A stretch of DNA of 60,401 nucleotides, taken from positions 1-60,401 of the forward strand of contig NJBH01000024.1 in NCBI GenBank assembly GCA_005223125.1. Reading direction: 5' to 3'. Source of the stretch: Promethearchaeota archaeon Loki_b32 (GTDB lineage Archaea > Asgardarchaeota > Lokiarchaeia > Sigyniarchaeales > SOKP01). Under the pieces are notes generated by a model. The model searched no databases and was not told where the DNA came from. It was given only the letters and a program-made list of their open reading frames with translations. Every line of letters starts with the position of its first letter. Within the stretch, counting starts at the first letter, position 1. Made by a program: the position numbers and the translations under genes. Of this stretch, positions 1 through 60,401 are shown in pieces.

Positions 1-1
1 T

Positions 2-478
2 CTTTGGGGAATATTTCCATCAATGCAACCATTAACAGCAGAATGCTTTGCTCCCATAAATCAATATCCCGCTATATTAAATGACATTGATCAATGGGAC
101 ATGGAACATGATGAAGATATACGAAAAATATTTGAAATTACCAAAATTCGGTCTATAGCAGGAAGTGGTCCTGTTTTGCTTATAGATGGCAATAATGTGG
201 AAATAACATGTGGATTTACAAGTTTCTGGAGTTATTATAATGGAGAAGTTCATAAATTTATAGATGAAATAAATCTAAAGCTATGGGAATCATTATTAAA
301 AAGAGTTACTGAGCAGGGTGTGCAATGGTATATGATGGGAGATTTTATGTCGCGTTTAATGGTAGATTTAGGAGCATATTCAGAAGAATTTTATAATTTA
401 ATGAAATCAATAAAAAAAACTCTTGACCCAAATATGATTTTAAGTAGAGGAAAATTTAATTTTTGGGGTGAAAAATAA
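2..478 (+). CDS. FAD-linked oxidoreductase (GlcD/D-lactate dehydrogenase family), C-terminal part; gene starts before the window
   Basis: Frame open from position 2 (LWGIFPSM...). C-terminal IKKTLDPNMILSRGK motif. Colinear paralog of 12263-13768. Confidence 0.85.
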   Translation, partial: LWGIFPSMQPLTAECFAPINQYPAILNDIDQWDMEHDEDIRKIFEITKIRSIAGSGPVLLIDGNNVEITCGFTSFWSYYNGEVHKFIDEINLKLWESLLKRVTEQGVQWYMMGDFMSRLMVDLGAYSEEFYNLMKSIKKTLDPNMILSRGKFNFWGEK

Positions 479-480
479 AA

Positions 481-540
481 GTGAGTGAATTGAAACATTT
501 AAAGGAAGAATGGGAGGCTAAATTCACCTCTATTAGGTTT
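481..540 (+). pseudogene. Truncated N-terminal remnant of an Fe-S oxidoreductase paralog
   Basis: GTG at 481 reads MSELKHLKEEWEAKFTSIR, which aligns with MDDMKNLRKQWQAVFSC at 10977. It runs into the 3' end of the island gene. Confidence 0.5.
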
Positions 541-1621
541 AGGAAGAAAAATTTTCTCCCTTTAACCAAACAATAAATGAATCTTCAGACTCTTCTTTTG
601 GAGGTTCTTCTTTGTCATATTTGTAATTTACAGGTCTGCAAACTACTAAAGAAACATTGTCTAATAAAACACCTGCTAAGCTAGATCCTATTGATTGAGC
701 TTTTGACCCAAATGGAGAGATTATAATATGAAATTGATCATTAAAGATTCTTTTTTTAGAATCATAAAATTCTTTTATACCTAAAAAGAATTCAAAAGGA
801 TTATTATAAGGTAAATATAACATTTTATCAAATTGAAAATATTTATTAAAAAATTCTTTATTTTTTAGGAGAATATTAGTCGATTCCTCAGGCCATTGAG
901 TTGGAAATGTAATAATGGGATATAAACTTGCATTTTTTTTAAATTGTCGTTGATCTAAAACAAGCTTTATTAAATTTGGATCATATGATAAGATAGGCAA
1001 CCAAAAAACCATAGCATCCTTTTTCAATTCTTTTTCAAATAATGGTAAATTAATACTTAGATCATAATTCTCTACATTATGGTCGAAAGTAAATCCTCCC
1101 TTATTTGTCCATATAATAAATAAATTTGCTGTATCAACTAATTCATAAAAAATTTTGATTAAAGGAATAAATATTGCTCGAGGAATCGCTGAAACATCTA
1201 AAAAAATATTTTTATAATTTTTTATTTCGATTTTATCATTTATAATATTATAAATTTCTTCATGTCCAACTATATTTTCATATTCATTTATTCTGTTGTA
1301 TGGGATGATCCTTAAATTTAACTTATACTCATCTTTCAATTTTTCTAAATTCTTTATATTCTCACTTGTTTTCTCGTCAATTTCCTTACTTTCTTCTATC
1401 CCGTAACCTTTTATTTCTTCTGATATTGAACTATGAGATTTTAAATAGAAATAAAAAAAATCAACTTTTAATTTTTCCAATTTCTTTAATTTAACTAATG
1501 ATTCTAAAGATGAGAAGGATCTTAATTCAAATCCAACATTTGCTATAAAAAGTGAGTTATCAAAATCGAAGCATTTAATGAACTCTCTCCATTCTTCAAA
1601 ATAGTACCAATTTTCAAACAT
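539..1621 (-). CDS. Hypothetical protein with two CARF-like/Rossmann-like halves (third gene of PRTase-ATPase operon)
   Basis: Motifs FIANVGFELRS...IFLDVSAIPR and WLPILSYD...IIISPFGSKAQS resemble the strand-turn-helix signature of CARF/DUF6293-like domains. The fold call is inference. Confidence 0.55.
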   Translation of the reverse strand: MFENWYYFEEWREFIKCFDFDNSLFIANVGFELRSFSSLESLVKLKKLEKLKVDFFYFYLKSHSSISEEIKGYGIEESKEIDEKTSENIKNLEKLKDEYKLNLRIIPYNRINEYENIVGHEEIYNIINDKIEIKNYKNIFLDVSAIPRAIFIPLIKIFYELVDTANLFIIWTNKGGFTFDHNVENYDLSINLPLFEKELKKDAMVFWLPILSYDPNLIKLVLDQRQFKKNASLYPIITFPTQWPEESTNILLKNKEFFNKYFQFDKMLYLPYNNPFEFFLGIKEFYDSKKRIFNDQFHIIISPFGSKAQSIGSSLAGVLLDNVSLVVCRPVNYKYDKEEPPKEESEDSFIVWLKGENFSS

Positions 1622-1629
1622 TTTAAAAC

Positions 1630-3714
1630 CTAGATGTTGTGATTCTTAATGAAATCAAATAATGTTTCCTTTACTCTCTTTTCTGGAGGAATTTTTCCTT
1701 TAATTATATAGTTTATAATTTGATTATAATCCAATATTCTATACCCACCATATTTTATAGGTAAATTGTAATAAACGCATATTAATCTGTTGAAATAAAA
1801 TGCATATTCAGATTTCTTTTGGAATTCTCGACTATAACCCTTACTGATGTCCTTAGAAATTATATATGAATTAGCTAGTGCTTCATTAATAAAATTATTT
1901 TGTTTTAATGATAAAAAATCTTCTAGTTTAGAAAGAGCAAAACCAGTTCGTCCATTATCATATGACAAACGAATATTAAATTGATCACGTAAGAGTTTTT
2001 CGATAGTATTAATGAAGTTAAATAATAATTTCCCATATTTAGTACTTTTTATCAACTTATCTTTATACTTCAATTTAGCATATTCATGAATTGCCTCATT
2101 TTGAAGTTTGTAGTTAATTTCGGGAAATTCAAAAATAGAACCATATTGTTTTATTTGCCAGGCAAAATATTTTCTAAAAATACTGTCTAAAATCTCAAAT
2201 AAATCCTTAATGACATATGATGAAATTTTAATAATTGTATTAACTCCTGAATAAATCTTTTTTTTTTTTTCTTCTTTAGCAATTAAGAACAGACACATAT
2301 TTTTCATATTTCCAAAATTTTCAATTCTTTCACGATTGTTCTTGAGATTGCCCTTGATTTTGACCAAATTATGAATAGGGAGTTGATTTTTATATTCTCT
2401 CGCTGTAAGCCCTTCGCATATTCTTCTATCAATTGGATTTTCAATTGACATTAAAAATCGATATATATCTGATAAATAAATCAAATCTGTTATAAACTTT
2501 TTATCATTTATTAAATCAGATCCTTTAAGAATATTATTCACATTAGATTCATTCAAGGGTTCATCATAATTCATTATATTTTGAAAAGTTTCAATAGAAT
2601 CAAGTTTTTTAAGGACATTTTTTGAACATCGTTTAAAAAAACTATCGCTTTTTATCAAAGAACTATTTTCAGAATAAATTTTTGCTTCTTTTAATGGATC
2701 TAATTTAGGAAATACTTCTTCAATTTTGTTGAAATAATAATTATATTTTCTCAATCGGTAAATAATTATATCTTTCGCCATTTTTGAATAATAATTCTTT
2801 TTAGAATTAATTAGAATATAATCTAAATCGATAATAATAAGATCTCTTGTATCAAAATTATTCAATTTCTTACTTATAGAGGGTTTATCTCTACTTAATA
2901 ACTTAATTTCAAGTTTTTTGGTCCTCCTTCCAAATATTTCCAGTATAGGTTCGATTAAATTATCTGGTAGCCATGATAAATCATCCAATAACAATATTAT
3001 TCTTCTCAAGCCTAGTGGATTAGAATTTGTAATATCATTAATCACATCAGAAAAAAATTCTTCAGAATAAAATCTTAACTGATTTTTTTTTTCCTCAATT
3101 GATTTATAAGTACTTAAGAAATTACTTATTAAATCTAATTTTTCTCTGATTACTTTTTTTAGTTCATTTAATGTAGTTGTAGTTTTTATAAAATCAGGTA
3201 TATTTTCACTTTGCCATTCAAATTTGGTGTTTAAATTAAATAAACATTCAGTTTTTTTGAAAAAATTCTCTATATTTGATATAAATTGCATAATTACGAA
3301 AATTGAGAAATAAAAAATGAATAATTTTTTCCATTCATCTCCTTTGAGTCTTGATCCATAGAAATTCTTATTCAAATCTTCATGTAAATTTATATAAAAA
3401 CCAAAGAAAGGTAAAATCTCATTTTTATTAGATGATTTCAAATATTCATATAAAAAATCAAATTTTTTAAGATTTTTACTATTAACCTCTAATACTACAT
3501 CCCATACTAATAATCGGATTAAACTTGATTTTCCGGTTCCAGGAGCACCAAGCAAGATATTATCAATACTCTTAAAAATTGCTGTCAATTCCGGTATCTT
3601 GAATGGTTCAACTGATAATGAATAGATGTAATCCTTAACGTCAGTATTTAATAATTCATTTCTCCCAATTTGAAATGGATTAGGAGGTGCATCAAAATTT
3701 CGTCTTTTTATCAT
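1630..3714 (-). CDS. Large P-loop ATPase, STAND/ORC-CDC6-like
   Basis: N-terminal NPF, Walker A LLGAPGTGKSS, Walker B IILLLDD. 694 aa. Separated from its neighbours by 8-10 nt. Confidence 0.75.
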   Translation of the reverse strand: MIKRRNFDAPPNPFQIGRNELLNTDVKDYIYSLSVEPFKIPELTAIFKSIDNILLGAPGTGKSSLIRLLVWDVVLEVNSKNLKKFDFLYEYLKSSNKNEILPFFGFYINLHEDLNKNFYGSRLKGDEWKKLFIFYFSIFVIMQFISNIENFFKKTECLFNLNTKFEWQSENIPDFIKTTTTLNELKKVIREKLDLISNFLSTYKSIEEKKNQLRFYSEEFFSDVINDITNSNPLGLRRIILLLDDLSWLPDNLIEPILEIFGRRTKKLEIKLLSRDKPSISKKLNNFDTRDLIIIDLDYILINSKKNYYSKMAKDIIIYRLRKYNYYFNKIEEVFPKLDPLKEAKIYSENSSLIKSDSFFKRCSKNVLKKLDSIETFQNIMNYDEPLNESNVNNILKGSDLINDKKFITDLIYLSDIYRFLMSIENPIDRRICEGLTAREYKNQLPIHNLVKIKGNLKNNRERIENFGNMKNMCLFLIAKEEKKKKIYSGVNTIIKISSYVIKDLFEILDSIFRKYFAWQIKQYGSIFEFPEINYKLQNEAIHEYAKLKYKDKLIKSTKYGKLLFNFINTIEKLLRDQFNIRLSYDNGRTGFALSKLEDFLSLKQNNFINEALANSYIISKDISKGYSREFQKKSEYAFYFNRLICVYYNLPIKYGGYRILDYNQIINYIIKGKIPPEKRVKETLFDFIKNHNI

Positions 3715-3724
3715 GATAGAAACT

Positions 3725-4921
3725 CTATTTTTTATGTCTTTCTACTCGAGGAAATAATGGTCTCCAATTGTCTGGATACCAAATTAAATAAACTGTATTA
3801 TTTGGTACATTATTGTATCTAACTATGGATAATCCTCTATTTCCAAACCCATATTTAATTCCATCACCTAATTTATAGGGGGGCTTTAATGTAGGTTCTA
3901 TTCTTTCGTAATAATCATCACATAAATTCTTAAATCCTTTTGCATCTTCTCTTTTAATGTTTCTAAGTTCTGAATTTGAACATTCCTCTATAACTCTCAG
4001 TTCATTCGGAATAACTAACTGAGGCAAAATATGTATTTTGTCATAGTTGATAATATAATTTAAGTTTCCATAATATTTTAACATAGATTCTAATCGACAT
4101 TTGGAAAAGTATGTTATAATATAGGGGCAATATATAATTTGATAATCTTTATTAAAATCAAGTAAATGATTCCAATAACTTATAAATTTAATAAGTTGAC
4201 CTCTGAGTTCAGGTTTCTTTAATTTCTCATTTATTTTAATTTCATTAGTGTTTTGAATAGTGTCAATATTTTTCTCAGATAACCAAAATTCGATATTATT
4301 CTTATCTCTCAAGAAAGTAGTACCAGTTCCTACAAAATCTTCAAGCAGGAAAAAAAACCTATACGTTTTTTTTCTTTCTTCAAAATTTTTAAAAGCTATT
4401 TCAAATTGAGCATCAGTATGTAATTTGTAATATGATATTGTTTGATCATTATCTTCTATATTGAATCTTCGAAAATCATCAATCATAGCACCATCACTCA
4501 ATGCAATAAATAAAGATTGATTTAGATAATCCTTTAGATATTTGAAGGCTTTATCATATTCTAAGGAACCATATTCATCATTTTCTTCAATTATTTTATT
4601 CAAGAGATATTTTCTTATTTTTTCTCGAAAAATTTGATGTGAAAGTATCTTCATTTCTTCTCTAGTAAAAAATATCACACAATCTAATACTTTTAATGCC
4701 TTCATTCTATCTTCTGGTTTGAAATCTTTTAACCATAAATAGAGATGCTGAAAAAAACTTAAACCAGGGGAAAAATGTTCATAATTCTTGAATTTTACCT
4801 CATTTAGAAATATTAGATTTTCTTTAAACTCATCATCAAGTTTAAAGTCTACTAATTCATCAATTTTATTAAGTATAAAAGTATCTTCCGCCCAAAGTGA
4901 TTCCATAATTATCCTTTTCAT
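3725..4921 (-). CDS. Phosphoribosyltransferase-like protein of the conflict-system-associated type
   Basis: PRPP-binding loop FFLLEDFVGTGTT. C-terminal YGFG...NNVPNNT...W...WRPLFPR. Confidence 0.75.
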   Translation of the reverse strand: MKRIIMESLWAEDTFILNKIDELVDFKLDDEFKENLIFLNEVKFKNYEHFSPGLSFFQHLYLWLKDFKPEDRMKALKVLDCVIFFTREEMKILSHQIFREKIRKYLLNKIIEENDEYGSLEYDKAFKYLKDYLNQSLFIALSDGAMIDDFRRFNIEDNDQTISYYKLHTDAQFEIAFKNFEERKKTYRFFFLLEDFVGTGTTFLRDKNNIEFWLSEKNIDTIQNTNEIKINEKLKKPELRGQLIKFISYWNHLLDFNKDYQIIYCPYIITYFSKCRLESMLKYYGNLNYIINYDKIHILPQLVIPNELRVIEECSNSELRNIKREDAKGFKNLCDDYYERIEPTLKPPYKLGDGIKYGFGNRGLSIVRYNNVPNNTVYLIWYPDNWRPLFPRVERHKK

Positions 4922-5047
4922 CCAAAATAGTTAAAATTTTAAATTTTTTAATTATTTCATAATTTATAACAATTTATTTAAATATCTGTCTCTTAATTTT
5001 TATATAAATATAATAATTTAAAAATCTTAACGAATTGGATATTTTTT

Positions 5048-7180
5048 ATGGTGTCTAAAGAGATTTTTATTACTGGTTTAATAACTACTGATCATATTGT
5101 AATCGAGAACGGAGGATATAAGAGTTATTTGGGTTCTATTGGAGGGGGTTCTGCTGCAAATGTATATTTTACCTTGAAAACTTTTAATACTCCGGCTAAA
5201 TTGATTGGGGCAGTAGGCGAAAAAAAGCCTTACTTATCCAAAGTTGCGATAAAAGATTTTATTAATGATTTAGATGAAAATATAATCTACCATAGTAAAA
5301 ATTCCGAAACTAGGGAATATTATCATATAATAGAAAGAAAAAATGGTACATGGAGACATAAATTTAGTTCTGCTTCACCTTTTTCAAATTCTAAGCAATC
5401 TTTCTCAGTGCAATTAAGGAAATCATACTTCTTCAAGAAATTCAATGATTCAATAATGAGTTGTGCTATTTTTTACTTAGATCGGCTTTCTAAAGGATTG
5501 CTTGAATTAGCAGAAATTGCTAAAAAACGACAGATACCTATAATTTTTGATTTTGGTACTATTTCTACAAGATACTTAAAGACTAATCTAATCTTAAAAG
5601 CTATTAAAATGGCAAATATTATACAAATTCCTAAAAATATTCATGAGTTTTTAAGAAGTCAATTAGAATTTAAAAAACTCCAAGATATTAATCCCAATAT
5701 TGATATATGGGTACTTACTGATGGATCTAACCCATTAAAGGCATATCATTCAAAAATTGGGGAGATTGTCATGGATATTCCTCACTTGGATAATACTATT
5801 GATAGTGGTGGGGCTGGTGATGCTTTTATGGCAATTATGATTAGACAAATATATTTTCTAAGAAAAGATAATAAAAAAATAATTGATATGGATAGAGGTC
5901 AATTTGAGGTATTTATTAAAAATTGTATCGAAAATGCTAAAAAAGCATGTATGTTTATTGGATCAAGAACCTATTTATACGAATATATAGAGAGTAGAAA
6001 TAAATTTCGTAGTTTAAATGATTATTTTAGTAATTATGAATATAATGGAAATAATATTGAAAAATCCAAAGCATTAATAGAAAATTATGGAAAGAGGATT
6101 CAAGAAATAAATGATAGTATGAATCAGAGAATAAATAAAGAAAATTTAAAATTAAAAAAAGGCCTAAATCAATTTGAGAGTAATCTTTTAAATATTTCTA
6201 AATTTATTCCTTACGTTTTAGAAAAAACTGTAGAGTCTTTGAATATTAAAGATTTAGGAGGTTCCTTAATATTAATAGGCTCTGGAGCTTCTTTTAGTGT
6301 CGCTAAAGCAATACAGCAAATTTTCTCCCCACCAAATAATGTTCTATCAACTTATTCTTTCACACCTTATCAATACATATTAAAAATTAATGAGAATTAT
6401 CCAATTTGTATTATAAGTTACAGCGGTACTAATAATGATGTTAAAAGTTGTTTTAAAAAGGCTAAATTAAATAAAAGCAAAAAAATTTATCTTTTAACCA
6501 GTAATCGTGATTCAGTTTTATCCAAACAAGTTGAAAAGCATACAGGTGGAAAGGTTTTCTATATTAATACCTACAAAAGTGAAAAGGGATTTGTTGGAGT
6601 ATATTCGATGATTGGTAATATTTGTGTATTGGCAAAAATATTACTAAGCAATAATTGGAAATCAGAATATTCAGAATACCTTTCTGAAAAAAACTTACAT
6701 AAATTAATAAATAGTTATATTGTAAAAATGAGTAAGAAGATTCAATTAATTAAAAATAAAAACCCATCAATAAAAAACCATATCGTAGCTCTGGGTACAA
6801 ATTGGGCTGAACCAGTATTATACGATCTAGAATCAAAGATAGTTGAATCAAATTTGGGAACAATTGAAATTTCAGAATTAAAAAATTTTACACATGGAAG
6901 ATATGTCAATCTTTATAAAAATCCTGAGAATAGACTTGTGTTAATTTTCAAAACACCTGAGACTGAAAATTTAACGGATTTTCTTACTGAAAAATTATCA
7001 AAAATTGCACCAACCATAGTTTTAGAGACTAAAAAAGAGAGTTTTTTAGGAATGATCGATTTATTCATACAAATGTTAGTTTTCATTAATGAATTAGGTA
7101 AAATATATCATCAAGATCCATCAAAACCCGGTTTCCCTGAAGCAGCAAAGGGTTTATACAATTGGAATGGTTTATTGTGA
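5048..7180 (+). CDS. PfkB-family sugar kinase fused to two SIS (sugar isomerase) domains
   Basis: GGGSAANV and DSGGAGDAF (PfkB signatures). LIGSGAS, ISYSGTN and ELKNFTHG (GlmS-like tandem SIS). Confidence 0.85.
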   Translation: MVSKEIFITGLITTDHIVIENGGYKSYLGSIGGGSAANVYFTLKTFNTPAKLIGAVGEKKPYLSKVAIKDFINDLDENIIYHSKNSETREYYHIIERKNGTWRHKFSSASPFSNSKQSFSVQLRKSYFFKKFNDSIMSCAIFYLDRLSKGLLELAEIAKKRQIPIIFDFGTISTRYLKTNLILKAIKMANIIQIPKNIHEFLRSQLEFKKLQDINPNIDIWVLTDGSNPLKAYHSKIGEIVMDIPHLDNTIDSGGAGDAFMAIMIRQIYFLRKDNKKIIDMDRGQFEVFIKNCIENAKKACMFIGSRTYLYEYIESRNKFRSLNDYFSNYEYNGNNIEKSKALIENYGKRIQEINDSMNQRINKENLKLKKGLNQFESNLLNISKFIPYVLEKTVESLNIKDLGGSLILIGSGASFSVAKAIQQIFSPPNNVLSTYSFTPYQYILKINENYPICIISYSGTNNDVKSCFKKAKLNKSKKIYLLTSNRDSVLSKQVEKHTGGKVFYINTYKSEKGFVGVYSMIGNICVLAKILLSNNWKSEYSEYLSEKNLHKLINSYIVKMSKKIQLIKNKNPSIKNHIVALGTNWAEPVLYDLESKIVESNLGTIEISELKNFTHGRYVNLYKNPENRLVLIFKTPETENLTDFLTEKLSKIAPTIVLETKKESFLGMIDLFIQMLVFINELGKIYHQDPSKPGFPEAAKGLYNWNGLL

Positions 7181-8042
7181 TTATGTTATGGTAGAATCTT
7201 TTTTCAAGCTAAGAACCTTTCCTAAAAATTCTATTTATAATATAATCAATGCTAAACTAAGAAAGATCGATAAGTTTAAACCCTTTTTGTTAAAAACTTT
7301 AGATAAAAATCTTAAATCGATCTTTAAAACCCATTTTAGAGGCTTAGCCTTAGATTTTGATGGAACTCTAATTCCTTTAAAGGATAGATATCAGATTGTT
7401 GAATCCAGCATTTTAAGAATATTACTTTTATTAAATCGCAAAAAATTTCCGATATTTATATTAACTGGAAGAGGTAAGTCCATATTCCAACAAATTCCCT
7501 TTAATGAGTTCATACATATTAATCATATTATTATTGTTCAATATAATGGAGGACGACTAAGATATGGTAATCAAGATTTAATTAAAGAGGAAAATATGAA
7601 AACAATTAAAAATTATTGTGAAGTAAAGATGATTTTAGATAAAAATGAAATTCAATATGCAGAAAAAGTCTCTGGATTCTTCTGTCAAACGACTTTTGGG
7701 AGTGATCAGATTTTTAATGCAATTCAAGAAAAATATAAAAATTGGAATGTTTTGAATACAAAATATAGTTTTGATATAGTGCCTTCTCATATATCTAAAG
7801 GTTTAGCTTTAAAATATTCATCAAAATTATTTTGCAAATTAAAAAATAGCTTAATATTGAAAATTGGAGATTCGGGAGATATTAATGGAAATGATTACAG
7901 CTTTCTTAAAATGAAAAACAGTTTTTCTGTTGGTGATTATTCTTCAGATCTGAACACAAATTTTCCAGTAGTTGATGAAAATAATATTCATTTAAAAGGT
8001 CCTGACGGTTTAAGATATCTTTTTTCTTATTTTTCTATTTAA
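7167..8042 (+). CDS. HAD-superfamily subclass IIB phosphatase
   Basis: LALDFDGTL, ILTGRG, SKG, IGDSGDINGND. Overlaps the upstream gene by 14 nt. Confidence 0.85.
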   Translation: MVYCDYVMVESFFKLRTFPKNSIYNIINAKLRKIDKFKPFLLKTLDKNLKSIFKTHFRGLALDFDGTLIPLKDRYQIVESSILRILLLLNRKKFPIFILTGRGKSIFQQIPFNEFIHINHIIIVQYNGGRLRYGNQDLIKEENMKTIKNYCEVKMILDKNEIQYAEKVSGFFCQTTFGSDQIFNAIQEKYKNWNVLNTKYSFDIVPSHISKGLALKYSSKLFCKLKNSLILKIGDSGDINGNDYSFLKMKNSFSVGDYSSDLNTNFPVVDENNIHLKGPDGLRYLFSYFSI

Positions 8043-8118
8043 TAATATATTTGAAAAAATGGAGAATAATTTACACCCTTTTTTTATTTATATACTTTTT
8101 TAATAATAATAAATATTA

Positions 8119-9570
8119 ATGGAAATATCTAAGATAAGAAATGCATTAAGAAATATTGATTGGTCTAAAATTTGCAATTGTTGGAGTGTGGAAGTTCGGA
8201 AAAATCAGTATTCTCAATATCAAAAAATCACTTTAAATCCATATCAAGAATGTTCTGATAATAATCCTTTATATAAGCATAAAGATTGGCTAAAATATCT
8301 TTATTATAGTGAAGATTTTCAAATGACTGATGAAAAACTTGCTAAATTATGTAATATTACAAAGGATGCAGTATATTACTGGAGAAAAAAGATACATGAT
8401 CTTAAAGGAAAGGATGAATGGGGTGAAGGTCGCTGGATTGATAATAGGAGTAAAAGAATATACATCAGAGTTCCAAAAGATTATAATCATCCCCAATTGA
8501 CTTTAGAAAAGGGAAGAAAGCGGTTATATAGACCTGAACACACATATCTTATGGAAAAGTTCTTATCTGACCGTCCAGAATTGGAAATCTCTCATAAATA
8601 TCTAATTGATGGAAAATATTTAAAAAAACAATGTGAAGTACATCATATTAATTTTAATCCCCAAGATAACCGAATTGAAAACCTATGGGTATATGAAAAC
8701 AAGAATTCACATGCTAAAGGAGAGAAATCGATAAGAAAAGTATTTTCAATTCTAATAAAATCAAATTGTATTGTTTTTATAAAAGGTAAATATTACTTTA
8801 ACCAAAACCTTGATATTAATTGTGTATCTCGTCCAGAAATAATCAATTTAGAAAGAAATCAATCCAAAAATAATCCAATTAATAATATGTGTTTAAACGA
8901 AATTCAAGAAGCAATAAAAACGATAAATTGGAATAATATTTCTAGAAATTGGAAAGTAATTAAACATTATAATCAATTTAAAGAAGAAATAATCAACCTA
9001 AATCCATATAAAAATTGCTCCGATGAGAATCCTCTTTACATGCATAAAGAATAGTTTAAGAGGATATATACTGATCCCCGTTTTAACCTTTCCGATTCAA
9101 AACTAGGAAAAATCTGTAGTATTTCTAAAGATAAAGCAAGATATTGGAGAAAAAAAGTACACAGAATTGAAGGAAAAAAGGAGTGGGGAATTGAACGGAT
9201 AATTGATAAATCTGATGGTCGTGTCTGGGTACGTGTACCTAAAACCTATTACAATCCCGTTGTAGATAAAGGAAAATATCATAGAAGAATTATGATTGAA
9301 CATCGTTATATTATGGAGAAATACTTATCAAAACATCCTGAATGGGGTATTTCGAGAAGATGTCTTATTGATGGAAAATATTTAAAATCAGAATGTGAAG
9401 TACACCACATTAATCTTGATTATCAAGATAACAGAATTGAGAATCTTTGGGTTTTTGAAACAAATGAAGCACATCAAGAAGCAAGAAGATCCTTATATGC
9501 ATTAGTAGAAACTTTATTGAATAGACGAATTATAAAATTTGAAGGTGGATTTTACAGATTAGAAAATTAA
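8119..9570 (+). pseudogene. Internally duplicated HTH-HNH endonuclease with one in-frame TAG (9052-9054)
   Basis: Two copies of HHIN...DNRIENLW...H. ORFs 8119-9054 and 9292-9570 share a frame. The TAG sits where repeat 1 has Trp (HKDWLK vs HKE*FK). Confidence 0.8.
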
Positions 9571-9687
9571 TTTAAAATAAAGATGTGGATCAAAAAGCAA
9601 AAAATATCATTATATGGATGAAAATCACATTTTCAAAAAAAGGCAATATTATTTTTTAATCTTGTTGATCTATTACTTTTTTAAGTT

Positions 9688-10803
9688 TCATAAAGAGCTT
9701 ACCCAATCTCTAAATTTTAATTCTTCAAAATCTATTGTACCTTCCTTCCCACCGAATAATTTCTTAAATTTTAGATCTAATCCTTCTTCTTTTATATTAG
9801 GATTTATTAATATTATATTTACATTTTTTTCTATATCTACTCGATTTAATCCTTTGATGAAATAATACTTTGATATAAAATCTGCATCAGGAAGAGAATA
9901 TCCTATAAGATATATGAAATCTGCTTTAGATAATTTCTGAATGATATTCAACCAAATTATATTAAATATTGGATTTTTGAAGTTTTTCAAATGAGTTAAT
10001 GGAATTATATTTTCTAATAATCTAACTCTTCTTAATGGATTTTCTCCAAATGAGTTAGGACATTCATAAAAATAAGAGGGATAGAATATGAGATTAATTC
10101 CAGGTAAGTAATAGTAATTATAACATTTAGGACAATATAACCAATTTAAAGAACTATGAGGTTTAAGGAGTAGTGGGACCTCATCAGAGTTAAAACTTAA
10201 GTTAATGTCAGAGTTCTTACATCTACACTCTTATACAACATCTTTCCAACTATATCCTGTTGATTCAATAAAATCTTTCATCGGAATAAAATCAAATCCA
10301 TAATTTAAGTCTTGGAAAATGGCTTTAACAGCATTATCTATTAAAGTATCATAATTAAATGAGATGATTGTGTCATTTTTATTTAATTTTTTAACAAAAC
10401 TTAGATAAGGTTCTGTCGTTCCGTCATCATTTAAAGATTTTTCTATGGACTTACAAATGGTCTCTCTGATAAGGAAAATAAAGTCCTCACGACGAATAAT
10501 TGTACGATCCCCTTCTGATTCATAAAGAAGAGATTCCTCTTTTTCGTAAGCAATATCGAATAATGTAAAGATATCTTCTATATTTGGTAAATTTGAATTT
10601 TGAATTTCCAGAAGGGAGTCTCCTACATAATATCTTGGATTTGGCTGAATCTCTAGAATTCTTGATAGTATATCTTCTGTATATAAAATATCTTTTTTCC
10701 GCTTAGATTTTAATATTTCAACATATTTATTTAAAAAATTATTTCCTAAAGGAGCACCAGCATGTAAGGATGCTCCAGCTCCAAATACAAAAATTCTATT
10801 CAT
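9688..10803 (-). pseudogene. SIR2-like (SIR2_2, defence-type) protein with one in-frame TAA (10231-10233)
   Basis: FVFGAGAS, ISFNYD, LKPHSSLNW, CPKC and IGYSLPDAD all lie in one frame across the stop. The canonical HGS reads HSS. Confidence 0.8.
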
Positions 10804-10976
10804 AATTTTTAAATTGATTATAACTTATTAAATTTCAATCAGATTCTTAATCTCATATTTAGATATGAAATAAAATATTTATATTTCAATGGTTCAATAT
10901 ATATCCATTAAAATATAAATATTTTAATAGATGTTGAATACTCAAAATTTTAAGAAATAGATTATTTTTGAGAGAT

Positions 10977-12243
10977 ATGGATGACATGAAAAATTTGCGT
11001 AAACAATGGCAAGCCGTATTTTCCTGTATAGATTTTAGATATATCATCTAAAACGCAGAAGGGATGCGGCGATTGTGGGTATGCTATTAGACCTGCAGTT
11101 GGAAGATACTTAACATGTCCTGTATTGGAAGCTAAAGGAGATGAAGGATTTGAAATATATTTTTCAAGAGGACGTATGAATGTTTTAAAGAGTATTTTAG
11201 AAGGCCAAATCCCATTGAGTAAAGAACTCGCAGAATGGGTATATCAATGTTCTGAATGTGGAAATTGCACTGAAGTTTGTCATATGTCTCAGAATCCAAA
11301 TATTGTTCTCCCCACGTGTAATTGGATAGATCATGTGAAAGTATGGGAAGCATTAAGAAAAGATTTGGTTGAAGCTGGTTTTGCTCCACTTGATAGACAT
11401 AGTAATCTAATTGAATATATGGATAATGATAAAATTAAAAATCCATATGGAGAGGAGAGAAATAAAAAATTAGAATGGATAGAAGAATTTCCTGAAATTA
11501 AGGATCGGGGTGAATTCATGTTTTTCGGTGGCTGTACCATGCCTTTAAGACAAGTAGATACTCTAAGAAGTATGATGAAGATTTTAAAAGTCGCAGGTAA
11601 AGAAATCGCAATGACCAAAGAAGAATGGTGCTGTGGGTCTATTGCATTACGTATTGGTGATGAAAAATCTTTAATTGACATTGTTAAGCATAATATTACA
11701 GAATTTGAAAAAAAAGGTACTAAAACATTGTTTACAGCATGTGCTGGATGTTATAGAACTTGGAAGAAAGATTATCCTGAATTATTAGGTGAAGAATTAC
11801 CATTTGAAGTAAAACATATTACAGAAATATTAGTAGATTTACTTAATAATAACCAAATCCCTTTTAAAGAGAAAGAACAAGAAGAAGTAAAAGTAACTTA
11901 CCATGATCCTTGCCATCTAGGACGGCATATGGACCTTTATGATATCCCTCGTGAAATAATTTCTAAAATTCCAGGAATTAATCTAATAGAAATGAAAAGA
12001 ACTAAGAACAATGCTTGGTGTTGCGGAGCAGGTGGTGGAGTAAAGAGTCAATTTCCAGATTTAGCGCTCAAAATCTCAGAAGAACGAATAAAAGAAGCAA
12101 TTGAAACCGGTGCTCAAATATTGACGACAAGTTGTCCATTTTGTATAGGGAATCTGGGGGATGCATATGAGGAAATAGATGCTTCTATTAAAGACAAAAT
12201 CAAGGTTGTTGATATAATTGATCTTATTGCTTCTAAACTATAG
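10977..12243 (+). CDS. Fe-S oxidoreductase (GlpC/HdrD-like: two 4Fe-4S motifs plus two CCG domains), interrupted by a 31-nt intron at 11030-11060
   Basis: CSECGNCTEVC, WCCG, TACAGC, YHDPCHLGR, WCCGAGGG, TSCPFC. The first ferredoxin motif (CMGCGDC...CP) forms only after removing 31 nt. Confidence 0.85.
11030..11060 (+). other. Putative BHB intron in mRNA (31 nt)
   Basis: Central helix CUGU/GCAG, 3-nt bulges AUA and AAG, inner stem UUUUAGAU/AUCUAAAA, outer stem GCCGUA/UGCGGC. Excision restores the frame. Confidence 0.8.
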
Positions 12244-12262
12244 CTTATTGTAGAGATTCAAA

Positions 12263-13768
12263 ATGTCAAAATTATACCAAAAATTAGAAAGAATTGTATC
12301 TGAAAAAAGAATATCTAATAACTTATATATTCGACACGCTTATTCTAGGAATGTTTCTTCTAATCTCCAAGGTGTCCCTGATCTTGTTATACGACCAAAA
12401 AGTACAGAAGAAATTTCTGAAGTTTTAAAAATCGCTAATGAAGAAAATATCCCTGTTATTCCTCGAGGTGGAGGAGATTGCGAATTTGGAGGGAGTAAAC
12501 CTATAGGAGATACTGGTATTGTTTTGGATACTAAAAGCATGAATAGTATCTTGAATTTGGATGAGGAAAATTTAATCGTTACTGTCGAAGCTGGAATTTC
12601 TTGGGGTAAATTAAATGAATATTTATGTCATTACGGGCTTTACACTGGATGTTTGGGTCCAGGATCTGGAATGACTTCATCAATAGGAGGAGGAATCTCG
12701 CATCATTCAGTAGGGGGCGGTGGATGTGCCAAATATGGGGCTTGTACTAATCAATTGGTTTCATTAGAAGTTGTTTTACCAACTGGAGAGATCATTGAAA
12801 CAGGATCACAAGCAAATCGATATTCAAAAATTCCATTCAACAGATTTGGAAACGGTCCAGACTTAGCTGGACTATTTTGTGGTGATAATGGACTATATGG
12901 GATCAAAGCTAAGGTTTCATTACAAGTGTTTCCAAAACCAGAATTCGCAAACTATAAAACATTTTTAATGCCTAGAAAATCACTTGAAATTTCAGCTCAA
13001 ATAATGAATGAAATCAGACAGAAAGGGATTGATATTTATGATGCAATGTATTTCATGGATTTAGTTGTATCTTTAGGAATCCAGTATGGCTTGTTCCCTA
13101 TGTGGGAACATTTAAAGAGAAAAAGAGGTATAATATTTTATACAATTGAAGCGAATTCAGAGGTAGAATTAGATGAGAAAACTAAACAATTAGATAATAT
13201 CTTTTTAAATAAAAAAGCTGAAGAATTTGGATCCGAAATTTCGGAGGGGAATATTGCTAAATGGCATTATGAAGAACAAGGCCATTGGTTAATCGCACAT
13301 AATTTATGGGGGCTAGTACCTGGATTTGATCCTGTAGATGCTGAGTGTAAAGTCCCCATTAACGCGTATCCTAAGATTATGAGAGACCTAGATCAATGGG
13401 ATTTGGAACACTCTGAAGATATGCAAAAAATTCTGGAGATTACTGGCATGAGACCAGTTACTGGTAGTGGTCCAATTATAATGGTTAAGGACAACAATGT
13501 GGAGTTAACATGTGGATTTTCTAGCTTTACAAGCTATTATAACGGTGAAAAGCATACTATAATTGATGAAATTAATATTAAATTATGGAAATCTCTTTTA
13601 GAAAGGTTAGTCAAACATGGAGCCATGTTTTATATGCAAGGGGACATACTTAGTAGACTTATGGTCGATATTGGAGGTTATCAAAAAGAGTTCTATGAGC
13701 TGATGAAAGCCATTAAAAATGTAATTGATCCTAATCATATTTTAAGCCGGGGAAAATACAATTTTTGA
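12263..13768 (+). CDS. FAD-binding oxidoreductase (GlcD/D-lactate dehydrogenase family)
   Basis: PVIPRGGG, VEAGI, SIGGG, KYG, LEVVLPTG, C-terminal DPNHILSRGK. Operonic with the Fe-S subunit. Confidence 0.9.
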   Translation: MSKLYQKLERIVSEKRISNNLYIRHAYSRNVSSNLQGVPDLVIRPKSTEEISEVLKIANEENIPVIPRGGGDCEFGGSKPIGDTGIVLDTKSMNSILNLDEENLIVTVEAGISWGKLNEYLCHYGLYTGCLGPGSGMTSSIGGGISHHSVGGGGCAKYGACTNQLVSLEVVLPTGEIIETGSQANRYSKIPFNRFGNGPDLAGLFCGDNGLYGIKAKVSLQVFPKPEFANYKTFLMPRKSLEISAQIMNEIRQKGIDIYDAMYFMDLVVSLGIQYGLFPMWEHLKRKRGIIFYTIEANSEVELDEKTKQLDNIFLNKKAEEFGSEISEGNIAKWHYEEQGHWLIAHNLWGLVPGFDPVDAECKVPINAYPKIMRDLDQWDLEHSEDMQKILEITGMRPVTGSGPIIMVKDNNVELTCGFSSFTSYYNGEKHTIIDEINIKLWKSLLERLVKHGAMFYMQGDILSRLMVDIGGYQKEFYELMKAIKNVIDPNHILSRGKYNF

Positions 13769-14001
13769 GGGGATGATACTGATAACTAAATTATATTTGA
13801 TATATACCCGAAATTCTTAATCAAATAATTTAAAAACTAAATATAGAAATCTGTTTTAAGATATTAAAAATAAAGAGTTTATTCGATTTAGCTAAAAGCT
13901 TAATAGTTTGCTTTTAATCAAGTTTAAATATATCTATTTTTATTTGTTTATAAAAAATCGTTACTATTGTTTTATTAAAATAAGATTGGGGTTTTAACCT
14001 A

Positions 14002-14904
14002 ATGACAACAAAACTTACATTTATAGGTAAACCAGAAGTAGGAAAGACAACAATAAAGAAGGTTATCTTTGAAGGAGAAGACCCAAATAAGTTAATTCTC
14101 TTTCCACTTGAAGCTTCAGTGCGGATTGATTATTCTGTTCACGAATTTATGGATTCTAAAATTGTTTTAATAGATACGCCAGGACAATCTTTATCAGATT
14201 TATTAGAAGATGAAGAAAAGCAAAGAAGGTCTTTTGAAAATGCTAATGCAATAGTATATATTTTCGATTATCCAACTTATATAGAAAATTCTGAATATAT
14301 AATTAATGACATTAGGAGGGTCTATAACATTAATAAGAAACTTGATTTTGATGCTAAAATCATTTTGTTTTTACATAAAATTGATCTTATAATCGCCAAA
14401 AAAATTGGTTTTAAACTCGCCATTGTCAAAAAACAAATTAACAAATTATTAAGTTTACCTGAAGATTTACCGATTCATTTCACCAGTTTACATCCTAACT
14501 TGATATACACGATTTATAATGCTTTATCTGATACAATTGGGAATTTTTCAGAGGACATTTCAAATTTAAAGGGTTTAATCAGTAATTTAACTAAGGATTT
14601 ATCTAAAACTATTAGTTTTGTTTCTAATAAAGAAGATAACCTAATTATCCAAGTAATTTCAGATGATTTTGATACATCTATCCTTTTTTCTCTCTATGAA
14701 AAAATTTATAAACTAAGTAGTTCACCAGATGATCTCTTATCTAAGAGCAATTTAATTACATTAGATTCCAAGATATTACATACTGTGAGTGCAAATATCT
14801 CAACTTTTAATACAAATTTTAAAAACATAATATTCTTATCTGAGACATTAGAAAGTAATGAATTAAATAACCTAATTGGAGAACTTAAAGAAAAGTCAAG
14901 TTGA
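14002..14904 (+). CDS. Rag/Gtr-like small GTPase with C-terminal roadblock/longin-like domain
   Basis: G1 GKPEVGKT, G3 DTPGQ, G4 HKID (Rag-type His). Confidence 0.8.
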   Translation: MTTKLTFIGKPEVGKTTIKKVIFEGEDPNKLILFPLEASVRIDYSVHEFMDSKIVLIDTPGQSLSDLLEDEEKQRRSFENANAIVYIFDYPTYIENSEYIINDIRRVYNINKKLDFDAKIILFLHKIDLIIAKKIGFKLAIVKKQINKLLSLPEDLPIHFTSLHPNLIYTIYNALSDTIGNFSEDISNLKGLISNLTKDLSKTISFVSNKEDNLIIQVISDDFDTSILFSLYEKIYKLSSSPDDLLSKSNLITLDSKILHTVSANISTFNTNFKNIIFLSETLESNELNNLIGELKEKSS

Positions 14905-15104
14905 ATCGGAGATTATAGATATGTTACGGCAAGTATGAATTTCCTTAAATTTCTTTTATTGCAAGTCATATTGGAATTGAATAAGAATCTCTTAATGGAA
15001 TCTATCGTTTTACTCAAGTTTAAATAAATTCATTTTTATTTGATTATAAAAAATACTTATTATTCTTATTAAAAAATAAATTTATAGAAATAAGATGGAG
15101 AACT

Positions 15105-16022
15105 ATGATAACTAAACGTGTTGCCTTGGTTGGTAAACCAGAAGTAGGTAAAACTACAATTAAGAAAGTAATCTTTGAGGGAGAAGATCCTAATGAATTA
15201 GTTCTTTTCCCTCTTGAAGCAACAATAGGAATAAAATATTCTGTACATGAATTTATGGATATGAAAATAAGTTTATTAGATACTCCCGGCCAATCTTTAC
15301 CTATACTATTACAAGATGAAGAAAAACAAATTGCTTCATTTGAAAACACTGGTGCAATAATCTACATTTTTGATTATCCAACTTGGATTACAGATTCTCA
15401 AGATATTATCGATGATATTCAAACTCTTTATAAAATTAACAAAAAACATGATTTTGGATCCAAAATTGTTCTGTTTTTACACAAAGTTGATCTCTTAATA
15501 GATAAAAAGATTGGGAGTAGGCTTGATCTTATTGGAAAACAAATAAATAAACAATTAGATTTACCAGAAGATTTTCCGATATATTTCACTAGCTTACACC
15601 CAAATTTAATCTACACCATTTATAATGCGATATCAGATACATTTAGTAATTTTTCAGAAGATTCTTCAAAATTGAAAGAAATTATAAAGAAAACAATAAA
15701 ACATTCATCTAAAACAATTTGCTTTGTTTCTAATCGAGAAGGTAACCTAATTATTCAGTCTTCTAGTCCAGATTTTGACACAACTACTCTTTACTATTTA
15801 TATGAGAAGATCTATCAATTTAGTAAAACCCCAGAGCAACCTCTTTCAAACAACAAGTTTATAAACGCAGGATCTAAATTATTATGTATGATAATTGAGG
15901 ATATTGGTAAATTTCATCCTTCCTTTAAGAATTTATTATTTTTCTCCGAAACATTGAAAGAAAATGACTTAAATGAATTTATCAATGAAATTGAGAAAGA
16001 ATTAGGCCAAATCTATAATTGA
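15105..16022 (+). CDS. Rag/Gtr-like small GTPase, tandem paralog
   Basis: GKPEVGKT, DTPGQ, HKVD. Colinear with 14002-14904. Confidence 0.8.
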   Translation: MITKRVALVGKPEVGKTTIKKVIFEGEDPNELVLFPLEATIGIKYSVHEFMDMKISLLDTPGQSLPILLQDEEKQIASFENTGAIIYIFDYPTWITDSQDIIDDIQTLYKINKKHDFGSKIVLFLHKVDLLIDKKIGSRLDLIGKQINKQLDLPEDFPIYFTSLHPNLIYTIYNAISDTFSNFSEDSSKLKEIIKKTIKHSSKTICFVSNREGNLIIQSSSPDFDTTTLYYLYEKIYQFSKTPEQPLSNNKFINAGSKLLCMIIEDIGKFHPSFKNLLFFSETLKENDLNEFINEIEKELGQIYN

Positions 16023-16047
16023 TTGAAAAATAATTGAGAAACTAGAC

Positions 16048-17085
16048 ATGTTACGACAAATTTATATAATTTTAAATGATAACATAATATATCAAAGGAA
16101 TTATGCTAAAGGTTTAGATGATTCTCTCTTTACAAATGTTTATTTAAATATTAAAAAAGCCGCTTTTGCTAAATTTGCTGATGTAATTAGATCATATGAA
16201 TTTTTTGAATTTAAACTCTCATATATAGTAGAAAAAAGTTTGAATTTAATATTTCTTTTCGTAACTGGATTAGGAGATGAATTTAAAAATATAAAGCCTC
16301 AATTAAGTGACTTTAGGAAAGAATTTTTAGATTTTTATCATGATAATATTAAAGAGAATAACCTTAAAATTGTAACAGAGATTTTAGACCCAATTGTTGA
16401 TAATATTCATAGAAATTTAAAACCAAAAATATCGATTGTGGGATTTTCTGGAGTTGGAAAGACTACAACTACCAAATTGATAAAATCAGAAGAAATTCCT
16501 ATGCAACATATTCCTACGATCACAGGTGAAGTCGCAACAATAAAAATTGGGAAATTACACTTCTTTTTATGGGATTTTGCTGGCCAAGATCAATTTGATT
16601 TTTTATGGGAGAAATTTATAAGAGGAAGTGATGCAGTTTTATTAATGACAGATTCAACACTGGAGAACCTCGAAAAGAGCAAATACTTTTTCTTATTAGT
16701 AAATAAAGAAGTCCCATATGCGCGTTTAGCAGTTATCGCAAACAAACAAGATTTACCAGAAGCGATGAAGGTGGAAGATATTGAGAGATTAATGGGAACA
16801 AAAACTTATTCTTTCATAGCTATTGACCCAAACAATCGACCAAAAATGATCCGTATTATAGCAGATCTTTTAGATATGGATGCGAAGGTATCACCTTTGC
16901 TAAAACCAATATTTGAGCGAGATACACTTATGGATAAAGCACAAAAAGCTTTAGAATTAGGTGAATTTAATGAAACAGTAGAAATCTTTGAAAAAATAAG
17001 TAATATTTGCCTAGAACTTGGAGATGATTCTCTTGCAATTGAACTTCAAGAGAAAGCCGACAAATTAAGAAGCTTTTTAGGATAG
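16048..17085 (+). CDS. Longin-like domain + Arf-like GTPase + helical tail
   Basis: GFSGVGKT, PTI, WDFAGQ, NKQD. The N-terminal ~120 aa has a longin-like pattern. Confidence 0.85.
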   Translation: MLRQIYIILNDNIIYQRNYAKGLDDSLFTNVYLNIKKAAFAKFADVIRSYEFFEFKLSYIVEKSLNLIFLFVTGLGDEFKNIKPQLSDFRKEFLDFYHDNIKENNLKIVTEILDPIVDNIHRNLKPKISIVGFSGVGKTTTTKLIKSEEIPMQHIPTITGEVATIKIGKLHFFLWDFAGQDQFDFLWEKFIRGSDAVLLMTDSTLENLEKSKYFFLLVNKEVPYARLAVIANKQDLPEAMKVEDIERLMGTKTYSFIAIDPNNRPKMIRIIADLLDMDAKVSPLLKPIFERDTLMDKAQKALELGEFNETVEIFEKISNICLELGDDSLAIELQEKADKLRSFLG

Positions 17086-18744
17086 TTACCATGTTCTTGT
17101 AAGATTTTGGAGAAATACCAAAACTTCATTCTTTCCTATAGGTACAATATCAGAACGAAAAATTACTTGAGTCTCTTTATATGGAATTCTAAACTTCATT
17201 TCAACAGATTCTCTTGTTTCTAAGGATTTTTCTATATTAGCTAAAGCTTCCTCAGCAATATCATTAGGTAATATTTCATACAAACTTTTCCCTATGAAAT
17301 TACTAGTAGACGAAGCGAATTCACATATTTTTTCTATTTTTTTTTCTAATTGGACATCAAGAAAAATACCATCTAAAGATATTCGAAAAATTGAGAATGG
17401 AATGTGTTTAAGTAGAATTGAATTCTTAGCTTCACTTTGTTTTAACTCTTCTTGATTTTTGAGTTTATCTATTGCTGTTCCTATCTCCAAAGCAATTGAA
17501 ATAATTAGTTCCATATCTTCATTAGATATATTTGTGTGATCATATAAAATTATATTAATTGAACCAATAATCTTAAATTTCGAAAATAATGGGATTACTG
17601 CACAAGAAATAGATTCATATCCTTTAAAAAACTGTTTTATAAAACCTGGAAAATTCTCATTGAAAAGAGCTACTCCTTGGGAAAAAACAATTTTGTACGG
17701 ATTTTCGTTGATATCAATATTATTATTGTTTTCAAAAAAGAATTGTGGAAGTCCTTTATGAGCTTTGATTGAAGCGATATTTTGGATTTTATCTACCAAG
17801 TAAATACAACAACCTTTAAGATTTAAAAAATCTATGATTGAATTTATTGTCTTATTAAGTAATTCAGTCAAGTTAGTTGCTTGATTTGCAATGCTTATAA
17901 ATTCATTCAGGGTATCTATTTTCTTAGCATGTCCCTTAAGTTTTTCCTCAATCGAATATACATCTGTAAAATCATGAAAAATATATTGAATATAAAATTC
18001 TTCCCCTAATTTAATCTCATTAACACTAACTTCTAGATATAACAGTGTACCAGTAGATTCTTTTATTCTTGAAATTATTGGTGGTGGTTGATCTATTAAA
18101 TGTTTAATCATATTTGGATCAACTAACCCCTCATCGAATAAGTTAAGTTCCAAGGCTTCGATTCCTATAATTTCTTCTCTTGTTTTTTCGACTAGTCTCT
18201 CTGCTTCTCGGTTAACATCGATAATGACACCTGTATCGCGATTGATAATGAAAATTGCATCCCTAGCGGCCTGGAATAAAGCTTGATATCGATGTTCTGC
18301 CATTTCTAGAGTTTTAATTGCGGGTTTTATTGACTCAAAATAAGAAAAAAAGAAATTTTGAATTTCTTTTAGTTTATTCAGATCTGCCTTATGATCTTTT
18401 GGTTCATAATCGAATGCTAGGTAAGCATCTTCAAGGTTGATAATATAGTTAGCAAAGCCTTCAAGCAGTTTATTTGCAAGCATTAGGCTTATCTGAGTCT
18501 TAATATCTGTTATTAATGTGATTAAAAAGCTTTCATATCCTCCTCGTGCAAACTTGTTAGGTTGTTTGAAGAATAAATTAGCCGTCTTAATCTCTTTAAA
18601 TATGTGAATAAATACTCCTTTTGTGGGGAGCTCTATTAATGAAGGAATATCTTGTATATGTTCATCATCTAAGGATTTTGGTGCTTTCAAAAAAATGCTA
18701 GGTCCAAAAAGAGGATCAAAACGTACAAGCAGTAATCCAATCAA
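17086..18744 (-). CDS. Longin/uDENN-like + PAS + GAF + PAS sensory protein, no kinase domain
   Basis: N-terminal LLLVRFDPLFGP. PAS (ARDAIFII...DVN...EEIIG), GAF (AVIPL...IIGSI), terminal PAS. Confidence 0.7.
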   Translation of the reverse strand: MIGLLLVRFDPLFGPSIFLKAPKSLDDEHIQDIPSLIELPTKGVFIHIFKEIKTANLFFKQPNKFARGGYESFLITLITDIKTQISLMLANKLLEGFANYIINLEDAYLAFDYEPKDHKADLNKLKEIQNFFFSYFESIKPAIKTLEMAEHRYQALFQAARDAIFIINRDTGVIIDVNREAERLVEKTREEIIGIEALELNLFDEGLVDPNMIKHLIDQPPPIISRIKESTGTLLYLEVSVNEIKLGEEFYIQYIFHDFTDVYSIEEKLKGHAKKIDTLNEFISIANQATNLTELLNKTINSIIDFLNLKGCCIYLVDKIQNIASIKAHKGLPQFFFENNNNIDINENPYKIVFSQGVALFNENFPGFIKQFFKGYESISCAVIPLFSKFKIIGSINIILYDHTNISNEDMELIISIALEIGTAIDKLKNQEELKQSEAKNSILLKHIPFSIFRISLDGIFLDVQLEKKIEKICEFASSTSNFIGKSLYEILPNDIAEEALANIEKSLETRESVEMKFRIPYKETQVIFRSDIVPIGKNEVLVFLQNLTRTW

Positions 18745-18880
18745 GAAGTTTCACGAATTTAATGCTAATTATCTCAAATTTAGATTAATAATTGAATTAT
18801 ATAAATTCTCCGTAATAAATATATTTTTAAAAATAATCATTTAGAAAAATCTTTAAGAATTCTCCTTTTTTTTACAATAT

Positions 18881-19564
18881 ATGGAGGATATTAGTATTTA
18901 TCTACAACCAACTGAGTTTTTTGATTTTAATAAAAAATCTGTTAGTAAAAAAGCAGTGGAAATTACTAGCGGTTTAAAAACGGAAAAAGAAAAGGCTATT
19001 GCTCTATTTTATTGGGTAAGAGATGAAATTAAATATAATGCATTTTCATATTATCCAAAAATTAAAGCAAATCTCAAAGCCTCAGTTACAATGCGGAGAG
19101 AATATGGATTTTGTATGTCTAAAGCTACATTATTATCAACTTTAGCAAGAGCAGTAGGAATTCCAGCCCGTATTCATATGGTTGACATTATTAATCATAA
19201 AATTTCTAAAAGGCTTGTTGCTCTAATGGGTACAAATGTTTTTCATTGCCATGCATATAGTGAGCTATGGTTAAACGGTAAATGGATAAAAGCTGCACCC
19301 ATTTTTGATAAAAAAACTTGTATAAAGGGTGATTTTTTTCCTATGATCGAGTTCGATGGAGAAAATGATGCTTTATTTGCCCCTTATGATACAGAAGGGA
19401 ATAAATTTGTAGAATATATAGGAGATTGGGGTACTTACGCAGATGTACCACAAAAGAAGATTGATCAAATATTTACAGAAAAATATCCAAAATGGTATAA
19501 TAATAATTTGTCATTTCTTCCCAAAAAACCAATTAAAAAAGAACCCTTATCTCTTGATAAGTAA
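18881..19564 (+). CDS. Transglutaminase-like protein
   Basis: FYWVRDEIKY, GFCMSKA, RAVGIPARI, HAYSE, GKW. Confidence 0.9.
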   Translation: MEDISIYLQPTEFFDFNKKSVSKKAVEITSGLKTEKEKAIALFYWVRDEIKYNAFSYYPKIKANLKASVTMRREYGFCMSKATLLSTLARAVGIPARIHMVDIINHKISKRLVALMGTNVFHCHAYSELWLNGKWIKAAPIFDKKTCIKGDFFPMIEFDGENDALFAPYDTEGNKFVEYIGDWGTYADVPQKKIDQIFTEKYPKWYNNNLSFLPKKPIKKEPLSLDK

Positions 19565-19591
19565 AACCCGTAAAAAACTAATATAAAGGAT

Positions 19592-20518
19592 TCAATTAAA
19601 ATATTTTTCTTTTAATCCTAATTCTCTTAAAAAGATTTTATATTTACCTAATTTTCCGCTATAATTTCCCGCAGAAATTCTAATTAAACCATCCATGTTT
19701 ATAATCCCCTCAATTACGTTTAACATTGTTTTTTCAATAGTACCAAGATCTAAAGCATTAAATACAATTTCAGGAATCGAATAAACATCATCTGGTACCT
19801 TAAATTCTTCAGATGGTATTGTATTCTTTAATGTTGGGCAATATGGATGATTTGTCGAAGGACCAATTTCTGGAAAATTTGTATCTGTTTTAGACCCAGC
19901 TGAACATACATCAAATATAGTGCATATATTATCAATTTCAGCTATAATTTTAACACCTTCACGCCCTACTTTTATACCTGAGTCAACTGAATCACAAAAT
20001 AAATATAGATTTCCTCCCATAACACCTTTAGTATAAGTAATTTCTTCTTCAATTAAGAAATCATACCCCATCATCAGTGGAATAGAAATCATATTTCTAT
20101 CAAATTTTTTTATAATTTCCTCATAACCATCTCCACAATGACCCACATTATTCATCATATTAAATTTCACTTCAGCTTTATATGGATAATAATTAAAAAC
20201 AGCTGTAGTTGGGATTACTAAAATACCTTGTCTCATTCGCCTTCCTAATTGGTCATAAAACTTAGCTGTAGCCTTTTTACCAGTGCCAGTAACCCATAAT
20301 TGTACTATTGCCCCCAATCTACCATCAATAGTCTCCCTTTCAGAAAGCCACCTAACAATCCCTCCTTCAGCGTCCCCAAATACTGTTGATGGTAACGCAG
20401 TAAATGCATAAGCCGCTCTATTTAAAAATTCAGCATCTTGAGCAGTTACCATTAATTGACAACATATACCCTCAAAAGCTTCACAATAAGTATCTTCTAC
20501 AATCGCCACACTCATCAC
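19592..20518 (-). CDS. ftr: Formylmethanofuran:tetrahydromethanopterin formyltransferase
   Basis: VEDTYCEAF, EGGI, GVMGGN, SAGSK, STNHPYCPTL, ISAGNYSGKLG. Confidence 0.92.
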   Translation of the reverse strand: MMSVAIVEDTYCEAFEGICCQLMVTAQDAEFLNRAAYAFTALPSTVFGDAEGGIVRWLSERETIDGRLGAIVQLWVTGTGKKATAKFYDQLGRRMRQGILVIPTTAVFNYYPYKAEVKFNMMNNVGHCGDGYEEIIKKFDRNMISIPLMMGYDFLIEEEITYTKGVMGGNLYLFCDSVDSGIKVGREGVKIIAEIDNICTIFDVCSAGSKTDTNFPEIGPSTNHPYCPTLKNTIPSEEFKVPDDVYSIPEIVFNALDLGTIEKTMLNVIEGIINMDGLIRISAGNYSGKLGKYKIFLRELGLKEKYFN

Positions 20519-20625
20519 ACATAATTTATTACTTAAAAGATAAATACTTAATATTATCCTATTTACTTATTAAGTCTAAAAAATTTAATAAATTATTAAT
20601 ATAAAATTATCAGAGATTTAATAAA

Positions 20626-21549
20626 ATGCCAAAAGTAATAATACTGTACGAGATCGATACTTCTTTTGGACCGAATATTTTAGCTGAATATTATTTGAAG
20701 CAAGATGATAAAATACCTCCTGCAATTTTAAAGGAATTTTCCGAGAAACATGTTAAAAAAGAATTATCTGAGGTAACAATCCTTAAAGAAGATGATCGAT
20801 ATTTTTCAAAAAAAATTAATGCTGAATCAATAAACAAAGATAATCTTTATCTTAGCTTTATTTTACAAGAAGGAGAAGATATAGTCTCGTTAAAAAGCAT
20901 TTTTGAAAATTTAGAGGCAAAAACGGTTCAGAATTATAGTAATGATAAAAAAAAGATGAATGAATTTCTACAGAATGCATTTAATTCAATTCTCAGCCTT
21001 GTACAGAAACTGCAAGAACCAAAAATTGTAAAAGAGACTATTAATGAGAGAACTAAAAAATTGCTTGATGATGGAAAATTATCAGAAGCACGTGAGTTGA
21101 TAGACCTTGGAGAAGAAATACCTGAAAAATTAGCTGCTGAAGTAAAACTTGCAGAACAATTCTTAAATGATAAATTTTATAGAAAAGCAAAGAAAAGTTT
21201 TTTAAAAGCAGCCGAAATAGCTGGACTCATACAAGAGGAAGAAATTGTCTCATTCTTAGAAAATAAAGGAGAACAAGTAGGATTGTTTCCTGATTTAATA
21301 AAAGAACGTGAAAATCTCAATAAACAATTAGTAAAAATTTCTAATGACTTAGATATAACTCAATTATACGTATATAATAATTTTATCGAACCGTTAGATA
21401 GATTAATCGAAATCTCACATACATTTGAAGATCATGAGTTAATTAAAAACTTAACAAATTTAAAAAACAATTCTCAAAGAGCATCGCGTTTAGTGAAAGA
21501 ACTAAATGATTCAGATAAAAAGATAAGAGAACTTATAAAAAAGATTTAA
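20626..21549 (+). CDS. Longin/uDENN-like N-terminus + helical domain protein
   Basis: ILYEIDTSFGPNIL start resembles that of 17086-18744. The C-terminal half is helical. Confidence 0.5.
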   Translation: MPKVIILYEIDTSFGPNILAEYYLKQDDKIPPAILKEFSEKHVKKELSEVTILKEDDRYFSKKINAESINKDNLYLSFILQEGEDIVSLKSIFENLEAKTVQNYSNDKKKMNEFLQNAFNSILSLVQKLQEPKIVKETINERTKKLLDDGKLSEARELIDLGEEIPEKLAAEVKLAEQFLNDKFYRKAKKSFLKAAEIAGLIQEEEIVSFLENKGEQVGLFPDLIKERENLNKQLVKISNDLDITQLYVYNNFIEPLDRLIEISHTFEDHELIKNLTNLKNNSQRASRLVKELNDSDKKIRELIKKI

Positions 21550-21559
21550 ATCTTTAAAT

Positions 21560-23383
21560 TTATTCAATTGATTCTTCATCAGATTGAGTTTCTTCGACTT
21601 TTGGCACATATTCACCAATATCTTTGAAAATTATTTTACAAATGTTCCAACCTTCTTCTGTTGGATATTTTAATGCATTTGCAATTAATCTTTCTCCAAT
21701 TTCATTATTTAACTCTACTCTGTGAATATTGGGATTACTTTTTAAGATTAGATTGAATTTGTCACCTTTCGTCTTTTCAGGTACGATTAAGATTCCAAAA
21801 TCAATTGCTTTTACACTGATAGCATCTTTTAATCGTTTAGCGGCATAATATCCTGCTACTCCTGCACTTCTATCAAATGTTTTAATTGAAGGAATCTCCA
21901 TACCCCATTTTTTACCTTTAGATTCAATTAATGCAGCTAAAGTTTGTCCTCTTTTTCCAAGCATGAATTTGTATTCCATTTGTGTTTTGAAATCTTTTCC
22001 TTTTTCTTCTCCTACCATATTTATGTATTTCAAAGTAGCACCCGCAACAGATTGAGGATTTACATCGATTGAATATTCTTCTTCAGCTAATATATCTTCA
22101 ATTGTTTTCTTAATAACTTCTCTTGGTTTAGAAAAATCGATCACTTCTTCTTCCTCAATTTCTGCCTTTGGTCTAGCGGTTGCAACAATTTCTGCTCCAA
22201 CTTCTAATAATTCGTCAACAGTCATTTCTTCCATTACTACTTTATCAATAAATCTTCTGCAAAGTTTAATAGAATTTCTTGGATTTCCTTTCGTTTTCTC
22301 ATATATCATTTCAATTAATTTTTCATTCAAAGGAAATAATGGATATAGTGGAGGATTTAGATTATTATCCTCCCAGAACGCTTCCATAGATTTTGAGAAG
22401 AAAATTTTTAAATCATTTAAGCTAAATGGCTTTAATTCTTGTTCAGGCTCCATTCTTGATCTTAATGGAGCATCAGCAATTTCAATAATACGTGGCCAAA
22501 TTTCTTTTAAGACTGCTATAGTAATTACTAATCCTTTAACTTCATTATATAATCTTTTAATAATTTCTAGAAACTTCCTCTCAGCAACTTCACCCAACAT
22601 TCGATATGGTGATTCTATTTCATCAAAATAAAGGATGAGTACTCGGTCTAGATTTTCTGTGATAATTTTAATCAGACTTAAGCAAACGTCATCTTCCTCT
22701 ACAACACTATTAATTCCTAATTCACGTAATTCTTCATCCTCTAAATCTTCGCCAAGAAGCCATCTTTCAGCGAGATTTTTTTTGTTTTTATCTAATTGAT
22801 AAGTCACTAAAGCCTTAACACAATCAGCAAAGACACCAGGGAATTCTCTAATCCCCATTTGAATTACTTCATCCAGTTTAGGCTTTTGGAAAATCCCCTT
22901 TTTGCTTCCTCCCCATTTTTTAACTAACTTTTCAGATACAATATCAAGCAATTCAGCGCCAAGTTCCTCAATTATACAAGTATAAACATGAAGTAAAACT
23001 CGAATACTTGCTGGAGGGCTTGGAACATATACAATTGTCCAATCAACAGAACTAGCAAATTTACCAGCATCAATTTCTTCTACATCTTCAGCTCTCTCTA
23101 ATCTTTTTTTATTTTCTCTTTCTTTGTCTTTAAAAGAATGGTACGCATGTGTTTTTCCAGTTCCAGCTGATCCTAAAATAGGGATTAGTCGGCTTGCTTT
23201 ATCTCTATAAGTTTGTTGTACGAGTCTATAAACTTCTCGATCAATATAACTTCTTGGTCGAGCAATATCAACTTTATCGGGAATATCCCCTCGTGAAACG
23301 AAATTTGAAAATGGTAAAATCGGTGCGTCCCTCAAAACGTCCAAATACATATCTTTGTCGTCATCGCTTAGTTCAGAATATAT
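21560..23383 (-). CDS. AAA+ P-loop ATPase (start at ATG 23350 or possibly ATA 23383)
   Basis: LGSAGTGKTH, LYFDEIE, LRSR arginine finger, GNPR sensor. Confidence 0.8.
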   Translation of the reverse strand: MYSELSDDDKDMYLDVLRDAPILPFSNFVSRGDIPDKVDIARPRSYIDREVYRLVQQTYRDKASRLIPILGSAGTGKTHAYHSFKDKERENKKRLERAEDVEEIDAGKFASSVDWTIVYVPSPPASIRVLLHVYTCIIEELGAELLDIVSEKLVKKWGGSKKGIFQKPKLDEVIQMGIREFPGVFADCVKALVTYQLDKNKKNLAERWLLGEDLEDEELRELGINSVVEEDDVCLSLIKIITENLDRVLILYFDEIESPYRMLGEVAERKFLEIIKRLYNEVKGLVITIAVLKEIWPRIIEIADAPLRSRMEPEQELKPFSLNDLKIFFSKSMEAFWEDNNLNPPLYPLFPLNEKLIEMIYEKTKGNPRNSIKLCRRFIDKVVMEEMTVDELLEVGAEIVATARPKAEIEEEEVIDFSKPREVIKKTIEDILAEEEYSIDVNPQSVAGATLKYINMVGEEKGKDFKTQMEYKFMLGKRGQTLAALIESKGKKWGMEIPSIKTFDRSAGVAGYYAAKRLKDAISVKAIDFGILIVPEKTKGDKFNLILKSNPNIHRVELNNEIGERLIANALKYPTEEGWNICKIIFKDIGEYVPKVEETQSDEESIE

Positions 23384-23567
23384 TTTAATCTCCTCTCGAG
23401 TTTTTAATTTTTAATAACTTAGTTTTTATGTAGAATAAATTTATTAATCCAAACAATTTTTTCTAGATTATAAGCTATTTAGTTTTTAGCTATTATAATA
23501 TTTAATTAAAAATATTGCCTATTAAATTTAATTGATATTGTAAGATTCATTTGTATATCAGAGAGGA

Positions 23568-24236
23568 ATGCATATGCCGAAAAAAAATAGGGATGAAGAT
23601 GAAGATAAGGATGAAGAAAAAAAAGATCCCTTTGATTTTTTTAAATTCTTCGAGGATCCTAACAAGTTTTTCAGTGATCCAAATAAATTTTTACTAGATC
23701 CAAACAAAATATTTCAATCCAAGCAGTTTCGACACATGTTTAAGGACATTTTTAAAAGAATCATGAATAACTTACCTTCTGAATTTCAAAATCTCTCTCC
23801 AGAAGAAATTATGAGGGAATTTACTAAGAATAAGTCTAAGTTCGGCTTTCCAATAACGTATGGATTTAATATTAATATCGGTCCTGATGGGCCAACTATA
23901 GATTCATTTGGTAATATTAAGGCAAAACCATATTCAGGAGAACCAGAAGTTAAAAAAGTGAGAGAACCGTTAACAGAAGTAACTGAACAGGATGAGTATA
24001 TAATAGTAATTTGCGAAATGCCTGGTGTGACGAGAGATGAAATAGAGTTAAAAGCTACTACACGATCTTTAACAATATCTACGGAATCTAAAGATGAAGG
24101 TCGAAACTATTATAAAGAAGTGGGGCTACCTTCCCCAATCAATTCAGATTATGCGAAAGCTAGGTATACTAATGGAATTTTGGAAGTAAAATTAAAAAAA
24201 ATTGACGAAAAACAAACAGATATTAAAATTGATTAA
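23568..24236 (+). CDS. hsp20: Archaeal small heat-shock protein Hsp20
   Basis: YGFNINIGPDG...FGN, REPL, EMPGV, ARYTNGILEV. Confidence 0.92.
   Translation: MHMPKKNRDEDEDKDEEKKDPFDFFKFFEDPNKFFSDPNKFLLDPNKIFQSKQFRHMFKDIFKRIMNNLPSEFQNLSPEEIMREFTKNKSKFGFPITYGFNINIGPDGPTIDSFGNIKAKPYSGEPEVKKVREPLTEVTEQDEYIIVICEMPGVTRDEIELKATTRSLTISTESKDEGRNYYKEVGLPSPINSDYAKARYTNGILEVKLKKIDEKQTDIKID
23655..23717 (+). repeat. Three 21-nt coding repeats (DPNKxxx) in the Hsp20 N-terminus
   Basis: DPNKFFS-DPNKFLL-DPNKIFQ. Confidence 0.75.
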
Positions 24237-24372
24237 GTACAACTCCTTTCTCATAGCCTACTTTAATTTTTCTAGCCCCATATTCATAAATTAACTTAAT
24301 CAATTTTAGTAATTTTGTACAAAAACTTTATAAATTTCTTTAACAAATAAGATTTTAATCAATTTTAATTGG

Positions 24373-25413
24373 TTGAAAAAAATGTCTGAAAAAAATGAAT
24401 TTTTATCTAAAAAAGCTTTAATGATAATTGGAATTACATGGATAGCCATACTAATAGTTGGTTTGATCTCTTTAATTCCTGAAGTAAACGAAGCTTTCGC
24501 TAGCGACAGCTCTGTTATCCGAGCTATATTCAATGCTATAACATACCTTGGTGACCCTGTTGTTTTTATAATAATTGTAGCTGTTTTGTATATAGCTTAC
24601 AATAAGAAATTTGCCAAAAATTTAACTTTGAGTCTATTATTTTCATACTATCTAAATGGAATATTCAAGGAAATTATTCAAGATCCAAGACCCGATACTA
24701 ATTTAGATGCTACAGAAGATTTAGGTGTTATTGAATCATCTTATGGATTTCCATCTGGCCATTCTTAAAACGCAGTTGCTTTTTGGGGGTATGCTTCTTA
24801 TGAATTTAAAGATAGAAACAAATACAACGAAATTCCAATCATTCCAGTTATTCTTTCGGTTATAGTCTTACTTGTCGCAATTTCACGGATAATAATCGGT
24901 GTACACGATCTCCAAGATATGATTGGTGCATTATTGTTAGGTATCTGTTTTTTATTAGCCTTCATTTATTTAGAGCCAATATTTACTCCACATTTTAATA
25001 AACTTAGCTTAATTGCGAAACTTGTGTTGACGGTAGTTGTGTCTTTAGCATTATTCCTAATTGGAACATTTATGTTTCCTAGAGCATATGTTCAGTTAGC
25101 AACTCAAAATATTCCCCCCGATTATCCAGATGCAGGAGCCTTTGGTCTGGTTGGAGGTGTATTATTAGGTTTTGGTATTGGATATCTATTAGAAGAGGAA
25201 TACGTCAAGTATGATCCCTCTCAACTTTCAAATAAAAAGAAAATCATTAATATTGTTGTTGGTTTAGTAATTATCTTTGTTTTATTTTTACCATTTGAAT
25301 ATCTAATAGAGATCGACAGTGCCTTTTATAGATTCTTTAAGTACGCTCTAACAGCTTTCGCATTAACTTATGTCGTTCCACTGATTTGCACAAAAATCGA
25401 TTCGAAATTATAA
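24373..25413 (+). pseudogene. PAP2-family membrane phosphatase with one in-frame TAA (24766-24768)
   Basis: K...DPRP, YGFPSGHS*NAVAFWG and SRIIIGVHDLQD lie in one frame. The stop is plausibly CAA->TAA. Confidence 0.85.
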
Positions 25414-25449
25414 TTAAAATATATCTTTTTTTTTTTAGGAAAACAAGAA

Positions 25450-25608
25450 TTAATTAGCGATTTTTGCTGTTCTTCTAGCAATTTCTTTTAATAGAATTCG
25501 CTTTACTAAGGTTTTGTCGCTATCTTTTATCTGATTATGGGGAGTTACAATTTGATTTATATAAATATCATCTCTATTAGGATGTGGTATAACTTCCTCC
25601 AATATCAT
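25450..25608 (-). CDS. Small hypothetical protein (52 aa)
   Basis: MILEEVIPHPNRDD...RRTAKIAN*. Fills an otherwise empty gap. No motif recognised. Confidence 0.4.
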   Translation of the reverse strand: MILEEVIPHPNRDDIYINQIVTPHNQIKDSDKTLVKRILLKEIARRTAKIAN

Positions 25609-25697
25609 CTTAAATTTGTGAAAAGTTAGTGATATTTAAAATTTCCTATTTTTCATATGACAAAAAGGAATTTTCAATTTTTCATTGAATAAATCTT

Positions 25698-26651
25698 TTA
25701 AGTTCGATATAATAGAATTTTATCCTTAATTTTTCGAATAAAAATCTGGTCAATTTTATTCTCTTGCATAAATATTTTTTCATATCTAAACCCAGCTCTA
25801 TCTTTATGACCTCCACCATAAAAAGATCTTGCCAATTCCCTACAATTAATATAATCGCTTCGTAGAGTTATTTCATTAAAGCGTAAATCAATGCCAATGA
25901 AAACTTTTGCTACAGGATAATTTTCTTTAAGTAAAGTACATAATCTTCCTCCTCCAATTTTACCGAATGAAATCACTAATTTTCCAAACCCTTCTATTTT
26001 TATTAATTGTGTGTGTTTTAAAGGAAAATCGGATTGTCTTTCTTCCCAATTCTTTACAATTCTTAACTGTTCCGTATACCAATCATTTTCAAAAATTCCA
26101 TTGGACATTAAATAAACAATTCTTTTCTTAACTTCATCCAATTCATATCCCCTGTTGTATGCAATAATTGATTGAAGATTTGATGCAATGTTATACTTTT
26201 TTGTGTGGAAATCAATGTCTCTAGAAAATTTTGCTATTTTTATAGCAATAAGATCTTCTGGTAAATAATAATCTTTGATAATTTCTGCAGCACATAGATT
26301 GAGATCATTTAGATATAAATCAAGGCTCCTTTTCAATTCATTTTCATGATTAATGTCTATTATATGATGGTCAAACCAAAATATTTTGCAGCCTCTTTCT
26401 CTAGATTTTTTAAAAAATGAATAAAGTTCTTTAAAATCATCATTGAATCCCATATCTGAGATTATTAATCTCTCTGGAAGAATTTTTGCCTCTAAAATAA
26501 TCTTTATTTTGTCTATGAAATTAGTATAATGAGAATAATGAAGAATCAACTCACTCTTGTTTTTTTTTAGATAGTGAGTATAATATCTTTGAATTATTGC
26601 TTGAGAACCCAATCCATCAAGATCTAATTCATGAGTAATAGAAACATTCAT
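25698..26651 (-). CDS. DHH/DHHA1 phosphoesterase
   Basis: THELDLDG, ISD, FDHH, GGGHKDRAG. Confidence 0.9.
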   Translation of the reverse strand: MNVSITHELDLDGLGSQAIIQRYYTHYLKKNKSELILHYSHYTNFIDKIKIILEAKILPERLIISDMGFNDDFKELYSFFKKSRERGCKIFWFDHHIIDINHENELKRSLDLYLNDLNLCAAEIIKDYYLPEDLIAIKIAKFSRDIDFHTKKYNIASNLQSIIAYNRGYELDEVKKRIVYLMSNGIFENDWYTEQLRIVKNWEERQSDFPLKHTQLIKIEGFGKLVISFGKIGGGRLCTLLKENYPVAKVFIGIDLRFNEITLRSDYINCRELARSFYGGGHKDRAGFRYEKIFMQENKIDQIFIRKIKDKILLYRT

Positions 26652-26708
26652 TTTCTACACTTTCTTTTGAATTATAAGAGATAAAATAATCTTAGAGATA
26701 AGTAGTTT

Positions 26709-27161
26709 TCAGAACAAATCTAAAAATGGTTCAATTTTCTTTTTTCCATCAACACTTGTTATGCATTCTAAAATTCTTTTTGAAAGTTCTTTTTTTTTAT
26801 TAAAATATATTTTCATTATTTCTTCTAAAGATTTATTTGGATATCTTTCAACAAGAGCAAGATCTCTCCTAGGACAACCATTACGGCGCATACAACAGTA
26901 GGAGAGTGATCCAAAGCATACTACCTCAGAATCCCAATTATTTTCATTCGAGAATTCCACCTTAATTTGGATAAATTCCTCAGGAGTCAAGCCAATCTCG
27001 GTTAATATTTTATCTCTTTTACAAATAAAAGCATGTGTTAACGAATAACCAGGCTTGCAACAAAAAGTCAATCCTCGGTAATCAGCACCCATACAAATAT
27101 GTATTGGAGCACCTTTCCACCCTGGAACGTCTCTAAGCTTTTCAGGATCTAAATCTACCAT
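26709..27161 (-). CDS. Methanogenesis marker protein 9-like Cys-rich protein
   Basis: WKGAPIHICMGADYRGLTFCCKP...CFGSLSYCC...CPRRD. Confidence 0.75.
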   Translation of the reverse strand: MVDLDPEKLRDVPGWKGAPIHICMGADYRGLTFCCKPGYSLTHAFICKRDKILTEIGLTPEEFIQIKVEFSNENNWDSEVVCFGSLSYCCMRRNGCPRRDLALVERYPNKSLEEIMKIYFNKKKELSKRILECITSVDGKKKIEPFLDLF

Positions 27162-27312
27162 GTTTTTTTAGGAATTTTTTCTTATAATATATATGAAAAT
27201 CCACAAGATAATTTTAAATTTCTATTTTTAGAATAAAACCCTAATATTTTAAAAAAAATGGAATTTAAACTATGAATATTGATGATCATTAGATTCTTTA
27301 AAAAGAAAGGAG

Positions 27313-27445
27313 GGCTCGGTACGGGAATTGTCCCGAAAAGAATAAGTTTCTTTCCGTTTGAACCCGTCTTTCCCCAGTAGTAAGAATTTTCTTACTCTTC
27401 TAGGGATTCACAGTCCCCAATACTAACCACTATACAAACCGAGCC
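27313..27445 (-). tRNA. tRNA-His(GUG) with encoded G-1 and two non-canonical 30-nt BHB introns (27370-27399 in the variable loop, 27328-27357 in the T-loop)
   Basis: Acceptor GCTCGGT/ACCGAGC. Anticodon arm GGGGA-CTGTGAA-TCCCT. Spliced T-arm ACGGG-TTCAATT-CCCGT. CCA not encoded. Confidence 0.92.
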
Positions 27446-27497
27446 ATTGTTTTTTTCTTACATTAAGTTTTAATGTTTAATTCTAAAAAAATTTTAT

Positions 27498-28082
27498 TTA
27501 AATTTTCTCTTCTTCCTTCTCATTTATAACTTTTAATATATAATTTAAAACCTCATTAATAGCATAATCTAAATCTCCTGAATTATCTATAATGTAATCT
27601 GCTTCTGGGAATTTTTGCATTTTTCTTGCCCTTACGATTCTTTCTTCTAATAAGCCCTCATTTTCTCTTTTTCTGTTTTTTATTCTTTGTAGAGTAATTT
27701 CAAAGGGAACTTCAATAGAAATTACTTTAATATTTTTATATCTTTCTCTTGCTTCATTTACTATTGTACGACTAACATTTATTATTACGGGGTGTCCATT
27801 CTTTAGGTAATTCTCAATTTCTAATGGAATTCCATAATCTAAATCATAAATGTGCCATTTTAGCGTAAAATTTCCTTTCTTATCCATTTTTTTGAACTCT
27901 TCTGAAGTTATTGAAATGTTTTTTTCAAATTCAGATGGGTGTCTCGTAATAAATCTTTTAGGAATGTAAATTTGCTTCAAATGAGAAGGATAATTTTGGG
28001 CAAGTCCTGAAATTATGGAATCTTTCCCAGAGCCAGAATTCCCAACAACCAAGAATAAAGTACCATGGAAGTTTTTTTTCAT
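27498..28082 (-). CDS. phnN: PhnN-like ribose 1,5-bisphosphokinase / guanylate-kinase-like
   Basis: VVGNSGSGKDS, RFITR, LKWHIYDLDYGIP, NVSR, IDNSGDL. Confidence 0.8.
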   Translation of the reverse strand: MKKNFHGTLFLVVGNSGSGKDSIISGLAQNYPSHLKQIYIPKRFITRHPSEFEKNISITSEEFKKMDKKGNFTLKWHIYDLDYGIPLEIENYLKNGHPVIINVSRTIVNEARERYKNIKVISIEVPFEITLQRIKNRKRENEGLLEERIVRARKMQKFPEADYIIDNSGDLDYAINEVLNYILKVINEKEEEKI

Positions 28083-28285
28083 TCTCCTTTACTATTATCA
28101 ATTTTAATTTATAATCAAGATTCTTACAGAAAATAAAATCTATATATTAATTAATTCTGATTTGGTTAAAAAGTATATAAATTGAATAATTATAACAAAA
28201 ATGAAAAAGATTAAAGAATGAAAAATGTTATAAGTCTTACTAGACCAATTTATTTTACAGCTATATTTGAAATTTTCCTTAAAAA

Positions 28286-28708
28286 ATGGCGAAAAAAAGC
28301 ATTAATGAAATTTCAAAAATTTCTGATATACCCGAGAGTTATCAAAGATATTTAGACGAAATTCACTCAATATCAAGAAATAAGAAAGGGGGTTGGGTTA
28401 GCAATAAGGAGATTGCAGAAAAACTTCAAGTCGAACCAGCTTCTGTATCAGGAATGCTAGAAAAATTGAAAAAAAAGGGTTTAATTAAATGGGAACCTAG
28501 AAAAGCTATAAGGTTAACAGAAAAAGGGAAAAAGATTGCTAAACAATTAGATGAAACACACACTTTACTTCACCTCTTCTTTTCGAAAGTATTGAAAATC
28601 GAAGATCAAGATGCTATTGAAAATCTCTCTTGTGATATAGAACATCATATTACTCAAAATGTCAAGAAATCGTTAGAAGAATTCCTTTCAAAATATTTAG
28701 ATGATTAG
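28286..28708 (+). CDS. DtxR/MntR metal-dependent regulator
   Basis: YLDEI, EIAEKLQVEPASVSGML, LTEKG, IEHHI. Confidence 0.9.
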   Translation: MAKKSINEISKISDIPESYQRYLDEIHSISRNKKGGWVSNKEIAEKLQVEPASVSGMLEKLKKKGLIKWEPRKAIRLTEKGKKIAKQLDETHTLLHLFFSKVLKIEDQDAIENLSCDIEHHITQNVKKSLEEFLSKYLDD

Positions 28709-28773
28709 ATTTAATTATAATATTTAATTCAATGATGCAACAAACCTAAATTATTTTCTTAAATGTAATAAAA

Positions 28774-29529
28774 ATGTCTGAGGAATTAAAACAAAAAATT
28801 GGTACTGTCCAAAAAATCTTCGAAAATTTTTCTAACTTTATTGAATTGAGTGATTTTAGATCATATTTATTATTTACTTTAACTAGCCAAGTCCCTACAA
28901 ATATTATGGCTCAATTAGGGTTAGGATCCAATAAGGAAATAATAAACTTACCTTATAATCCTATTTTTAATATATATTATCAAAAGATCAACCTAATTTC
29001 AGCAGGATCGTTGATAGTTTATACTAAAAATGCCCCTATTACTGACAAATTTATATTGGATAAAGATGATCCCATTATTAAAAAGTACCTTAACATTAAT
29101 GAGATGAGTCTTGCTTTTCGTGGTAAAGAAAAATTTATCCTCCCTAAGATTAGTGATTGTAGTGCTTTTAATGTTGATGGAAAGTTGATCATAAAAGTTG
29201 ACGATTTATTTCACTCATTAGAAAGTTTTTTAGCTATTACTGAACCAAATTTACTCTTTGTTATCGATGCTAATGAAGAATCAGAACCTGACCTAGTCTT
29301 CACATTTAACATGATACCAGAGATGCCAAGCCGTATGGATCAAAAGGTCTTAAAAATTGATGTATTTTTTGACAAAGAGCATAAAACAAGAGATAAGGTT
29401 TATTTAGAACGAGAAGAAAATTATAATATCAAATATCTGAAAGATATTAAAGAAGTTAGCCATGCTGATTTATATAAATCCGCCTTTTCATTAATAATCC
29501 ATGTAAAATCATTTTCAAAACCATATTAA
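28774..29529 (+). CDS. Hypothetical protein
   Basis: 251-aa ORF with ATG start. No motif recognised. Confidence 0.65.
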   Translation: MSEELKQKIGTVQKIFENFSNFIELSDFRSYLLFTLTSQVPTNIMAQLGLGSNKEIINLPYNPIFNIYYQKINLISAGSLIVYTKNAPITDKFILDKDDPIIKKYLNINEMSLAFRGKEKFILPKISDCSAFNVDGKLIIKVDDLFHSLESFLAITEPNLLFVIDANEESEPDLVFTFNMIPEMPSRMDQKVLKIDVFFDKEHKTRDKVYLEREENYNIKYLKDIKEVSHADLYKSAFSLIIHVKSFSKPY

Positions 29530-29756
29530 ACCTTACTCTACTTTTCTTTACCTAATAAACTTATAAATTAGAATTGAAGAAATGTATATTATCGCGTTAA
29601 TACATTTATTAGGTTATTGATAGATTTATATTCGTTAGCAATTAAGCGATTAATATCATTAAAGGATTAATATGATCAATTTATAAAACATCCGACAAAA
29701 TATATAAAGTATAAGATTCACTACTCAGTTTAATTCTAAACAATTTACAAAAAGGG

Positions 29757-29969
29757 TTGCTTAAATTGAAAATTATTACAATTAATTTACCAGAAAAGTA
29801 TTTACAAGCGATTCAAATTCTTAATGATATGGGTGTCTATCCTTCCCGTAGTGAAGCTATAAGAATAGCATTGCGCCAATTTTTATCAAAAGAGCTAAAA
29901 ATGTATAACGATCTTGACGATGATAGTTTTAGAATGCTTATCAGAAGCAAACCAAACATTAAGAATTAA
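29757..29969 (+). CDS. Ribbon-helix-helix (CopG/Arc/MetJ) regulator
   Basis: ITINLP...GVYPSRSEAIRIALR. Confidence 0.88.
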   Translation: MLKLKIITINLPEKYLQAIQILNDMGVYPSRSEAIRIALRQFLSKELKMYNDLDDDSFRMLIRSKPNIKN

Positions 29970-30110
29970 TATCTTTTTTTTCCTCATTCTAATTTTTTTA
30001 AAACATTGACATAGCTCAAGACATAAATACCAAACTGTTATATTTTCATTTAGACCCAAGCGATTCTGAATTTAAATTTATTTATTAGAATTCAATTTAG
30101 AGGAAAAACT

Positions 30111-30752
30111 TTGATGAAAATTGGGATAATTGGTACTGGAAATATGGGAAAAGGTTTAGGACAAATTTTAGTAGAAAAAAACTATGAGATCATGTTTGGC
30201 TCGCGTGATCCTGTCAATGTACTAAAATTAGCTAATTCATTTGGTCCTAATGTATCAGGAGGTACGTATGCTGATGCCGTTCAATTCGGTGATATAATAA
30301 TCCTTGCAATTCCTTGGTCGTCAGTAAAAGAATCTATTGAAGCTGCGGGTGATCTGAATGGAAAAATACTTATTGATTGTACAAATGCAGTGGCTCCACA
30401 TTTAGGAGGTTTGTTAGTTGGGCACACAACATCTGCAGCAGAAAAAATTGCAAAATGGGCTGAGGGGGCAAAAGTGGTAAAAGCTTTTAATTCACTTGGA
30501 TCTGAAAACCTTGCGAAATTACAATTTGGTACACAAAATGCAAGCACATTCATCTGCGGAGATGATTTAGAAGCAAAATCGGTTGTGCGTCGTTTAGGAG
30601 AAGAAATTGGTTTTGACGTTGTAGACGCGGGACCACTCACAAATGCTAGATTGATTGAACCTCTCGCAATGCTTTGGATTGAGTTAGCTTATAAGCAAGG
30701 AATGGGAACTGATATCGCTTTTAAATTATTACGGCGTAGAAAAGCAAAATAA
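30111..30752 (+). CDS. F420-dependent NADP+ oxidoreductase family protein
   Basis: IGIIGTGNMG, GSRDP, LAIPW, IDCTN, VVKAFN, CGDD, DAGPL. Confidence 0.88.
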   Translation: MMKIGIIGTGNMGKGLGQILVEKNYEIMFGSRDPVNVLKLANSFGPNVSGGTYADAVQFGDIIILAIPWSSVKESIEAAGDLNGKILIDCTNAVAPHLGGLLVGHTTSAAEKIAKWAEGAKVVKAFNSLGSENLAKLQFGTQNASTFICGDDLEAKSVVRRLGEEIGFDVVDAGPLTNARLIEPLAMLWIELAYKQGMGTDIAFKLLRRRKAK

Positions 30753-30918
30753 ATTATTAAATTATATTATTTTTCTCCTTTCTATTATGTTTTTATATAT
30801 TGAAATGAATTGTTTTTCACTTCAACTAATACATAAATCTATAAAACAGATTTAATTTAAAAGTTATAAATAATCACATCAATATTTTTTTTGAATAACT
30901 ACCTTTAATGAATGAATT

Positions 30919-31968
30919 ATGAGAGTTGCTCGATATTTTAGTAATGATATTATAAAAACTGATGAAATACCGAAACCAATTATAGGACCGGGAGAATTCC
31001 TAGTTAAGGTTAAAAAGTCTGGAATTTGCGGGTCGGACATTCTAGAATATTATCGAAAAACAAAAATGAAAAAATTAGGAGTAAATTCTTTAATTTTAGG
31101 TCACGAAATCGCAGGAGATATCGTTGAGATTGGCGAATCAGTTAAACACCTTAAACTAGGAGATCGTGTATTTGTATCACATCACGTTCCATGCTTTGAA
31201 TGCAATGAGTGTCAACAAGGACATCACACTGCCTGTACTCTACTCCACAATACAAATTTTGATCCCGGAGGTTTTGCTGAATATGTTAGAATACCGGAAA
31301 TCAATATAGAAAAAAAGGGTGTTTATGTTTTAGATAAAAACGTTTCTTATGAAGAAGGCGTTTTTATCGAACCATTAGGCTGTGTATGTCGTGCTCAAAG
31401 ATTAGCAAATGTTAAAAAAGGATTCACTGTTCTAATTTTAGGATGCGGTGCATCTGGATTATTACATATACAATTAGCAAAACTCAGAGGAGCTAAAAAA
31501 GTTATAGCGACTGATATAAATGAATATAGATTACAAAAAGCAAAGGATTTTGGAGTCGATGAAGTCTTTAACGCAAAAGTTGATTTACCTGATGAAATAA
31601 AAAAGATAAATAACTATAGGTTAGCCGATATTGTCATAGTATGTACTGGAGCCGTATCAGCAGCAAACCAAGCTCTAGAATGCGCAGCACCTGGAGGTAA
31701 AATTATTTTTTTTGCGGTTCCAGAACCATGGGTTTACCTTAATGTTCCTATAAATAAATATTGGAGAAATGAAATTACAATAATGACTTCTTATGGTGCA
31801 GCTCCAGAAGATCTTGACGAAGCATATAACTGGATACTTTCTAAAAGAATCAATGTTGTAGATTTAATTACTCATAGATTCCCACTCAGTAAAACAAGTG
31901 AAGCTTTCAAAGTAGTTTGTGAAGCGGGTGAATCTATGAAAGTTATTTTAGATCCAGAGGAAGAATAA
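30919..31968 (+). CDS. Zn-dependent alcohol/polyol dehydrogenase (MDR)
   Basis: GICGSD, LGHE, CFECNECQQGHHTAC, LGCGASG. Confidence 0.92.
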   Translation: MRVARYFSNDIIKTDEIPKPIIGPGEFLVKVKKSGICGSDILEYYRKTKMKKLGVNSLILGHEIAGDIVEIGESVKHLKLGDRVFVSHHVPCFECNECQQGHHTACTLLHNTNFDPGGFAEYVRIPEINIEKKGVYVLDKNVSYEEGVFIEPLGCVCRAQRLANVKKGFTVLILGCGASGLLHIQLAKLRGAKKVIATDINEYRLQKAKDFGVDEVFNAKVDLPDEIKKINNYRLADIVIVCTGAVSAANQALECAAPGGKIIFFAVPEPWVYLNVPINKYWRNEITIMTSYGAAPEDLDEAYNWILSKRINVVDLITHRFPLSKTSEAFKVVCEAGESMKVILDPEEE

Positions 31969-31980
31969 CATTTATTCAAT

Positions 31981-32937
31981 TTATCTAAGATATTTACTCC
32001 TCTCTATATGTTTGCTTATTATTCCAGATTCCCAAAAATTATAGATGTCTAACAAAAATCCTTTCATCTTCTTTTTAGGAAAGAATAAATCTAATTTAAG
32101 GAAATCATCAATAGAAAATTCATTTTTAGATGGTTTAAGAGATAAAATTGCTTGATCTACAATAATTTGATTTTTTGCTATTTTTTCTCGCATATATGTA
32201 AATGGAATTATATCAGGACTTTTAACAATATACGAATGACTTGAAGTTAGAAAATCAGCTCGTTCAAGAAAAATGGATTCAGTTAAATCGATATCCTTCA
32301 AATATTGACTAATAGAACACCCCTCAAATCCATACCATGGACCAAATCCATCCTCTCCTGGTTCATGCTGATCAAATCCTAAACAACTGATATGAACAAT
32401 TCTTTCTCTTGGTAGTAAAAAACCAACATGTGCTTTAGAATGTCCTATTAATGGAATAGTTTCAATAATAAAATCTCCAAACTCTAATATATCACCTGGA
32501 TTAAAAGGATTTACATGATTACATTTTTGATAACCATTTAGTTCGCCAAATTTCTTTATTAATGAGAAATCCATCACATCACTAAATCCAAATCCTTCAT
32601 AGAAATTATAGAGATCTAATAAATATTTATGTTCTGGAATTGGGGCATAAATTTTAGCACCTAAAGTTTCCCAATGGTGTACATGTGCCATATGATCCAT
32701 GTGTCCATGAGTACAAACATAAAAGGAGATAGGACCATAAAAATCATTAATTTGATTTATTAAATTAGGTTCAATATTTAAATCTAAGACAATAGTAAGG
32801 GTAGTTCTTCCTTTCTTTGGTAAGATAATTAATCCATCACAACAAGAAAAGTAATAAGGCGGTTTTTTTTGATGGATTAGCAGAACATCTTCTGTAACTT
32901 TTATAATTTCAAGGTTATCGATTTTTGGTAAAGCCAT
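31981..32937 (-). CDS. Metallo-beta-lactamase-fold hydrolase
   Basis: THGHMDH, GHS, SSH. Confidence 0.85.
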   Translation of the reverse strand: MALPKIDNLEIIKVTEDVLLIHQKKPPYYFSCCDGLIILPKKGRTTLTIVLDLNIEPNLINQINDFYGPISFYVCTHGHMDHMAHVHHWETLGAKIYAPIPEHKYLLDLYNFYEGFGFSDVMDFSLIKKFGELNGYQKCNHVNPFNPGDILEFGDFIIETIPLIGHSKAHVGFLLPRERIVHISCLGFDQHEPGEDGFGPWYGFEGCSISQYLKDIDLTESIFLERADFLTSSHSYIVKSPDIIPFTYMREKIAKNQIIVDQAILSLKPSKNEFSIDDFLKLDLFFPKKKMKGFLLDIYNFWESGIISKHIERSKYLR

Positions 32938-33136
32938 ATAAGTAAGTCATTGAAAATAATTCATTTTGCTTGCGATTTAAAATAAATTAGGATTTAATAA
33001 ATTAACCTTGAAGAAATTTCTTTTATTTTTGGAATTCATCATCAATTAAAAGAAAAAGATTGCAGAAATCGTAATAATATTTGGTATGATATGAAAAATA
33101 ATTGAATATATTAAAAAAAAGATAATAAAAAGAAAA

Positions 33137-33961
33137 TTATAGACCTTTGGGACCCTGTTTATAAATTTCAAAAGCTTCATCTACTGAGGCATCCTCATGA
33201 ACGATAGCTCTTACAGCTTTAATCATGCCTAATGGGCTGTCACTTTGAAAGATATTTCGCCCCATATCAACGCCAACAGCACCATTCGCGATAGCATTCT
33301 TTGACATTTGTAATGCCTCTTTTTCTCTAATTTTCTTACCTCCTGCGATCACAACTGGCACTGGACAAATACTAGTTACCTCTTCAAAGTTCTCACAATA
33401 ATAGGTTTTTACGAAAGTAGCCCCCAATTCTGCAGCCATCCTACTCGCCATCCCTAAATACCGTGCATCTCTGACCATCTCTCTTCCAACTGCAGTGACC
33501 GCTAGAACTGGCACTCCGTAAGTTTGCCCAAAATTCACGAGTTTGGAGAGATTCATTAAAGTTTGCTTCTCATACTCACCGCCAACAAAAATAGAACAGG
33601 TAATAGCAGAAACATTTAATCTTATCGCATCCTCAATAGAAACATTAATTTCTTCATTTGAGAGTTCCTTAAGCATACTTGCACCAGCAGAAACTCTTAA
33701 GACAATTGGTACATCCAGTTCTGAAGGCACACAGTTTCTAAGCATTCCACGTGTAAGCATTAAAGCGTCAGCATATTCAAATAATGGGCTCATATCACTG
33801 AAACATTTTAATTGACCCGGAATATTTCCAAAATATCCATGATCAATAGCCAACATAACACATCGTCCAGATTTGGGCTTAATAATTCTATTTAATCTAT
33901 TTAATCGATCTGCTTAAATAATTAATCTGTTTTGAAAGCCCCAATCACCTACTACAACCAC
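33137..33961 (-). CDS. lsrF: LsrF-like class I aldolase/thiolase, interrupted by a 30-nt insertion/intron (33892-33921)
   Basis: GTG start after GAAGGTG. DWGFQNRL[...]NRIIKPKSGRCVMLAIDHGYF, ELGATFVKTYY, VIAGG, DMGRNIFQ. Confidence 0.85.
33892..33921 (-). other. Putative relaxed BHB intron in mRNA (30 nt, contains an in-frame UAA)
   Basis: Inner stem UAUUUAA/UUAAAUA, central helix GAUU/GAUU with two GU pairs, bulges AAU and AAA. Excision gives NRLNRII. Confidence 0.6.
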
Positions 33962-34078
33962 TTTTAGTTCACACCTTCTATATTAGATTATATTTTTAAT
34001 TAACTTCTTTAAAATAATTAATCATCTTTATTTTATTTTTTCTATAAAACAAAAATAGATAGAGCATCTTGGAAATAA

Positions 34079-34615
34079 TTAAATAACACTTAAGAATTCT
34101 TCAACTCTATTCTTTATTTTTGAAACGATCTTTTTTGAAATGTTTCGCCTTATAAGCTCTTTAATCAAATTCAAATGATAATTACTAATCTTGTGCATTG
34201 TAATCAACTCCGTAAACATTTTCTTGTATATCATCAAAGATTCTTCAAGTTCGTCAACTCTTCTTTTTGGTGTAGGAAAATGATACTCATACGCTTTATA
34301 TTCTTCCTCATACCACCCAGCACCTAGCTACAATAAAGCTCGACCATTAGAAATATTATCCAATGTTGATATCATTTTAGCCAAATAAGTAGGATTACGG
34401 AAAGAGTTACAGAGAACAATATGGCCTAATTTTACTTTTTGTGTTTCCGTCGCTAAAGTAGCTAAGAGCATAACAGATTCCAGATAAGTTTCTTTTTTAT
34501 CTCTTGTTGCATCAAAACCAATTAAATGATCATTTACATGAACAGAATCGAATCCTAATTTTTCTACGCGTAATGTTAAATCTCTAATATCTGGATAATT
34601 CAACGGACTTCTCAT
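34079..34615 (-). pseudogene. Truncated LLM-class flavin/F420 oxidoreductase fused to the C-terminus of an unrelated gene; in-frame TAG at 34328-34330
   Basis: GFDSVHVNDH, RNPTYLAKM, GRALL*LGAGWYEEEY. The tail KISNYHLNLIKE...EFLSVI matches the end of 37079-37927. Confidence 0.85.
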
Positions 34616-34743
34616 ATAATAACCATATTTCAGAGATTTAAAAAAATTAGTCTTCTTATTAAGTTTGGGTAAAGGATTAGTATTTAAAAATTAAGTTAGG
34701 AAAGAATAAGTAAATCGTTTTAATCCATTTAAGTATAAATCTG

Positions 34744-35829
34744 TTATTTCACGTATTTCTTCTTGTAAAACACATATTTTCCAAGGAGATCAAGTATTTT
34801 TTTTATATCTTTTATAGGAAATCCTGTTTTTATTGATACTTCCTCCAGCGATAATTCACCATCACATACATTTTCCAAGGAATAAGCTAATACAAGATCT
34901 TCTGTTAATAATTTTTCTAAAAAATCTTCACTTATGTTTATAATTTGCGGATACAACTCAATTTTTTCGAAATATGATCCTTTTGAAAGATATAATGAAA
35001 GGATATTGCTAATGTCATACATTGATAAATTTCTAAATTCTTCTGATATGTTATAGACTGTTTTTAATCCATCTACAGCTGCTAATACGTTGTGTACTTT
35101 TGCTTCTTCTTGCGAAGATTCTAGAAATTGTTTTTCAGGACCTAAATCTTTAGTTCGTATTAAATAGAATAAATCTCTTTTTGGTTCAAAAACATCATCT
35201 TCATAAACTTTTTCACTTAATGTTATTAATTCACTCCATAATAGGTTTGAAATCATAGTTTTTATATCATCCACGGTTTTATTCATTTTTTGTGCTATTT
35301 CTTTAATGCTCTTTTTCCCATCAATTTCATTGATAACCACCAGATAATTTTTATTAAAAACATTTTTACTTACAGAAATCTCTTTCAGTTTTGGGATTTG
35401 GAACGAAAATAATTCCATTTTTTTAAAAATTTTCTCGATTTCCTCTTTAAACGTTCCAAACAAGGTAACTTCGCCATCCCAATTTTCTAAATTATGGCTA
35501 AATTTTAACAAAAATGTCTTTAAGGTTTCATTTAGAAAATCTTTCATATCTTGATCTATATCTTTTTTCTCTACAACTATAACTCCAACTAAAGGATTAA
35601 TATACGCAATCATAATTTCAAAGATTATATTTAAAGGAATTGCTGGTAATCGTCCAAACTGCCCAGAATAACCTAGCTTTTCATTTAATTCCGAAGAAAA
35701 TAAAGAAATAGCAGTTATAAAACCACTAAAAAGTTCACTTTGAAACATTTCAATATCCTTTTTAAAATTATATGAAAATAAGCATACTCCTCCAGAATCT
35801 ATGATATAAAAAAAATAAGGTTTCTTCAT
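34744..35829 (-). CDS. Longin-like domain + repeated winged-helix-like modules
   Basis: FYIIDSGGVCLF...LFSGFITAISLF. Repeated IDGKKSIKEI / VDGLKTVYNI / CDGELSLEEV. Confidence 0.65.
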   Translation of the reverse strand: MKKPYFFYIIDSGGVCLFSYNFKKDIEMFQSELFSGFITAISLFSSELNEKLGYSGQFGRLPAIPLNIIFEIMIAYINPLVGVIVVEKKDIDQDMKDFLNETLKTFLLKFSHNLENWDGEVTLFGTFKEEIEKIFKKMELFSFQIPKLKEISVSKNVFNKNYLVVINEIDGKKSIKEIAQKMNKTVDDIKTMISNLLWSELITLSEKVYEDDVFEPKRDLFYLIRTKDLGPEKQFLESSQEEAKVHNVLAAVDGLKTVYNISEEFRNLSMYDISNILSLYLSKGSYFEKIELYPQIINISEDFLEKLLTEDLVLAYSLENVCDGELSLEEVSIKTGFPIKDIKKILDLLGKYVFYKKKYVK

Positions 35830-35897
35830 ATTTACCTCATAATTATATTCTATTATGATAATTTTCTAAAGAAAATTTTAATTTATCCAAAATTGTG

Positions 35898-36434
35898 TTA
35901 AAAAGCATTTGATTGATTATATTTTTGCATTAGTGTTTTTACTAGAAAGTGAAAAGCTTCTTCTATTTTCACACCTTCTTTTGCTGAAGTTTCTAATTTT
36001 AATCTAACTTTTATATTATTTTCTTCCAAGATTCTAGTTAAATCATCGTCAGTTACTTCTCTTTTATCTACTAAATCAATTTTATTTCCAATCAATATGA
36101 TAGGAACGGGTTTAGTATATTTAGAAACCTCAGCGTACCATTTTTTAATGTGTTCTAGTGAAGACATTCTGGTAATGTCATACAACATAAGAATACCTTC
36201 GGTATCAGAATAAAATCTCTGTCGAACCATTGCATATCTATCCTGTCCAGCAAGGTCCCATATCAGCAAATCTATATTATTTTCTTCTATTATAATTGAT
36301 TTTTTTGTAATTTGAACCCCCAATGTGGGAACATAATTCGCTCTAAATTTATTTTCTACAAATCTATGAATTGAAGTCGATTTTCCAACTCCGTAATCCC
36401 CAACTAAGATTATTTTGAAGACAAATGAGCCCAA
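35898..36434 (-). CDS. Rab/Ran-like small GTPase
   Basis: GDYGVGKS, YVPTLG, WDLAGQ, GNKID, ETSAK. No C-terminal prenylation cysteine. Confidence 0.92.
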   Translation of the reverse strand: MGSFVFKIILVGDYGVGKSTSIHRFVENKFRANYVPTLGVQITKKSIIIEENNIDLLIWDLAGQDRYAMVRQRFYSDTEGILMLYDITRMSSLEHIKKWYAEVSKYTKPVPIILIGNKIDLVDKREVTDDDLTRILEENNIKVRLKLETSAKEGVKIEEAFHFLVKTLMQKYNQSNAF

Positions 36435-36582
36435 ATTTATTATCCCATTCTGTTGTTAATGGTAACAAAATTTAAAAAGAATATGAAATATGATAAATCT
36501 CCTTTCTGATTGTGTTATAGTGTAATTATTTATATATCTATTTTTTACCAAAAGATGAGTATAAAAATTAAAAATAAGTGTG

Positions 36583-36975
36583 TTATCGAACTTTTAAATA
36601 GGCTTTAATATCCTCTTCAAAATCAGAAAAATAATCTGTATTTCGATCCCAATTATCCCAGTCGGCTAAAATATCTTCATATTTTGTAAAGAATATTTTA
36701 GAAATCTTATTTAATCCAGCTTTAACTTTTTTTACATTATCTTGAACATCAGAAGTTGCAACGAAATCTAGCGGTTCTTTTTTTAAAATGGTGAACTTGT
36801 ATGAACTTGATTGAAAATTTGTTAGACCTGTGTTAGAAATTTCTTTTGAAAATGAAGTTAAAGCGCTTAAAAGGGCTCCAAAAAGTTGAGCATGCATTTT
36901 TACATTAAAAACTCGCTGGTATAAAACTTTTCCCGCTTGAGATAAAATCCAAAGGTCCTGTACTAATTTAACCAT
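36583..36975 (-). CDS. Stand-alone longin-like protein
   Basis: LWILSQAGKVLY...QLFGALLSALTSF. Confidence 0.7.
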   Translation of the reverse strand: MVKLVQDLWILSQAGKVLYQRVFNVKMHAQLFGALLSALTSFSKEISNTGLTNFQSSSYKFTILKKEPLDFVATSDVQDNVKKVKAGLNKISKIFFTKYEDILADWDNWDRNTDYFSDFEEDIKAYLKVR

Positions 36976-37078
36976 AAGATTACCTATTATTAAGAAGGTT
37001 TTTTTTTTAATATAAATTAATAATCGTTATTTTATTTTTTCTAAAAAATATCAAATAGCAAAATCAGAACAAAAATAA

Positions 37079-37927
37079 TTAAATAACACTTAAGAATTCT
37101 CCAACTCGATTTTTTATTTTTGAAGCGAGTTTTCGTGAAACATTTTGCGTTATAAACTCTTTAATTAAATTTAATCGATAATTACTTATTTTTTTTATGC
37201 TAAGAGCTTTAGATACTTTTATAATTAAATCAATATCATATATTTCATAAACTACTTCGAGAATTGATATTGCGTAATTTACCTCTTTTATAAAATTAAT
37301 GATATCTTGTTGTAATAATTTAAGCTGTTCCTCCTCATCAATAATTTCTATGGCTCGTTTAATAATTTCTTCCTCAAATTTTAGCTTTGTTGTCCATGGT
37401 GTTTGAAATATATGCTGGTGTGTATCCATTATAAGAGCATTTTTATCTTTGACCTTTATTTTAGTAATATCAGATTCTTCAAGTAAAAATATTGTTTTAT
37501 TTCCTCTATATGTCTCTGGTAATATATTATCTCCTATTACGTTTAATAAATCTTCACTATATTCAAAATTATCTTCTTTTAAAATGTAAGAAGGATAATT
37601 AAAAATCTTTGCATGTATTAAACTAAAAATCCCGTAGACTCCAAAAATACGGATTAAACTTCTGAGATTTATACTTCTTGTAACCTCCGATTCAGTTTCA
37701 TGTGAAAGAGAGACTATTTGAACATCGATTTTCTCATAACCTCTTATGATTCCTTTAGTATCTACAAAAACAATGAACTGATGTCTAGGACACACAGCAT
37801 TGATTGGTATTTGAATCTTGATTGTACCAAACTTTTTTTGGATAAAAATTGCTTCTGGAATTCTAATAACCTTAATTTCTCCACAATTAGGACAAGTAAC
37901 TTCAATATGTTTAAATGATTGCGCCAT
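37079..37927 (-). CDS. Zn-ribbon-containing hypothetical protein
   Basis: CPNC...CPRHQFIVFVD..G.IRGYE. Confidence 0.7.
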   Translation of the reverse strand: MAQSFKHIEVTCPNCGEIKVIRIPEAIFIQKKFGTIKIQIPINAVCPRHQFIVFVDTKGIIRGYEKIDVQIVSLSHETESEVTRSINLRSLIRIFGVYGIFSLIHAKIFNYPSYILKEDNFEYSEDLLNVIGDNILPETYRGNKTIFLLEESDITKIKVKDKNALIMDTHQHIFQTPWTTKLKFEEEIIKRAIEIIDEEEQLKLLQQDIINFIKEVNYAISILEVVYEIYDIDLIIKVSKALSIKKISNYRLNLIKEFITQNVSRKLASKIKNRVGEFLSVI

Positions 37928-38019
37928 AGTACAGATAGACTAATTTATAGGTATAATAATAATTAATACTATATTTCTAAATATAAATTTTAATAAATTT
38001 TTAAAAATGAATGAAAAAT

Positions 38020-38736
38020 TTATTTATGAAAAAGTTTGAGAAATCTATCTTCCCAAGTTTGAAAATCCATAACATAGTTAAAACCACATACTTTTTCAAT
38101 TTCTCTATTTTTAATAAATTTTATTAGCATCCTTACTCCTCTCTCTGTTGATTGTTTCGGACCATAAGGATTTAGGATGAAACTTTGATCCGATTGTATT
38201 AGATAATCACAGATGAAAAGGACATTTTCAAAAATATATAATGTAAATCCTGGTGTATGTCCATCGATATGAAATGCTTCTATTCCAGACAACTTAAAAT
38301 TTTGATTAAATTTTTTATCAAAAGGATGGTTCCTCACAATAGAATGTTCTGAATCATTTTCATGAATCCAAATAAATGACGTATAATATCCTCTATAAAG
38401 ATTTGATGCACCAAGAAAGTGATGGTGGGTAAACAATATTTTATCCATTGGATCTAAATCTTTAGTAAAGGTGGAAGGACAATCAATCCAAATTTTTTTA
38501 TTCTCTATCTTAATACAATAAGCAGAATGTTCAAGTCCTAAAGGAGGATATGAATTTAAACGGCTTATACTGTTATTTACTTTAGAACTCACAATTTTAT
38601 ATTTTTGAGAACACTCGTCACTGGTAATAAAATTTTCATTAGATACACCACAGAAAGGACATACTTTAGGGTAATACTTTACTATGTTATAACCACATCT
38701 AAGGCAGACATATTGTTCTTCTTCTGAGGATATCAT
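38020..38736 (-). CDS. Rubredoxin-like Zn/Fe ribbon + MBL-fold protein
   Basis: CLRCGY...CPFCG; FTHHHFLG, GHTPG, FICD. Confidence 0.8.
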   Translation of the reverse strand: MISSEEEQYVCLRCGYNIVKYYPKVCPFCGVSNENFITSDECSQKYKIVSSKVNNSISRLNSYPPLGLEHSAYCIKIENKKIWIDCPSTFTKDLDPMDKILFTHHHFLGASNLYRGYYTSFIWIHENDSEHSIVRNHPFDKKFNQNFKLSGIEAFHIDGHTPGFTLYIFENVLFICDYLIQSDQSFILNPYGPKQSTERGVRMLIKFIKNREIEKVCGFNYVMDFQTWEDRFLKLFHK

Positions 38737-38841
38737 TTTACTTTATTTGTTTATGGTTAACTAAATATTAATAAAACTTCTTGTGGATTAGTTCTTATTG
38801 AATATATTAAAAATTTTATTATGAATTTAATGAGTTAAATT

Positions 38842-40128
38842 ATGAATATTGAAATTTCTGAAGAAGAATCTAAATATATGTATGATTTTGTTCAAAAGAT
38901 TATTGATGAAATCGGACCAAGAATGTCATGTAGCTCACAAGAAGCGAAAGCATCAGAAATTATCAAAACTGAGCTTGAAAAATCTTGTGACGGGGTTTCA
39001 GTGGAAAAGTTTACATGTCATCCAAAAGCATTTTTAGGTTGGATTAAATTAGATATGATTATGATTGTGATTTCGATTCTCCTTTATTTTATAAGTCAAA
39101 TATTTACAGAGCAATTCTGGTTATTTATTATAGCTATAATATCCTTTTTGTTTGTGTTATTACCAATTCTCATTATGTGGGAAGAATTTTTTAATTACAG
39201 AGAGTTTATTGACCCATTATTCCGTAAAAAAACCTCACAAAATATAATTGGTAAATTTAAATCAGAAGGGGAGTTAAAAAGAATTATAATTTTTTCTAGC
39301 CATATGGATACCGCCATTGAATTTAAATTAATGAAACTGTTAGGGTGGAAATTTATACCTATTGCATTTGGAGTAATTTTCATTATGTTTATGTGGTTGA
39401 TTCTATCATTTTTACATTTAACCTTTATTTTGATAGGTTTTATTAGCCTAAAAGCAATTTTTTTGAATATAATGATTTGGACTCTTATTGTTGGAAGTCC
39501 ATTTATGGGGCTCTTATATTTTTTTGTACCATTGGGAGATAAGGGAAACGTTGTTCCCGGTGCTGCAGATAATCTGAGTAGCTGTTCAGTTAATCAAGCA
39601 TTGGGAAGATATTTAAAAAACAATAGAGAAATAATCCCTCCTAACACTGAAATAAGATTAATTAGCTTTGGATGCGAAGAAGTTGGTCTAAGAGGATCGT
39701 ATCGGTATGTAGAAGCACATTATGAAGAACTAAAAAAATATAATACGCTTGTTGTAAATATGGATGGTCTTGAAAAGCCTGATCATATTTATATAATAGA
39801 ATTCGAGCCTACCACTAGAACTTGGCATTCTGAGGAAATTATTCAAAAACTATCAAAAGCAGCAGAATTAGTAAATATTAAAGCAAAAAAGAAAGGTGCA
39901 GGAAGATTAGAGAAAACTTTAGGACGTTTAACTGGAGGTTCTGACGCAGCAGTCTTTTCAAAGGCAGGTATTAAAGCAGGATTTATAAATGCTGCAGATT
40001 GGAAAAACCGTTCTAGTTATTACCATCAATCTGGAGATACACTTGACAAAATAGAAAAAGGAACTTTAGAAAGCATATTAAAAATCTGTCTTGCGTTCTT
40101 AGTAAATGAATCAAAATCTGGAGAATAA
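38842..40128 (+). CDS. Membrane-embedded M28-family peptidase
   Basis: SHMD, GAADNLS, GCEEVGLRGS, NMD, GSD, YHQSGDT, with transmembrane segments. Confidence 0.88.
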   Translation: MNIEISEEESKYMYDFVQKIIDEIGPRMSCSSQEAKASEIIKTELEKSCDGVSVEKFTCHPKAFLGWIKLDMIMIVISILLYFISQIFTEQFWLFIIAIISFLFVLLPILIMWEEFFNYREFIDPLFRKKTSQNIIGKFKSEGELKRIIIFSSHMDTAIEFKLMKLLGWKFIPIAFGVIFIMFMWLILSFLHLTFILIGFISLKAIFLNIMIWTLIVGSPFMGLLYFFVPLGDKGNVVPGAADNLSSCSVNQALGRYLKNNREIIPPNTEIRLISFGCEEVGLRGSYRYVEAHYEELKKYNTLVVNMDGLEKPDHIYIIEFEPTTRTWHSEEIIQKLSKAAELVNIKAKKKGAGRLEKTLGRLTGGSDAAVFSKAGIKAGFINAADWKNRSSYYHQSGDTLDKIEKGTLESILKICLAFLVNESKSGE

Positions 40129-40193
40129 GTTTTTATTATATTAAATTTTTTAAGTTTTAATTTACATTGAGAATATAAAAAAAGGGGATTTTT

Positions 40194-41498
40194 ATAGAGA
40201 TCAAAATTTCTACAGATGATTCTGATTATATGTATAATATCATTCAGAAGATTATTGATGAATGTGGTCCACGAATGCCTTGTAGTCCTCAAGAAGCTAA
40301 AGGCGCTGAGATTATTAAAAAAGAACTCGAGGAGACTTGCGATGAAGTACAAATAGAACCTTTCAAATGTCACCCAAGAGCTGCTCTTGGTTGGATAAGA
40401 ATAGTAATTTTGCTTGTTATAACATCATTTTGCTTATTTTTCTTAATCCAGTTATTATTGGAATTATTTTGGGCTTATTTTTTATCGTTATTATCATCAA
40501 TACTCATGTTTTTAGCAATACTAATTGCTTGGGAGGAATTTTTTAGTTATAAAGAGTTTATTGATCCTTTATTTAAAGAAAAAGATTCTCAAAACGTTAT
40601 AGGTAAGATAAAACCTTCTGGTGAAATTAATAAAATAATTATTTTTTCTGGACATCATGATAGTGCTTTACAATTTAACCTCTTAAAGTATTTAAAGCAT
40701 GGCTATGTAATAATAATTTTTTTAGGGCTTGGAACTTTTTTTATTTGGTTTCTAGGCTCTTTAATTTTCGGTATATTAACTATATTTGCATTTTTATTGA
40801 ACTTTGCCCTAATTTATGATTTTTTTCTAAACGTTGCACTATGGTTATTAATAATTGGGGCTTTACCGATGCTTTTCTTATTTTTCTTTGTAACTCCAGG
40901 GAAAAAGGCCAACAAAGTCCCTGGTGCAGTAGATAATTTAAGTGCTATCGCAATTATATTAGGTGTAGGAAGATATCTAAAAAACCACATGGAGTTAATA
41001 CCTGCAAACACAGAAATACGGCTGATTTCATTTGGATGTGAGGAAGCTTTTTTAAGGGGTGCCTACCGTTATGTAGAAGTTCACTTGGAAGAATTGAAAA
41101 ATTATGACGCAGAATGCGTTAATCTTGATGCAATCCAAAGTATAGACTATCTTGCATTTTCAGATAAAGAACCAACAACTAGAACGATTCATAGTGAAGA
41201 AGTTGTTCAAAAACTTATCAAAGCAGCTGAACTAGTTGGCGTTAAAGTAAAAGTTGCTAGTTTAGGAGGAGGAAGCGTTCTTGAAAAAATAGTAGGGCAA
41301 ATAGGTGGAGGTACTGATGCTGCTGCTTTTTCAAAATCAAAAATAAAAGCCAGTACTATTACAGGTTTAAACTTACTAAAGTTAGTTCGTTTTTATCATC
41401 AAGAAACAGATACTCTTGATAAAATTGAAAAAGGAGCGTTGGAAAATGTTTTAAAGATTTGTCTTGGATATTTGATAAACGAATCTAACAATAAATAG
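40194..41498 (+). CDS. Membrane-embedded M28-family peptidase, tandem paralog (probable ATA start at 40194; first ATG at 40230)
   Basis: GHHD, GAVDNLS, GCEEAFLRGA, GTD, YHQETDT. Confidence 0.88.
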   Translation: MEIKISTDDSDYMYNIIQKIIDECGPRMPCSPQEAKGAEIIKKELEETCDEVQIEPFKCHPRAALGWIRIVILLVITSFCLFFLIQLLLELFWAYFLSLLSSILMFLAILIAWEEFFSYKEFIDPLFKEKDSQNVIGKIKPSGEINKIIIFSGHHDSALQFNLLKYLKHGYVIIIFLGLGTFFIWFLGSLIFGILTIFAFLLNFALIYDFFLNVALWLLIIGALPMLFLFFFVTPGKKANKVPGAVDNLSAIAIILGVGRYLKNHMELIPANTEIRLISFGCEEAFLRGAYRYVEVHLEELKNYDAECVNLDAIQSIDYLAFSDKEPTTRTIHSEEVVQKLIKAAELVGVKVKVASLGGGSVLEKIVGQIGGGTDAAAFSKSKIKASTITGLNLLKLVRFYHQETDTLDKIEKGALENVLKICLGYLINESNNK

Positions 41499-41615
41499 TT
41501 AGATTTCCACTTAGTTTCCATTGAAATTCAATTATTAAAAATATTGTCATAAAGAAGTTTTATAATAAAAATAGGATGATAAAAATCAAAAGAAAATATA
41601 AATCTAGGATTTTAC

Positions 41616-44189
41616 TTATTCTTTAACAACCAATTTTACAAGAATCATAGTAAGGATCATTGGAACAACTCCAATGCCAAATATTAAGAATAACGATGCG
41701 TTAATATAATTAGTAAACCCAACCGTTAAGAATATTTGACCTACTGAATCTATTAAATAATGTGTTATCATACAAGGAAGCAAACTTTTAGTTTTAATAT
41801 ACATATAGGAAAAAGCAAATCCCAAACAACTTGCAAATATGACTTGCATATAAGTGATATAATATCCTTGACCACTTAATAAATTCAATAAATGGAATAA
41901 ACCAAAGAGTAACCCATTAAGAATTATTGAAATATTTTGAGAATATTTCTTTAACTGTAGATTTAAAATAACTCCTCTAAAAGCAACCTCTTCCCATATA
42001 CCAGGTCTGAGCATAAAAAAGAATATGAACCATCCTAAACCTGTATATATACTAGGCTGTCTAACTAAAAGACCAGGATCAAATACATAAGTTCCAAGAA
42101 GTATAGCAAAAAATACGCTAGATAACCCAAATACTACAAGACTTCCCACACCAAGTAAGAGATTTCGCCATATAGGTTTAATAGAACTAAGTCCTATAGT
42201 TTGTGTATAATTTTTGAAAGATTCTTTTTTCGGAAGTTTTAATCCTAACGGAACTACTACAAACCATAAAAGTGATAATAATCCAAGATTCACAATGAAA
42301 TCAATAATAAGAATACCTAAAAACGACAGATTTACTAAAAGAGGCAGTAAAAGCAGTTCTACAGGAGCTACTAAAAACATAAATACAAAATACAAAATCA
42401 TAAGAGATACCGTTCCAATATTTACATGTTCTCTTAAAAAACCTCCAGTTTTATACTCTGAGATCTTTTCTACTTTTGGAAACATTCGGGTAAAAATGAA
42501 TATCATTAATGTTAATCCAAGAAGACCGATTATTCCCAGAACTATTAACGAGATGGTAATCCCGAAGAAATATATCAGAATACTCCCAGTTATTAGAATT
42601 ACGAAATAAAGTCCAAATTCAGATAAGATCATGAGGATCCATTTTAAAGTCTTATTTTCCTTATGTAATTCTTCAATAATGTACTTGTACTTCATTCTTC
42701 CAAAGAATTTAATTTTCAATACAAACATGAAAAAAAGCAAAGTCCATGCTATCGGTAATGTTATTAGAAGTAATCCTATAACAATAAATGAATTTAATAA
42801 AAACGTTAAAACTATAGAAGTTAGTATGAGTGATATTCCTTGAATTGAAAGCATCAATATAATTTTAGCTTTTGCTTGATCTCTTGGAATAATTGGTAAT
42901 GATGCTAATGTTGAACTACCTGATTCTTCAATATTCAGAAATCCTATGATTAACATTATCGGTATAACCATATAAACTATAAGGATTATTGACCATATTA
43001 TCAGAATTGCCTGAGTTGACGTTACCAACTCTACAAAAGCAACTTGCATTGTAAAAACCATTATTAAGGGATAAAAAATCGGGAAGAATATGAACATAAA
43101 TGATTGGATATCTCTAGTTGATGATACTATATCTTTACGTAAATATGCCTTAATTGGTGAAACTGCTTTCAAATCGAACTGAACATCTCTTTTTTTTACT
43201 TTTTCTATTTTAATCTCACTTGATATAGCACTACGTAAAGCATTTTGAGCAGTTTTGAATAACAACCATGTCACTACAATGCTTAAAGCAAACCCTGTAA
43301 GAGTAGTAAGTATTAAAATTGGATCTGCTTGAAATTGAATATTAGTTAATGACATCAAAAACGCAGGGGCACTTAGGAATGGAATTAAGCTTATAATAAT
43401 AATTAAAAGAAAAGAAGGTTCAGTAGTAGTAAAAATGTTAAAAAGACCGTCAACAGCATTTATTCCCAAACTGAATATAAAACTTGTACCAAACATGATG
43501 ATAAAATACCCTAACATCGTAATAAGTCTAACTAAATTCGCTCTTTTTGATTGTGCCTTTGATTCTGAAAAAAGATGACTCATTTTTTCTCCAATAAGTA
43601 CTAGAATACTAAAGCTGAACATAACATTCACAATAGATATAACAACAGAAATTAAAAAGATAATAATGTCTTGTGAAACAATAAGCATAATTATTGGAAA
43701 TCCAGCAATTAATATTATTAAAGGGATATCTAAAGTGCGAAATATAGTCATAAACCCTATCTTCTTCAGACTTTTCTTGGAAAAAGGAAGAGTCTGCAAC
43801 CACTTGAAAGCATTACCTGACATAAAAGAACTAGTTGAGATCAGACCAAACATTAACATATATAAAGTTATCATCCCAGAAAATATCATAAAAACTAGAG
43901 AAGACACAAAGACGATTGAATTCATTGAATAGATCCCCGAATCAACAGAATCTTGAATTTGGAAATAAGTAACTAATGGTAATATGGGTAAAAATACAAA
44001 AAGAAAACCAAAGACACATTTAAGAGCTAAAAATTGATGTTTAATGTAATTTTTGTTCTTTTTAAATTTCTCAATAAGTTTCGCTTGATGAGCTCCTGCA
44101 CTAGCAATCTGGCCTTCCATTAAATTTTCATAGGTGGGGTATTTGGCCAAAGCGTAGAAAGACTTTTGCTTTTTTTCTTCCAGGATCAA
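41616..44189 (-). CDS. ABC-2-type permease fused to a C-terminal CPBP/Abi (CAAX-protease-like) domain
   Basis: Polytopic membrane protein downstream of an ABC ATPase. PGIWEEVAFRG, FGLFH, HYLID. Confidence 0.8.
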   Translation of the reverse strand: MILEEKKQKSFYALAKYPTYENLMEGQIASAGAHQAKLIEKFKKNKNYIKHQFLALKCVFGFLFVFLPILPLVTYFQIQDSVDSGIYSMNSIVFVSSLVFMIFSGMITLYMLMFGLISTSSFMSGNAFKWLQTLPFSKKSLKKIGFMTIFRTLDIPLIILIAGFPIIMLIVSQDIIIFLISVVISIVNVMFSFSILVLIGEKMSHLFSESKAQSKRANLVRLITMLGYFIIMFGTSFIFSLGINAVDGLFNIFTTTEPSFLLIIIISLIPFLSAPAFLMSLTNIQFQADPILILTTLTGFALSIVVTWLLFKTAQNALRSAISSEIKIEKVKKRDVQFDLKAVSPIKAYLRKDIVSSTRDIQSFMFIFFPIFYPLIMVFTMQVAFVELVTSTQAILIIWSIILIVYMVIPIMLIIGFLNIEESGSSTLASLPIIPRDQAKAKIILMLSIQGISLILTSIVLTFLLNSFIVIGLLLITLPIAWTLLFFMFVLKIKFFGRMKYKYIIEELHKENKTLKWILMILSEFGLYFVILITGSILIYFFGITISLIVLGIIGLLGLTLMIFIFTRMFPKVEKISEYKTGGFLREHVNIGTVSLMILYFVFMFLVAPVELLLLPLLVNLSFLGILIIDFIVNLGLLSLLWFVVVPLGLKLPKKESFKNYTQTIGLSSIKPIWRNLLLGVGSLVVFGLSSVFFAILLGTYVFDPGLLVRQPSIYTGLGWFIFFFMLRPGIWEEVAFRGVILNLQLKKYSQNISIILNGLLFGLFHLLNLLSGQGYYITYMQVIFASCLGFAFSYMYIKTKSLLPCMITHYLIDSVGQIFLTVGFTNYINASLFLIFGIGVVPMILTMILVKLVVKE

Positions 44190-44194
44190 ACACC

Positions 44195-44995
44195 CTAATT
44201 TTTCATTTTAAAAGATGCTCGTAATTTCTTAACAATTTCATTAACTGAAGTATCTTGTTCAGTTAAGCGTAAGAACACATCTTCTAAACTTGCGCCAAGT
44301 TTGTCCGCTTGCTGACGTAGTTCTTCTAACGTCCCAATTCCGACTATTTTTCCTTTATGTATGATTCCTATTCTGTCACATAAATCTTGAGCAATCTCCA
44401 TTATATGAGTTGAAAAAAGAACTGAACCACCACTCTGTGTATGAAGTTCTAATATAGATTTAACAACTCTTACGGATTTAGCATCCAAACCAGAAATTGG
44501 TTCATCTAAAATAAGTAAATCTGGTTCATGAAGTATAGCAGCAATAATCTGTAATTTTTGTTTATTACCATGAGATAGTGTAGCAATCAATTGATCATAA
44601 TATTCAATTGCTTCTAAACTCTCTAAATACTCTCTTGCTAGTTCTGTTGTTCTAATCTCCTCTAATTGCCGTACAGATGCTATGAAGTTAAATAAGTCCT
44701 TTGGTGTTAAAGATTTAAAAATTAAAGGTTCTTCTGAAACATATCCAATACGACGTTTTATTTCAACTTCATCACGTTCAGGGTTCATTCCAAAAACACT
44801 CATTTCTCCTTCATTTGGTTCAAGAAGGCCCAATAGAAGTTTTATTGTGGTAGTTTTTCCAGCACCATTCGGTCCAAGAAGACCAAAAACTTCACCCTGT
44901 TTAACATTAAAAGAAATTCCATTCACTGCTTTAACTTCACCAAAAAATTTCTTTAATTCTTTAACAATAATAATATCTTTATTTGACATTTTCAT
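44195..44995 (-). CDS. ABC transporter ATP-binding protein
   Basis: GPNGAGKTT, LSHGNKQ, LILDEP, STH. Confidence 0.95.
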   Translation of the reverse strand: MKMSNKDIIIVKELKKFFGEVKAVNGISFNVKQGEVFGLLGPNGAGKTTTIKLLLGLLEPNEGEMSVFGMNPERDEVEIKRRIGYVSEEPLIFKSLTPKDLFNFIASVRQLEEIRTTELAREYLESLEAIEYYDQLIATLSHGNKQKLQIIAAILHEPDLLILDEPISGLDAKSVRVVKSILELHTQSGGSVLFSTHIMEIAQDLCDRIGIIHKGKIVGIGTLEELRQQADKLGASLEDVFLRLTEQDTSVNEIVKKLRASFKMKN

Positions 44996-45204
44996 TCAGT
45001 AAAATTGATAATTTTACATAAGTTTTTTGATAAAAAACCTATATATTTCTTTATATATCTACATATAATACTATATTTAAATGTTCTGAATAATATAATA
45101 ATATGGGTGTTTAAGGCTATTTCTACTAAAATTCAATAATTTAATAATATATATAGATATATATATCAAGAATAAATAATTGATAATGCTTAGAAAAGTA
45201 TTGT

Positions 45205-46152
45205 TTAATCTCTTTTCTGGTTTACAATTATTACTATAGAGATTATAATTAAGAGAGTACCAAATAAATGAGCAATTGTAAACGTCTCTCCCAGAATAAA
45301 TGTAGCAAATATAGCCGAAGCAATTGGAGTTGGAGCAAGTATGGTTGTAGCTTTTGATACATCTAAGTAAGATAGCGTTAAATACCAACAAATTAATCCA
45401 GATCCATAAACAGCACCCATTGTTAAAAAAAACAATGAATTGGCAGGCTCAATGAAAAGATTTAATTCTGGAGTGAAAAAGATCAAGTAGGTAGATATTA
45501 GTATCACTCCAGATATAATATTCCTAATAAACACCATTTGTATTGGTGTTGCTTCATTTCTACTAAATATTGGTTTTGTTAAAGTATGTCCTACCATCCA
45601 TAAAAAAGTAATTAATAGCAAAATTCCCACTCCAACCAAAATAGTGTTATTAATATCAAGTAAAGTAAAAAATTGAGTAATACTTATTGTCAATCCAAGG
45701 AATAATACAACTGAAAAAATAATTTGTAACTTTGTTATTCTTTCTTTTAAAATAAGATAGCCTAAAATAATTCCAAAGAAAACTGTGGTTTTTTGTGTTA
45801 AAGAGCCATTGATAGCTCCAGTCAAAGAATAACCAATAAAAAATAGCACTTGGTTCAATCCAAAAAGTAAACCAATAAAAATTAATAACCAAATATTTTT
45901 TTTCCAACCCTTTAAATAATGGAATCTTTCATTATCATTTCCATTTTTAATTTTTTGCTTATTAGATTTCATTAGTTTAAATTCAATTAGCACTATTGGA
46001 AAAAAAATCATTACCTCAACTAAGCAAGTCATTGCTCCTGAGAGATATGCATCAATAGCACTTGGTCTTAAAAGAGCAACTATTGGCTGTAGCCCTACAA
46101 AAATAACTCCTATACAACCTGTTATTAAACCTTTTTTAGTGTTATTATCCAA
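45205..46152 (-). CDS. DMT/EamA transporter
   Basis: Two EamA repeats ending in ILKERI and ILGETF. Confidence 0.88.
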   Translation of the reverse strand: MDNNTKKGLITGCIGVIFVGLQPIVALLRPSAIDAYLSGAMTCLVEVMIFFPIVLIEFKLMKSNKQKIKNGNDNERFHYLKGWKKNIWLLIFIGLLFGLNQVLFFIGYSLTGAINGSLTQKTTVFFGIILGYLILKERITKLQIIFSVVLFLGLTISITQFFTLLDINNTILVGVGILLLITFLWMVGHTLTKPIFSRNEATPIQMVFIRNIISGVILISTYLIFFTPELNLFIEPANSLFFLTMGAVYGSGLICWYLTLSYLDVSKATTILAPTPIASAIFATFILGETFTIAHLFGTLLIIISIVIIVNQKRD

Positions 46153-46410
46153 GGTATTTATGAATAATTATTGGCGGTAATAAAGTTTTATTTTGATATT
46201 AGTGTTTTTTTTTTAGGTTTGAGTTATTTTACTTAGATATAATAAATAAGGATTTCAAAAATGGAACAGATCACAAATCATTATGATTATAAAAATTAGA
46301 TTCTCGATTATTTTTATTATTCAATCAAGATTCGATTTTATTAAGAAACATTTAATTGATTAGTAAAATTTAAAAAAAGAACTTATTTAGATAATTGGAA
46401 GTGAATTGAA

Positions 46411-47223
46411 ATTTCTGACAAGAATGCGATTATAACTAAGGATCTTACTAAAAAGTTTGGTAATGTTGTAGCTGTAAATAAATTAAATTTAAAAATTCCT
46501 TATGGTATTACTTATGGGTTATTGGGACCGAATGGAGCAGGCAAAACCACAACCGTAAGAATGTTAAACGCGATTATTTCACCTACTGCAGGGACAGCAG
46601 AAGTTGTGGGATACGATATCATTAAACAAAGTAAACAAGTTAAAATTAATTGTGGTTTTTTACCAGAATCTCCTGGATTATATCAGAAACTTACAGCAAA
46701 GGAATTCCTAGAATTTGTGGGTGAGTTGTATTATTTACCTAAGGAATTAATATCATCGCGAATTGAAGAATTAATAGAGATTTTTAATTTAGAAGGACGT
46801 GAAAATGATTTATTAGAAGGTTATTCAAGAGGTATGAAGCAAAAAGTTTGTTTATGTGCCGCTTTAATACAGGATCCTAAAATGATCTTTTTAGATGAAC
46901 CTACTTCTAATTTGGACCCTGCAGCCGCGAGAATGGTAAAAGATTTACTATCTGATCTTACTAAAAAGGCGGATAAAACTATTTTTATCTGTACTCATCT
47001 TCTCGATGCTGCCGAAGAATTATGCGACTTTATTGGGATTATTGATAAAGGAGAATTAAAAGTTGAAGGAACCCCAAAGGATATAATAGACTCAGTTGAT
47101 GCAAAGGATTTAGAAGATGCATATTTGAAAATAATGGGAGTTTCTAAAATCGAAGATTTATTGGCCTGGAGAGAAGAAGTACCAAATAATATGGAAAAAG
47201 AAAGAAAAAAGAAAAAAAAATAA
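46411..47223 (+). CDS. ABC transporter ATP-binding protein (probable ATT start near 46405/46411)
   Basis: The frame extends upstream of 46522 as ISDKNAIITKDLTKKFGNVVAVNKLNL. GPNGAGKTT, YSRGMKQ, FLDEP. Confidence 0.9.
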   Translation: MSDKNAIITKDLTKKFGNVVAVNKLNLKIPYGITYGLLGPNGAGKTTTVRMLNAIISPTAGTAEVVGYDIIKQSKQVKINCGFLPESPGLYQKLTAKEFLEFVGELYYLPKELISSRIEELIEIFNLEGRENDLLEGYSRGMKQKVCLCAALIQDPKMIFLDEPTSNLDPAAARMVKDLLSDLTKKADKTIFICTHLLDAAEELCDFIGIIDKGELKVEGTPKDIIDSVDAKDLEDAYLKIMGVSKIEDLLAWREEVPNNMEKERKKKKK

Positions 47224-47233
47224 TCCCATAAAA

Positions 47234-48829
47234 ATGAGTCTTTGGACAAAAATCGCTAAAAACGAGATTAAACTTAGAACCAATAAATTTCGAAATCATA
47301 GAGTATTATTTTTCATAATCTTGTACTCTTTTTTATTAGTTTGGGCTTTTTTATTAGCTCCACTACTTTTTGATTTGTTTATGCCTACGTTTGTAGAAGC
47401 AATCGAACAAATTGATAGAGCAGTAGCCTTAATTATTGAATATGTGTTGATGGCTGTGTTTTTATCAGTTTTTATTTACCCTTTAAATAGCATTTACAGA
47501 AGAACTGAAATTGGGTTTAAAGAAATTATATTAGCCTCACCAGCTACCGCTGGTGATATATTTGTTGGTGAATTCATAGGAAGATTGCCTATTTATTTAG
47601 GAGGAATTTTGTTATTTACTCCAATTATTATAGGAATGCTTAACCCTATTTTTAATTTAAATATTGTACAATCCATAATTATTTATGGGTGTATTTCTGG
47701 ATTGATTATTTTTGCTGCTTTATTAGGTTCTATTGTTGCTGCGTGGTTAGAACATAAAATAGCTAAAAGTGAACGCGCAAGAGATTTAGGGAAAATACTA
47801 ATATTCCTACTTTCTATTGCTATGGTGGCGATAATTTATTCTTTACAATTTCTTTTTGATTTTCTTATAAATAATCCACAGTTAAGAAATTGGTTAATTT
47901 TTTATCCTTCTTTATGGTTTTCTAATATAATATTATATTTTATTGCCCCAAGCTTGTTAGGTAGATATATTTTAAATATTTGGTCTAGTACTACTCTTGT
48001 TATTGCTGTTCCTCTAATTATTTTTCTAATAGCATATAAAATGGCGGATCGATTTTTTACTGTAGAGGGGGGTATTGAAAAAATATCTACAACCATAAAA
48101 AGAGAAAACAAATTCTATTTTTTAATAAGGAAATCAACAGGGCATAAATGGGAAGGGTTGATAATTACTCAAATAAAGGATTTTTTGAGAAGAAGAGAGA
48201 GCATTATGAAGATTGTGTATTTACTAGGTTTAGTAGGAATTTTGGGAGTAATATTTTCAAATCTAGGGATAACCCATGTAATAGTAGAATCGATAGTAGT
48301 AGTTATGCTCATTATGATAGGGGGAATAATGTATGGATTATTATTTGGGAGCTATATCTTTGTTGGTTCTAAGGATATAATATGGTTGTACAAGAGGAGT
48401 CCTCGAAATATCTATGCGTTAGTTTTTTCATATCTTTTAGCTATGTTAATATTTAACATATTAATGACCTTAGGATTAACTATTTTCTTCGCTTACTTTT
48501 TTAATTTTGATCTATTTACTATTATATTTTTCTTTTGTTTCTATTTGATAAATAGTGAAGTTGTAATTTCTCAGGCTGTAGGAATTCAATGCTTAAGCCC
48601 TTCTTTTGAGGAAAAAGGAAGCACTATGACAACAAATAATCTTCTTTTAATGGTGTTTCAATTTATACCTTTTCAATTTGTATTTTTAATAGTTCTAATT
48701 GCATTTCCTATACCATCTTCTCCAGAATTAGCAAAATTCCACTTTCTTATGCCATTATTACTCATTTCTATAGGAATTGCACTACCGCTTTTATTTCTTG
48801 GGCTAAAAAAATTAAGTAAAATTGAGTAG
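47234..48829 (+). CDS. ABC-2-type permease
   Basis: Polytopic membrane protein 10 nt downstream of the ABC ATPase. Confidence 0.8.
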   Translation: MSLWTKIAKNEIKLRTNKFRNHRVLFFIILYSFLLVWAFLLAPLLFDLFMPTFVEAIEQIDRAVALIIEYVLMAVFLSVFIYPLNSIYRRTEIGFKEIILASPATAGDIFVGEFIGRLPIYLGGILLFTPIIIGMLNPIFNLNIVQSIIIYGCISGLIIFAALLGSIVAAWLEHKIAKSERARDLGKILIFLLSIAMVAIIYSLQFLFDFLINNPQLRNWLIFYPSLWFSNIILYFIAPSLLGRYILNIWSSTTLVIAVPLIIFLIAYKMADRFFTVEGGIEKISTTIKRENKFYFLIRKSTGHKWEGLIITQIKDFLRRRESIMKIVYLLGLVGILGVIFSNLGITHVIVESIVVVMLIMIGGIMYGLLFGSYIFVGSKDIIWLYKRSPRNIYALVFSYLLAMLIFNILMTLGLTIFFAYFFNFDLFTIIFFFCFYLINSEVVISQAVGIQCLSPSFEEKGSTMTTNNLLLMVFQFIPFQFVFLIVLIAFPIPSSPELAKFHFLMPLLLISIGIALPLLFLGLKKLSKIE

Positions 48830-48883
48830 ATTATCAATAAAGAAGAATATAGTAAATATATAGTTAGAAATTTTTAATTATAG

Positions 48884-50311
48884 TTATTTTAAAGCCTTCT
48901 CTGTTATTTTATTTAACTCTTTAGCTAATTTGTCATCAATTGGTTTTACTGAAGGCTTTTCTAATAATTTCTTAGATAAGTCTTTTGCTCTCTTTCTTGT
49001 TGATTTCGACCCTTTATCCTTCCATGAATCTCGTGTCATCCGATCTATTATGGAACTAGGAAAAAATAATTCTTTTCTAAAGTATTTTAAAGTTGATGGG
49101 TGGGATAGTAATTCTTCTTTATCTCCATAATCATTTAAAATCTCTGATGCAAAAGGAGCACCATAATCCTCAATTCCTTGAATAAATCTCTTCACCATCC
49201 CTATAATTTCATTATCAATTATTAATTTCTCGATACTCTGAGTAGATTCAAAATCCAACATTCCCGGGCCTGAAGTCATATTGTTTCCCGCTAAAGCAGC
49301 CAATAATGCCCCCATACCCGCTTCAAAACCTGCTTGACTATCAGGAATCTTTGAATCACTTAAACCCATGTATGCATGAGTTGGCATTTTTAAGAATTTT
49401 CCAATCTCAATATCTCCTAAATTGATCATCATAGTTTCAATTGCACCCATAGGAGTTGTTCCATGTTTCATATCAAACACAGCTGGAGAACCACCCCATA
49501 TTAATGGAGCCCCAGGTTTTGTCAATTGGACAATAACTACTCCCGCAAGACATTCAGCACAATGTTGAGTAATGGAGCCTATTAGTGTGATAGGAGCACT
49601 AGCTCCAGCTAAAGGCATTGATACGAATTCAGAAGGTATCATGCTTTTCGCAGCGTCAATTAATGATTGAGTTGTAAGATCGGACCATTTAAGCGGGGGA
49701 CTTGGACATGCATCAAATATAGCTAGTGGTTTTTTTGCTAGATCATCTTCAGATAATCTACATGCTAAAAGTATTTCTCGCATGATTGAAAAGCTTTCTT
49801 TACGAAATGTTCCTGTTACAACGGGTTTGTAGCAATTAGATAATGCAATATACAATCGATGCCAATCTTGAGCTTCTTTTGGGACATCCTGATAGACCAA
49901 GGCTGTACTTTGTGCTGCTATATATTCTAATTGCTCAACAATTTTAGAAAATCTAATGAAATCATTAGATAAAGCCTCCCTAATTTCTCCAGTATCCTCA
50001 TCAAGAATAAAAATTGCTGCTGATCCTGGATTAAAATGAGAATTATCATCTTTTAATGTAATATGTTCATTACCATCACGGTCAAATAAAGTAATCTCAG
50101 GAGGAACCGTTTTTAAACATTTATCAATTAAATCAGGTGGAATAAAATATCGTAAACCCTCATGAATTAATCCATTTTTATCAAATAAATTGAGGGCTTC
50201 TTGGTTTTCAATGAAAACACCTTGAACTTCAAGAATAGATTTAGCTTCTTCTAAGATCATTTCTTTATGATCATCATCTAAAATCTTAATCTTTGGTCTA
50301 ATAATTGGCAT
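48884..50311 (-). CDS. MttB-superfamily methylamine:corrinoid methyltransferase, non-pyrrolysine
   Basis: SPPLKW, AGASAPITLIG, PGAPLIWG, GLSDSKIPDSQAGFE, GPGML. No in-frame TAG. Confidence 0.9.
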   Translation of the reverse strand: MPIIRPKIKILDDDHKEMILEEAKSILEVQGVFIENQEALNLFDKNGLIHEGLRYFIPPDLIDKCLKTVPPEITLFDRDGNEHITLKDDNSHFNPGSAAIFILDEDTGEIREALSNDFIRFSKIVEQLEYIAAQSTALVYQDVPKEAQDWHRLYIALSNCYKPVVTGTFRKESFSIMREILLACRLSEDDLAKKPLAIFDACPSPPLKWSDLTTQSLIDAAKSMIPSEFVSMPLAGASAPITLIGSITQHCAECLAGVVIVQLTKPGAPLIWGGSPAVFDMKHGTTPMGAIETMMINLGDIEIGKFLKMPTHAYMGLSDSKIPDSQAGFEAGMGALLAALAGNNMTSGPGMLDFESTQSIEKLIIDNEIIGMVKRFIQGIEDYGAPFASEILNDYGDKEELLSHPSTLKYFRKELFFPSSIIDRMTRDSWKDKGSKSTRKRAKDLSKKLLEKPSVKPIDDKLAKELNKITEKALK

Positions 50312-50337
50312 TTAGATAATCTCCTTCATTTTAATTC

Positions 50338-51216
50338 TTAAAGGGAATCAATAATTTTCCGGATTGCATTAATAGTCTTTGGAGAAGTACCACAACATCC
50401 TCCTACTATTTTTGCTCCTACTCCTATCATTTCTTTAATGTCATTAACAAATTCATTTATAGGTTGTTCATAATACGTTTGGTCTCCCTTTATTACGGGT
50501 TGACCCGCATTAGGCTTTACTGAAAGTGGTTTATCAGTAAATTCAATAGCATTTTTCAATAAATCAAGCATATCATTGGATCCAAGAGTACAATTTGCTC
50601 CAATCACATCTACGTCTTCATTATTCAGAGTTTCAACACATTTTTCCAAGGAATCTCCCATAATTGTAAAGAAACCTTTTTTAGTCCTTTTATAAGTGAT
50701 TGAAGCAATTAATGGTTTTTTAGACACGTCTCTAACTGCCCTAATCGCTGTTAGCATTTCTTCTAAGTCGGAAATAGTTTCTATATGCCAAAGATCAACA
50801 CCCGTTTCTAATAATTTTACTTGAATTGAAAAACTAGAATACCATTCATCACTCGATGCATTTCCTACTGGAGGTCTAAATTCTCCAGTAGGACCAATAT
50901 CACCAACAATTAAACATCCAGAAAGGCGAACCTTTTTGATGTTTTCTAATGCATTCTCAATAATCTCTTCAATTCGAATTTCAAGATTATAATGACTTAA
51001 GTTTAGGGGTGTTGACCCAAAAGTATTTGTTTGGCACATATCTGAGCCAGCATCATAATAAGATTTATGTATTTCAGATATTATTTCTGATTGTTCAATG
51101 TTTAAGATATCCGGAATTTTCCCAGATGTTAATCCTCTTTTAATTAATTCACTTCCTAAACCTCCATCAAAAAGTATGGTCTTAGAATCGTCCTCCAACC
51201 AATCATGAAACGACAT
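50338..51216 (-). CDS. Stand-alone homocysteine S-methyltransferase domain (MetH N-terminal type)
   Basis: FDGGLGSEL, TNTFG, GDIGPTG, GANC, PNAG, VGGCCGT. Confidence 0.92.
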   Translation of the reverse strand: MSFHDWLEDDSKTILFDGGLGSELIKRGLTSGKIPDILNIEQSEIISEIHKSYYDAGSDMCQTNTFGSTPLNLSHYNLEIRIEEIIENALENIKKVRLSGCLIVGDIGPTGEFRPPVGNASSDEWYSSFSIQVKLLETGVDLWHIETISDLEEMLTAIRAVRDVSKKPLIASITYKRTKKGFFTIMGDSLEKCVETLNNEDVDVIGANCTLGSNDMLDLLKNAIEFTDKPLSVKPNAGQPVIKGDQTYYEQPINEFVNDIKEMIGVGAKIVGGCCGTSPKTINAIRKIIDSL

Positions 51217-51243
51217 TTCATAATCCTCTTTAAGGTATAATAA

Positions 51244-51900
51244 TTATTTATTTAAAAGAGATTTAACTAATTTAACGGCTTCAATAGCATTTTCAGCAGA
51301 ACCATGGGCATTACATTCCTCCACCCAGGCACTTGTTACAGGAGCACCGCCTAAAATTACTTTGAATTTATTCATAAGATTTTTCTCCCTCAAGATTTCA
51401 ATAATCTTTTTCTGACCAGTCATAGTGGTTGTTAATAGAGCAGAAACACCAATAATATCTGCTTTCTTTTCAACAGCTTCTTGTATAATTTTTTCAGCAG
51501 GCACATCCGCTCCTAAATCATAAACCTCGAATCCATATGCTCTCAACATGGTTGCGACAATAGTTTTTCCAATTGAATGAATATCTCCTTCAATGGTAGC
51601 TATTACAACTTTACCATGTGAAATCTCTTCTGATCCCTTTTGAAGATGTGGAATTAAAATATCCAAACATTTTTGCATTATTTGTGCTCCTCTCATTAAC
51701 TCAGGTAAGAAGAATTCACCATCTTCCCATAATTCTCCAACTTTACGAATTCCCGCAGAAAATCCCTTTTCCACCACTTCAAGTAAATTTATCTTCTTTT
51801 TTAGTGCTTCGTTTGCTAATTCAACAGCTTTATCCTCCTCTAAATTGACGATCGAATCTACTATATTCTTAAATATTTCCTCTCCAGTCAATATAATCAT
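51244..51900 (-). CDS. Methyltransferase cognate corrinoid (B12-binding) protein
   Basis: FFLPEL cap, GDIHSIGK, SALLTTT, GGAPV. Confidence 0.93.
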   Translation of the reverse strand: MIILTGEEIFKNIVDSIVNLEEDKAVELANEALKKKINLLEVVEKGFSAGIRKVGELWEDGEFFLPELMRGAQIMQKCLDILIPHLQKGSEEISHGKVVIATIEGDIHSIGKTIVATMLRAYGFEVYDLGADVPAEKIIQEAVEKKADIIGVSALLTTTMTGQKKIIEILREKNLMNKFKVILGGAPVTSAWVEECNAHGSAENAIEAVKLVKSLLNK

Positions 51901-52155
51901 TCCTCAAATGTAGCTAAATCAATAATTAAAACTTTGTTTTATGAATTAAAAATAATATTAGATAACATAAATGAAATAAGAAAAAATTTATCATTATACC
52001 TTTTCAAATAGTAACATCTCTTTTATTCATTTATTAGTATTGATAATTATAAAATAAAGTTGTAATTAAGTTTAATGCTGAATGAAGATCGTAAAAAATA
52101 TTTGGTAATGTTCTTTTTTTAGTTTAATTCAAATAAACTAGATTCGAGTGATTGG

Positions 52156-53520
52156 ATGTCTAAGAAATTTTCAAAAGAACCGCTCAGAGGAATGAAAGAT
52201 TTTTATCCTCCAGCTTTAAGAGAATCCAATTGGATTATTGAGATAATAAAAGATGTTGCAGAGAGATATGGTTATGAAGAATATAAAACTCCACAATTGG
52301 AACCTATTGAAATTTTCGCTGCTAAATCTTCTGATGAATTGGTTAATGAGCAATCATTTATTGTGGAAAAGAAAAAAGGAGAAAGATTAATTTTAATTCC
52401 TGAATTAACACCCAGCTTGGCAAGAATGATAGCTCGAAAGAGCCAAGAACTAAAAAAACCTATTAGATGGTTTTCGATACCAACCTGTTATAGATATGAA
52501 AGACCTCAGAAAGGTCGCCGAAGAGAGTTTCAACAACCCAATGTCGATATTTTAGGTGAAGAAAGCCTTTATGCTGATCTCGAAATATTTAATATTATTG
52601 TTGATATATTCATGGAATTTGGAGCAACTGCAGAACAATTTCAAATTTATTATAATAGCCGCCGATTCATGGATGCAGTAAGTAATTTAATACTTAGAAT
52701 AGAAAAAGATAAAACACCTTTAGTATATAAGGCGTTAGATAAATCTGATAAGATGAACGAGGAAGAATATGAAAAATATTTAATTGATACATTTCAAGAT
52801 GAAGTAATCATCCAAAGTATATTTAAATTAAAAGATGCTAAGAGTGTAGATGAGTTATTAGGGAAACTTGATGATATTCCAGAAGAGTTTTATCAATCTG
52901 ATGGGTATGTTGAGTTAACAAAATTTGAACGATTAATAAAAGAAGTAGATATTTCTAATTATTGTACATTCTCTTCTGGAACAGTAAGAGGTCTTGATTA
53001 TTATACTGGAATTATATATGAAGTATTTGATACTGGAAAAGAAAATATTAGAAGTATTTTCGGAGGAGGACGATATGATGATTTATTATCAATATTTTCC
53101 GATGAAAAAATTACAGGTACAGGATTTGGAATGGGACTCTACATGCTTTCTTTATTCTTAAAGACGTATAATTTAATTCCAGATGAAATTAAAGAAAAAG
53201 ATTATAGTGACACAATTTATATAGCATCTATAAATGAAGATATGTCAACATATGCTTTTGAACTTGCAAGAATTATCCGAGATGAAGACTTTCCCTGTAT
53301 TATAGATTATAGATTTAAAAATTTAAAAAATCAACTTAAAAAAGCTAATGAATTGGGAGTTGTAATAGTGTTAATCATTGGATCTGAAGAATTGACAGAT
53401 AGAACAGTAACCATTAGGAATATGGTATCTGAGGAACAAAAAACCGTTGATTTAGATGAATTGATAAATGAAATTTACGATATCATAGATCAATTCGGCG
53501 ATAATAAATTTGACCAATAA
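52156..53520 (+). CDS. hisS: Histidyl-tRNA synthetase
   Basis: RGMKDF, PELT, RYERPQKGRRREF, VRGLDYYTG, GGGRYD, anticodon-binding domain. Confidence 0.97.
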   Translation: MSKKFSKEPLRGMKDFYPPALRESNWIIEIIKDVAERYGYEEYKTPQLEPIEIFAAKSSDELVNEQSFIVEKKKGERLILIPELTPSLARMIARKSQELKKPIRWFSIPTCYRYERPQKGRRREFQQPNVDILGEESLYADLEIFNIIVDIFMEFGATAEQFQIYYNSRRFMDAVSNLILRIEKDKTPLVYKALDKSDKMNEEEYEKYLIDTFQDEVIIQSIFKLKDAKSVDELLGKLDDIPEEFYQSDGYVELTKFERLIKEVDISNYCTFSSGTVRGLDYYTGIIYEVFDTGKENIRSIFGGGRYDDLLSIFSDEKITGTGFGMGLYMLSLFLKTYNLIPDEIKEKDYSDTIYIASINEDMSTYAFELARIIRDEDFPCIIDYRFKNLKNQLKKANELGVVIVLIIGSEELTDRTVTIRNMVSEEQKTVDLDELINEIYDIIDQFGDNKFDQ

Positions 53521-53694
53521 AAATTTTATTTTATGCTACTAAATTTTATATTAAAAAGTTAATTTAACTGTAGTAATTGTTAAATTTATTAAAATCAGTT
53601 CATGGCTACAAAAAATATTTGCTATTATATTAATTTGGATAGGAAGATATAATTCGAGCTGCTGTAGCAAGAGCTTCTGTATTAGAAAAGTAAA

Positions 53695-54086
53695 ATGGAT
53701 TATCGAGTTGTCCCTCATGCTATATTTACCAACCCCCAAGTTGGAAGCGTTGGTTTTACCGATCTTCAAGCAAATCAGTTACGTTTTGATTGCAGATGTA
53801 ATACGATTCCAATTGGGTTCGTAGCTAAATCCAAAATCCTTAATGATGATAGAGGATTACTAAAAATCGTTATTAATAGAAAGACAGAAGAAATTTTAGG
53901 CATTCACATTTTATCTACTAATGCTGCAAATCTAATTCATGAAGGGGTTATGATTATTAAGAATCATATGACTCTTGATGATGTTATTAATACATTGCAC
54001 GTTTTCCCTACTTTATCAGAAGCTATTAAACTCACAGCACAATCCTTCAAACGAGAATATCTGTAATAAGCTGTTGCATTGAATGA
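53695..54086 (+). pseudogene. merA: Mercuric-reductase-like (MerA) dimerisation-domain remnant, frameshifted near the 3' end
   Basis: VPHAIFTNPQVGSVG...LHVFPTLSEAIK. The C-terminal ISVISCCIE* lies in a shifted frame (one base missing near 54055). Confidence 0.7.
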
Positions 54087-54172
54087 GTTATTTTATGTAA
54101 AATTAAAATAAAAATGAATATAATTTTGTTTTTCTCTATAAAGTAGTTTTAAATTAATTCTCAAATTAGTTC

Positions 54173-54538
54173 TTAAATTAAATAACTTCTCTTTAAATTT
54201 TTATTTATTTCATAAGAGGTGAATTTTCCTTTCTTAACACCATAAATTAATCCTGCTTGATCTAATATTTTTATATGGTGAGAGATAGCAGGTTGAGATA
54301 AATTTAAAATTGCTGTCAGTTCGCAGACACACATTTCTTTTTTTCCTATCAAGTTATAAATTAAAAATCTAACTCTATCTCCTAGTGCTTTAAAATAATT
54401 AACTTTTTCAATAAAATTTTTTTTAGTTAAAATTTCATCTTTATTTCTCTCTAAAGATTCAATGTATTCGAGAATATCCCTATCTATTTTAAAATACTTA
54501 ATTAATTTTTCTATTTCTTCTTTACTCTTTAAATCCAT
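54173..54538 (-). CDS. arsR: ArsR/SmtB regulator
   Basis: FKALGDRVR, EMCVCEL, SQPAISHH. Confidence 0.9.
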   Translation of the reverse strand: MDLKSKEEIEKLIKYFKIDRDILEYIESLERNKDEILTKKNFIEKVNYFKALGDRVRFLIYNLIGKKEMCVCELTAILNLSQPAISHHIKILDQAGLIYGVKKGKFTSYEINKNLKRSYLI

Positions 54539-54696
54539 ATTAAAATATCAAAAATATTTTTTAAATGCTTGAAATATATAGATTGCATAAATATTATCGA
54601 TTTTATTTACAATCTATTATTAAATTTTTACCAAATCTCTTTATAAATCTACAATTTTTTTTATTTTGAATTGTGTTATTTCTTAATTACAATTTA

Positions 54697-55119
54697 TCAT
54701 ACAAAATTAAATAATTCAAAAAATTTTCTAGAATTCTCTATATACTTCTGAAATTGTTCTTTTACTAATTCATAATGTGTAAAATAGCCTCTTTTTATAC
54801 CTCTTATTATTCTCATACCTTCAAGTATTTTTAAATGATGAGAAATCGAGGATTGTGCTTTATCTAAAATTGCTTCCAATTCACAGACACAATAATCTTT
54901 ATCATTCAACAATTCTACAATTTTAAGGCGAGTTTCATTTCCTAAAACATTGGAAAATTTGCTAAAATTTGTTATACTTTTGTTTTTATTCAATTTAATA
55001 CCAATTTCTCTTAAGGTACTAAAATAAGGTTCTATATCTTTATCTTGAAGATCAAAACATAGTTTTAGACTATTAATTAATTCAGCTTTCCTTTCACTTT
55101 TAATTTGTATCACTTTCAT
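54697..55119 (-). CDS. arsR: ArsR/SmtB regulator
   Basis: LGNETRL, YCVCEL, QSSISHHL. Confidence 0.9.
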   Translation of the reverse strand: MKVIQIKSERKAELINSLKLCFDLQDKDIEPYFSTLREIGIKLNKNKSITNFSKFSNVLGNETRLKIVELLNDKDYCVCELEAILDKAQSSISHHLKILEGMRIIRGIKRGYFTHYELVKEQFQKYIENSRKFFELFNFV

Positions 55120-55285
55120 TGTTTATATTGTCTTCAATATTTATAATGAACAAATCTATAAAAATATATTTAAATTGAATTTGATCAAAGTAAATCGAAT
55201 TATTTAAATTTAAATCATTCTTTTAATTGCATAACATATAACTTAAAAAAATATAACTTCAAATATAAAAAATTGATATAATTAG

Positions 55286-56467
55286 TTGATTATCATGAAT
55301 GATCAAACTGAAACAGAACATGAACATCGTGATTTTGAGAGTAGTCGATATGAACCTGAACATGAAGGTTTAGGAATATTTGATAAATTACTCCCATTAT
55401 GGGTTGTAATTTGTATAGCAATAGGAATTTTATTCTCTCTATATGTACCAGGACTTAGTGAAACTATTGAATCTATTCAGATAGCGGGCATGTCTATTCC
55501 CATAGCGATATGCTTGATTGTAATGATGTATCCGGCAATGCTTAATATAGAGGGTTCGGAGTTGGTGAAGGCTGGAAAAAATCCTAAACCAATAATTTTA
55601 ACGCTCTTTTCAAATTGGGTTGTTGCAACTTTTGTTGGTTTAGCTGTGGCTCTCATTTTTGTACCAGACAACGAACAATTAGTTCTGGCCATAATCTTAC
55701 TCCATGCAAGCCCTTGTACGGCGATGGTTTTGGTTTGGGGATGGTTGGCACGAGGAAATCAAGCACAAAATGTAATTATAACTAGTATAAACACAATAAC
55801 AATAATCATCTTATATGTTCCGGTCGTAATGCTTCTTGTCTTCATTGCTAATATTACATTAACTAAGCCAATTCCTTTAGACACATTAACGTTATTAATT
55901 GCTTTGCTTATTTTTATCGGATTACCATTAATAGCGGGAGTGTTAAGCAAAAGAATTTTGATAAAACGGAGAGGTGAAGAATGGTTTAACAAAAAGTACC
56001 GCCCAGCTGTAGGTAAAGTAGCAATCATAGCATTATTAATGACGTTAATTGTTATTTTTGCCTTAAATGGCCAAGTTCTAATACAATACCCAAATATTCT
56101 GATTAGAGTTTCTATTCCCATTTTAGTTGGGCTTTTAACTGTCCTAATTTATAATGTAATAGTTACTAAATTAGTCAAATTAAGGTATCAAGATGCGGTT
56201 ATTACGATAGTTGTTGGTTCTTCTAGTCATTTCGAAATCGCGATTGCTGTTGCCGTTGCCATGTACGGAATAGGATCATATACCGCTTTGGGAACCACAA
56301 TGGGATTATTTTGGGAGGTCCCTTTAATGCTTTCCGTGGTATATATCTCTAAATATCTTGGAAAACATGGATTCTGGGAAGGTTATCCGTGCATGGTATG
56401 CTATAAGTACCCTTGTATCTGTGGCGAAAAAAAATACCCTACAATAAAAAAAAAAGTTAAAAAATAG
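55286..56467 (+). CDS. acr3: Acr3 arsenite efflux transporter
   Basis: MMYP, NWV, PCTAMVLVW, SSHFEIAIAVA, EVPLML. Confidence 0.93.
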   Translation: MIIMNDQTETEHEHRDFESSRYEPEHEGLGIFDKLLPLWVVICIAIGILFSLYVPGLSETIESIQIAGMSIPIAICLIVMMYPAMLNIEGSELVKAGKNPKPIILTLFSNWVVATFVGLAVALIFVPDNEQLVLAIILLHASPCTAMVLVWGWLARGNQAQNVIITSINTITIIILYVPVVMLLVFIANITLTKPIPLDTLTLLIALLIFIGLPLIAGVLSKRILIKRRGEEWFNKKYRPAVGKVAIIALLMTLIVIFALNGQVLIQYPNILIRVSIPILVGLLTVLIYNVIVTKLVKLRYQDAVITIVVGSSSHFEIAIAVAVAMYGIGSYTALGTTMGLFWEVPLMLSVVYISKYLGKHGFWEGYPCMVCYKYPCICGEKKYPTIKKKVKK

Positions 56468-56525
56468 ATTTAACTTTCTCATTTTTTATATTTATTTTAT
56501 ATTTTTTATAGTTAACAACTGGGAG

Positions 56526-56999
56526 GTGATAGTTTTTAAGAGAATTACTCTCCAAATAAGCATTCCCTTGACTGGGTTATCGGAAGGCAAAAGTTTTACT
56601 ATTGATCTTGATGATGAAGCTAACTTTGTACAAGCATTAGCAAAGGTTGACAAGTATGTATCTGAACATCCAAAAAAATCGATCTTTCCAATATTTAACA
56701 ATTATATCCATAATTATCTGCAACTTGTGTGGAATCCTGAGACGAATGAAATTTATGAAGACATCGGATTATATGCCTATGGCCCCGATGAGCAGGGTAA
56801 CCTCCGAAAATTTATGCCTTTACGGGAAGATATTGAGTTTAACCTATATCCCAATAGCGTAATTGATATACAACCCGATTCTGGATGTTGATGAGAAAAA
56901 GTGAGAAATAGACTAGATATAGGGGAGTTTAAGACGGTTATACGAAAAAAATTTGGTAAAAATAATGAAATTTTTGCACATTATTTCAAAAATAAATAA
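56526..56999 (+). CDS. Ubiquitin/MoaD-like protein; ends at 56891 conventionally, or at 56999 if TGA-TGA (56889-56894) is read as Sec
   Basis: Beta-grasp-like pattern ending LYPNSVIDIQPDSGC. The in-frame extension after TGA-TGA is conserved with the paralog. Confidence 0.6.
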
Positions 57000-57015
57000 G
57001 AATGGGTGATTTTAG

Positions 57016-57480
57016 ATTAAAAAGATAAATTTAACGATATTTGCACCTGACCCGGAGAAAGTCCTTTCAAAGGGTCTAAATTATACTGTTGACATCCAAG
57101 ACAACGGCACATTTATTGATGCCATAAGTAATATTGATAAGCAAGTGATAATTAATCCCGAAAAATCAATTTTCCCATTATTTAAAGGATTAATCAATAG
57201 TTATCTTCAATTGATATGGGATGCAGAGGAAAATAAAATTTATGAAGATTGTGGTGTGGATGCGTATGGACCAAACAAAGAATTCATACCATTAAGGGAA
57301 AATATCGAGTCCAATTTATATCCAAATAGTACTATAACAATAATTGCACATGCTGATTGATGAGCTGATAATATGAAAGAAAGATTAGATTACGGTACTT
57401 TTAGAAGGACAATTATGAAGAAATACGGAAAAGAGAATGAAACTTTTGCACATTATTTTAAATTTAAAAGGGGCAAATAA
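57016..57480 (+). CDS. Paralog of 56526; probable ATT start; ends at 57360, or at 57480 if TGA-TGA (57358-57363) is read as Sec
   Basis: IKKINLTI...FIDAISNIDK...SIFPLF...YLQLIW...IYED...LYPNS aligns over the full length with 56526. Confidence 0.6.
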
Positions 57481-57488
57481 AAGAATGA

Positions 57489-57525
57489 ATGATATCTTTT
57501 AAAGAAATTATAGTAAAAGATTGAC
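57489..57525 (+). promoter_or_regulatory. SECIS-like hairpin (eukaryote/Loki type)
   Basis: AUGA-U-AUCUUUUA-[AAGAAAUUAUAG]-UAAAAGAU-U-GA-C, beginning 8 nt after the TAA at 57478-57480. Confidence 0.6.
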
Positions 57526-57591
57526 AATAGGATTGCGTCCTATTTACCCTTATAGTTTTTAAAACTACTAAAAGTATTAAAATGTTATATT

Positions 57592-58635
57592 TTGACGAAA
57601 GAAACCTTAAACAAGTTTTTAATCGATATTATAGAAAATAGTAGTGATGAAAAAAAGAGATACGACTCATTAGAAGCACTACAAAAGAATTTTTATAATT
57701 TGGCTAAATATTTTACCTTTTTAGAAAATTTATTAATCTCAGATTTAAATCCGAAAATCCGTATAAAAGCAGCAGAGCTTCTAGTTCATTACTTTTTACC
57801 AAAATCATTAAATCCAATTAAATGGGCATTACAAAATGATAATTCTATAGAATGCGTAATAAAATATACAGAAATAATAAAAGAATATAATGAAAAATTT
57901 TTATTTCAAATTTTAATCTCTGAAATTGAACAATATTTTAATAAATATAAGCAATTTCATTCAAAGCTAGAAAATTTTGTATTTTATAATCAAGATTTAG
58001 ATGATTTGATTGAAATTTTGTTGAATTATAAAATATTGAATAAAATGATAACTATTTTTCCAAATCTAAAGAAAGAGAACAATTTTGTTAAAATTTACGG
58101 AGGAAAAATCAGACACCTTGAGTTAACAAATAAAAATATAAAGAAAATCATAGATATTGAAGGGTTAGATTTACTAACAAACCTAGAGGATTTAAATCTA
58201 AGTTATAATGATATCTCTGAAATTATTGGGCTTAATAATTTAACAAAATTACAGAATTTAAATTTGTCCCATAATAAGATCTCAAAAATTGAAAATCTTG
58301 AAAATCTTACTGAGTTACACTCACTTAATTTAGGTTTTAATAAAATTGAAAAATTAACAGGCATAAAAGATATGAAAAAGTTAATAAACCTGAACCTTAT
58401 GCATAATAAGATTAAAAATTTCGATGATTTAACTCAATTGCAATCATTGGAGACAATTAATTTATCAAAAAATTTAATTTACAAGATAAACGGTTTGGAT
58501 AACTTAATGAAATTAAAAGCTCTTGATTTAACTTTTAATAATATAAAAGATATAAGTAAACCCGACAAATATAAAAATAAAATCAAACTCTTACTCTATG
58601 GAAATCCCTTTAACACATACGATCCAGGCTTATAA
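57592..58635 (+). CDS. HEAT-like + leucine-rich-repeat (SDS22-like) protein
   Basis: About seven 22-aa LxxLxLxxNxIxxIxxL repeats. N-terminal ISD..PKIRIKAA. Confidence 0.9.
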   Translation: MTKETLNKFLIDIIENSSDEKKRYDSLEALQKNFYNLAKYFTFLENLLISDLNPKIRIKAAELLVHYFLPKSLNPIKWALQNDNSIECVIKYTEIIKEYNEKFLFQILISEIEQYFNKYKQFHSKLENFVFYNQDLDDLIEILLNYKILNKMITIFPNLKKENNFVKIYGGKIRHLELTNKNIKKIIDIEGLDLLTNLEDLNLSYNDISEIIGLNNLTKLQNLNLSHNKISKIENLENLTELHSLNLGFNKIEKLTGIKDMKKLINLNLMHNKIKNFDDLTQLQSLETINLSKNLIYKINGLDNLMKLKALDLTFNNIKDISKPDKYKNKIKLLLYGNPFNTYDPGL

Positions 58636-58758
58636 AAAAATTTTTGTTAGAATTTATTATTCCCACCATTTAGTAATATAAGTAATTTAACTCAAGGTTT
58701 ATATTTAGAAAAAGTATATTTTAATTTAGTAGAGCCATTAAATAAACTTGAATTTAAA

Positions 58759-59097
58759 ATGAATTCATTCAAAAAGCGGGATTATTACGAGGTACTTGGC
58801 ATTGATCGAAATGCTTCTAAAACCCAGATAAAATTAGCATATCGACGATTGGCAAAAAAGTATCATCCTGATAAGAATAAAAAGGATCTCAACGCAAAAG
58901 AAAAATTTATTGAGATTCATGAAGCATATAAAATCCTGAATGATCCAAAACGAAGAAGTCAATATGACCATATAGGTTTGTCCGAACCATTTTTTGGAAA
59001 AGATTTTGAATCGATTCTCTCAACACCAGATTTTAATGATTATGATTTTGGAAACAATTTTGTGTACACGGTTCTAAAATATTTTAGACGCAAGTAA
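58759..59097 (+). CDS. Short J-domain protein
   Basis: [20 protein letters not shown]. No Zn-finger or C-terminal domain. Confidence 0.9.
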
Positions 59098-59189
59098 ATA
59101 TCTTGGTAGTTTTTAGTTTTAAATTAATCGTGTTATTTTTTTCTTCTTTTCGTAAAAATTGTTTTAAAAAATAGTTTTAAAAATAATAA

Positions 59190-59666
59190 TTAATTTTCAT
59201 TGAATTTATTAATTCTCGGGCCTTTGTTCTTTAATTCTTGAAGAACAAACTCAATCACTTTAGTTATTCCCTCCTCTTTAATTTCGCTTAATTTAGGTAG
59301 GTTTTTGAAAGTATTAAGATCATTTAAATTCATTCGTTGCTTAGGAATGATATCTTGGACTGAAATAATCAAATCTGGTACAACATCAAGATGTTTATAA
59401 ATTACACTTGCACAAGCTATATTACATCCGTTAATAACAATAATAAAGGAATGCTTGAGATGATTTTTTGTAATTTCAACTAATTGTTCTTTTTCTAATA
59501 ATATGTTTTTAAGAAAAATAGTGGAGCATGTCATTGAACTAATAGAAGCTATTTTACTTTTCTCTGCCAAGTGTATTGCAACCTGTCGTGCTAACTCACC
59601 ATGATGTTCTGAACCTGAGCATGGTATTAAGACAATGTTTTTTTCGTTGATATCTTTTTCACTCAA
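59190..59666 (-). CDS. DGC-type putative zinc-binding protein
   Basis: IPCSG, MTC, INGCNIACA. Confidence 0.8.
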   Translation of the reverse strand: MSEKDINEKNIVLIPCSGSEHHGELARQVAIHLAEKSKIASISSMTCSTIFLKNILLEKEQLVEITKNHLKHSFIIVINGCNIACASVIYKHLDVVPDLIISVQDIIPKQRMNLNDLNTFKNLPKLSEIKEEGITKVIEFVLQELKNKGPRINKFNEN

Positions 59667-59667
59667 A

Positions 59668-59961
59668 TTAAATCAAACCTTTTGCCTTCAATAAGTCTGG
59701 GAGTTTTTTCTTCAAAGCAAATGATGTTGTAACGATTTCTTTTCCATCAATAACTACACTATTACCATGCAAATTCAATCTTCTTGCTTCTTCAGAATCT
59801 AAATTTTTTGTATCGAATGATATATACTTATTATAAGGTGTAATTACCTGAAAAACGAGATTCATAAATCTTTCCCATTGGCAAGCGCATACATTTAAAG
59901 GCACATAAATTTCTACTTTAAGTTTATTTTCTTTTTGAAGTTCACTCTCTTGTTGAACCAT
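59668..59961 (-). CDS. Small thioredoxin-like/ArsD-like protein
   Basis: VEIYVPLNVCAC...VVIDGK. Located in an ArsR operon. Confidence 0.5.
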   Translation of the reverse strand: MVQQESELQKENKLKVEIYVPLNVCACQWERFMNLVFQVITPYNKYISFDTKNLDSEEARRLNLHGNSVVIDGKEIVTTSFALKKKLPDLLKAKGLI

Positions 59962-59976
59962 TTTAACACATCCATT

Positions 59977-60297
59977 TTATATTTTTTGCTGGAGTTCTAC
60001 AATTTTTTTAAATTTTTCATTTCTTTTAATTAAATTATCTACTATTGCCAATAACTTGAAAATTTGGGTATCTTTTACTTTAAACAATTTTTTATTTCCT
60101 TCCCTTCTACTTTCAAGGATATCCGCTTCAGTAAGAGTTTTTAAATGTCTAGATAATGTAGATTGAGTTTTATCAAACACTTTTTCAATGTCGCAAACAC
60201 AAATCTCATTTCCATGCCTTAGAAACTCTAAAAGTTTTAATCTAGTTTCATCGGAGAGAGCTCTTAATAAATCCAATCTTAAATTTTCAAGTTTCAT
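59977..60297 (-). CDS. arsR: ArsR/SmtB regulator
   Basis: RALSDETRL, EICVCDI, QSTLSRHL. Confidence 0.9.
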   Translation of the reverse strand: MKLENLRLDLLRALSDETRLKLLEFLRHGNEICVCDIEKVFDKTQSTLSRHLKTLTEADILESRREGNKKLFKVKDTQIFKLLAIVDNLIKRNEKFKKIVELQQKI

Positions 60298-60305
60298 ATT
60301 TATTT

Positions 60306-60331
60306 TATGTGTTTATGCGTATTAACACATA
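60306..60331. promoter_or_regulatory. Inverted repeat, candidate ArsR autoregulatory operator
   Basis: TATGTGTT-N10-AACACATA, 8 nt upstream of the arsR ATG. Confidence 0.5.
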
Positions 60332-60401
60332 TATTTATAAACGATTTTTCTATTTAAATTTTGTGTTAACAATAATTATTTAATTAAATTAAAATTGAGA
60401 T

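Follow-up and report, generated by a model that had tools for sequence, protein, structure and literature searches.

A mobile, modular and probably anti-viral gene cassette joins a PRTase to a PfkB-SIS fusion in Promethearchaeota archaeon Loki_b32

Introduction

Two tightly packed operons diverge from a short intergenic region in the genome of Promethearchaeota archaeon Loki_b32, one encoding a PRTase, a STAND-type ATPase and a CARF-like protein, the other a PfkB kinase fused to SIS domains and a HAD phosphatase. Why should enzymes of the kind that remodel sugar phosphates be encoded back to back with domains that recur in anti-viral systems? The original prediction, made from the sequence alone, was that the five genes make, sense and degrade an unusual signal, with the ATPase as sensor and the PRTase as effector. 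We analysed this locus within a stretch of 60,401 nucleotides (GCA_005223125.1 NJBH01000024.1:1-60401; hereafter the window) and compared it with related loci in other genomes. The results indicate that the five genes are a mobile, modular system, probably anti-viral.

Gene content and families of the cassette

All five reading frames lie where they had been predicted, with undamaged catalytic motifs, and searches with Pfam and PADLOC profiles gave a family match for each protein (Table 1). PRTase-CE and the ATPase scored 82.4 bits (PF24390) and 129 bits (PF24389), both above the Pfam gathering cut-off of 27, and the adjoining CARF6 gene is co-oriented with them, in the order PRTase, ATPase, CARF6. 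Nicastro et al. 2023 and Makarova et al. 2020 reportedly described this set of three genes by computational means. Judged by profiles (all three matched above cut-off or with E<1e-22) and gene order, its features are present in the cassette, the difference being that a PfkB-SIS-SIS fusion and a HAD gene of its own accompany the set here in a divergent operon. The parts of the cassette are thus already catalogued computationally. A literature search for CARF6, PRTase-CE and PfkB+SIS+anti-phage yielded no description of the cassette and no experimental study of it, in line with the earlier claim that no characterised example exists; PRTases are not mentioned in Makarova 2014.

Table 1. Features of the island and its boundaries, with positions counted from the first nucleotide of the window.
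Feature	Position	Strand	Remarks
Island boundary, left: host Fe-S/CCG oxidoreductase gene, degenerate copy of 5' end	481..545	+	Imperfect direct repeat of ~10977-11040; 24/35 identity to right copy
CARF6 protein	539..1621	-	360 aa; PADLOC PDLC01910 E 5.6e-29; without effector domain
ORC-CDC6-like STAND-type P-loop ATPase	1630..3714	-	694 aa; PF24389 E 3.2e-37
PRTase-CE	3725..4921	-	398 aa; PF24390 E 6.1e-23; PADLOC PRTase_III-A 1.8e-16; predicted effector
AT-rich divergent intergenic region	4922..5047	.	126 nt; 124-227 nt in sister loci
Fusion of a PfkB kinase with tandem SIS domains (GlmS/NagB-II/FrlB clan)	5048..7180	+	710 aa
HAD class IIB (Cof-like) phosphohydrolase	7167..8042	+	291 aa; PF08282 (Hydrolase_3) 3.5e-11; TIGR01484
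HNH_3 gene, tandem-duplicated	8119..9570	+	One premature in-frame stop 9052-9054; island passenger outside conserved cassette
SIR2-like gene	9688..10803	-	PADLOC Aga_SIR2 5.1e-6; one premature in-frame stop 10231-10233; island passenger
Island boundary, right: host Fe-S/CCG gene, functional 5' end	10977..11065	+	ATG 10977 or 10986; holds candidate BHB intron

The ATPase, encoded by a single-copy gene in the genome, has conserved Walker A (GAPGTGKS) and Walker B (LLLDD) motifs. PRTase-CE, whose profile matches no solved structure, carries a PRPP loop (LEDFVGTGTTF, at ~191-203 by alignment) and, at G358-N375 (G358-x14-P373-N-N), the Gx14PNN motif of its family as defined in PMC12746101, with the final P of Gx14PNNxP replaced by V. 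HAD motifs I-IV are present (DFDGT, TGRG, GDxGxxxGND), and the HAD gene overlaps that of the PfkB-SIS fusion by 14 nt.

The fusion matches PfkB (1.8e-4) and SIS (4.9e-6) in Pfam, its kinase motif GAGD258 is intact, and it bears a distinct signature, K-[ND]-[FY]-[TS]-H-G-R. Its AF2 model (pLDDT 93.8) has as best Foldseek matches Lmo0035 (2aml), the GlcN6P deaminase 1j5x (TM by target 0.79) and ribokinases or nucleoside kinases, at 11-19% identity to any solved structure. SIS residues E600 and H616 are invariant in 87 sequences and align with the E/H pair of the deaminases. The protein thus shares with FrlD/FrlB, the GlmS isomerase domain and NagB-II a PfkB kinase (FrlD) and tandem SIS domains with an E...H pair 16 residues apart. 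It differs from FrlD/FrlB in being fused, in lacking a transporter in the island, in its tie to a PRTase and in its nearest relatives: FrlB (3eua, E 3e-5) ranks below Lmo0035, NagB-II and GlmS for the SIS region. The analogy with heptose synthesis that had been drawn for these enzymes fails. The ADP-heptose pathway has a single-SIS GmhA, a HAD-IIIA GmhB and the HldE nucleotidyltransferase, all three of which features are missing here: the SIS domains are tandem and of the GlmS/NagB-II/FrlB type, the HAD profile score is far higher for class IIB than for IIIA, the kinase scores 17 against 345 bits with rfaE_dom_I, and there is no nucleotidyltransferase.

The cassette lies on a mobile island

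The five genes are carried by an insertion of ~10.4 kb whose site is empty in 10 of 10 genomes of the same genus, and their GC content (25.3%, against 29.9% for the genome) is lower than that of 99% of 7.5-kb genome windows; both features agree with the island that had been predicted. Two DNA sequencing runs cover pieces of the island and one contains the empty-site joint (480->11065); the left junction is bridged by none. Among the island reading frames we found no integrase or transposase, and the flanks show no exact target duplication. The neighbouring HNH and SIR2 genes are decayed, as had been noted, by one in-frame stop each. An HNH homolog also occurs at the same host site in another locus (L248). 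We considered that the island truncates the host Fe-S gene and rejected this, having found a second 5' end with a candidate intron. That intron, a conserved BHB candidate of 31 nt, lies at 11030-11060 in the flanking host gene.

Across loci, the neighbours of the cassette include restriction-modification, SIR2, Mrr and Schlafen genes (a raw tally with no background control), and the 25 commonest neighbour families include no sugar transporter, PTS or nucleotidyltransferase, so that the homologs do not sit in sugar-catabolism loci with transporters. Nor did we make either of the other observations named at the outset as evidence against a five-gene module, namely operons that fail to co-occur in other genomes or a match of the cluster to a named system.

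A recurrent core with optional parts

The same divergent five-gene layout is found in five other loci, likely Asgard (L004, L007, L009, L099 and L100; PfkB-SIS protein identity 47-66%), and co-occurrence is far beyond chance. Several loci of Lokiarchaeia-like and Hodarchaeales type carry the cassette, and Pfam and PADLOC already have models for the families of the triad, which corrects the statement that nothing of the kind was known in Asgard archaea. After clustering at 90% identity, 86 of 101 scorable clusters have a PRTase within 6 kb of PfkB-SIS: 8 with ATPase and CARF6, 21 with CARF6 and no ATPase, and 57 with a HAD-PRTase fusion (architecture C) and neither CARF nor ATPase. From this breakdown, the recurring core is PRTase, kinase and SIS (with or without HAD), and the ATPase is optional. 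A part for it as the essential sensor is not supported, since it is absent from 21 of the 29 clusters that contain PRTase-CE and the protein predicted to contact the PRTase is CARF6. Recurrence of the same domains in several gene orders and fusions does support the view that the five genes work as a single unit.

The two PRTase families do not align (HHalign probability 0.3%): that of the HAD-PRTase fusions belongs to the type I PRTases (7 of 17 members match Pribosyltran; PyrR E 1.8e-4), and the C-terminal part of the fusion aligns with none of PRTase-CE, CARF6 and the ATPase. Class-I HAD genes near ~8 of 13 architecture-B clusters that have no IIB HAD were rejected as cassette members; most have DLEGT instead of DxDGT, and their side and strand vary.

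Dependence between the partners runs one way. Among 301 genomes of RF39-type Bacilli, a single order represented, like the other genomes surveyed, by incomplete and mutually related MAGs, HAD-PRTase is found in 21, always with PfkB-SIS within ~2 kb (21/21; 9/10 in a further count), and PfkB-SIS in 49 (16%), with at least 12 intact, full-length genes unaccompanied by a PRTase. In two of the 21 genomes (G608 and G707) the PRTase is intact and PfkB-SIS has a stop or frameshift. The distribution is patchy, with the cassette in 2 of 400 genomes of the phylum and 0 of 53 congeners. Relatives of PfkB-SIS were found neither in IMG/VR viral contigs nor in PLSDB plasmids, and the ATPase has two weak plasmid matches only. 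A tree built by a quick method, with SH-aLRT as its sole support measure, one in four of the RF39-type rows and rooting at the midpoint, gives no order of events.

CARF6 is predicted to bind the PRTase

CARF6 consists of tandem CARF-like Rossmann domains (AF2 model, pLDDT 86), and the best 18 structure matches of the model are CARF proteins without exception (VIA-align; Can1 6sce: Z 13.5, rmsd 3.5, 232 residues aligned). It shares this fold with the receptors of type III CRISPR systems (Can1, Can2/Card1, Csm6), from which it differs in having no nuclease domain. A search of this 95.5% complete genome with one model per family, in which the controls were detected, gave no match to Cas10 (TIGR02577) or to a CD-NTase (SMODS cyclase, PF18144). 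The predicted complex of PRTase-CE and CARF6 scores 0.84, against at most 0.22 in three controls; the mark for this score is reached by 58 of 80 solved pairs and 2 of 110 mismatched pairs. At least 91% of contacts agree between runs, partner pLDDT is at least 82, and the interface takes in the conserved residues F38, E89 and L93. Natural PRTase-CARF6 fusions occur in one lineage, at two loci (L013 and L114). The two proteins are thus predicted to bind each other.

Comparison with known PRTase systems

The PRTase had been proposed as effector, and its family agrees: it is that of the effector of Retron-Eco11, a type III-A retron, which depletes PRPP by ~50% (PMC12746101) and has the PRPP loop and Gx14PNN motif in common with it. 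Unlike in these retrons, the cassette PRTase has no fused wHTH and is apparently controlled by CARF6, and a Pfam, PADLOC and NCBIfam scan of the island reading frames found no reverse transcriptase and no retron ncRNA gene. ShosTA (PMC11961720, PMC12961424) also combines a PRTase with a HAD-like hydrolase, ShosT coupling a hydrolase with pyrophosphatase activity to the PRTase (PMC11961720), and the architecture-C fusions resemble ShosT in joining HAD to PRTase. In the window, HAD and PRTase are separate genes, accompanied by PfkB-SIS instead of a DprA-like protein; no DprA-like antitoxin is encoded among the island reading frames, and the ShosT/ShosA profile of PADLOC matches neither the window proteins nor the architecture-C fusions. 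DS-32 pairs its PRTase with a DarG-like NADAR hydrolase (10.1101/2025.01.08.631726), an enzyme that could undo ribosylation, as we propose below for PfkB-SIS. The likeness of the PRTases is weak (NF053875, E 1.7e-4, 21 bits where the cut-off is 250), and the island reading frames include no NADAR.

A PRPP-consuming effector with a recycling arm

We consider a role in defence probable. Mobility and defence-gene context support the view that the cassette would be a horizontally acquired conflict system of the abortive-infection type, built round a PRPP-consuming effector. As to its chemistry, we tentatively prefer, at rather less than an even chance, a CARF-gated effector whose product PfkB-SIS recycles in the manner of FrlD/FrlB. 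By analogy with Retron-Eco11 and ShosT, PRTase-CE would bind PRPP and, once released, transfer phosphoribose to an acceptor or water; its family suggests that PRPP would be drained or a toxic ribosylated adduct made. CARF6, predicted to sit on the N-terminal helices of the PRTase, may gate it through a small ligand, and the optional ATPase could act upstream as sensor or remodeller. The HAD protein might hydrolyse PPi to pull the reaction or trim a product phosphate, as the HAD domain of ShosT does. In the weakest step of the scheme, PfkB-SIS would serve as antidote, phosphorylating and then deglycating or isomerising the ribosylated product to ribose-5-phosphate; phosphorylation by FrlD followed by deglycation by FrlB is precedent for such chemistry (PMC5270733). 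Leaky PRTase activity would then be harmless until infection tips the balance, and divergent operons would allow effector and recycling arms to be expressed separately.

This reading is supported by the linkage of both unalignable PRTase families to PfkB-SIS, by the one-way dependence, by the predicted PRTase-CARF6 complex with its natural fusions, and by the precedents of Eco11, ShosT, DS-32 and FrlD/FrlB. However, the one-way dependence also fits a pair of signal-maker and effector that has shed its costly effector, and a strict antitoxin should not allow the broken PfkB-SIS genes beside intact PRTases, unless these are assembly errors. Moreover, the SIS domains are no closer to FrlB than to GlcN6P deaminases or GlmS, and the model leaves the CARF ligand unexplained.

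Alternative explanations

Close behind comes the possibility, which we take seriously, that PfkB-SIS is the front end and HAD the off-switch: a sugar or nucleoside derived from infection would be turned into a sugar-(bis)phosphate that serves as CARF6 ligand or as non-canonical PRTase donor. This is the original signal model with CARF6, not the ATPase, as receptor. Neither Cas10 nor the SMODS cyclase has a match in the genome, which would leave the CARF ligand to another source, and in other genomes of the phylum the triad occurs with a DNA methylase (L196) or a TIR protein (L193) in place of the sugar enzymes, as expected of interchangeable signal-makers; a further contig ends after methylase and PRTase-CE (L194). 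The intact PRTases of G608 and G707 also fit. However, making, sensing and degrading a signal is not enough to account for the 57 clusters of kinase, SIS, HAD and PRTase that have no CARF or ATPase, which are therefore covered only by the donor version or if the unassigned helical middle of the HAD-PRTase fusion conceals a sensor, and the orphan PfkB-SIS genes would be without a receiver.

It is unlikely that the four enzymes form a mobile module for stress or metabolite damage (draining PRPP or ribose phosphate, repairing glycated metabolites) that is not anti-viral. Their metabolic families, the frequency of PfkB-SIS in RF39-type Bacilli and housekeeping neighbours at some loci (L010, L012, L013) favour this, whereas the CARF fold, the patchy distribution, the defence-type neighbours and the anti-phage function of those PRTase-CE relatives that have been tested speak against it. 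Ordinary sugar catabolism or heptose-type envelope synthesis, inserted by chance with an unrelated defence triad, would suit the common catabolic families of PfkB, SIS and HAD and the divergence of the operons, but is very improbable given SIS and HAD subfamilies unlike GmhA/GmhB, commonest neighbour families free of sugar transporters, PTS and nucleotidyltransferases, and single operons that mix the same domains with those of the triad (L093; also L012, with SIS-HAD ... PfkB), an arrangement that already contradicts chance co-insertion.

Implications for PRTase-based immunity

PRTase-type immune effectors (Eco11, ShosT, DS-32) bind or deplete PRPP, and for none has the acceptor yet been identified. 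Our literature search found no ribokinase-family kinase or SIS isomerase/deglycase in any tested defence system. The cassette might represent an undescribed immune or toxin-antitoxin chemistry, a proposal that we regard as doubtful though worth stating: the PRTase would write a phosphoribosyl adduct (glycation-type, Amadori) or use a dedicated non-canonical phosphosugar, the kinase-SIS fusion would erase or supply it, and the enzyme-bound CARF protein would read a CRISPR-independent sugar-phosphate ligand, with at least two PRTase families involved in bacteria and archaea, including Asgard. If so, a CRISPR-independent CARF clade would gain a ligand and a direct target, and Asgard immunity one more system. 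The cassette exists in a two-gene version (HAD-PRTase and PfkB-SIS), three- to four-gene versions with CARF6 and the five-gene version of Loki_b32. By subtraction among these, one could isolate in turn what the PRTase makes, what CARF6 binds and what the ATPase does.

The cassette joins a catalogued triad to sugar enzymes

The five open reading frames of the original prediction, their tight packing and the 126-nt divergent gap were all recovered in place, with catalytic motifs that are intact and conserved among homologs. Profile searches identify the ATPase as ORC-CDC6-like (PF24389, E 3.2e-37), the PRTase as PRTase-CE (PF24390, E 6.1e-23) and the two genes of the divergent operon as PfkB+SIS and a HAD-IIB hydrolase; a PADLOC profile names the CARF6 gene (E 5.6e-29). 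The cassette falls within the catalogued PRTase-CE/ORC-CDC6-like/CARF6 set. It does not belong to the type III-A retrons, ShosTA or DS-32, nor with the heptose pathway to which it had been likened. We found no experimental description of it in the literature, and the computational papers defining the set may already list the sugar enzymes. New here are the combination of PfkB-SIS with PRTase-CE, a form lacking the ATPase, the PRTase replacement that links the forms, a one-way dependence and a predicted complex.

Coordinates of the cassette, its island and compared loci (unprefixed positions refer to the window)
Feature	Position	Description
CARF6	539-1621 (-)	
ORC-CDC6-like ATPase	1630-3714 (-)	
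PRTase-CE	3725-4921 (-)	
PfkB-SIS	5048-7180 (+)	
HAD	7167-8042 (+)	
HNH gene	8119-9570	internal tandem duplication, two HTH+HNH_3 units
Island	~545-10970	
Island-bounding repeat	481-545 and 10977-11040	imperfect direct repeat of Fe-S gene 5' end; copy at 481-545 degenerate
Candidate BHB mRNA intron	11030-11060	31 nt, stop-containing; within Met codon of first CxxC motif, host Fe-S/CCG oxidoreductase
Same site, related strain	L248:1-4837	HNH and different cargo, an 892-aa metallo-beta-lactamase (MBL)-fold gene
Second FAD-oxidase copy	G000:C27:2815-4386	93% nt identity to window 1-520
Triad with other front ends	L193:2-6244; L196:436-5810; L194:7954-9913	CAP12-type TIR gene or DNA methylase replaces sugar enzymes
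Longer proteins, other genomes of phylum	L198:6928-9144; L199:7509-9299; L201:6780-8144	454-738 aa, partial PRTase-CE match
Two-gene C cassette	L045:7611-9947	56 other clusters
Faint ORC-CDC6-like ATPase	L095:3851-5587	2 kb upstream of C-type cassette, with DprA and type I RM genes alongside

PfkB-SIS occurs with different PRTase partners

We classed the loci of PfkB-SIS fusion homologs with domain HMMs and clustered them at 90% identity. Counts were drawn from the best-scoring loci rather than an unbiased census: 7 clusters combine the triad (PRTase-CE, ATPase, CARF6) with PfkB-SIS and HAD (architecture A), 21 have PRTase-CE, CARF6 and PfkB-SIS without the ATPase (B; IIB HAD in 8), 57 pair PfkB-SIS with a HAD-helical-PRTase fusion and lack both CARF and ATPase (C), 15 have no partner and 18 lie on contigs too short to class. 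Six A clusters are divergent like that of the window and one is co-directional (L093, Hodarchaeales); in a further cluster with the triad (L012) the sugar domains are shuffled (SIS-HAD ... PfkB). PRTase and CARF6 are fused into one protein in two B loci (L013 and L114). C-type PRTases are of type I, with a DDN-x-x-T loop, and do not align with PRTase-CE. Since A and B form sister groups (SH-aLRT 100) in a quick-method SIS tree where the SIS-HAD form is a separate long branch, simply rearranging the SIS-HAD cassette would not give the window's version. Elsewhere in the phylum, a methylase or TIR gene takes the place of the sugar enzymes ahead of the triad.

RF39-type Bacilli show a one-way dependence, which is a pattern and not a statistic because the genomes are incomplete and related: the C-type PRTase occurs in 21 of 301 genomes, always with PfkB-SIS within about 2 kb (21/21), and PfkB-SIS occurs in 49, at least 12 of which carry it intact and full length with no PRTase match. 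In about five of these 21 genomes the C-type PRTase is broken by a split, a truncation or a stop; in two (G608 and G707) PfkB-SIS is broken next to an intact PRTase.

The two-gene C cassette is common in gut RF39-type Bacilli and environmental bacteria, and its fusion carries a ~230-aa helical domain in the middle. Recurring gene pairs sit between HAD-PRTase and PfkB-SIS in L042, L044, L057, L079, L036, L069 and L078; judged by eye from N-termini, they are alpha/beta-hydrolase-like with an unknown gene, or DHH-like with kinase-like. The faint ATPase of L095 gave no match in a PADLOC search.

Predicted structures and the role of the sugar enzymes

In the 710-aa PfkB-SIS model (pLDDT 93.8), a ribokinase-fold domain precedes a tandem SIS that is nearest in model comparison to Lmo0035, GlcN6P deaminase, AgaS and GFAT. 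Enzymes of this clan isomerise, deaminate or deglycate sugar-phosphates, and the invariant E600 and H616 align with its Glu/His pair. Two CxxC knuckles (residues 110-113 and linker) are kept in most PfkB-SIS fusions and lost from the window's clade. The textbook PfkB+SIS pair is FrlD/FrlB (PMC5270733). The CARF6 model, which lacks an effector domain, matches Can1 (Z 13.5, rmsd 3.5, 232 aligned). Predicted with ESMFold2, the PRTase-CE/CARF6 complex scored 0.84 against 0.22 for the best control, where 58 of 80 solved pairs attained this mark, as did 2 of 110 mismatched ones; runs share at least 91% of contacts, with partner pLDDT of at least 82. CARF6 is thus predicted to bind PRTase-CE, and the natural PRTase-CARF6 fusion points likewise.

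The data show the linkage, modularity and mobility of the system, its intact motifs and its folds. By analogy with tested relatives, the PRTase would consume PRPP (Eco11) and the HAD partner might drive it as a pyrophosphatase (ShosT). We tentatively favour PfkB-SIS as an antidote or recycling arm: it tracks the PRTase and not the sensor, it persists on its own, and its chemistry is of the deglycase type; the PRTase+NADAR pair of DS-32 is an analogue. Nearly as likely, it makes a signal or donor, given that other front ends can stand before the triad and that no other source of the CARF ligand is apparent. A role in defence or conflict, of either kind, is probable. In a plain tally of the 110 ORFs that flank A, B and environmental C loci, the families that recur include type I/II/III methylases, SIR2, Mrr, Schlafen, AbiEii-type ATPase and transposases, and the top 25 contain no sugar transporter or PTS family. 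A search of the host genome with one model per family found neither Cas10 nor SMODS.

The cassette lies on a mobile island

The host is an Asgard archaeon of the Lokiarchaeia type; a flanking protein from a congener, 93% identical, carries the label Lokiarchaeota/Promethearchaeota. The proposed island proved real: 10 of 10 same-genus genomes join window positions 1-520 straight to the Fe-S/CCG gene (beginning near 11000 here), a joint also present in one public sequencing run. Its GC content is 25.3% (genome, 29.9%), no recognisable integrase was found within it, and a search of 400 genomes from the phylum found the PfkB-SIS protein in 2, and in none of 53 congeners. Downstream, the HNH and SIR2-like genes are decayed, as had been suggested, with one internal stop each (a nonsense codon in the HNH gene, single-copy in the genome). 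The bounding repeat extends into the start of the candidate intron of the Fe-S gene, whose intron hairpin may be the insertion target. From the cargo of the related strain (L248), the site is a variable-cargo hotspot. After the FAD-oxidase copy of G000:C27, the Fe-S gene breaks off at the same C-M-G codons, leading into an acyl-CoA ligase fragment; this arrangement is a rearrangement or mixed assembly.

A candidate intron in the host Fe-S/CCG gene

The true start of this gene is 10977 or 10986, not the TTG at 11125. The ends of the 31-nt insert coincide with the two cut sites of a canonical bulge-helix-bulge (fold z -4.1), and taking it out restores the C-M-G-C motif. Inserts of 29-31 nt, each with an in-frame stop, occupy the same codon in 17 loci from several genera and are absent from other relatives. 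A 4-bp central helix is found in 16 of the 17, a downstream frame of 391-398 codons is open in 16/17, and hairpin interiors are alike by only 43%. The genome encodes a tRNA splicing endonuclease, and these sequence features suggest that the insert would be spliced out. In L248, the Fe-S gene has a TGA just past the candidate intron.

Follow-up and report, generated by a model that had tools for sequence, protein, structure and literature searches.

Do tRNA-type introns with a bulge-helix-bulge (BHB) structure interrupt metabolic genes in archaea of the Asgard group, and by which route would such introns get there? In archaea, cbf5 has the only confirmed intron in a coding sequence, with others predicted and one further case located in a 5' UTR (PMC2738675, PMC7714728). 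How BHB introns arrive is a question left open by a preprint of 2026 that deals with tRNA introns of Asgard archaea (bioRxiv 10.64898/2026.10.13.758758). The locus described here belongs to Promethearchaeota archaeon Loki_b32 (GCA_005223125.1) and was analyzed within positions 1-60,401 of the forward strand of contig NJBH01000024.1, a stretch of 60,401 nucleotides that we call the window (Table 1). The gene for the Fe-S subunit of a flavin/Fe-S oxidoreductase is broken there by 31 nt inside its first 4Fe-4S motif. Our best overall explanation, which we consider very probable, is a BHB intron in coding sequence that is spliced by EndA and RtcB, with spread linked to an HNH endonuclease as a second layer.

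Anatomy of the insert and the predicted splice junction

Read without splicing, the frame opened by the ATG at 10977 ends at the TAA at 11049-51 after 24 codons. Excision of positions 11030-11060, which corresponds to a cut after the second base of each bulge, produces a single frame of 411 amino acids (10977-12243) whose product reads S-C-M-G-C-G-D-C, with the junction splitting the Met codon between AT and G. The central helix joins CUGU (11024-27) to GCAG (11055-58) by C-G, U-A, G-C and U-G pairs, and on each strand a bulge of 3 nt lies 3' of these four base pairs (AUA at 11028-30 and AAG at 11059-61). Outside, the structure is continued by C-G, U-G and U-A pairs; toward the inside, a single G-C pair and a bulged A precede an 8-bp hairpin. 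The frame, helix and bulges located by a first-pass annotation of this DNA are all correct to the base, and the excision of 31 nt that it derived from the EndA rule, restoring both the frame and the motif CMGCGDC, is borne out by the 411-amino acid frame and by the junction seen in orthologs. It had missed the stacked double introns in relatives, the other interrupted genes, and the linked HNH nuclease with its tract of foreign DNA, which are described below.

These features differ in how much they can carry. Constraining the fold to the BHB costs 0.8 kcal/mol (-20.3, compared with -21.1 for the free minimum, whose structure differs slightly from the BHB), and the folding z is -2.55. Frame rescue alone proves nothing because many other deletions of 28-40 nt, dozens in all, also restore the frame. 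Random genomic 31-mers form a 4/4 helix in 1.7% of cases, and the helix together with the bulge A's and the first inner pair in 0.09%; motif-only BHB scans of this AT-rich genome gave counts equal to those in decoy registers, and BHB-like folds are not rare genome-wide. With frame rescue weak and such folds at decoy level, the case rests on comparison. Intron-free orthologs define one single best cut, and because the excision that they define coincides with that given by the BHB rule, the junction is fixed. A genome-wide intron count from motif-first scans was dropped for being at decoy level, with only its top energy ranks later backed by homology. We also rejected a self-splicing group I or group II intron, whose catalytic core takes hundreds of bases, for an insert of 31 nt with no Rfam match at E<=1.

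The host genome holds two EndA genes, one for an alpha subunit with a Tyr/His/Lys catalytic triad and one for a second subunit that does not have the His, as well as one gene for an RtcB ligase; the EndA genes are on contigs C18 and C2 and the RtcB gene is on C48. A two-subunit EndA has been reported from Asgard archaea (bioRxiv 10.64898/2026.10.13.758758), and the pair found here agrees with it. In the mechanism that we propose, this two-subunit EndA would cut behind the second base of both bulges in the pre-mRNA of the oxidoreductase subunit. Joining of the exons by RtcB would give Cys-Met-Gly and the complete first 4Fe-4S motif, whereas unspliced RNA would encode 24 residues only.

Table 1. 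Features of the window and inserts in other genes of the Loki_b32 genome (positions are those of the window unless a contig is named)
Feature	Position	Strand	Remarks
GlcD-like FAD oxidoreductase gene, 3' end	2..478	+	Donor-type; 77% (amino acids) to the sister's upstream FAD gene
CARF-like gene	539-1621	-	Low-GC cargo
ORC/CDC6-like ATPase gene	1630-3714	-	Low-GC cargo
PRTase-CE gene	3725-4921	-	Low-GC cargo
PfkB-SIS fusion gene	5048-7180	+	Low-GC cargo
HAD hydrolase gene	7167-8042	+	Start overlaps the PfkB-SIS stop
Double-repeat HNH_3 endonuclease gene, free-standing	8119..9570	+	TAG at 9052-54 replaces a conserved Trp
SIR2-like gene	9688..10803	-	Located between exon 1 and the HNH gene; a single in-frame TAA (10231-33)
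Exon 1	10977..11029	+	17 codons and AT of Met18; first Cys of CxxCxxC; foreign relative to sister genomes
5' central-helix strand CUGU and 5' bulge AUA	11024..11030	+	Predicted cut 11029/11030
BHB intron, 31 nt	11030..11060	+	Frameshifting, with an in-frame TAA (11049-51) and an 8-bp hairpin inside
3' central-helix strand GCAG and 3' bulge AAG	11055..11061	+	Predicted cut 11060/11061
Exon 2	11061..12243	+	Rest of 4Fe-4S dicluster (Fer4_8) and two CCG domains; free of stops and frameshifts
Right end of foreign (co-converted) tract	11061..11142	+	Past ~+81 nt, ~95% gene identity with the intronless sister
GlcD-like FAD oxidoreductase gene, likely partner subunit	12263..13768	+	Recipient-type; 83-97% DNA identity to the sister
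uL11	C57 12438-12465		28-nt canonical BHB insert; only uL11 gene
Proteasome alpha	C4 22685-22713		29-nt canonical insert
cdhD	C45 47178-47210		33-nt canonical insert containing a stop; single-copy gene
radA	C33 1018-1048		31-nt canonical insert; single-copy; compared with paralogs only
E2 ubiquitin-conjugating gene	C30 11080-11110		31-nt canonical insert; compared with paralogs only
GlcD-like gene	C27 21006-21037		32-nt canonical insert; judged by motif and frame only
HdrA-like gene	C36 ~78600-78940	-	Two canonical inserts, 30 and 35 nt
Small GTPase gene	C63 ~17590	+	30-nt insert containing a stop; relaxed BHB fold
Acyl-CoA dehydrogenase gene	C60 ~7050, counted on the - strand	-	30-nt insert containing a stop; relaxed BHB fold

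Orthologous alleles and conservation of the fold

After removal of duplicates, we compared 63 alleles of the gene from one Promethearchaeota (Lokiarchaeia) family. The gene is uninterrupted in 35 of them, has a single insert at the identical site in 22, and has two stacked inserts in the other 6. All 35 uninterrupted alleles read S-C-M-(G/N)-C-G-D-C, which is what the first-pass annotation had expected of relatives that lack the 31 nt and share the junction. Among the first 22 orthologs from the same genus, 19 were uninterrupted and agreed exactly with the splice product as predicted, with either Gly or Asn following Met, and 3 carried other inserts at the same base. A pattern search across the family, in which both bulges were fixed and the 3' helix strand was left free, found 15 single inserts of 29, 30 or 31 nt in seven genera. 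Sampling without a pattern found 14 inserts among 44 loci, adding an insert of 34 nt and other 3' bulges. The single inserts of 29, 30, 31 and 34 nt cover all three frames, and all of those translated (20/20) give a stop when read through.

The central helix is complete (4/4) in all 15 inserts of the first set and in none of them in any of eight slid registers, in which the partner strand was shifted by 1-4 bases; overall, it is complete in 21 of the 22 single inserts, two of which were read by eye. Two-sided changes were found in 31 cells compared with 13.8 in shuffles, a level reached in 0 of 500 shuffles. Where the third base of the Ser codon is G, in alleles sampled without a pattern, its partner in the intron is a compensating C or U. 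The outer 2-3 pairs of the flanking helices are invariant across alleles, and the inner stem is 77% paired with two-sided changes. The intron sequences themselves are divergent among alleles (7 to 21 of 24 positions), so that what is conserved is the fold rather than the sequence. An apparently obligatory TCY Ser codon (16/16) was dropped as being in part an artefact of the search pattern, since TCG and TCA occur in the pattern-free sample and only TC is kept.

With the anatomy, the junction, the conservation of the fold, the constraint on the exons and the presence of the enzymes established, we infer from the comparison that the intron is cleaved out and the exons ligated in the cell, and we hold this to be highly probable. 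The tRNA-type splicing of a metabolic mRNA that the first-pass annotation proposed for this Asgard archaeon has thereby gained strong comparative support, with the event in the cell itself the part that stays a prediction.

Linkage to an HNH endonuclease and a foreign tract

The free-standing HNH gene upstream of exon 1 is not intact in the window, owing to the TAG at a conserved Trp, and its relatives are intact except that of genome G084. No match of the HNH protein to any solved structure was found. A search with this protein that was blind to intron state returned, as its closest relatives (57-74%), proteins encoded directly upstream of the same Fe-S gene in seven other genomes from four genera, and the Fe-S alleles beside them all bear an intron (7/7). 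When the window and locus L150 are included, this HNH clade stands upstream of 9 of the 28 intron alleles (an intron being present at 9/9 HNH loci) versus none of the 35 intronless alleles, a pairing for which Fisher values are overstated because kin are not independent. The HNH proteins upstream of the Fe-S gene form one clade (support 91), and within it the protein of the window is sister (99) to that of G146, a genome of another genus in which the intron is identical at 25 of 31 positions and exon 2 at only 72%. No HNH gene occurs within the 0.3-1.5 kb examined in 19 intron alleles. For HNH loci elsewhere, 1 of 21 has an adjoining intron within ~1.5 kb and 20 have none. At locus L206 (genome G091, ~2708-2736), a different HNH clade lies directly upstream of an AIR-synthase-like gene with a 29-nt BHB insert whose helix is 4/4. 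Other double-HNH clades (L202-L223) each have a fixed neighbor, among them enolase, GTPases and others, as is expected of site-specific elements.

The FAD gene abuts the Fe-S gene in 35 of 35 intronless alleles, and in 19 of the 28 intron alleles other DNA lies between the two; nine intron alleles abut the FAD gene without cargo. In the window, the intervening DNA is a low-GC stretch of 10.5 kb with CARF-like, ATPase, PRTase, PfkB-SIS, HAD, HNH and SIR2-like genes. The low-GC cargo at 539..8042 is a defense-type island, and within it the cluster of CARF-like, ORC/CDC6-like ATPase and PRTase-CE genes (539-4921) is likely a defense system carried as cargo of the tract. The SIR2-like gene is probably a pseudogene, with no insert seen at its single in-frame TAA. 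The foreign tract carries exon 1, the intron, the HNH gene and the defense island, and ends ~80 nt past the intron. Exon 1 has 19 window-specific changes in 53 nt compared with 2 in the sister, and together with the first ~81 nt of exon 2 it has 29 in ~135 nt. At the other side, contig C27 ends with a sister-like FAD gene and, behind it, GNAT, membrane and FAD genes arranged as in G146. Donor-type DNA of ~14 kb apparently arrived together with the intron, with the left end of the tract resting on an inferred join between C27 and C32 (the window) that was read from a split FAD gene.

In collaborative or trans homing of phages, a free-standing endonuclease targets the insertion site of an intron that lacks an endonuclease of its own, as with T4 mobE and the nrdB intron (PMC2988022, PMC2790892). 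The pattern of intron, HNH gene and tract fits what collaborative homing predicts (PMC2988022). Under such a mechanism, alleles without the intron would be cut by the HNH nuclease in the conserved Cys-motif codons or close to them, and an allele that carries the intron would be immune. Through repair, the recipient would acquire the intron along with exon 1, the nuclease gene and any cargo. Decay of the nuclease, which has a nonsense codon in the window, would follow and leave the intron and cargo in place. Judging from these associations, it is reasonably probable that the intron spreads as DNA with the free-standing HNH endonuclease.

The strongest competing account accepts splicing and attributes the patchy distribution to an old intron that was lost repeatedly, for instance via cDNA, or to ordinary recombination at an insertion hotspot, with the HNH gene as a passenger. 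It draws on the gene tree, where the intron is widespread on deep branches and so scattered that 10 changes are needed, with the copy of the window sister to an intronless allele, and on the nine cargo-free intron alleles next to the FAD gene. Against it, neither the HNH gene nor any cargo occurs beside an intronless allele (0/35), the HNH genes at the Fe-S site are of a single clade, and the tract in the window ends beside the intron and has an HNH gene and an intron that match those of another genus. We regard it as possible, if rather unlikely, and keep to HNH-linked spread as the preferred reading.

Other interrupted genes in the same genome

At least nine interrupted genes were seen in the host genome. 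The inserts in other genes (Table 1) were found by comparing the genome with itself and ranking the results, and several ‘insertions’ from the self-BLAST were dropped as gene boundaries or antisense shadows. For the three genes that were compared with relatives (uL11, proteasome alpha and CdhD), the orthologs give the predicted junction. Inserts occur in uL11 in ~14 of 26 relatives of the genus, each at one of three sites. Three intron sites are likewise found in cdhD, two of them in relatives, one of which is six bases away. The insert in proteasome alpha appears to be a recent gain because it is absent from all 28 readable orthologs. In a motif-free survey, sense-strand junctions were mostly 4/4, with 0 of 13 for antisense projections of the same inserts, and among roughly a dozen ordinary indels that keep the frame the motif formed in only one. 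Recent copying within the genome is unsupported for the intron of the window, as no second copy of it was found there. Once the first insert is taken out of the HdrA-like gene, a Cys motif still contains a TGA in frame, which probably encodes selenocysteine.

Selection on the gene and alternatives to splicing

Exon 2 encodes a 4Fe-4S dicluster domain and two CCG domains, and the product is a GlcF/HdrD/TfrB-like Fe-S protein adjoining a GlcD-like FAD gene. Its NCBIfam matches all fall below cut-off, so that no named family is reached. Most of its named relatives are labelled Promethearchaeota, i.e. Lokiarchaeia, and its closest paralog within the genome is 36% identical. Further downstream, at 14002-17085 (+) of the window, two tandem Gtr1/Rag-like GTPase genes are followed by an Arf/Roc-like GTPase gene, typical Asgard eukaryotic-signature genes.

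If the inserts were inactivating scars left by mutation or mobile elements, the window would hold a pseudogene copy and the fold would be incidental. The Fe-S gene is indeed missing from part of the genus and dispensable in some genomes, the HNH and SIR2-like neighbors are broken, and dN/dS is slightly raised in the lineage of the window. Yet the inserts occur in 28 alleles from several genera with full downstream frames wherever the locus is complete and was checked (14/14), and none of the 18 conserved Cys is lost in the 15 aligned intron alleles or in 20 intronless alleles. Synonymous sites are saturated with dN low, and where dS is unsaturated, comparison with the closest allele lacking the intron gives a dN/dS of 0.05-0.15. 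On the branch of the window, exon 2 has a dN/dS of 0.20, far below neutrality (p = 8e-7), and of 0.24 beyond the foreign tract, compared with ~0.10 in two sisters. Recent relaxation of selection on this particular copy is possible, because of these values (0.20-0.24) and the nonsense codons in two neighboring genes. The register-specific covariation of the helix and the interruption of the sole copies of uL11 and RadA also speak against scars, which we consider improbable.

The six alleles with stacked inserts bear on a further alternative, in which the ribosome would bypass the hairpin or shift frame over it, as in T4 gene 60, and the RNA would not be cleaved. In these alleles, the second intron takes its 5' helix strand from the last bases of the first intron, and its excision recreates the motif of the first. 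The helix of the second intron is 4/4 in four of the five computed alleles and 3/4 in the fifth, and in the opposite order it is 2/4. All six double alleles thus fit one splicing order only; ordered cleavage would yield such stacking, whereas chance scars or ribosomal bypass would not. Bypass would be in keeping with the stop codon that sits inside the hairpin, and HNH-linked cassettes are known at phage bypass sites. But the insert lengths of 29, 30, 31 and 34 nt fall in all three frames, the split Met codon leaves no matched take-off and landing codons, and the geometry is exactly that of the EndA rule, making bypass even less probable than scars. An artefact of assembly in this metagenome-assembled genome is refuted by the 27 other alleles, from other genomes and with different inserts at the same base, and has next to no probability, even though neither the spliced nor the unspliced junction was matched exactly in metagenome contigs and a look-up of the neighboring protein likewise gave no independent copy, in data that may omit this genome.

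We lean slightly toward a joint reading of these results. Splicing of the tRNA type would be routine in coding sequences of this Lokiarchaeia family, extending to essential single-copy genes and to obligately ordered stacked introns, and the ORF-less mini-introns would be the immunity half of a two-part selfish element that is driven by free-standing HNH nucleases, with multi-kilobase cargo such as defense islands, into conserved motifs across genera.

Comparison with known systems

The cbf5 intron of Desulfurococcales and Sulfolobales (Watanabe 2002; Yokobori 2009, PMC2738675) is the closest known counterpart. It is likewise a short BHB intron in coding sequence that splits a codon at a functionally critical motif and is gained and lost patchily; a heteromeric EndA cleaves it between the second base of the bulge and the third. 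Having every BHB feature that can be tested in sequence, the Loki_b32 intron is predicted to work as that of cbf5 does, and it differs in host, number of genes, stacking and the linked nuclease: it belongs to another phylum and to a metabolic Fe-S subunit gene, with at least nine genes interrupted. Splicing of cbf5 was established by cDNA, whereas that of the intron described here is predicted from DNA sequence. The BHB intron of Haloferax volcanii HVO_1309 (PMC7714728) is also an EndA substrate in an mRNA but lies in the 5' UTR, where it leaves the reading frame uninterrupted; cbf5 is given there as the sole other case in an mRNA.

In phage collaborative homing as at this locus, a free-standing HNH gene lies some way from an intron that has no ORF and sits in a conserved motif, flanking DNA is co-converted, and the nuclease decays. 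The phage system involves self-splicing group I ribozymes, in contrast to a 31-nt BHB intron spliced by the host, located on an archaeal chromosome with a multi-kilobase defense cargo, and with cleavage by the nuclease predicted. Splicing of XBP1 and HAC1 mRNA by IRE1 and RtcB (PMC13149111) similarly removes a short frameshifting intron with a protein endonuclease and a tRNA-type ligase; its nuclease and recognition motif are different and it is regulated by stress, a kind of control for which the Loki_b32 intron offers no evidence. We found no report of BHB introns in Asgard mRNAs, or of BHB introns paired with free-standing nucleases, in literature that covers subscription journals poorly.

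Many mRNAs apparently spliced by EndA and RtcB in the archaea closest to eukaryotes would bear on the origin of split genes and on RtcB-dependent mRNA splicing. If this is true, the prokaryotic kin of eukaryotes can arrive at genes in pieces by a working route that does not depend on group II introns. Real genes of such genomes, among them marker genes, are cut short or lost in standard annotation. With the intron so strictly tied to one HNH clade, and with a conversion tract that can be dated, the arrival of BHB introns becomes testable. Introns in Asgard tRNA genes (bioRxiv 10.64898/2026.10.13.758758) come from the same superphylum, with a two-subunit EndA and repeated gains at BHB-compatible sites; that preprint covers tRNA only, and the word ‘mRNA’ is absent from it. 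In Loki_b32 itself, only 22 tRNAs were found, and many of the tRNA genes (on contigs C29, C38, C48, C57, C61 and C64) have introns at noncanonical positions that are miscalled by ARAGORN.

Follow-up and report, generated by a model that had tools for sequence, protein, structure and literature searches.

The lsrF-like gene of a Lokiarchaeia genome is interrupted near its 5' end by 30 nt that are most probably an mRNA intron, predicted to be spliced by EndA and RtcB at a relaxed BHL motif. We lean slightly towards this intron being young, i.e., a tRNA-Ala hairpin that recently moved in, with a duplication at a self-complementary 4-mer, and that is spreading between Lokiarchaeia lineages. The insert, its stop codon, the restored frame, the BHL geometry, the enzymes, the class-wide covariation, the likeness to a tRNA intron and the tract shared between carriers were all read from sequence.

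The interrupted lsrF gene and its carriers

The window (the whole 60,401-nt stretch analyzed) is contig C32 of a 4.13-Mb genome of 29.9% GC, and the closest relatives of its lsrF are labelled Promethearchaeota/Lokiarchaeota. The gene scores above the cut-off of NCBIfam PRK08227, an LsrF-type thiolase/aldolase, and its intact ortholog matches E. coli LsrF (3GKF) at E=1.6e-88. Since the genome yielded just one further match, a paralog of 31% identity, the interrupted lsrF is the single ortholog. The gene is read on the minus strand from a GTG start codon at 33961 (Table 1). An earlier note had reported an insert with an in-frame TAA near this end and had proposed that excision by the BHB rule restores the gene; both claims held, as removal of the insert leaves 795 nt encoding 264 aa with zero internal stops and an N-terminus identical to that of the orthologs. 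Its remark that the insert lies within the first ~20 codons, as in the Fe-S gene, does not extend to the class: other inserts were found at codons 25-365 and ~222, which lends no support to a 5'-end bias.

Table 1. Coordinates of the interrupted lsrF gene, its predicted intron and two further intron-bearing genes in the window
Feature	Position	Strand	Remarks
lsrF exon 1	33922..33961	-	GTG start, 13 codons + 1 nt; matches intronless orthologs
lsrF exon 2	33137..33891	-	Gene callers detect only a 239-aa ORF from Met26 (33856)
Predicted BHB/BHL intron, 30 nt	33892..33921	-	In-frame TAA at 33916-33914
Central-helix exon strand GAUU	33924..33927	-	5' bulge 33923-33921; predicted cut 33922/33921
Central-helix intron strand GAUU	33894..33897	-	3' bulge/loop 33893-33891; predicted cut 33892/33891
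Intron hairpin core	33898..33920	-	Sequence comparison with tRNA-Ala(CGC) 32/33 introns
7-nt direct repeat, copy 1	33922..33928	-	End of exon 1
7-nt direct repeat, copy 2	33892..33898	-	Intron end; target-site-duplication-like, provides helix strand and bulge
6-bp exon-exon helix, 5' strand	33936..33941	-	Could close the BHL loop
6-bp exon-exon helix, 3' strand	33875..33880	-	Pairs with 33936..33941
Fe-S/CCG gene intron, 31-nt canonical BHB	11030..11060	+	Site also occupied in G007 and G002, by diverged versions
tRNA-His(GTG), two 30-nt introns	27313..27445	-	ARAGORN detects the gene only after both are removed

An assembly artefact, or the footprint of a multi-copy mobile element, would fit the 7-nt direct repeat and the AT-rich, repeat-like context, but is largely refuted and keeps a vanishingly small probability: i) The best-matching run, probably the source sample, has a Logan contig that crosses the insert without a single difference, and a contig from a second study contains the insert with 2 differences in 343 nt, extending only 6 nt past it; ii) An exact search of JGI metagenomes, able to return identical copies only, located these 30 nt at the corresponding position of two further alleles, L091 (present in four assembly records) and L092, whose CDS differ from the host-genome lsrF CDS at a dS of ~0.85-1.4; as the insert is identical in two diverged alleles, assembly error is excluded; iii) The insert is single-copy rather than multi-copy like an IS or MITE: the host genome holds no other copy at up to 4-6 mismatches, viral contigs hold no exact match, and no transposase-like ORF was seen nearby; iv) A 3-mismatch search with the intron core across 135 genomes returned 13 places besides lsrF versus 8 control matches, near the control level except for a tRNA intron described below.

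A flanking-pattern search found no further carriers among the other 134 of the 135 family genomes, and ~50 distinct full-length lsrF alleles are without the insert. Three truncated 239-aa homologues were considered as carriers and rejected (Ns, or alternative starts). All copies found at this site are identical, the only kind that the exact-match search could return, and so they show no covariation. Next to lsrF, an F420-dependent LLM oxidoreductase (34080-34615, minus strand) is a pseudogene with an in-frame TAG after codon 95 followed by a truncation, and its tail continues into sequence resembling the 3' terminus of the 37079-37927 gene. A scan for bacterial promoters and terminators gave chance-level results.

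Splice motif, splicing enzymes and related inserts

The intron is laid out as 1 nt, a 7-bp arm, a 9-nt loop, the second 7-bp arm, a 4-nt helix strand and AA. At the register given in the earlier note, the relaxed BHB described there (7-bp inner stem, GAUU/GAUU helix, weak outer helix) holds geometrically: the central helix forms 4/4 pairs (G-U, A-U, U-A and U-G), with two 3-nt bulges and the 7-bp inner stem. The outer helix has only 1 bp (0 in L092), so that the motif lies outside the strict hBHBh' definition and is a relaxed HBh'/BHL; the possible 6-bp exon-exon helix of Table 1 is more distal. The 7-nt direct repeat reported earlier is real and permits 8 equivalent excision registers (1-4 for other introns), with the full central helix in one of the eight. 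Among shuffled inserts, a 4/4 helix with a stem of at least 7 bp arose in 0.05% of trials; given the 7-nt duplication and the lsrF core, the BHB was also formed at 8-12% of random coding sites.

The central helix is the weakest of the compared intron set. The MFE structure is a shifted 12-bp hairpin, not the BHB fold, the pair probability of the BHB helix is ~0, and at 37 C the BHB fold exceeds the ensemble energy by 3.1-4.7 kcal/mol, towards the weak end of the range of 0.2-5.9 seen for other introns of the class but within it. Because the shifted hairpin competes with the BHB fold, splicing may be inefficient.

The host genome encodes two EndA paralogs, in the regions of C18:184510 and C2:78506, and RtcB. 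EndA alpha, whose best match is A. pernix EndA, has retained the Tyr-His-Lys triad as well as the Lys-bearing crenarchaeal loop, while the other paralog lacks the His of the triad. By these residues the host EndA is of the (alpha-beta)2 broad-specificity type, predicted to cleave relaxed motifs; cleavage of such motifs has been reported for (alpha-beta)2 EndA with the crenarchaeal loop (PMC6379350). Under the proposed mechanism, the lsrF pre-mRNA would be transcribed and would fold into the less stable relaxed BHL, possibly aided by enzyme binding; (alpha-beta)2 EndA would cut after the second base of each bulge, and RtcB would ligate the exons, yielding full-length LsrF.

The reading of the insert as an mRNA intron, put forward in the earlier note, gains support from the identical inserts in diverged alleles and from covarying BHB inserts elsewhere in lsrF, and further from BHB inserts in single-copy genes and the predicted broad specificity of EndA. 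In lsrF itself, G050 carries a BHB insert at codon 32 with the identical 1+7+9+7+4+2 layout, and nine alleles carry BHB inserts of 30-32 nt at codon 222, frameshifting in most, in frames that are otherwise open. Across seven aligned 32-nt introns of the codon-222 site, 98% of cells pair and 6 pairs are changed on both sides; this level was reached by 0-1 of 500 shuffles, and slid controls were also lower; as the sequences are related, the shuffle count is not a probability. Covariation preserving the BHB motif was likewise found at the Fe-S/CCG site of the window. L168 has a possible fourth lsrF insert (30 nt, at nt ~593) with a poor BHB score at its automatic placement. In the host genome the length distribution of tRNA introns peaks at 30 nt.

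A census free of any motif requirement compared 1454 host-genome loci (some of them spurious ORFs) with 2.4 Mb sampled from three relatives. Five of the eight disrupting inserts of 25-40 nt were canonical BHB (0.3-0.6 expected) and two more were relaxed, while in-frame inserts showed no enrichment (1/24, with 0.6-0.8 expected). Single-copy uL11 and cdhD were among the hosts, together with an EF-2 paralog and a Rab-like GTPase. In particular, the only uL11 gene of the genome carries a 28-nt, frameshifting, canonical BHB insert (G000 C57:12438-12465, plus strand). Further inserts of G000 that bring in a stop or a frameshift lie at C45:47178, C3:75804, C63:17590, C36:188607, C24:174991 and C60:2422; they are BHB-shaped, and their hosts are cdhD, the EF-2 paralog, the Rab-like GTPase, two unknown genes and an acyl-CoA dehydrogenase. 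Moreover psmA (C4) has a BHB-shaped insert whose removal restores the frame, as found in a motif check, and gyrB (C56) is interrupted. The count of at least 7 disrupting BHB inserts per 1454 loci, plus those of lsrF, the Fe-S gene, psmA and gyrB, extrapolates to ~20 or more per genome. Interruption of the single-copy uL11 makes mRNA splicing in this host very likely and thus raises the prior for the lsrF insert.

In G023, BHB inserts were observed in an EF-2 gene (C1 ~1,382,056; 30 nt, stop) and in a small Zn-finger gene (C1 ~1,097,298; 32 nt, frameshift). A de novo BHB scan that used no homology proved uninformative (22,181 candidates, flat length distribution) and was set aside.

In T4 gene 60, ribosomes hop from one matched codon to another, and in lsrF the direct repeat does flank the in-frame 30-nt hairpin with matching Arg-Leu codons. 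Translational bypass of the stop-containing hairpin nevertheless has next to no probability, because the stop lies two codons past the possible take-off codon rather than directly after it, because other inserts of the class are without matched codons and many are frameshifting, and because covariation in the class sits in exon-intron helices.

Selection, lateral movement and origin of the hairpin

The dN/dS of the host lsrF allele versus its relatives is ~0.04, and between L091 and L092, the other two carriers, 10 codons differ synonymously and 1 nonsynonymously (p=2e-6). By these ratios lsrF is under strong purifying selection, so that a null allele in two non-sister lineages would be unexpected. 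The gene is, however, a recombination mosaic, so that the low dN/dS, also that between L091 and L092, may have arisen before the insert came in. Amino-acid changes are slightly in excess on the branch of the host genome (5:2, 8:4), an excess inseparable from mosaicism.

These observations bear on the explanation that the insert is a mis-landed intron copy, not or hardly spliced, which leaves a null gene or a short LsrF re-initiated at Met26 and drifts by recombination. We regard it as improbable: the dN/dS, the conservation of residues 6-25 out to E. coli LsrF and the second intron of L091 lsrF, which is clearly BHB-shaped, frameshifting and still intact, all speak against it, even though the BHB fold is not the MFE structure, the 239-aa ORF from Met26 still exceeds the family cut-off and has a weak purine-rich motif ~8-12 nt upstream, the adjoining LLM oxidoreductase is a plain pseudogene and recombination obscures the selection signal.

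Over nt 121-420 the lsrF CDS is almost the same as L308, and over nt 481-792 almost the same as L302. Compared with L302, L308 and L035, the gene (33137-33961) is pieced together from tracts of 100-300 nt that closely match different relatives, and its 5' UTR is 93% identical to that of G050, from which the CDS is far removed. To judge by these tracts, the patchwork arose as species recombined frequently over short tracts. The tree rejects monophyly of the carriers (AU p=0.0007): they are non-sister over nt 61-792, yet have 59 identical nt in common around and including the intron, and at nt 45, 48 and 54 L091 and L092 match the host genome rather than the intronless sister G022. A tract shared by otherwise non-sister alleles suggests that the intron moves laterally in short tracts; given the mosaic gene, what the apparent non-monophyly of the carriers shows is that the 5' tract has moved laterally, not that the intron homes. 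The 30-nt intron is too short to encode a homing endonuclease, and none was found adjacent to lsrF, the LAGLIDADG matches of the genome being on other contigs. Downstream of, and convergent with, an lsrF bearing the codon-222 intron lies a 268-aa ORF (L036:2-805, plus strand; G068), which is LAGLIDADG-like by eye and has no Pfam match at E 0.001.

A candidate source of the hairpin emerged from the 3-mismatch search, two matches of which fell in register on the 30-nt 32/33 intron of tRNA-Ala(CGC). An exon-based search collected 27 members of this intron family, including the host's own (C61:34668-34697). The lsrF intron is identical at 24/30 positions to the G023 and G058 members, with the same length and register; over the core, identity is 20/23 to both and 16/23 to the host's own copy, and 20/23 is within the variation of the family (nearest-neighbour range 15-22, median pair 16). 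The 9-bp stem of the G023 and G058 introns is kept with one mismatch, the loop matches that of G023 at 7/9 nt, and three of the six differences fall in the final 6 nt, the stretch that has to pair with the exon of the new host gene.

For random hairpins of the same layout, the per-family probability of reaching 20/23 is 3e-5 to 2e-4; as a post hoc finding, the donor link has p ~0.01 once ~100 intron families are corrected for. With a PSSM of the family, the lsrF intron ranked 10th of 8.3 million positions and 1st of 927 BHB-shaped 30-mers; with the three closest members left out, it ranked 479th and still 1st respectively. The lsrF/tRNA-Ala pair was narrowly the best (22 vs 20) of 234 mRNA-by-tRNA intron pairs (host tRNAs only), and against the tRNA-Ala family the lsrF intron scored 34, with none of 29 other introns exceeding 19. 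Such likeness points to tRNA-to-mRNA intron transfer from the tRNA-Ala(CGC) 32/33 family as the probable origin. As a general donor for mRNA introns the family was rejected, since no other mRNA intron matches it. The tRNA-Ala 32/33 intron is itself patchy: it is absent in G016 and G061 (L351, L366), with matches to the intron pattern in about half of the genus.

On the other hand, there is a local signal: intron nt 16-24 directly repeat the exon sequence that spans the junction, of which the 5' arm is the reverse complement (p=0.005 taken singly, ~0.08 over 16 introns). As a general origin local duplication was rejected, being seen in 1/16 introns only, that of lsrF. The copy of the target junction in the 3' arm could reflect microhomology guiding insertion, or else a birth that was local altogether. 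The latter, with splicing thereafter, is an unlikely origin, and one compatible with a spliced intron. Still less likely, to the point of being far-fetched, is that slippage and fold-back at the junction (a tandem plus an inverted copy) produced an inactivating lesion with an accidental BHB and a chance likeness to the tRNA intron: the junction copy in both arms and the eight equivalent registers would suit such an event, which leaves unexplained the match of the loop to the G023 tRNA-Ala intron, the class-typical 30-nt length and the identical copy in other lineages.

For a transferred intron, the proposed course is that the hairpin would have been copied from the tRNA-Ala(CGC) 32/33 intron, with a 7-nt match between the 3' arm of the donor and the target junction perhaps guiding insertion. 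Insertion would duplicate 6-7 target bases, the duplicate becoming the 3' strand of the splice helix. Because GAUU self-pairs via two G-U wobbles, the duplicate would rebuild the central helix, and the copy would be splicable from the start. The copied intron would then spread between lineages via short-tract homologous recombination. The alternative offered in the earlier note, that the repeat is a duplication footprint, is probably also true, as the mark of the arrival of the intron.

Relation to known introns and significance

The nearest known system is the BHB intron in the cbf5 pre-mRNA of Crenarchaeota (Watanabe 2002; Yoshinari 2006; Yokobori 2009, PMC2738675). Like the cbf5 introns (16-44 nt), that of lsrF is short, lies within the coding sequence, has a relaxed motif, as is often so in cbf5, and occurs in a host with hetero-oligomeric EndA. 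It differs in its Asgard host, in residing in a metabolic gene with several independent sites, in being recent and patchy and in having an apparent tRNA donor; furthermore, splicing has been demonstrated for cbf5 and is predicted from sequence for lsrF. One account names cbf5 as the only earlier archaeal mRNA case and adds a Haloferax 5' UTR (PMC7714728). The literature searched (subscription papers being outside its scope) yielded no Asgard coding-sequence BHB introns, cbf5 being the one case it gave of an intron of this type within an archaeal coding sequence.

Non-canonical tRNA introns of Asgard archaea (10.64898/2026.10.13.758758; PMC11291895) resemble the lsrF intron in size range, BHB boundaries, recent gains and the presence of two EndA paralogs; those studies concern tRNA genes only, unlike the present case. 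One of them found almost no copying between Asgard tRNA types and names the route of intron arrival as the central open problem (bioRxiv 10.64898/2026.10.13.758758). For Thermoproteales, similar tRNA introns at unrelated sites are interpreted, in the account of Fujishima 2010 given in PMC4090602, as DNA-level transposition limited by BHB compatibility. The movement described in that account is tRNA-to-tRNA and large-scale, whereas lsrF presents one candidate tRNA-to-mRNA case in which the last 6-7 nt would have been replaced by target sequence. Rogers and Bendich 2025 (PMC11782384) read direct repeats at intron borders as insertion footprints, their survey including 4 archaeal introns (tRNA, rRNA); in contrast to the introns of that survey, the direct repeat of the lsrF intron is itself the splice helix.

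Since gene callers truncate or split genes that bear such inserts, core genes such as uL11 are mis-annotated. The lsrF intron bears on how BHB introns arrive, as it joins a candidate donor and apparent lateral spread to a target duplication that also serves as the splice helix. If this really is a tRNA intron that recently moved into a protein-coding gene, it would provide a concrete route of BHB intron gain and would mean that tRNA-type splicing of mRNAs is ongoing, and genome-wide, in the closest archaeal relatives of eukaryotes.

Follow-up and report, generated by a model that had tools for sequence, protein, structure and literature searches.

A candidate family of multi-selenocysteine beta-grasp proteins with tandem UGA codons in an arsenic locus of Lokiarchaeia

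Five selenoprotein families have been described from Lokiarchaeota (PMC4989117), and seven were found in Asgard archaea via homology to known selenoproteins (PMC11227280). The published Loki element (lokiSECIS) lies in the 3'-UTR and consists of AUGA, a 9-bp stem counting the N-N pair, an A-rich 11-nt loop ending in AG, and GA. The lokiSECIS selenoproteins (HdrA-VhuD, VhuU, PrxL and SelD; PMC4989117, PMC11227280) resemble the genes described here, designated the UU family, in their machinery, in the 3'-UTR position of the SECIS, in the use of one SECIS common to tandem genes, and in having terminal UGA stops only near the SECIS, but the UU family is unrelated to them in protein and fold, has two adjacent UGAs, and has a 12-nt loop in the window. 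Consecutive Sec-Sec has been predicted for the algal PDI_e (GUGUU; PMC7539508), with which one UU subtype has the motif UGUU in common, although PDI_e is eukaryotic with a thioredoxin fold, whereas the UU family is archaeal and beta-grasp. SaoL, SaoB, SaoC and HgcA (bioRxiv 10.1101/2022.07.06.499078) are alike in their vicinal Cys-Sec, in database entries truncated at UGA and in a metal(loid)-linked context, but are bacterial, have other folds and a single Sec per motif, and use a bacterial SECIS; CU motifs mark organometallic selenoproteins (same preprint). The sulfur carriers MoaD, ThiS, SAMP1, CysO and Urm1 share the fold and a last strand running into P-x-x-G at the di-glycine position, but the UU family has about 11 % identity to them, no Pfam ThiS match, an internal C-U-U loop and a helical tail of 32-50 aa. 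Uncharacterised proteins of Bathyarchaeia (UCH02879.1, MEM2920734.1, MFP3985191.1) are homologous along the domain, the loop and the first tail helix, but have a single Cys, a shorter tail and a patchy distribution.

The window, that is the whole stretch of DNA analysed (60,401 nt), is a contig of a 4.13-Mb genome (95.5 % complete). As an earlier note on this DNA had claimed, it contains paired UU genes downstream of acr3, which lies directly upstream on the same strand (Table 1). At the recoding site copy 1 reads TGT-TGA-TGA-GAA, followed by 34 open codons to a TAA at 56997-56999, and copy 2 reads GAT-TGA-TGA-GCT, with Ala-Asp before the UGAs and 38 open codons to a TAA at 57478-57480, which bears out the in-frame continuation that the note had seen in both paralogs. 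Identity between the copies, counted across the stops, is about 48 %, and a tail-anchored alignment places the first UGA of copy 2 opposite the Cys of copy 1, the pairing that had been proposed. A 5.7-kb contig from a different sequencing study covers the locus with seven differences, none of those listed falling on the TGA codons. A second paralog pair is located on another contig of the genome (C24), where each gene has a separate SECIS.

Table 1 Coordinates of the UU genes, their RNA elements and the arsenic neighbourhood in the window
Feature	Position	Strand	Details
Two divergent ArsR-family regulators	54173-54538, 54697-55119	-	PF01022
Palindromic operator-like motif	55150-55173, 55190-55213	.	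TCAAATC-N11-ATTTGA type; between arsR and acr3; first copy scored, second recognised by eye
acr3 arsenite efflux permease	55295..56467	+	TIGR00832 E 1.9e-80, 270.7 bits vs 282.8 cut-off; PF01758
Copy 1, CUU type	56526..56999	+	beta-grasp domain, predicted Gly-Cys-Sec-Sec loop, 34-aa helical tail, TAA end
Tandem TGA-TGA, copy 1	56889-56894	+	TGT (Cys) 56886-56888 just before
Copy 2, HAD-UU type	57016..57480	+	probable ATT start, beta-grasp domain, predicted Sec-Sec, 38-aa tail, TAA end
Tandem TGA-TGA, copy 2	57358-57363	+	
lokiSECIS	57489..57524	+	AUGA at 57489, U-U pair, 8-bp stem 57494-57501/57514-57521, 12-nt A-rich loop starting AA and ending AG, GA 57523-57524; criteria from PMC4989117
Second conserved hairpin	57526..57544	+	directly 3' of the SECIS
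Small thioredoxin-like protein, CAC motif	59668..59961	-	in relatives a member of its family usually lies upstream of the UU gene

For copy 1 the exact start within 56526-56535 is uncertain, because the GTG at 56526 falls inside the SD GGAGGTGA. Copy 2 most likely starts at the ATT at 57016, which follows an in-frame TAG and is preceded by GGGTGA at 6 nt. Most family genes (the window gene at 57016; L017, L020-L022, L025-L028 and others) have a conserved N-terminus that lacks an ATG but has ATT or ATA a few nucleotides after GGTGA or GGAGG, and this points to non-AUG initiation as a routine in the family.

Each gene would encode one protein of about 155 aa made up of a MoaD/SAMP-like beta-grasp domain, an exposed loop and a helical tail. 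The loop, at the place of the di-glycine tail, would carry Cys-Sec-Sec in copy 1 and Sec-Sec in copy 2, both UGAs being decoded by tRNA-Sec and EFSec under the direction of the single eukaryote-like SECIS behind copy 2, which would be common to the two cistrons as in Loki HdrA-VhuD. With two or three selenol/thiol groups side by side, the protein would most likely trap As(III), methyl-arsenic or Hg species and either buffer them or hand them to Acr3, or to the ArsM or HgcAB-like methylation proteins often found in the same operon. We assign a probability of roughly 0.85 to this explanation as a whole, a Sec-Sec beta-grasp protein for which metalloid handling is the likeliest function. Judged from comparative genomics, its core, a real multi-Sec selenoprotein family with both UGAs decoded and a SECIS common to two cistrons, is very probable.

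The earlier note had made its proposal depend on selenocysteine machinery in the genome, and tRNA-Sec, SepSecS (E 5.8e-146), EFSec (E 1.5e-71), PSTK (E 6e-40, under the curated cut-off but clear) and two SelD genes are present. The tRNA-Sec candidate (contig C57) lies just upstream of SepSecS; it was missed by ARAGORN and is under the Rfam cut-off, and its UCA anticodon and T-loop insert match the description of the Loki tRNA-Sec (PMC4989117). The best RF01852 match in the genome (C29) was rejected as tRNA-Sec because its anticodon is UCC. The same tRNA-Sec arrangement, with the T-loop insert and directly upstream of SepSecS, was observed at L005:2870-3010 (-), and the two SelD genes are in tandem (contig C16:9975-12157) with an in-frame TGA in each.

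The SECIS-like element reported 8 nt past the final TAA, with its AUGA, 8-bp stem, AA-starting loop and GA, was recovered at that place. No further SECIS was found at the window locus, so this lone element behind copy 2 probably serves both genes. The hairpin had also been expected to be conserved, and a loose form of the pattern occurs within about 30 nt of the stop at 62 of 71 family 3' ends, compared with 4 of 586 control windows. Four of the nine genes without it are upstream members of tandems, all ending in TAA or TAG (4/4), one is at a contig edge and one has a variant with a 14-nt loop. Pairing in the stem reaches 98.6 %, against about 50 % in slid controls, and 8/8 pairs show compensatory change, in rows that were selected with the SECIS pattern itself, a choice favouring pairing. 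All 15 terminal TGA stops are at most 26 nt from the AUGA or part of it, and the recoded UGA pair lies 107-144 nt upstream, so that stop placement fits the minimal-distance model of PMC4989117. A genome-wide scan gave 19 lokiSECIS-pattern matches, against 4-6 in Markov controls, and recovered two PrxL, the HdrA and two VhuD genes besides the UU family; an Rfam search found no SECIS.

The second hairpin begins 1-4 nt past the SECIS GA in 58 of 62 family genes, and it also stands behind every other lokiSECIS checked in the genome, namely those of PrxL (C3, C31), HdrA, VhuD (C36, C50) and one on contig C70. Possibly it belongs to the lokiSECIS in general; in PMC4989117 the section on the SECIS makes no mention of it.

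Of 161 Lokiarchaeia genomes, 138 gave a match to a profile built on the N-terminal domain, with all seven host families (f1 to f7, f1 being that of the window) represented, and 155 of the same 161 genomes have a SepSecS match. Among the 239 other genomes of the phylum only two had weak matches (G158, G309), and these are ordinary GG-ended MoaD/SAMP proteins; a further match outside the class (G203) was not upheld. The earlier note had asked whether the stop is always TGA, and it is never TAA or TAG: two to three TGA stops occur in 150/150 of the family matches listed, and the codon pair is TGATGA in 71/71 distinct genes examined closely, down to about 20-30 % identity. The pair is not due to chance, because long ORFs of the window's genome end in TGATGA in 0.2 % of cases (TGA 14 %). 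Three motif types were distinguished, (G)CUU, DUU and UGUU, among which Cys and UGA swap around the position -8 from a tail Leu. In a gene tree with a midpoint root only, the genes track the host families, with CUU in every deep branch and DUU and UGUU confined to f1.

The tail comprises 32-50 codons that are in frame throughout the 71 genes, and its dN/dS of 0.08 in frame (1.0-1.15 in shifted frames) indicates purifying selection. The earlier note had raised the caveat that the tails could be separate ORFs of about 32-35 aa, given their GTG 56901 and ATG 57373. In this reading TGA-TGA is a double stop and the tail a conserved protein of 32-38 aa starting from one of these codons. It has in its favour that GTG occupies that position in 30/71 genes, that gene callers annotate a 35-aa protein in the tail of copy 2, and that the first TGA is the end of nearly all database entries, which are truncated hypothetical proteins save a few code-4 miscalls. 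However, none of ATG, GTG, TTG, ATT, ATA, ATC and CTG occurs within the first six tail codons of 24/71 genes, the stop before the invariably in-frame tail is never TAA or TAG, the SECIS covaries, and fused Cys homologs occur naturally, as does a Loki-type gene reading TGT-GTC-TCA (Cys-Val-Ser) with no visible SECIS, which is nested inside family f3. Translational coupling via the ATG inside TGATGA was rejected, as that ATG opens only short, non-conserved frames. Since the GTG and ATG are not conserved and single-ORF Cys homologs exist, we reject the caveat and give the separate tail protein only the slightest chance.

The Cys homologs, for which the earlier note had suggested a search, were obtained from 1.84 billion representatives as uninterrupted proteins of about 130 aa, assigned to Bathyarchaeia wherever named. 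A single conserved Cys follows their last strand, and a helix homologous to the Loki tail comes next; hhalign of the two groups gave a probability of 99.6 (E 9.5e-24) across the domain, the loop and the first tail helix, and when the tail was compared by itself with shuffled sequences, 9/13 Bathyarchaeia-type proteins reached p<=0.05. The Cys is at -8 from the conserved tail Leu, the sole position that is UGA in every Loki subtype, a register that is tail-anchored, with a one-residue indel allowing an alternative register with the Cys of CUU. Because the Bathyarchaeia and Cys-Val-Ser homologs run through in a single ORF, domain and tail are, on this sequence comparison, one protein. The Bathyarchaeia homologs are patchy (6/251 genomes searched), and SepSecS was not found in the one host tested.

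For the beta-grasp scaffold guessed in the earlier note, the modelled domain of copy 2 (pLDDT 91) is a beta-grasp that matches SAMP1 4hro (Z 8.3, rmsd 3.1, 83 aligned) and CysO 4n6e (Z 8.2, rmsd 3.1, 82 aligned), and Foldseek on the same domain agrees weakly. Cobalamin-binding beta domains score almost equally (Z 7.3-8.0), and for this reason the modelled fold does not fix the beta-grasp subfamily. The full-length fold of a database read-through homolog has a pTM of 0.85, a tail helix with pLDDT >90 and a loop at about 64; as it uses entries miscalled with Trp at the UGAs, the modelled loop geometry is not meaningful. The fold search with the full-length model aligned residues 1-117 only.

In the UU family Gly-Cys occupies the place of the Gly-Gly of MoaD/SAMP, exactly at the di-glycine position in 53/71 genes. 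The protein might thus be a selenoprotein acting as a sulfur or selenium carrier or cofactor-assembly scaffold like MoaD, SAMP or CysO, in which case the CUU loop would carry a persulfide or perselenide and the arsenic context would be secondary. This has its basis in the best fold matches being SAMP1 and CysO, in the weakest profile matches being true GG-ended MoaD/SAMP proteins with GG in register with GC, in one Bathyarchaeia homolog that overlaps moeA, and in the Cys-Val-Ser homolog, which precedes a NifU_N gene; deep-branching UU copies adjoin genes resembling AOR and CooS, which we take to count in the same direction. Against it, a free C-terminal Gly-Gly is absent from 71/71 genes, which instead have GC-UU, AD-UU or UG-UU and then the tail, and E1-type adenylation would be impossible on a full-length product with no C-terminal GG and an internal loop. 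Furthermore, no E1/MoeB or synthase partner was found among the annotated neighbour clusters, and solitary copies keep the acr3-type operator described below. We consider a carrier role unlikely.

The exact placing of GC at the di-glycine position would also suit a selenium-dependent switch, in which low selenium yields a functional Gly-Cys-ended ubiquitin-like carrier and selenium yields the long form, and tandem UGAs should lower the efficiency of read-through. The HAD-UU and UGUU subtypes would then end without a terminal Cys, however, and the Bathyarchaeia homologs are known only in the long form, which leaves such a switch quite improbable.

In favour of the metalloid function, 24/32 regions of f1 have acr3 at a distance of up to about 8 kb, which are not 24 independent events because f1 genomes are related. 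Outside f1 the same holds for 1/8 regions (in f4), and another f4 region contains arsR, DUF166 and the Trx-like gene. These 40 wide regions were picked for their long contigs. The usual order is arsR, acr3, an optional ArsM, an HgcA-like methyltransferase fusion, an HgcB-like ferredoxin, the CAC thioredoxin-like gene and the UU gene, longer f1 versions containing ArsM, HgcA-like, HgcB-like, DUF166 and ArsC-like genes, and the link between acr3 and the UU gene persists through inversions. The palindrome precedes 26/31 acr3 genes of relatives. An acr3-type operator also stands before two solitary UU genes far from acr3, with scores of 30.2 (0/596 controls) and 13.2 (p 0.013), both from one genome (G037). 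Position and operator support the metalloid function in f1 but not in most of the other families, and the operator was not found in families f2-f7. Clustered thiols and selenols are the preferred ligands of As(III) and Hg(II). ArsR control of hgcAB, and with it a link to arsenic, is known from Pseudodesulfovibrio (bioRxiv 10.1101/2022.10.17.512643). No Pfam or NCBIfam match to ArsD was obtained, and the model is beta-grasp.

A general selenol redox protein would account for some of the same observations. Its Gly-Cys-Sec(-Sec) loop would cycle as a selenenylsulfide or diselenide, in the manner of GCUG at the tail of thioredoxin reductase, with the CAC thioredoxin-like protein as partner and no specificity for metalloids. 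The family occurs almost throughout the class and is vertically inherited, as fits housekeeping, the Trx-like gene is <=60 nt upstream of the UU gene in about 19 regions, and redox enzymes make up most selenoproteins (PMC13188914). The absence of a thioredoxin fold, the tight arsR-acr3 linkage with the operator kept, and the membership of the Trx-like neighbour itself in the ars cluster argue against it, and we hold this alternative to be rather doubtful.

We give about an even chance to a role within the ArsR regulon as a protein that binds metal(loid)s or acts in metalloid redox. Gene contexts are mixed in families f3, f5, f6 and f7 and in Bathyarchaeia, and the arsenic role may therefore be a later specialisation. 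Among the Bathyarchaeia genes one is beside arsR and a small thioredoxin, one is before moeA and others are among housekeeping genes; one Cys alone cannot chelate As(III). Both points count against the metalloid function.

The earlier note had presented the family as a candidate new one, and it is absent from both the seven-family Asgard list and a 2026 table of 119 prokaryotic selenoprotein families, which contains no such beta-grasp family and no UU motif. Searches showed no homology to SelD, FrhA/VhuU, HdrA, FrhD/VhuD, Prx-like, AhpF-N or DsbA-like proteins (Pfam E<=1, NCBIfam E<=0.01; beta-grasp fold), and Pfam and NCBIfam hold no model for the UU family. The locus tags were not found in papers or in the supplements of one proteomics preprint, in a search with thin coverage of subscription journals. 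The decoding system is known; within this coverage, the protein family and its motif are not. The family would add a near-universal member to a Lokiarchaeial selenoproteome put at five to seven families by two surveys, and would offer a natural test of UGA recoding in Asgard archaea without SBP2 and a case of a ubiquitin-fold carrier turned selenol scaffold. At somewhat less than even odds, it is an ancestral Lokiarchaeial selenoprotein in which the di-glycine end of a ubiquitin-like sulfur carrier became a Cys-Sec-Sec metal(loid) clamp, with adjacent Sec for the first time in prokaryotes, four decodings from one eukaryote-like two-hairpin SECIS without SBP2, and selenium tied to As/Hg handling. 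The main claim may be testable because the gene is present in the cultured Ca. Lokiarchaeum ossiferum (NEF87_003065) and Promethearchaeum syntrophicum (DSAG12_01295) and whole-cell proteomes of Asgard archaea are reported to be deposited in PRIDE. Transcription was not evident in contigs from RNA runs, which covered only short pieces of relatives.

Several minor features were observed. An extra early tail TGA occurs in two copies of the wider sample, one of which carries a TAA within the domain as well and is probably defective. The member at L083:8681-8800 has a third in-frame TGA at tail codon 10 in place of a conserved Gly, with the SECIS intact, and this may be an error, a pseudogene or an extra Sec. 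A fusion of a SAM methyltransferase and an HgcA-like corrinoid protein (about 550 aa) lies inside the acr3 operon at L011:3937-5962 and in L012, L082 and L083, and in several Lokiarchaeia the fused protein is accompanied by an HgcB-like ferredoxin and sometimes by ArsM. In the window, positions 59190-60297 (-) contain ArsR, CAC thioredoxin-like and DGC-domain genes, a cluster that extends in L009 and L075 with ferredoxin, more DGC genes and DUF166, and at 53551-54066 only the C-terminal dimerisation domain (PF02852) of a pyridine-nucleotide disulfide reductase is intact, possibly a remnant. As a point against the overall explanation, the DNA separating acr3 from copy 1 includes a T-rich stretch that might be a terminator; scans for sigma-70 promoters and terminators were at chance level. 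On contig C70, a canonical lokiSECIS (14682, +) lies 11 nt past the TAA of an ORF for a small membrane protein (about 81 aa) containing the motif G-G-U-A-C, a candidate for a further unlisted selenoprotein.
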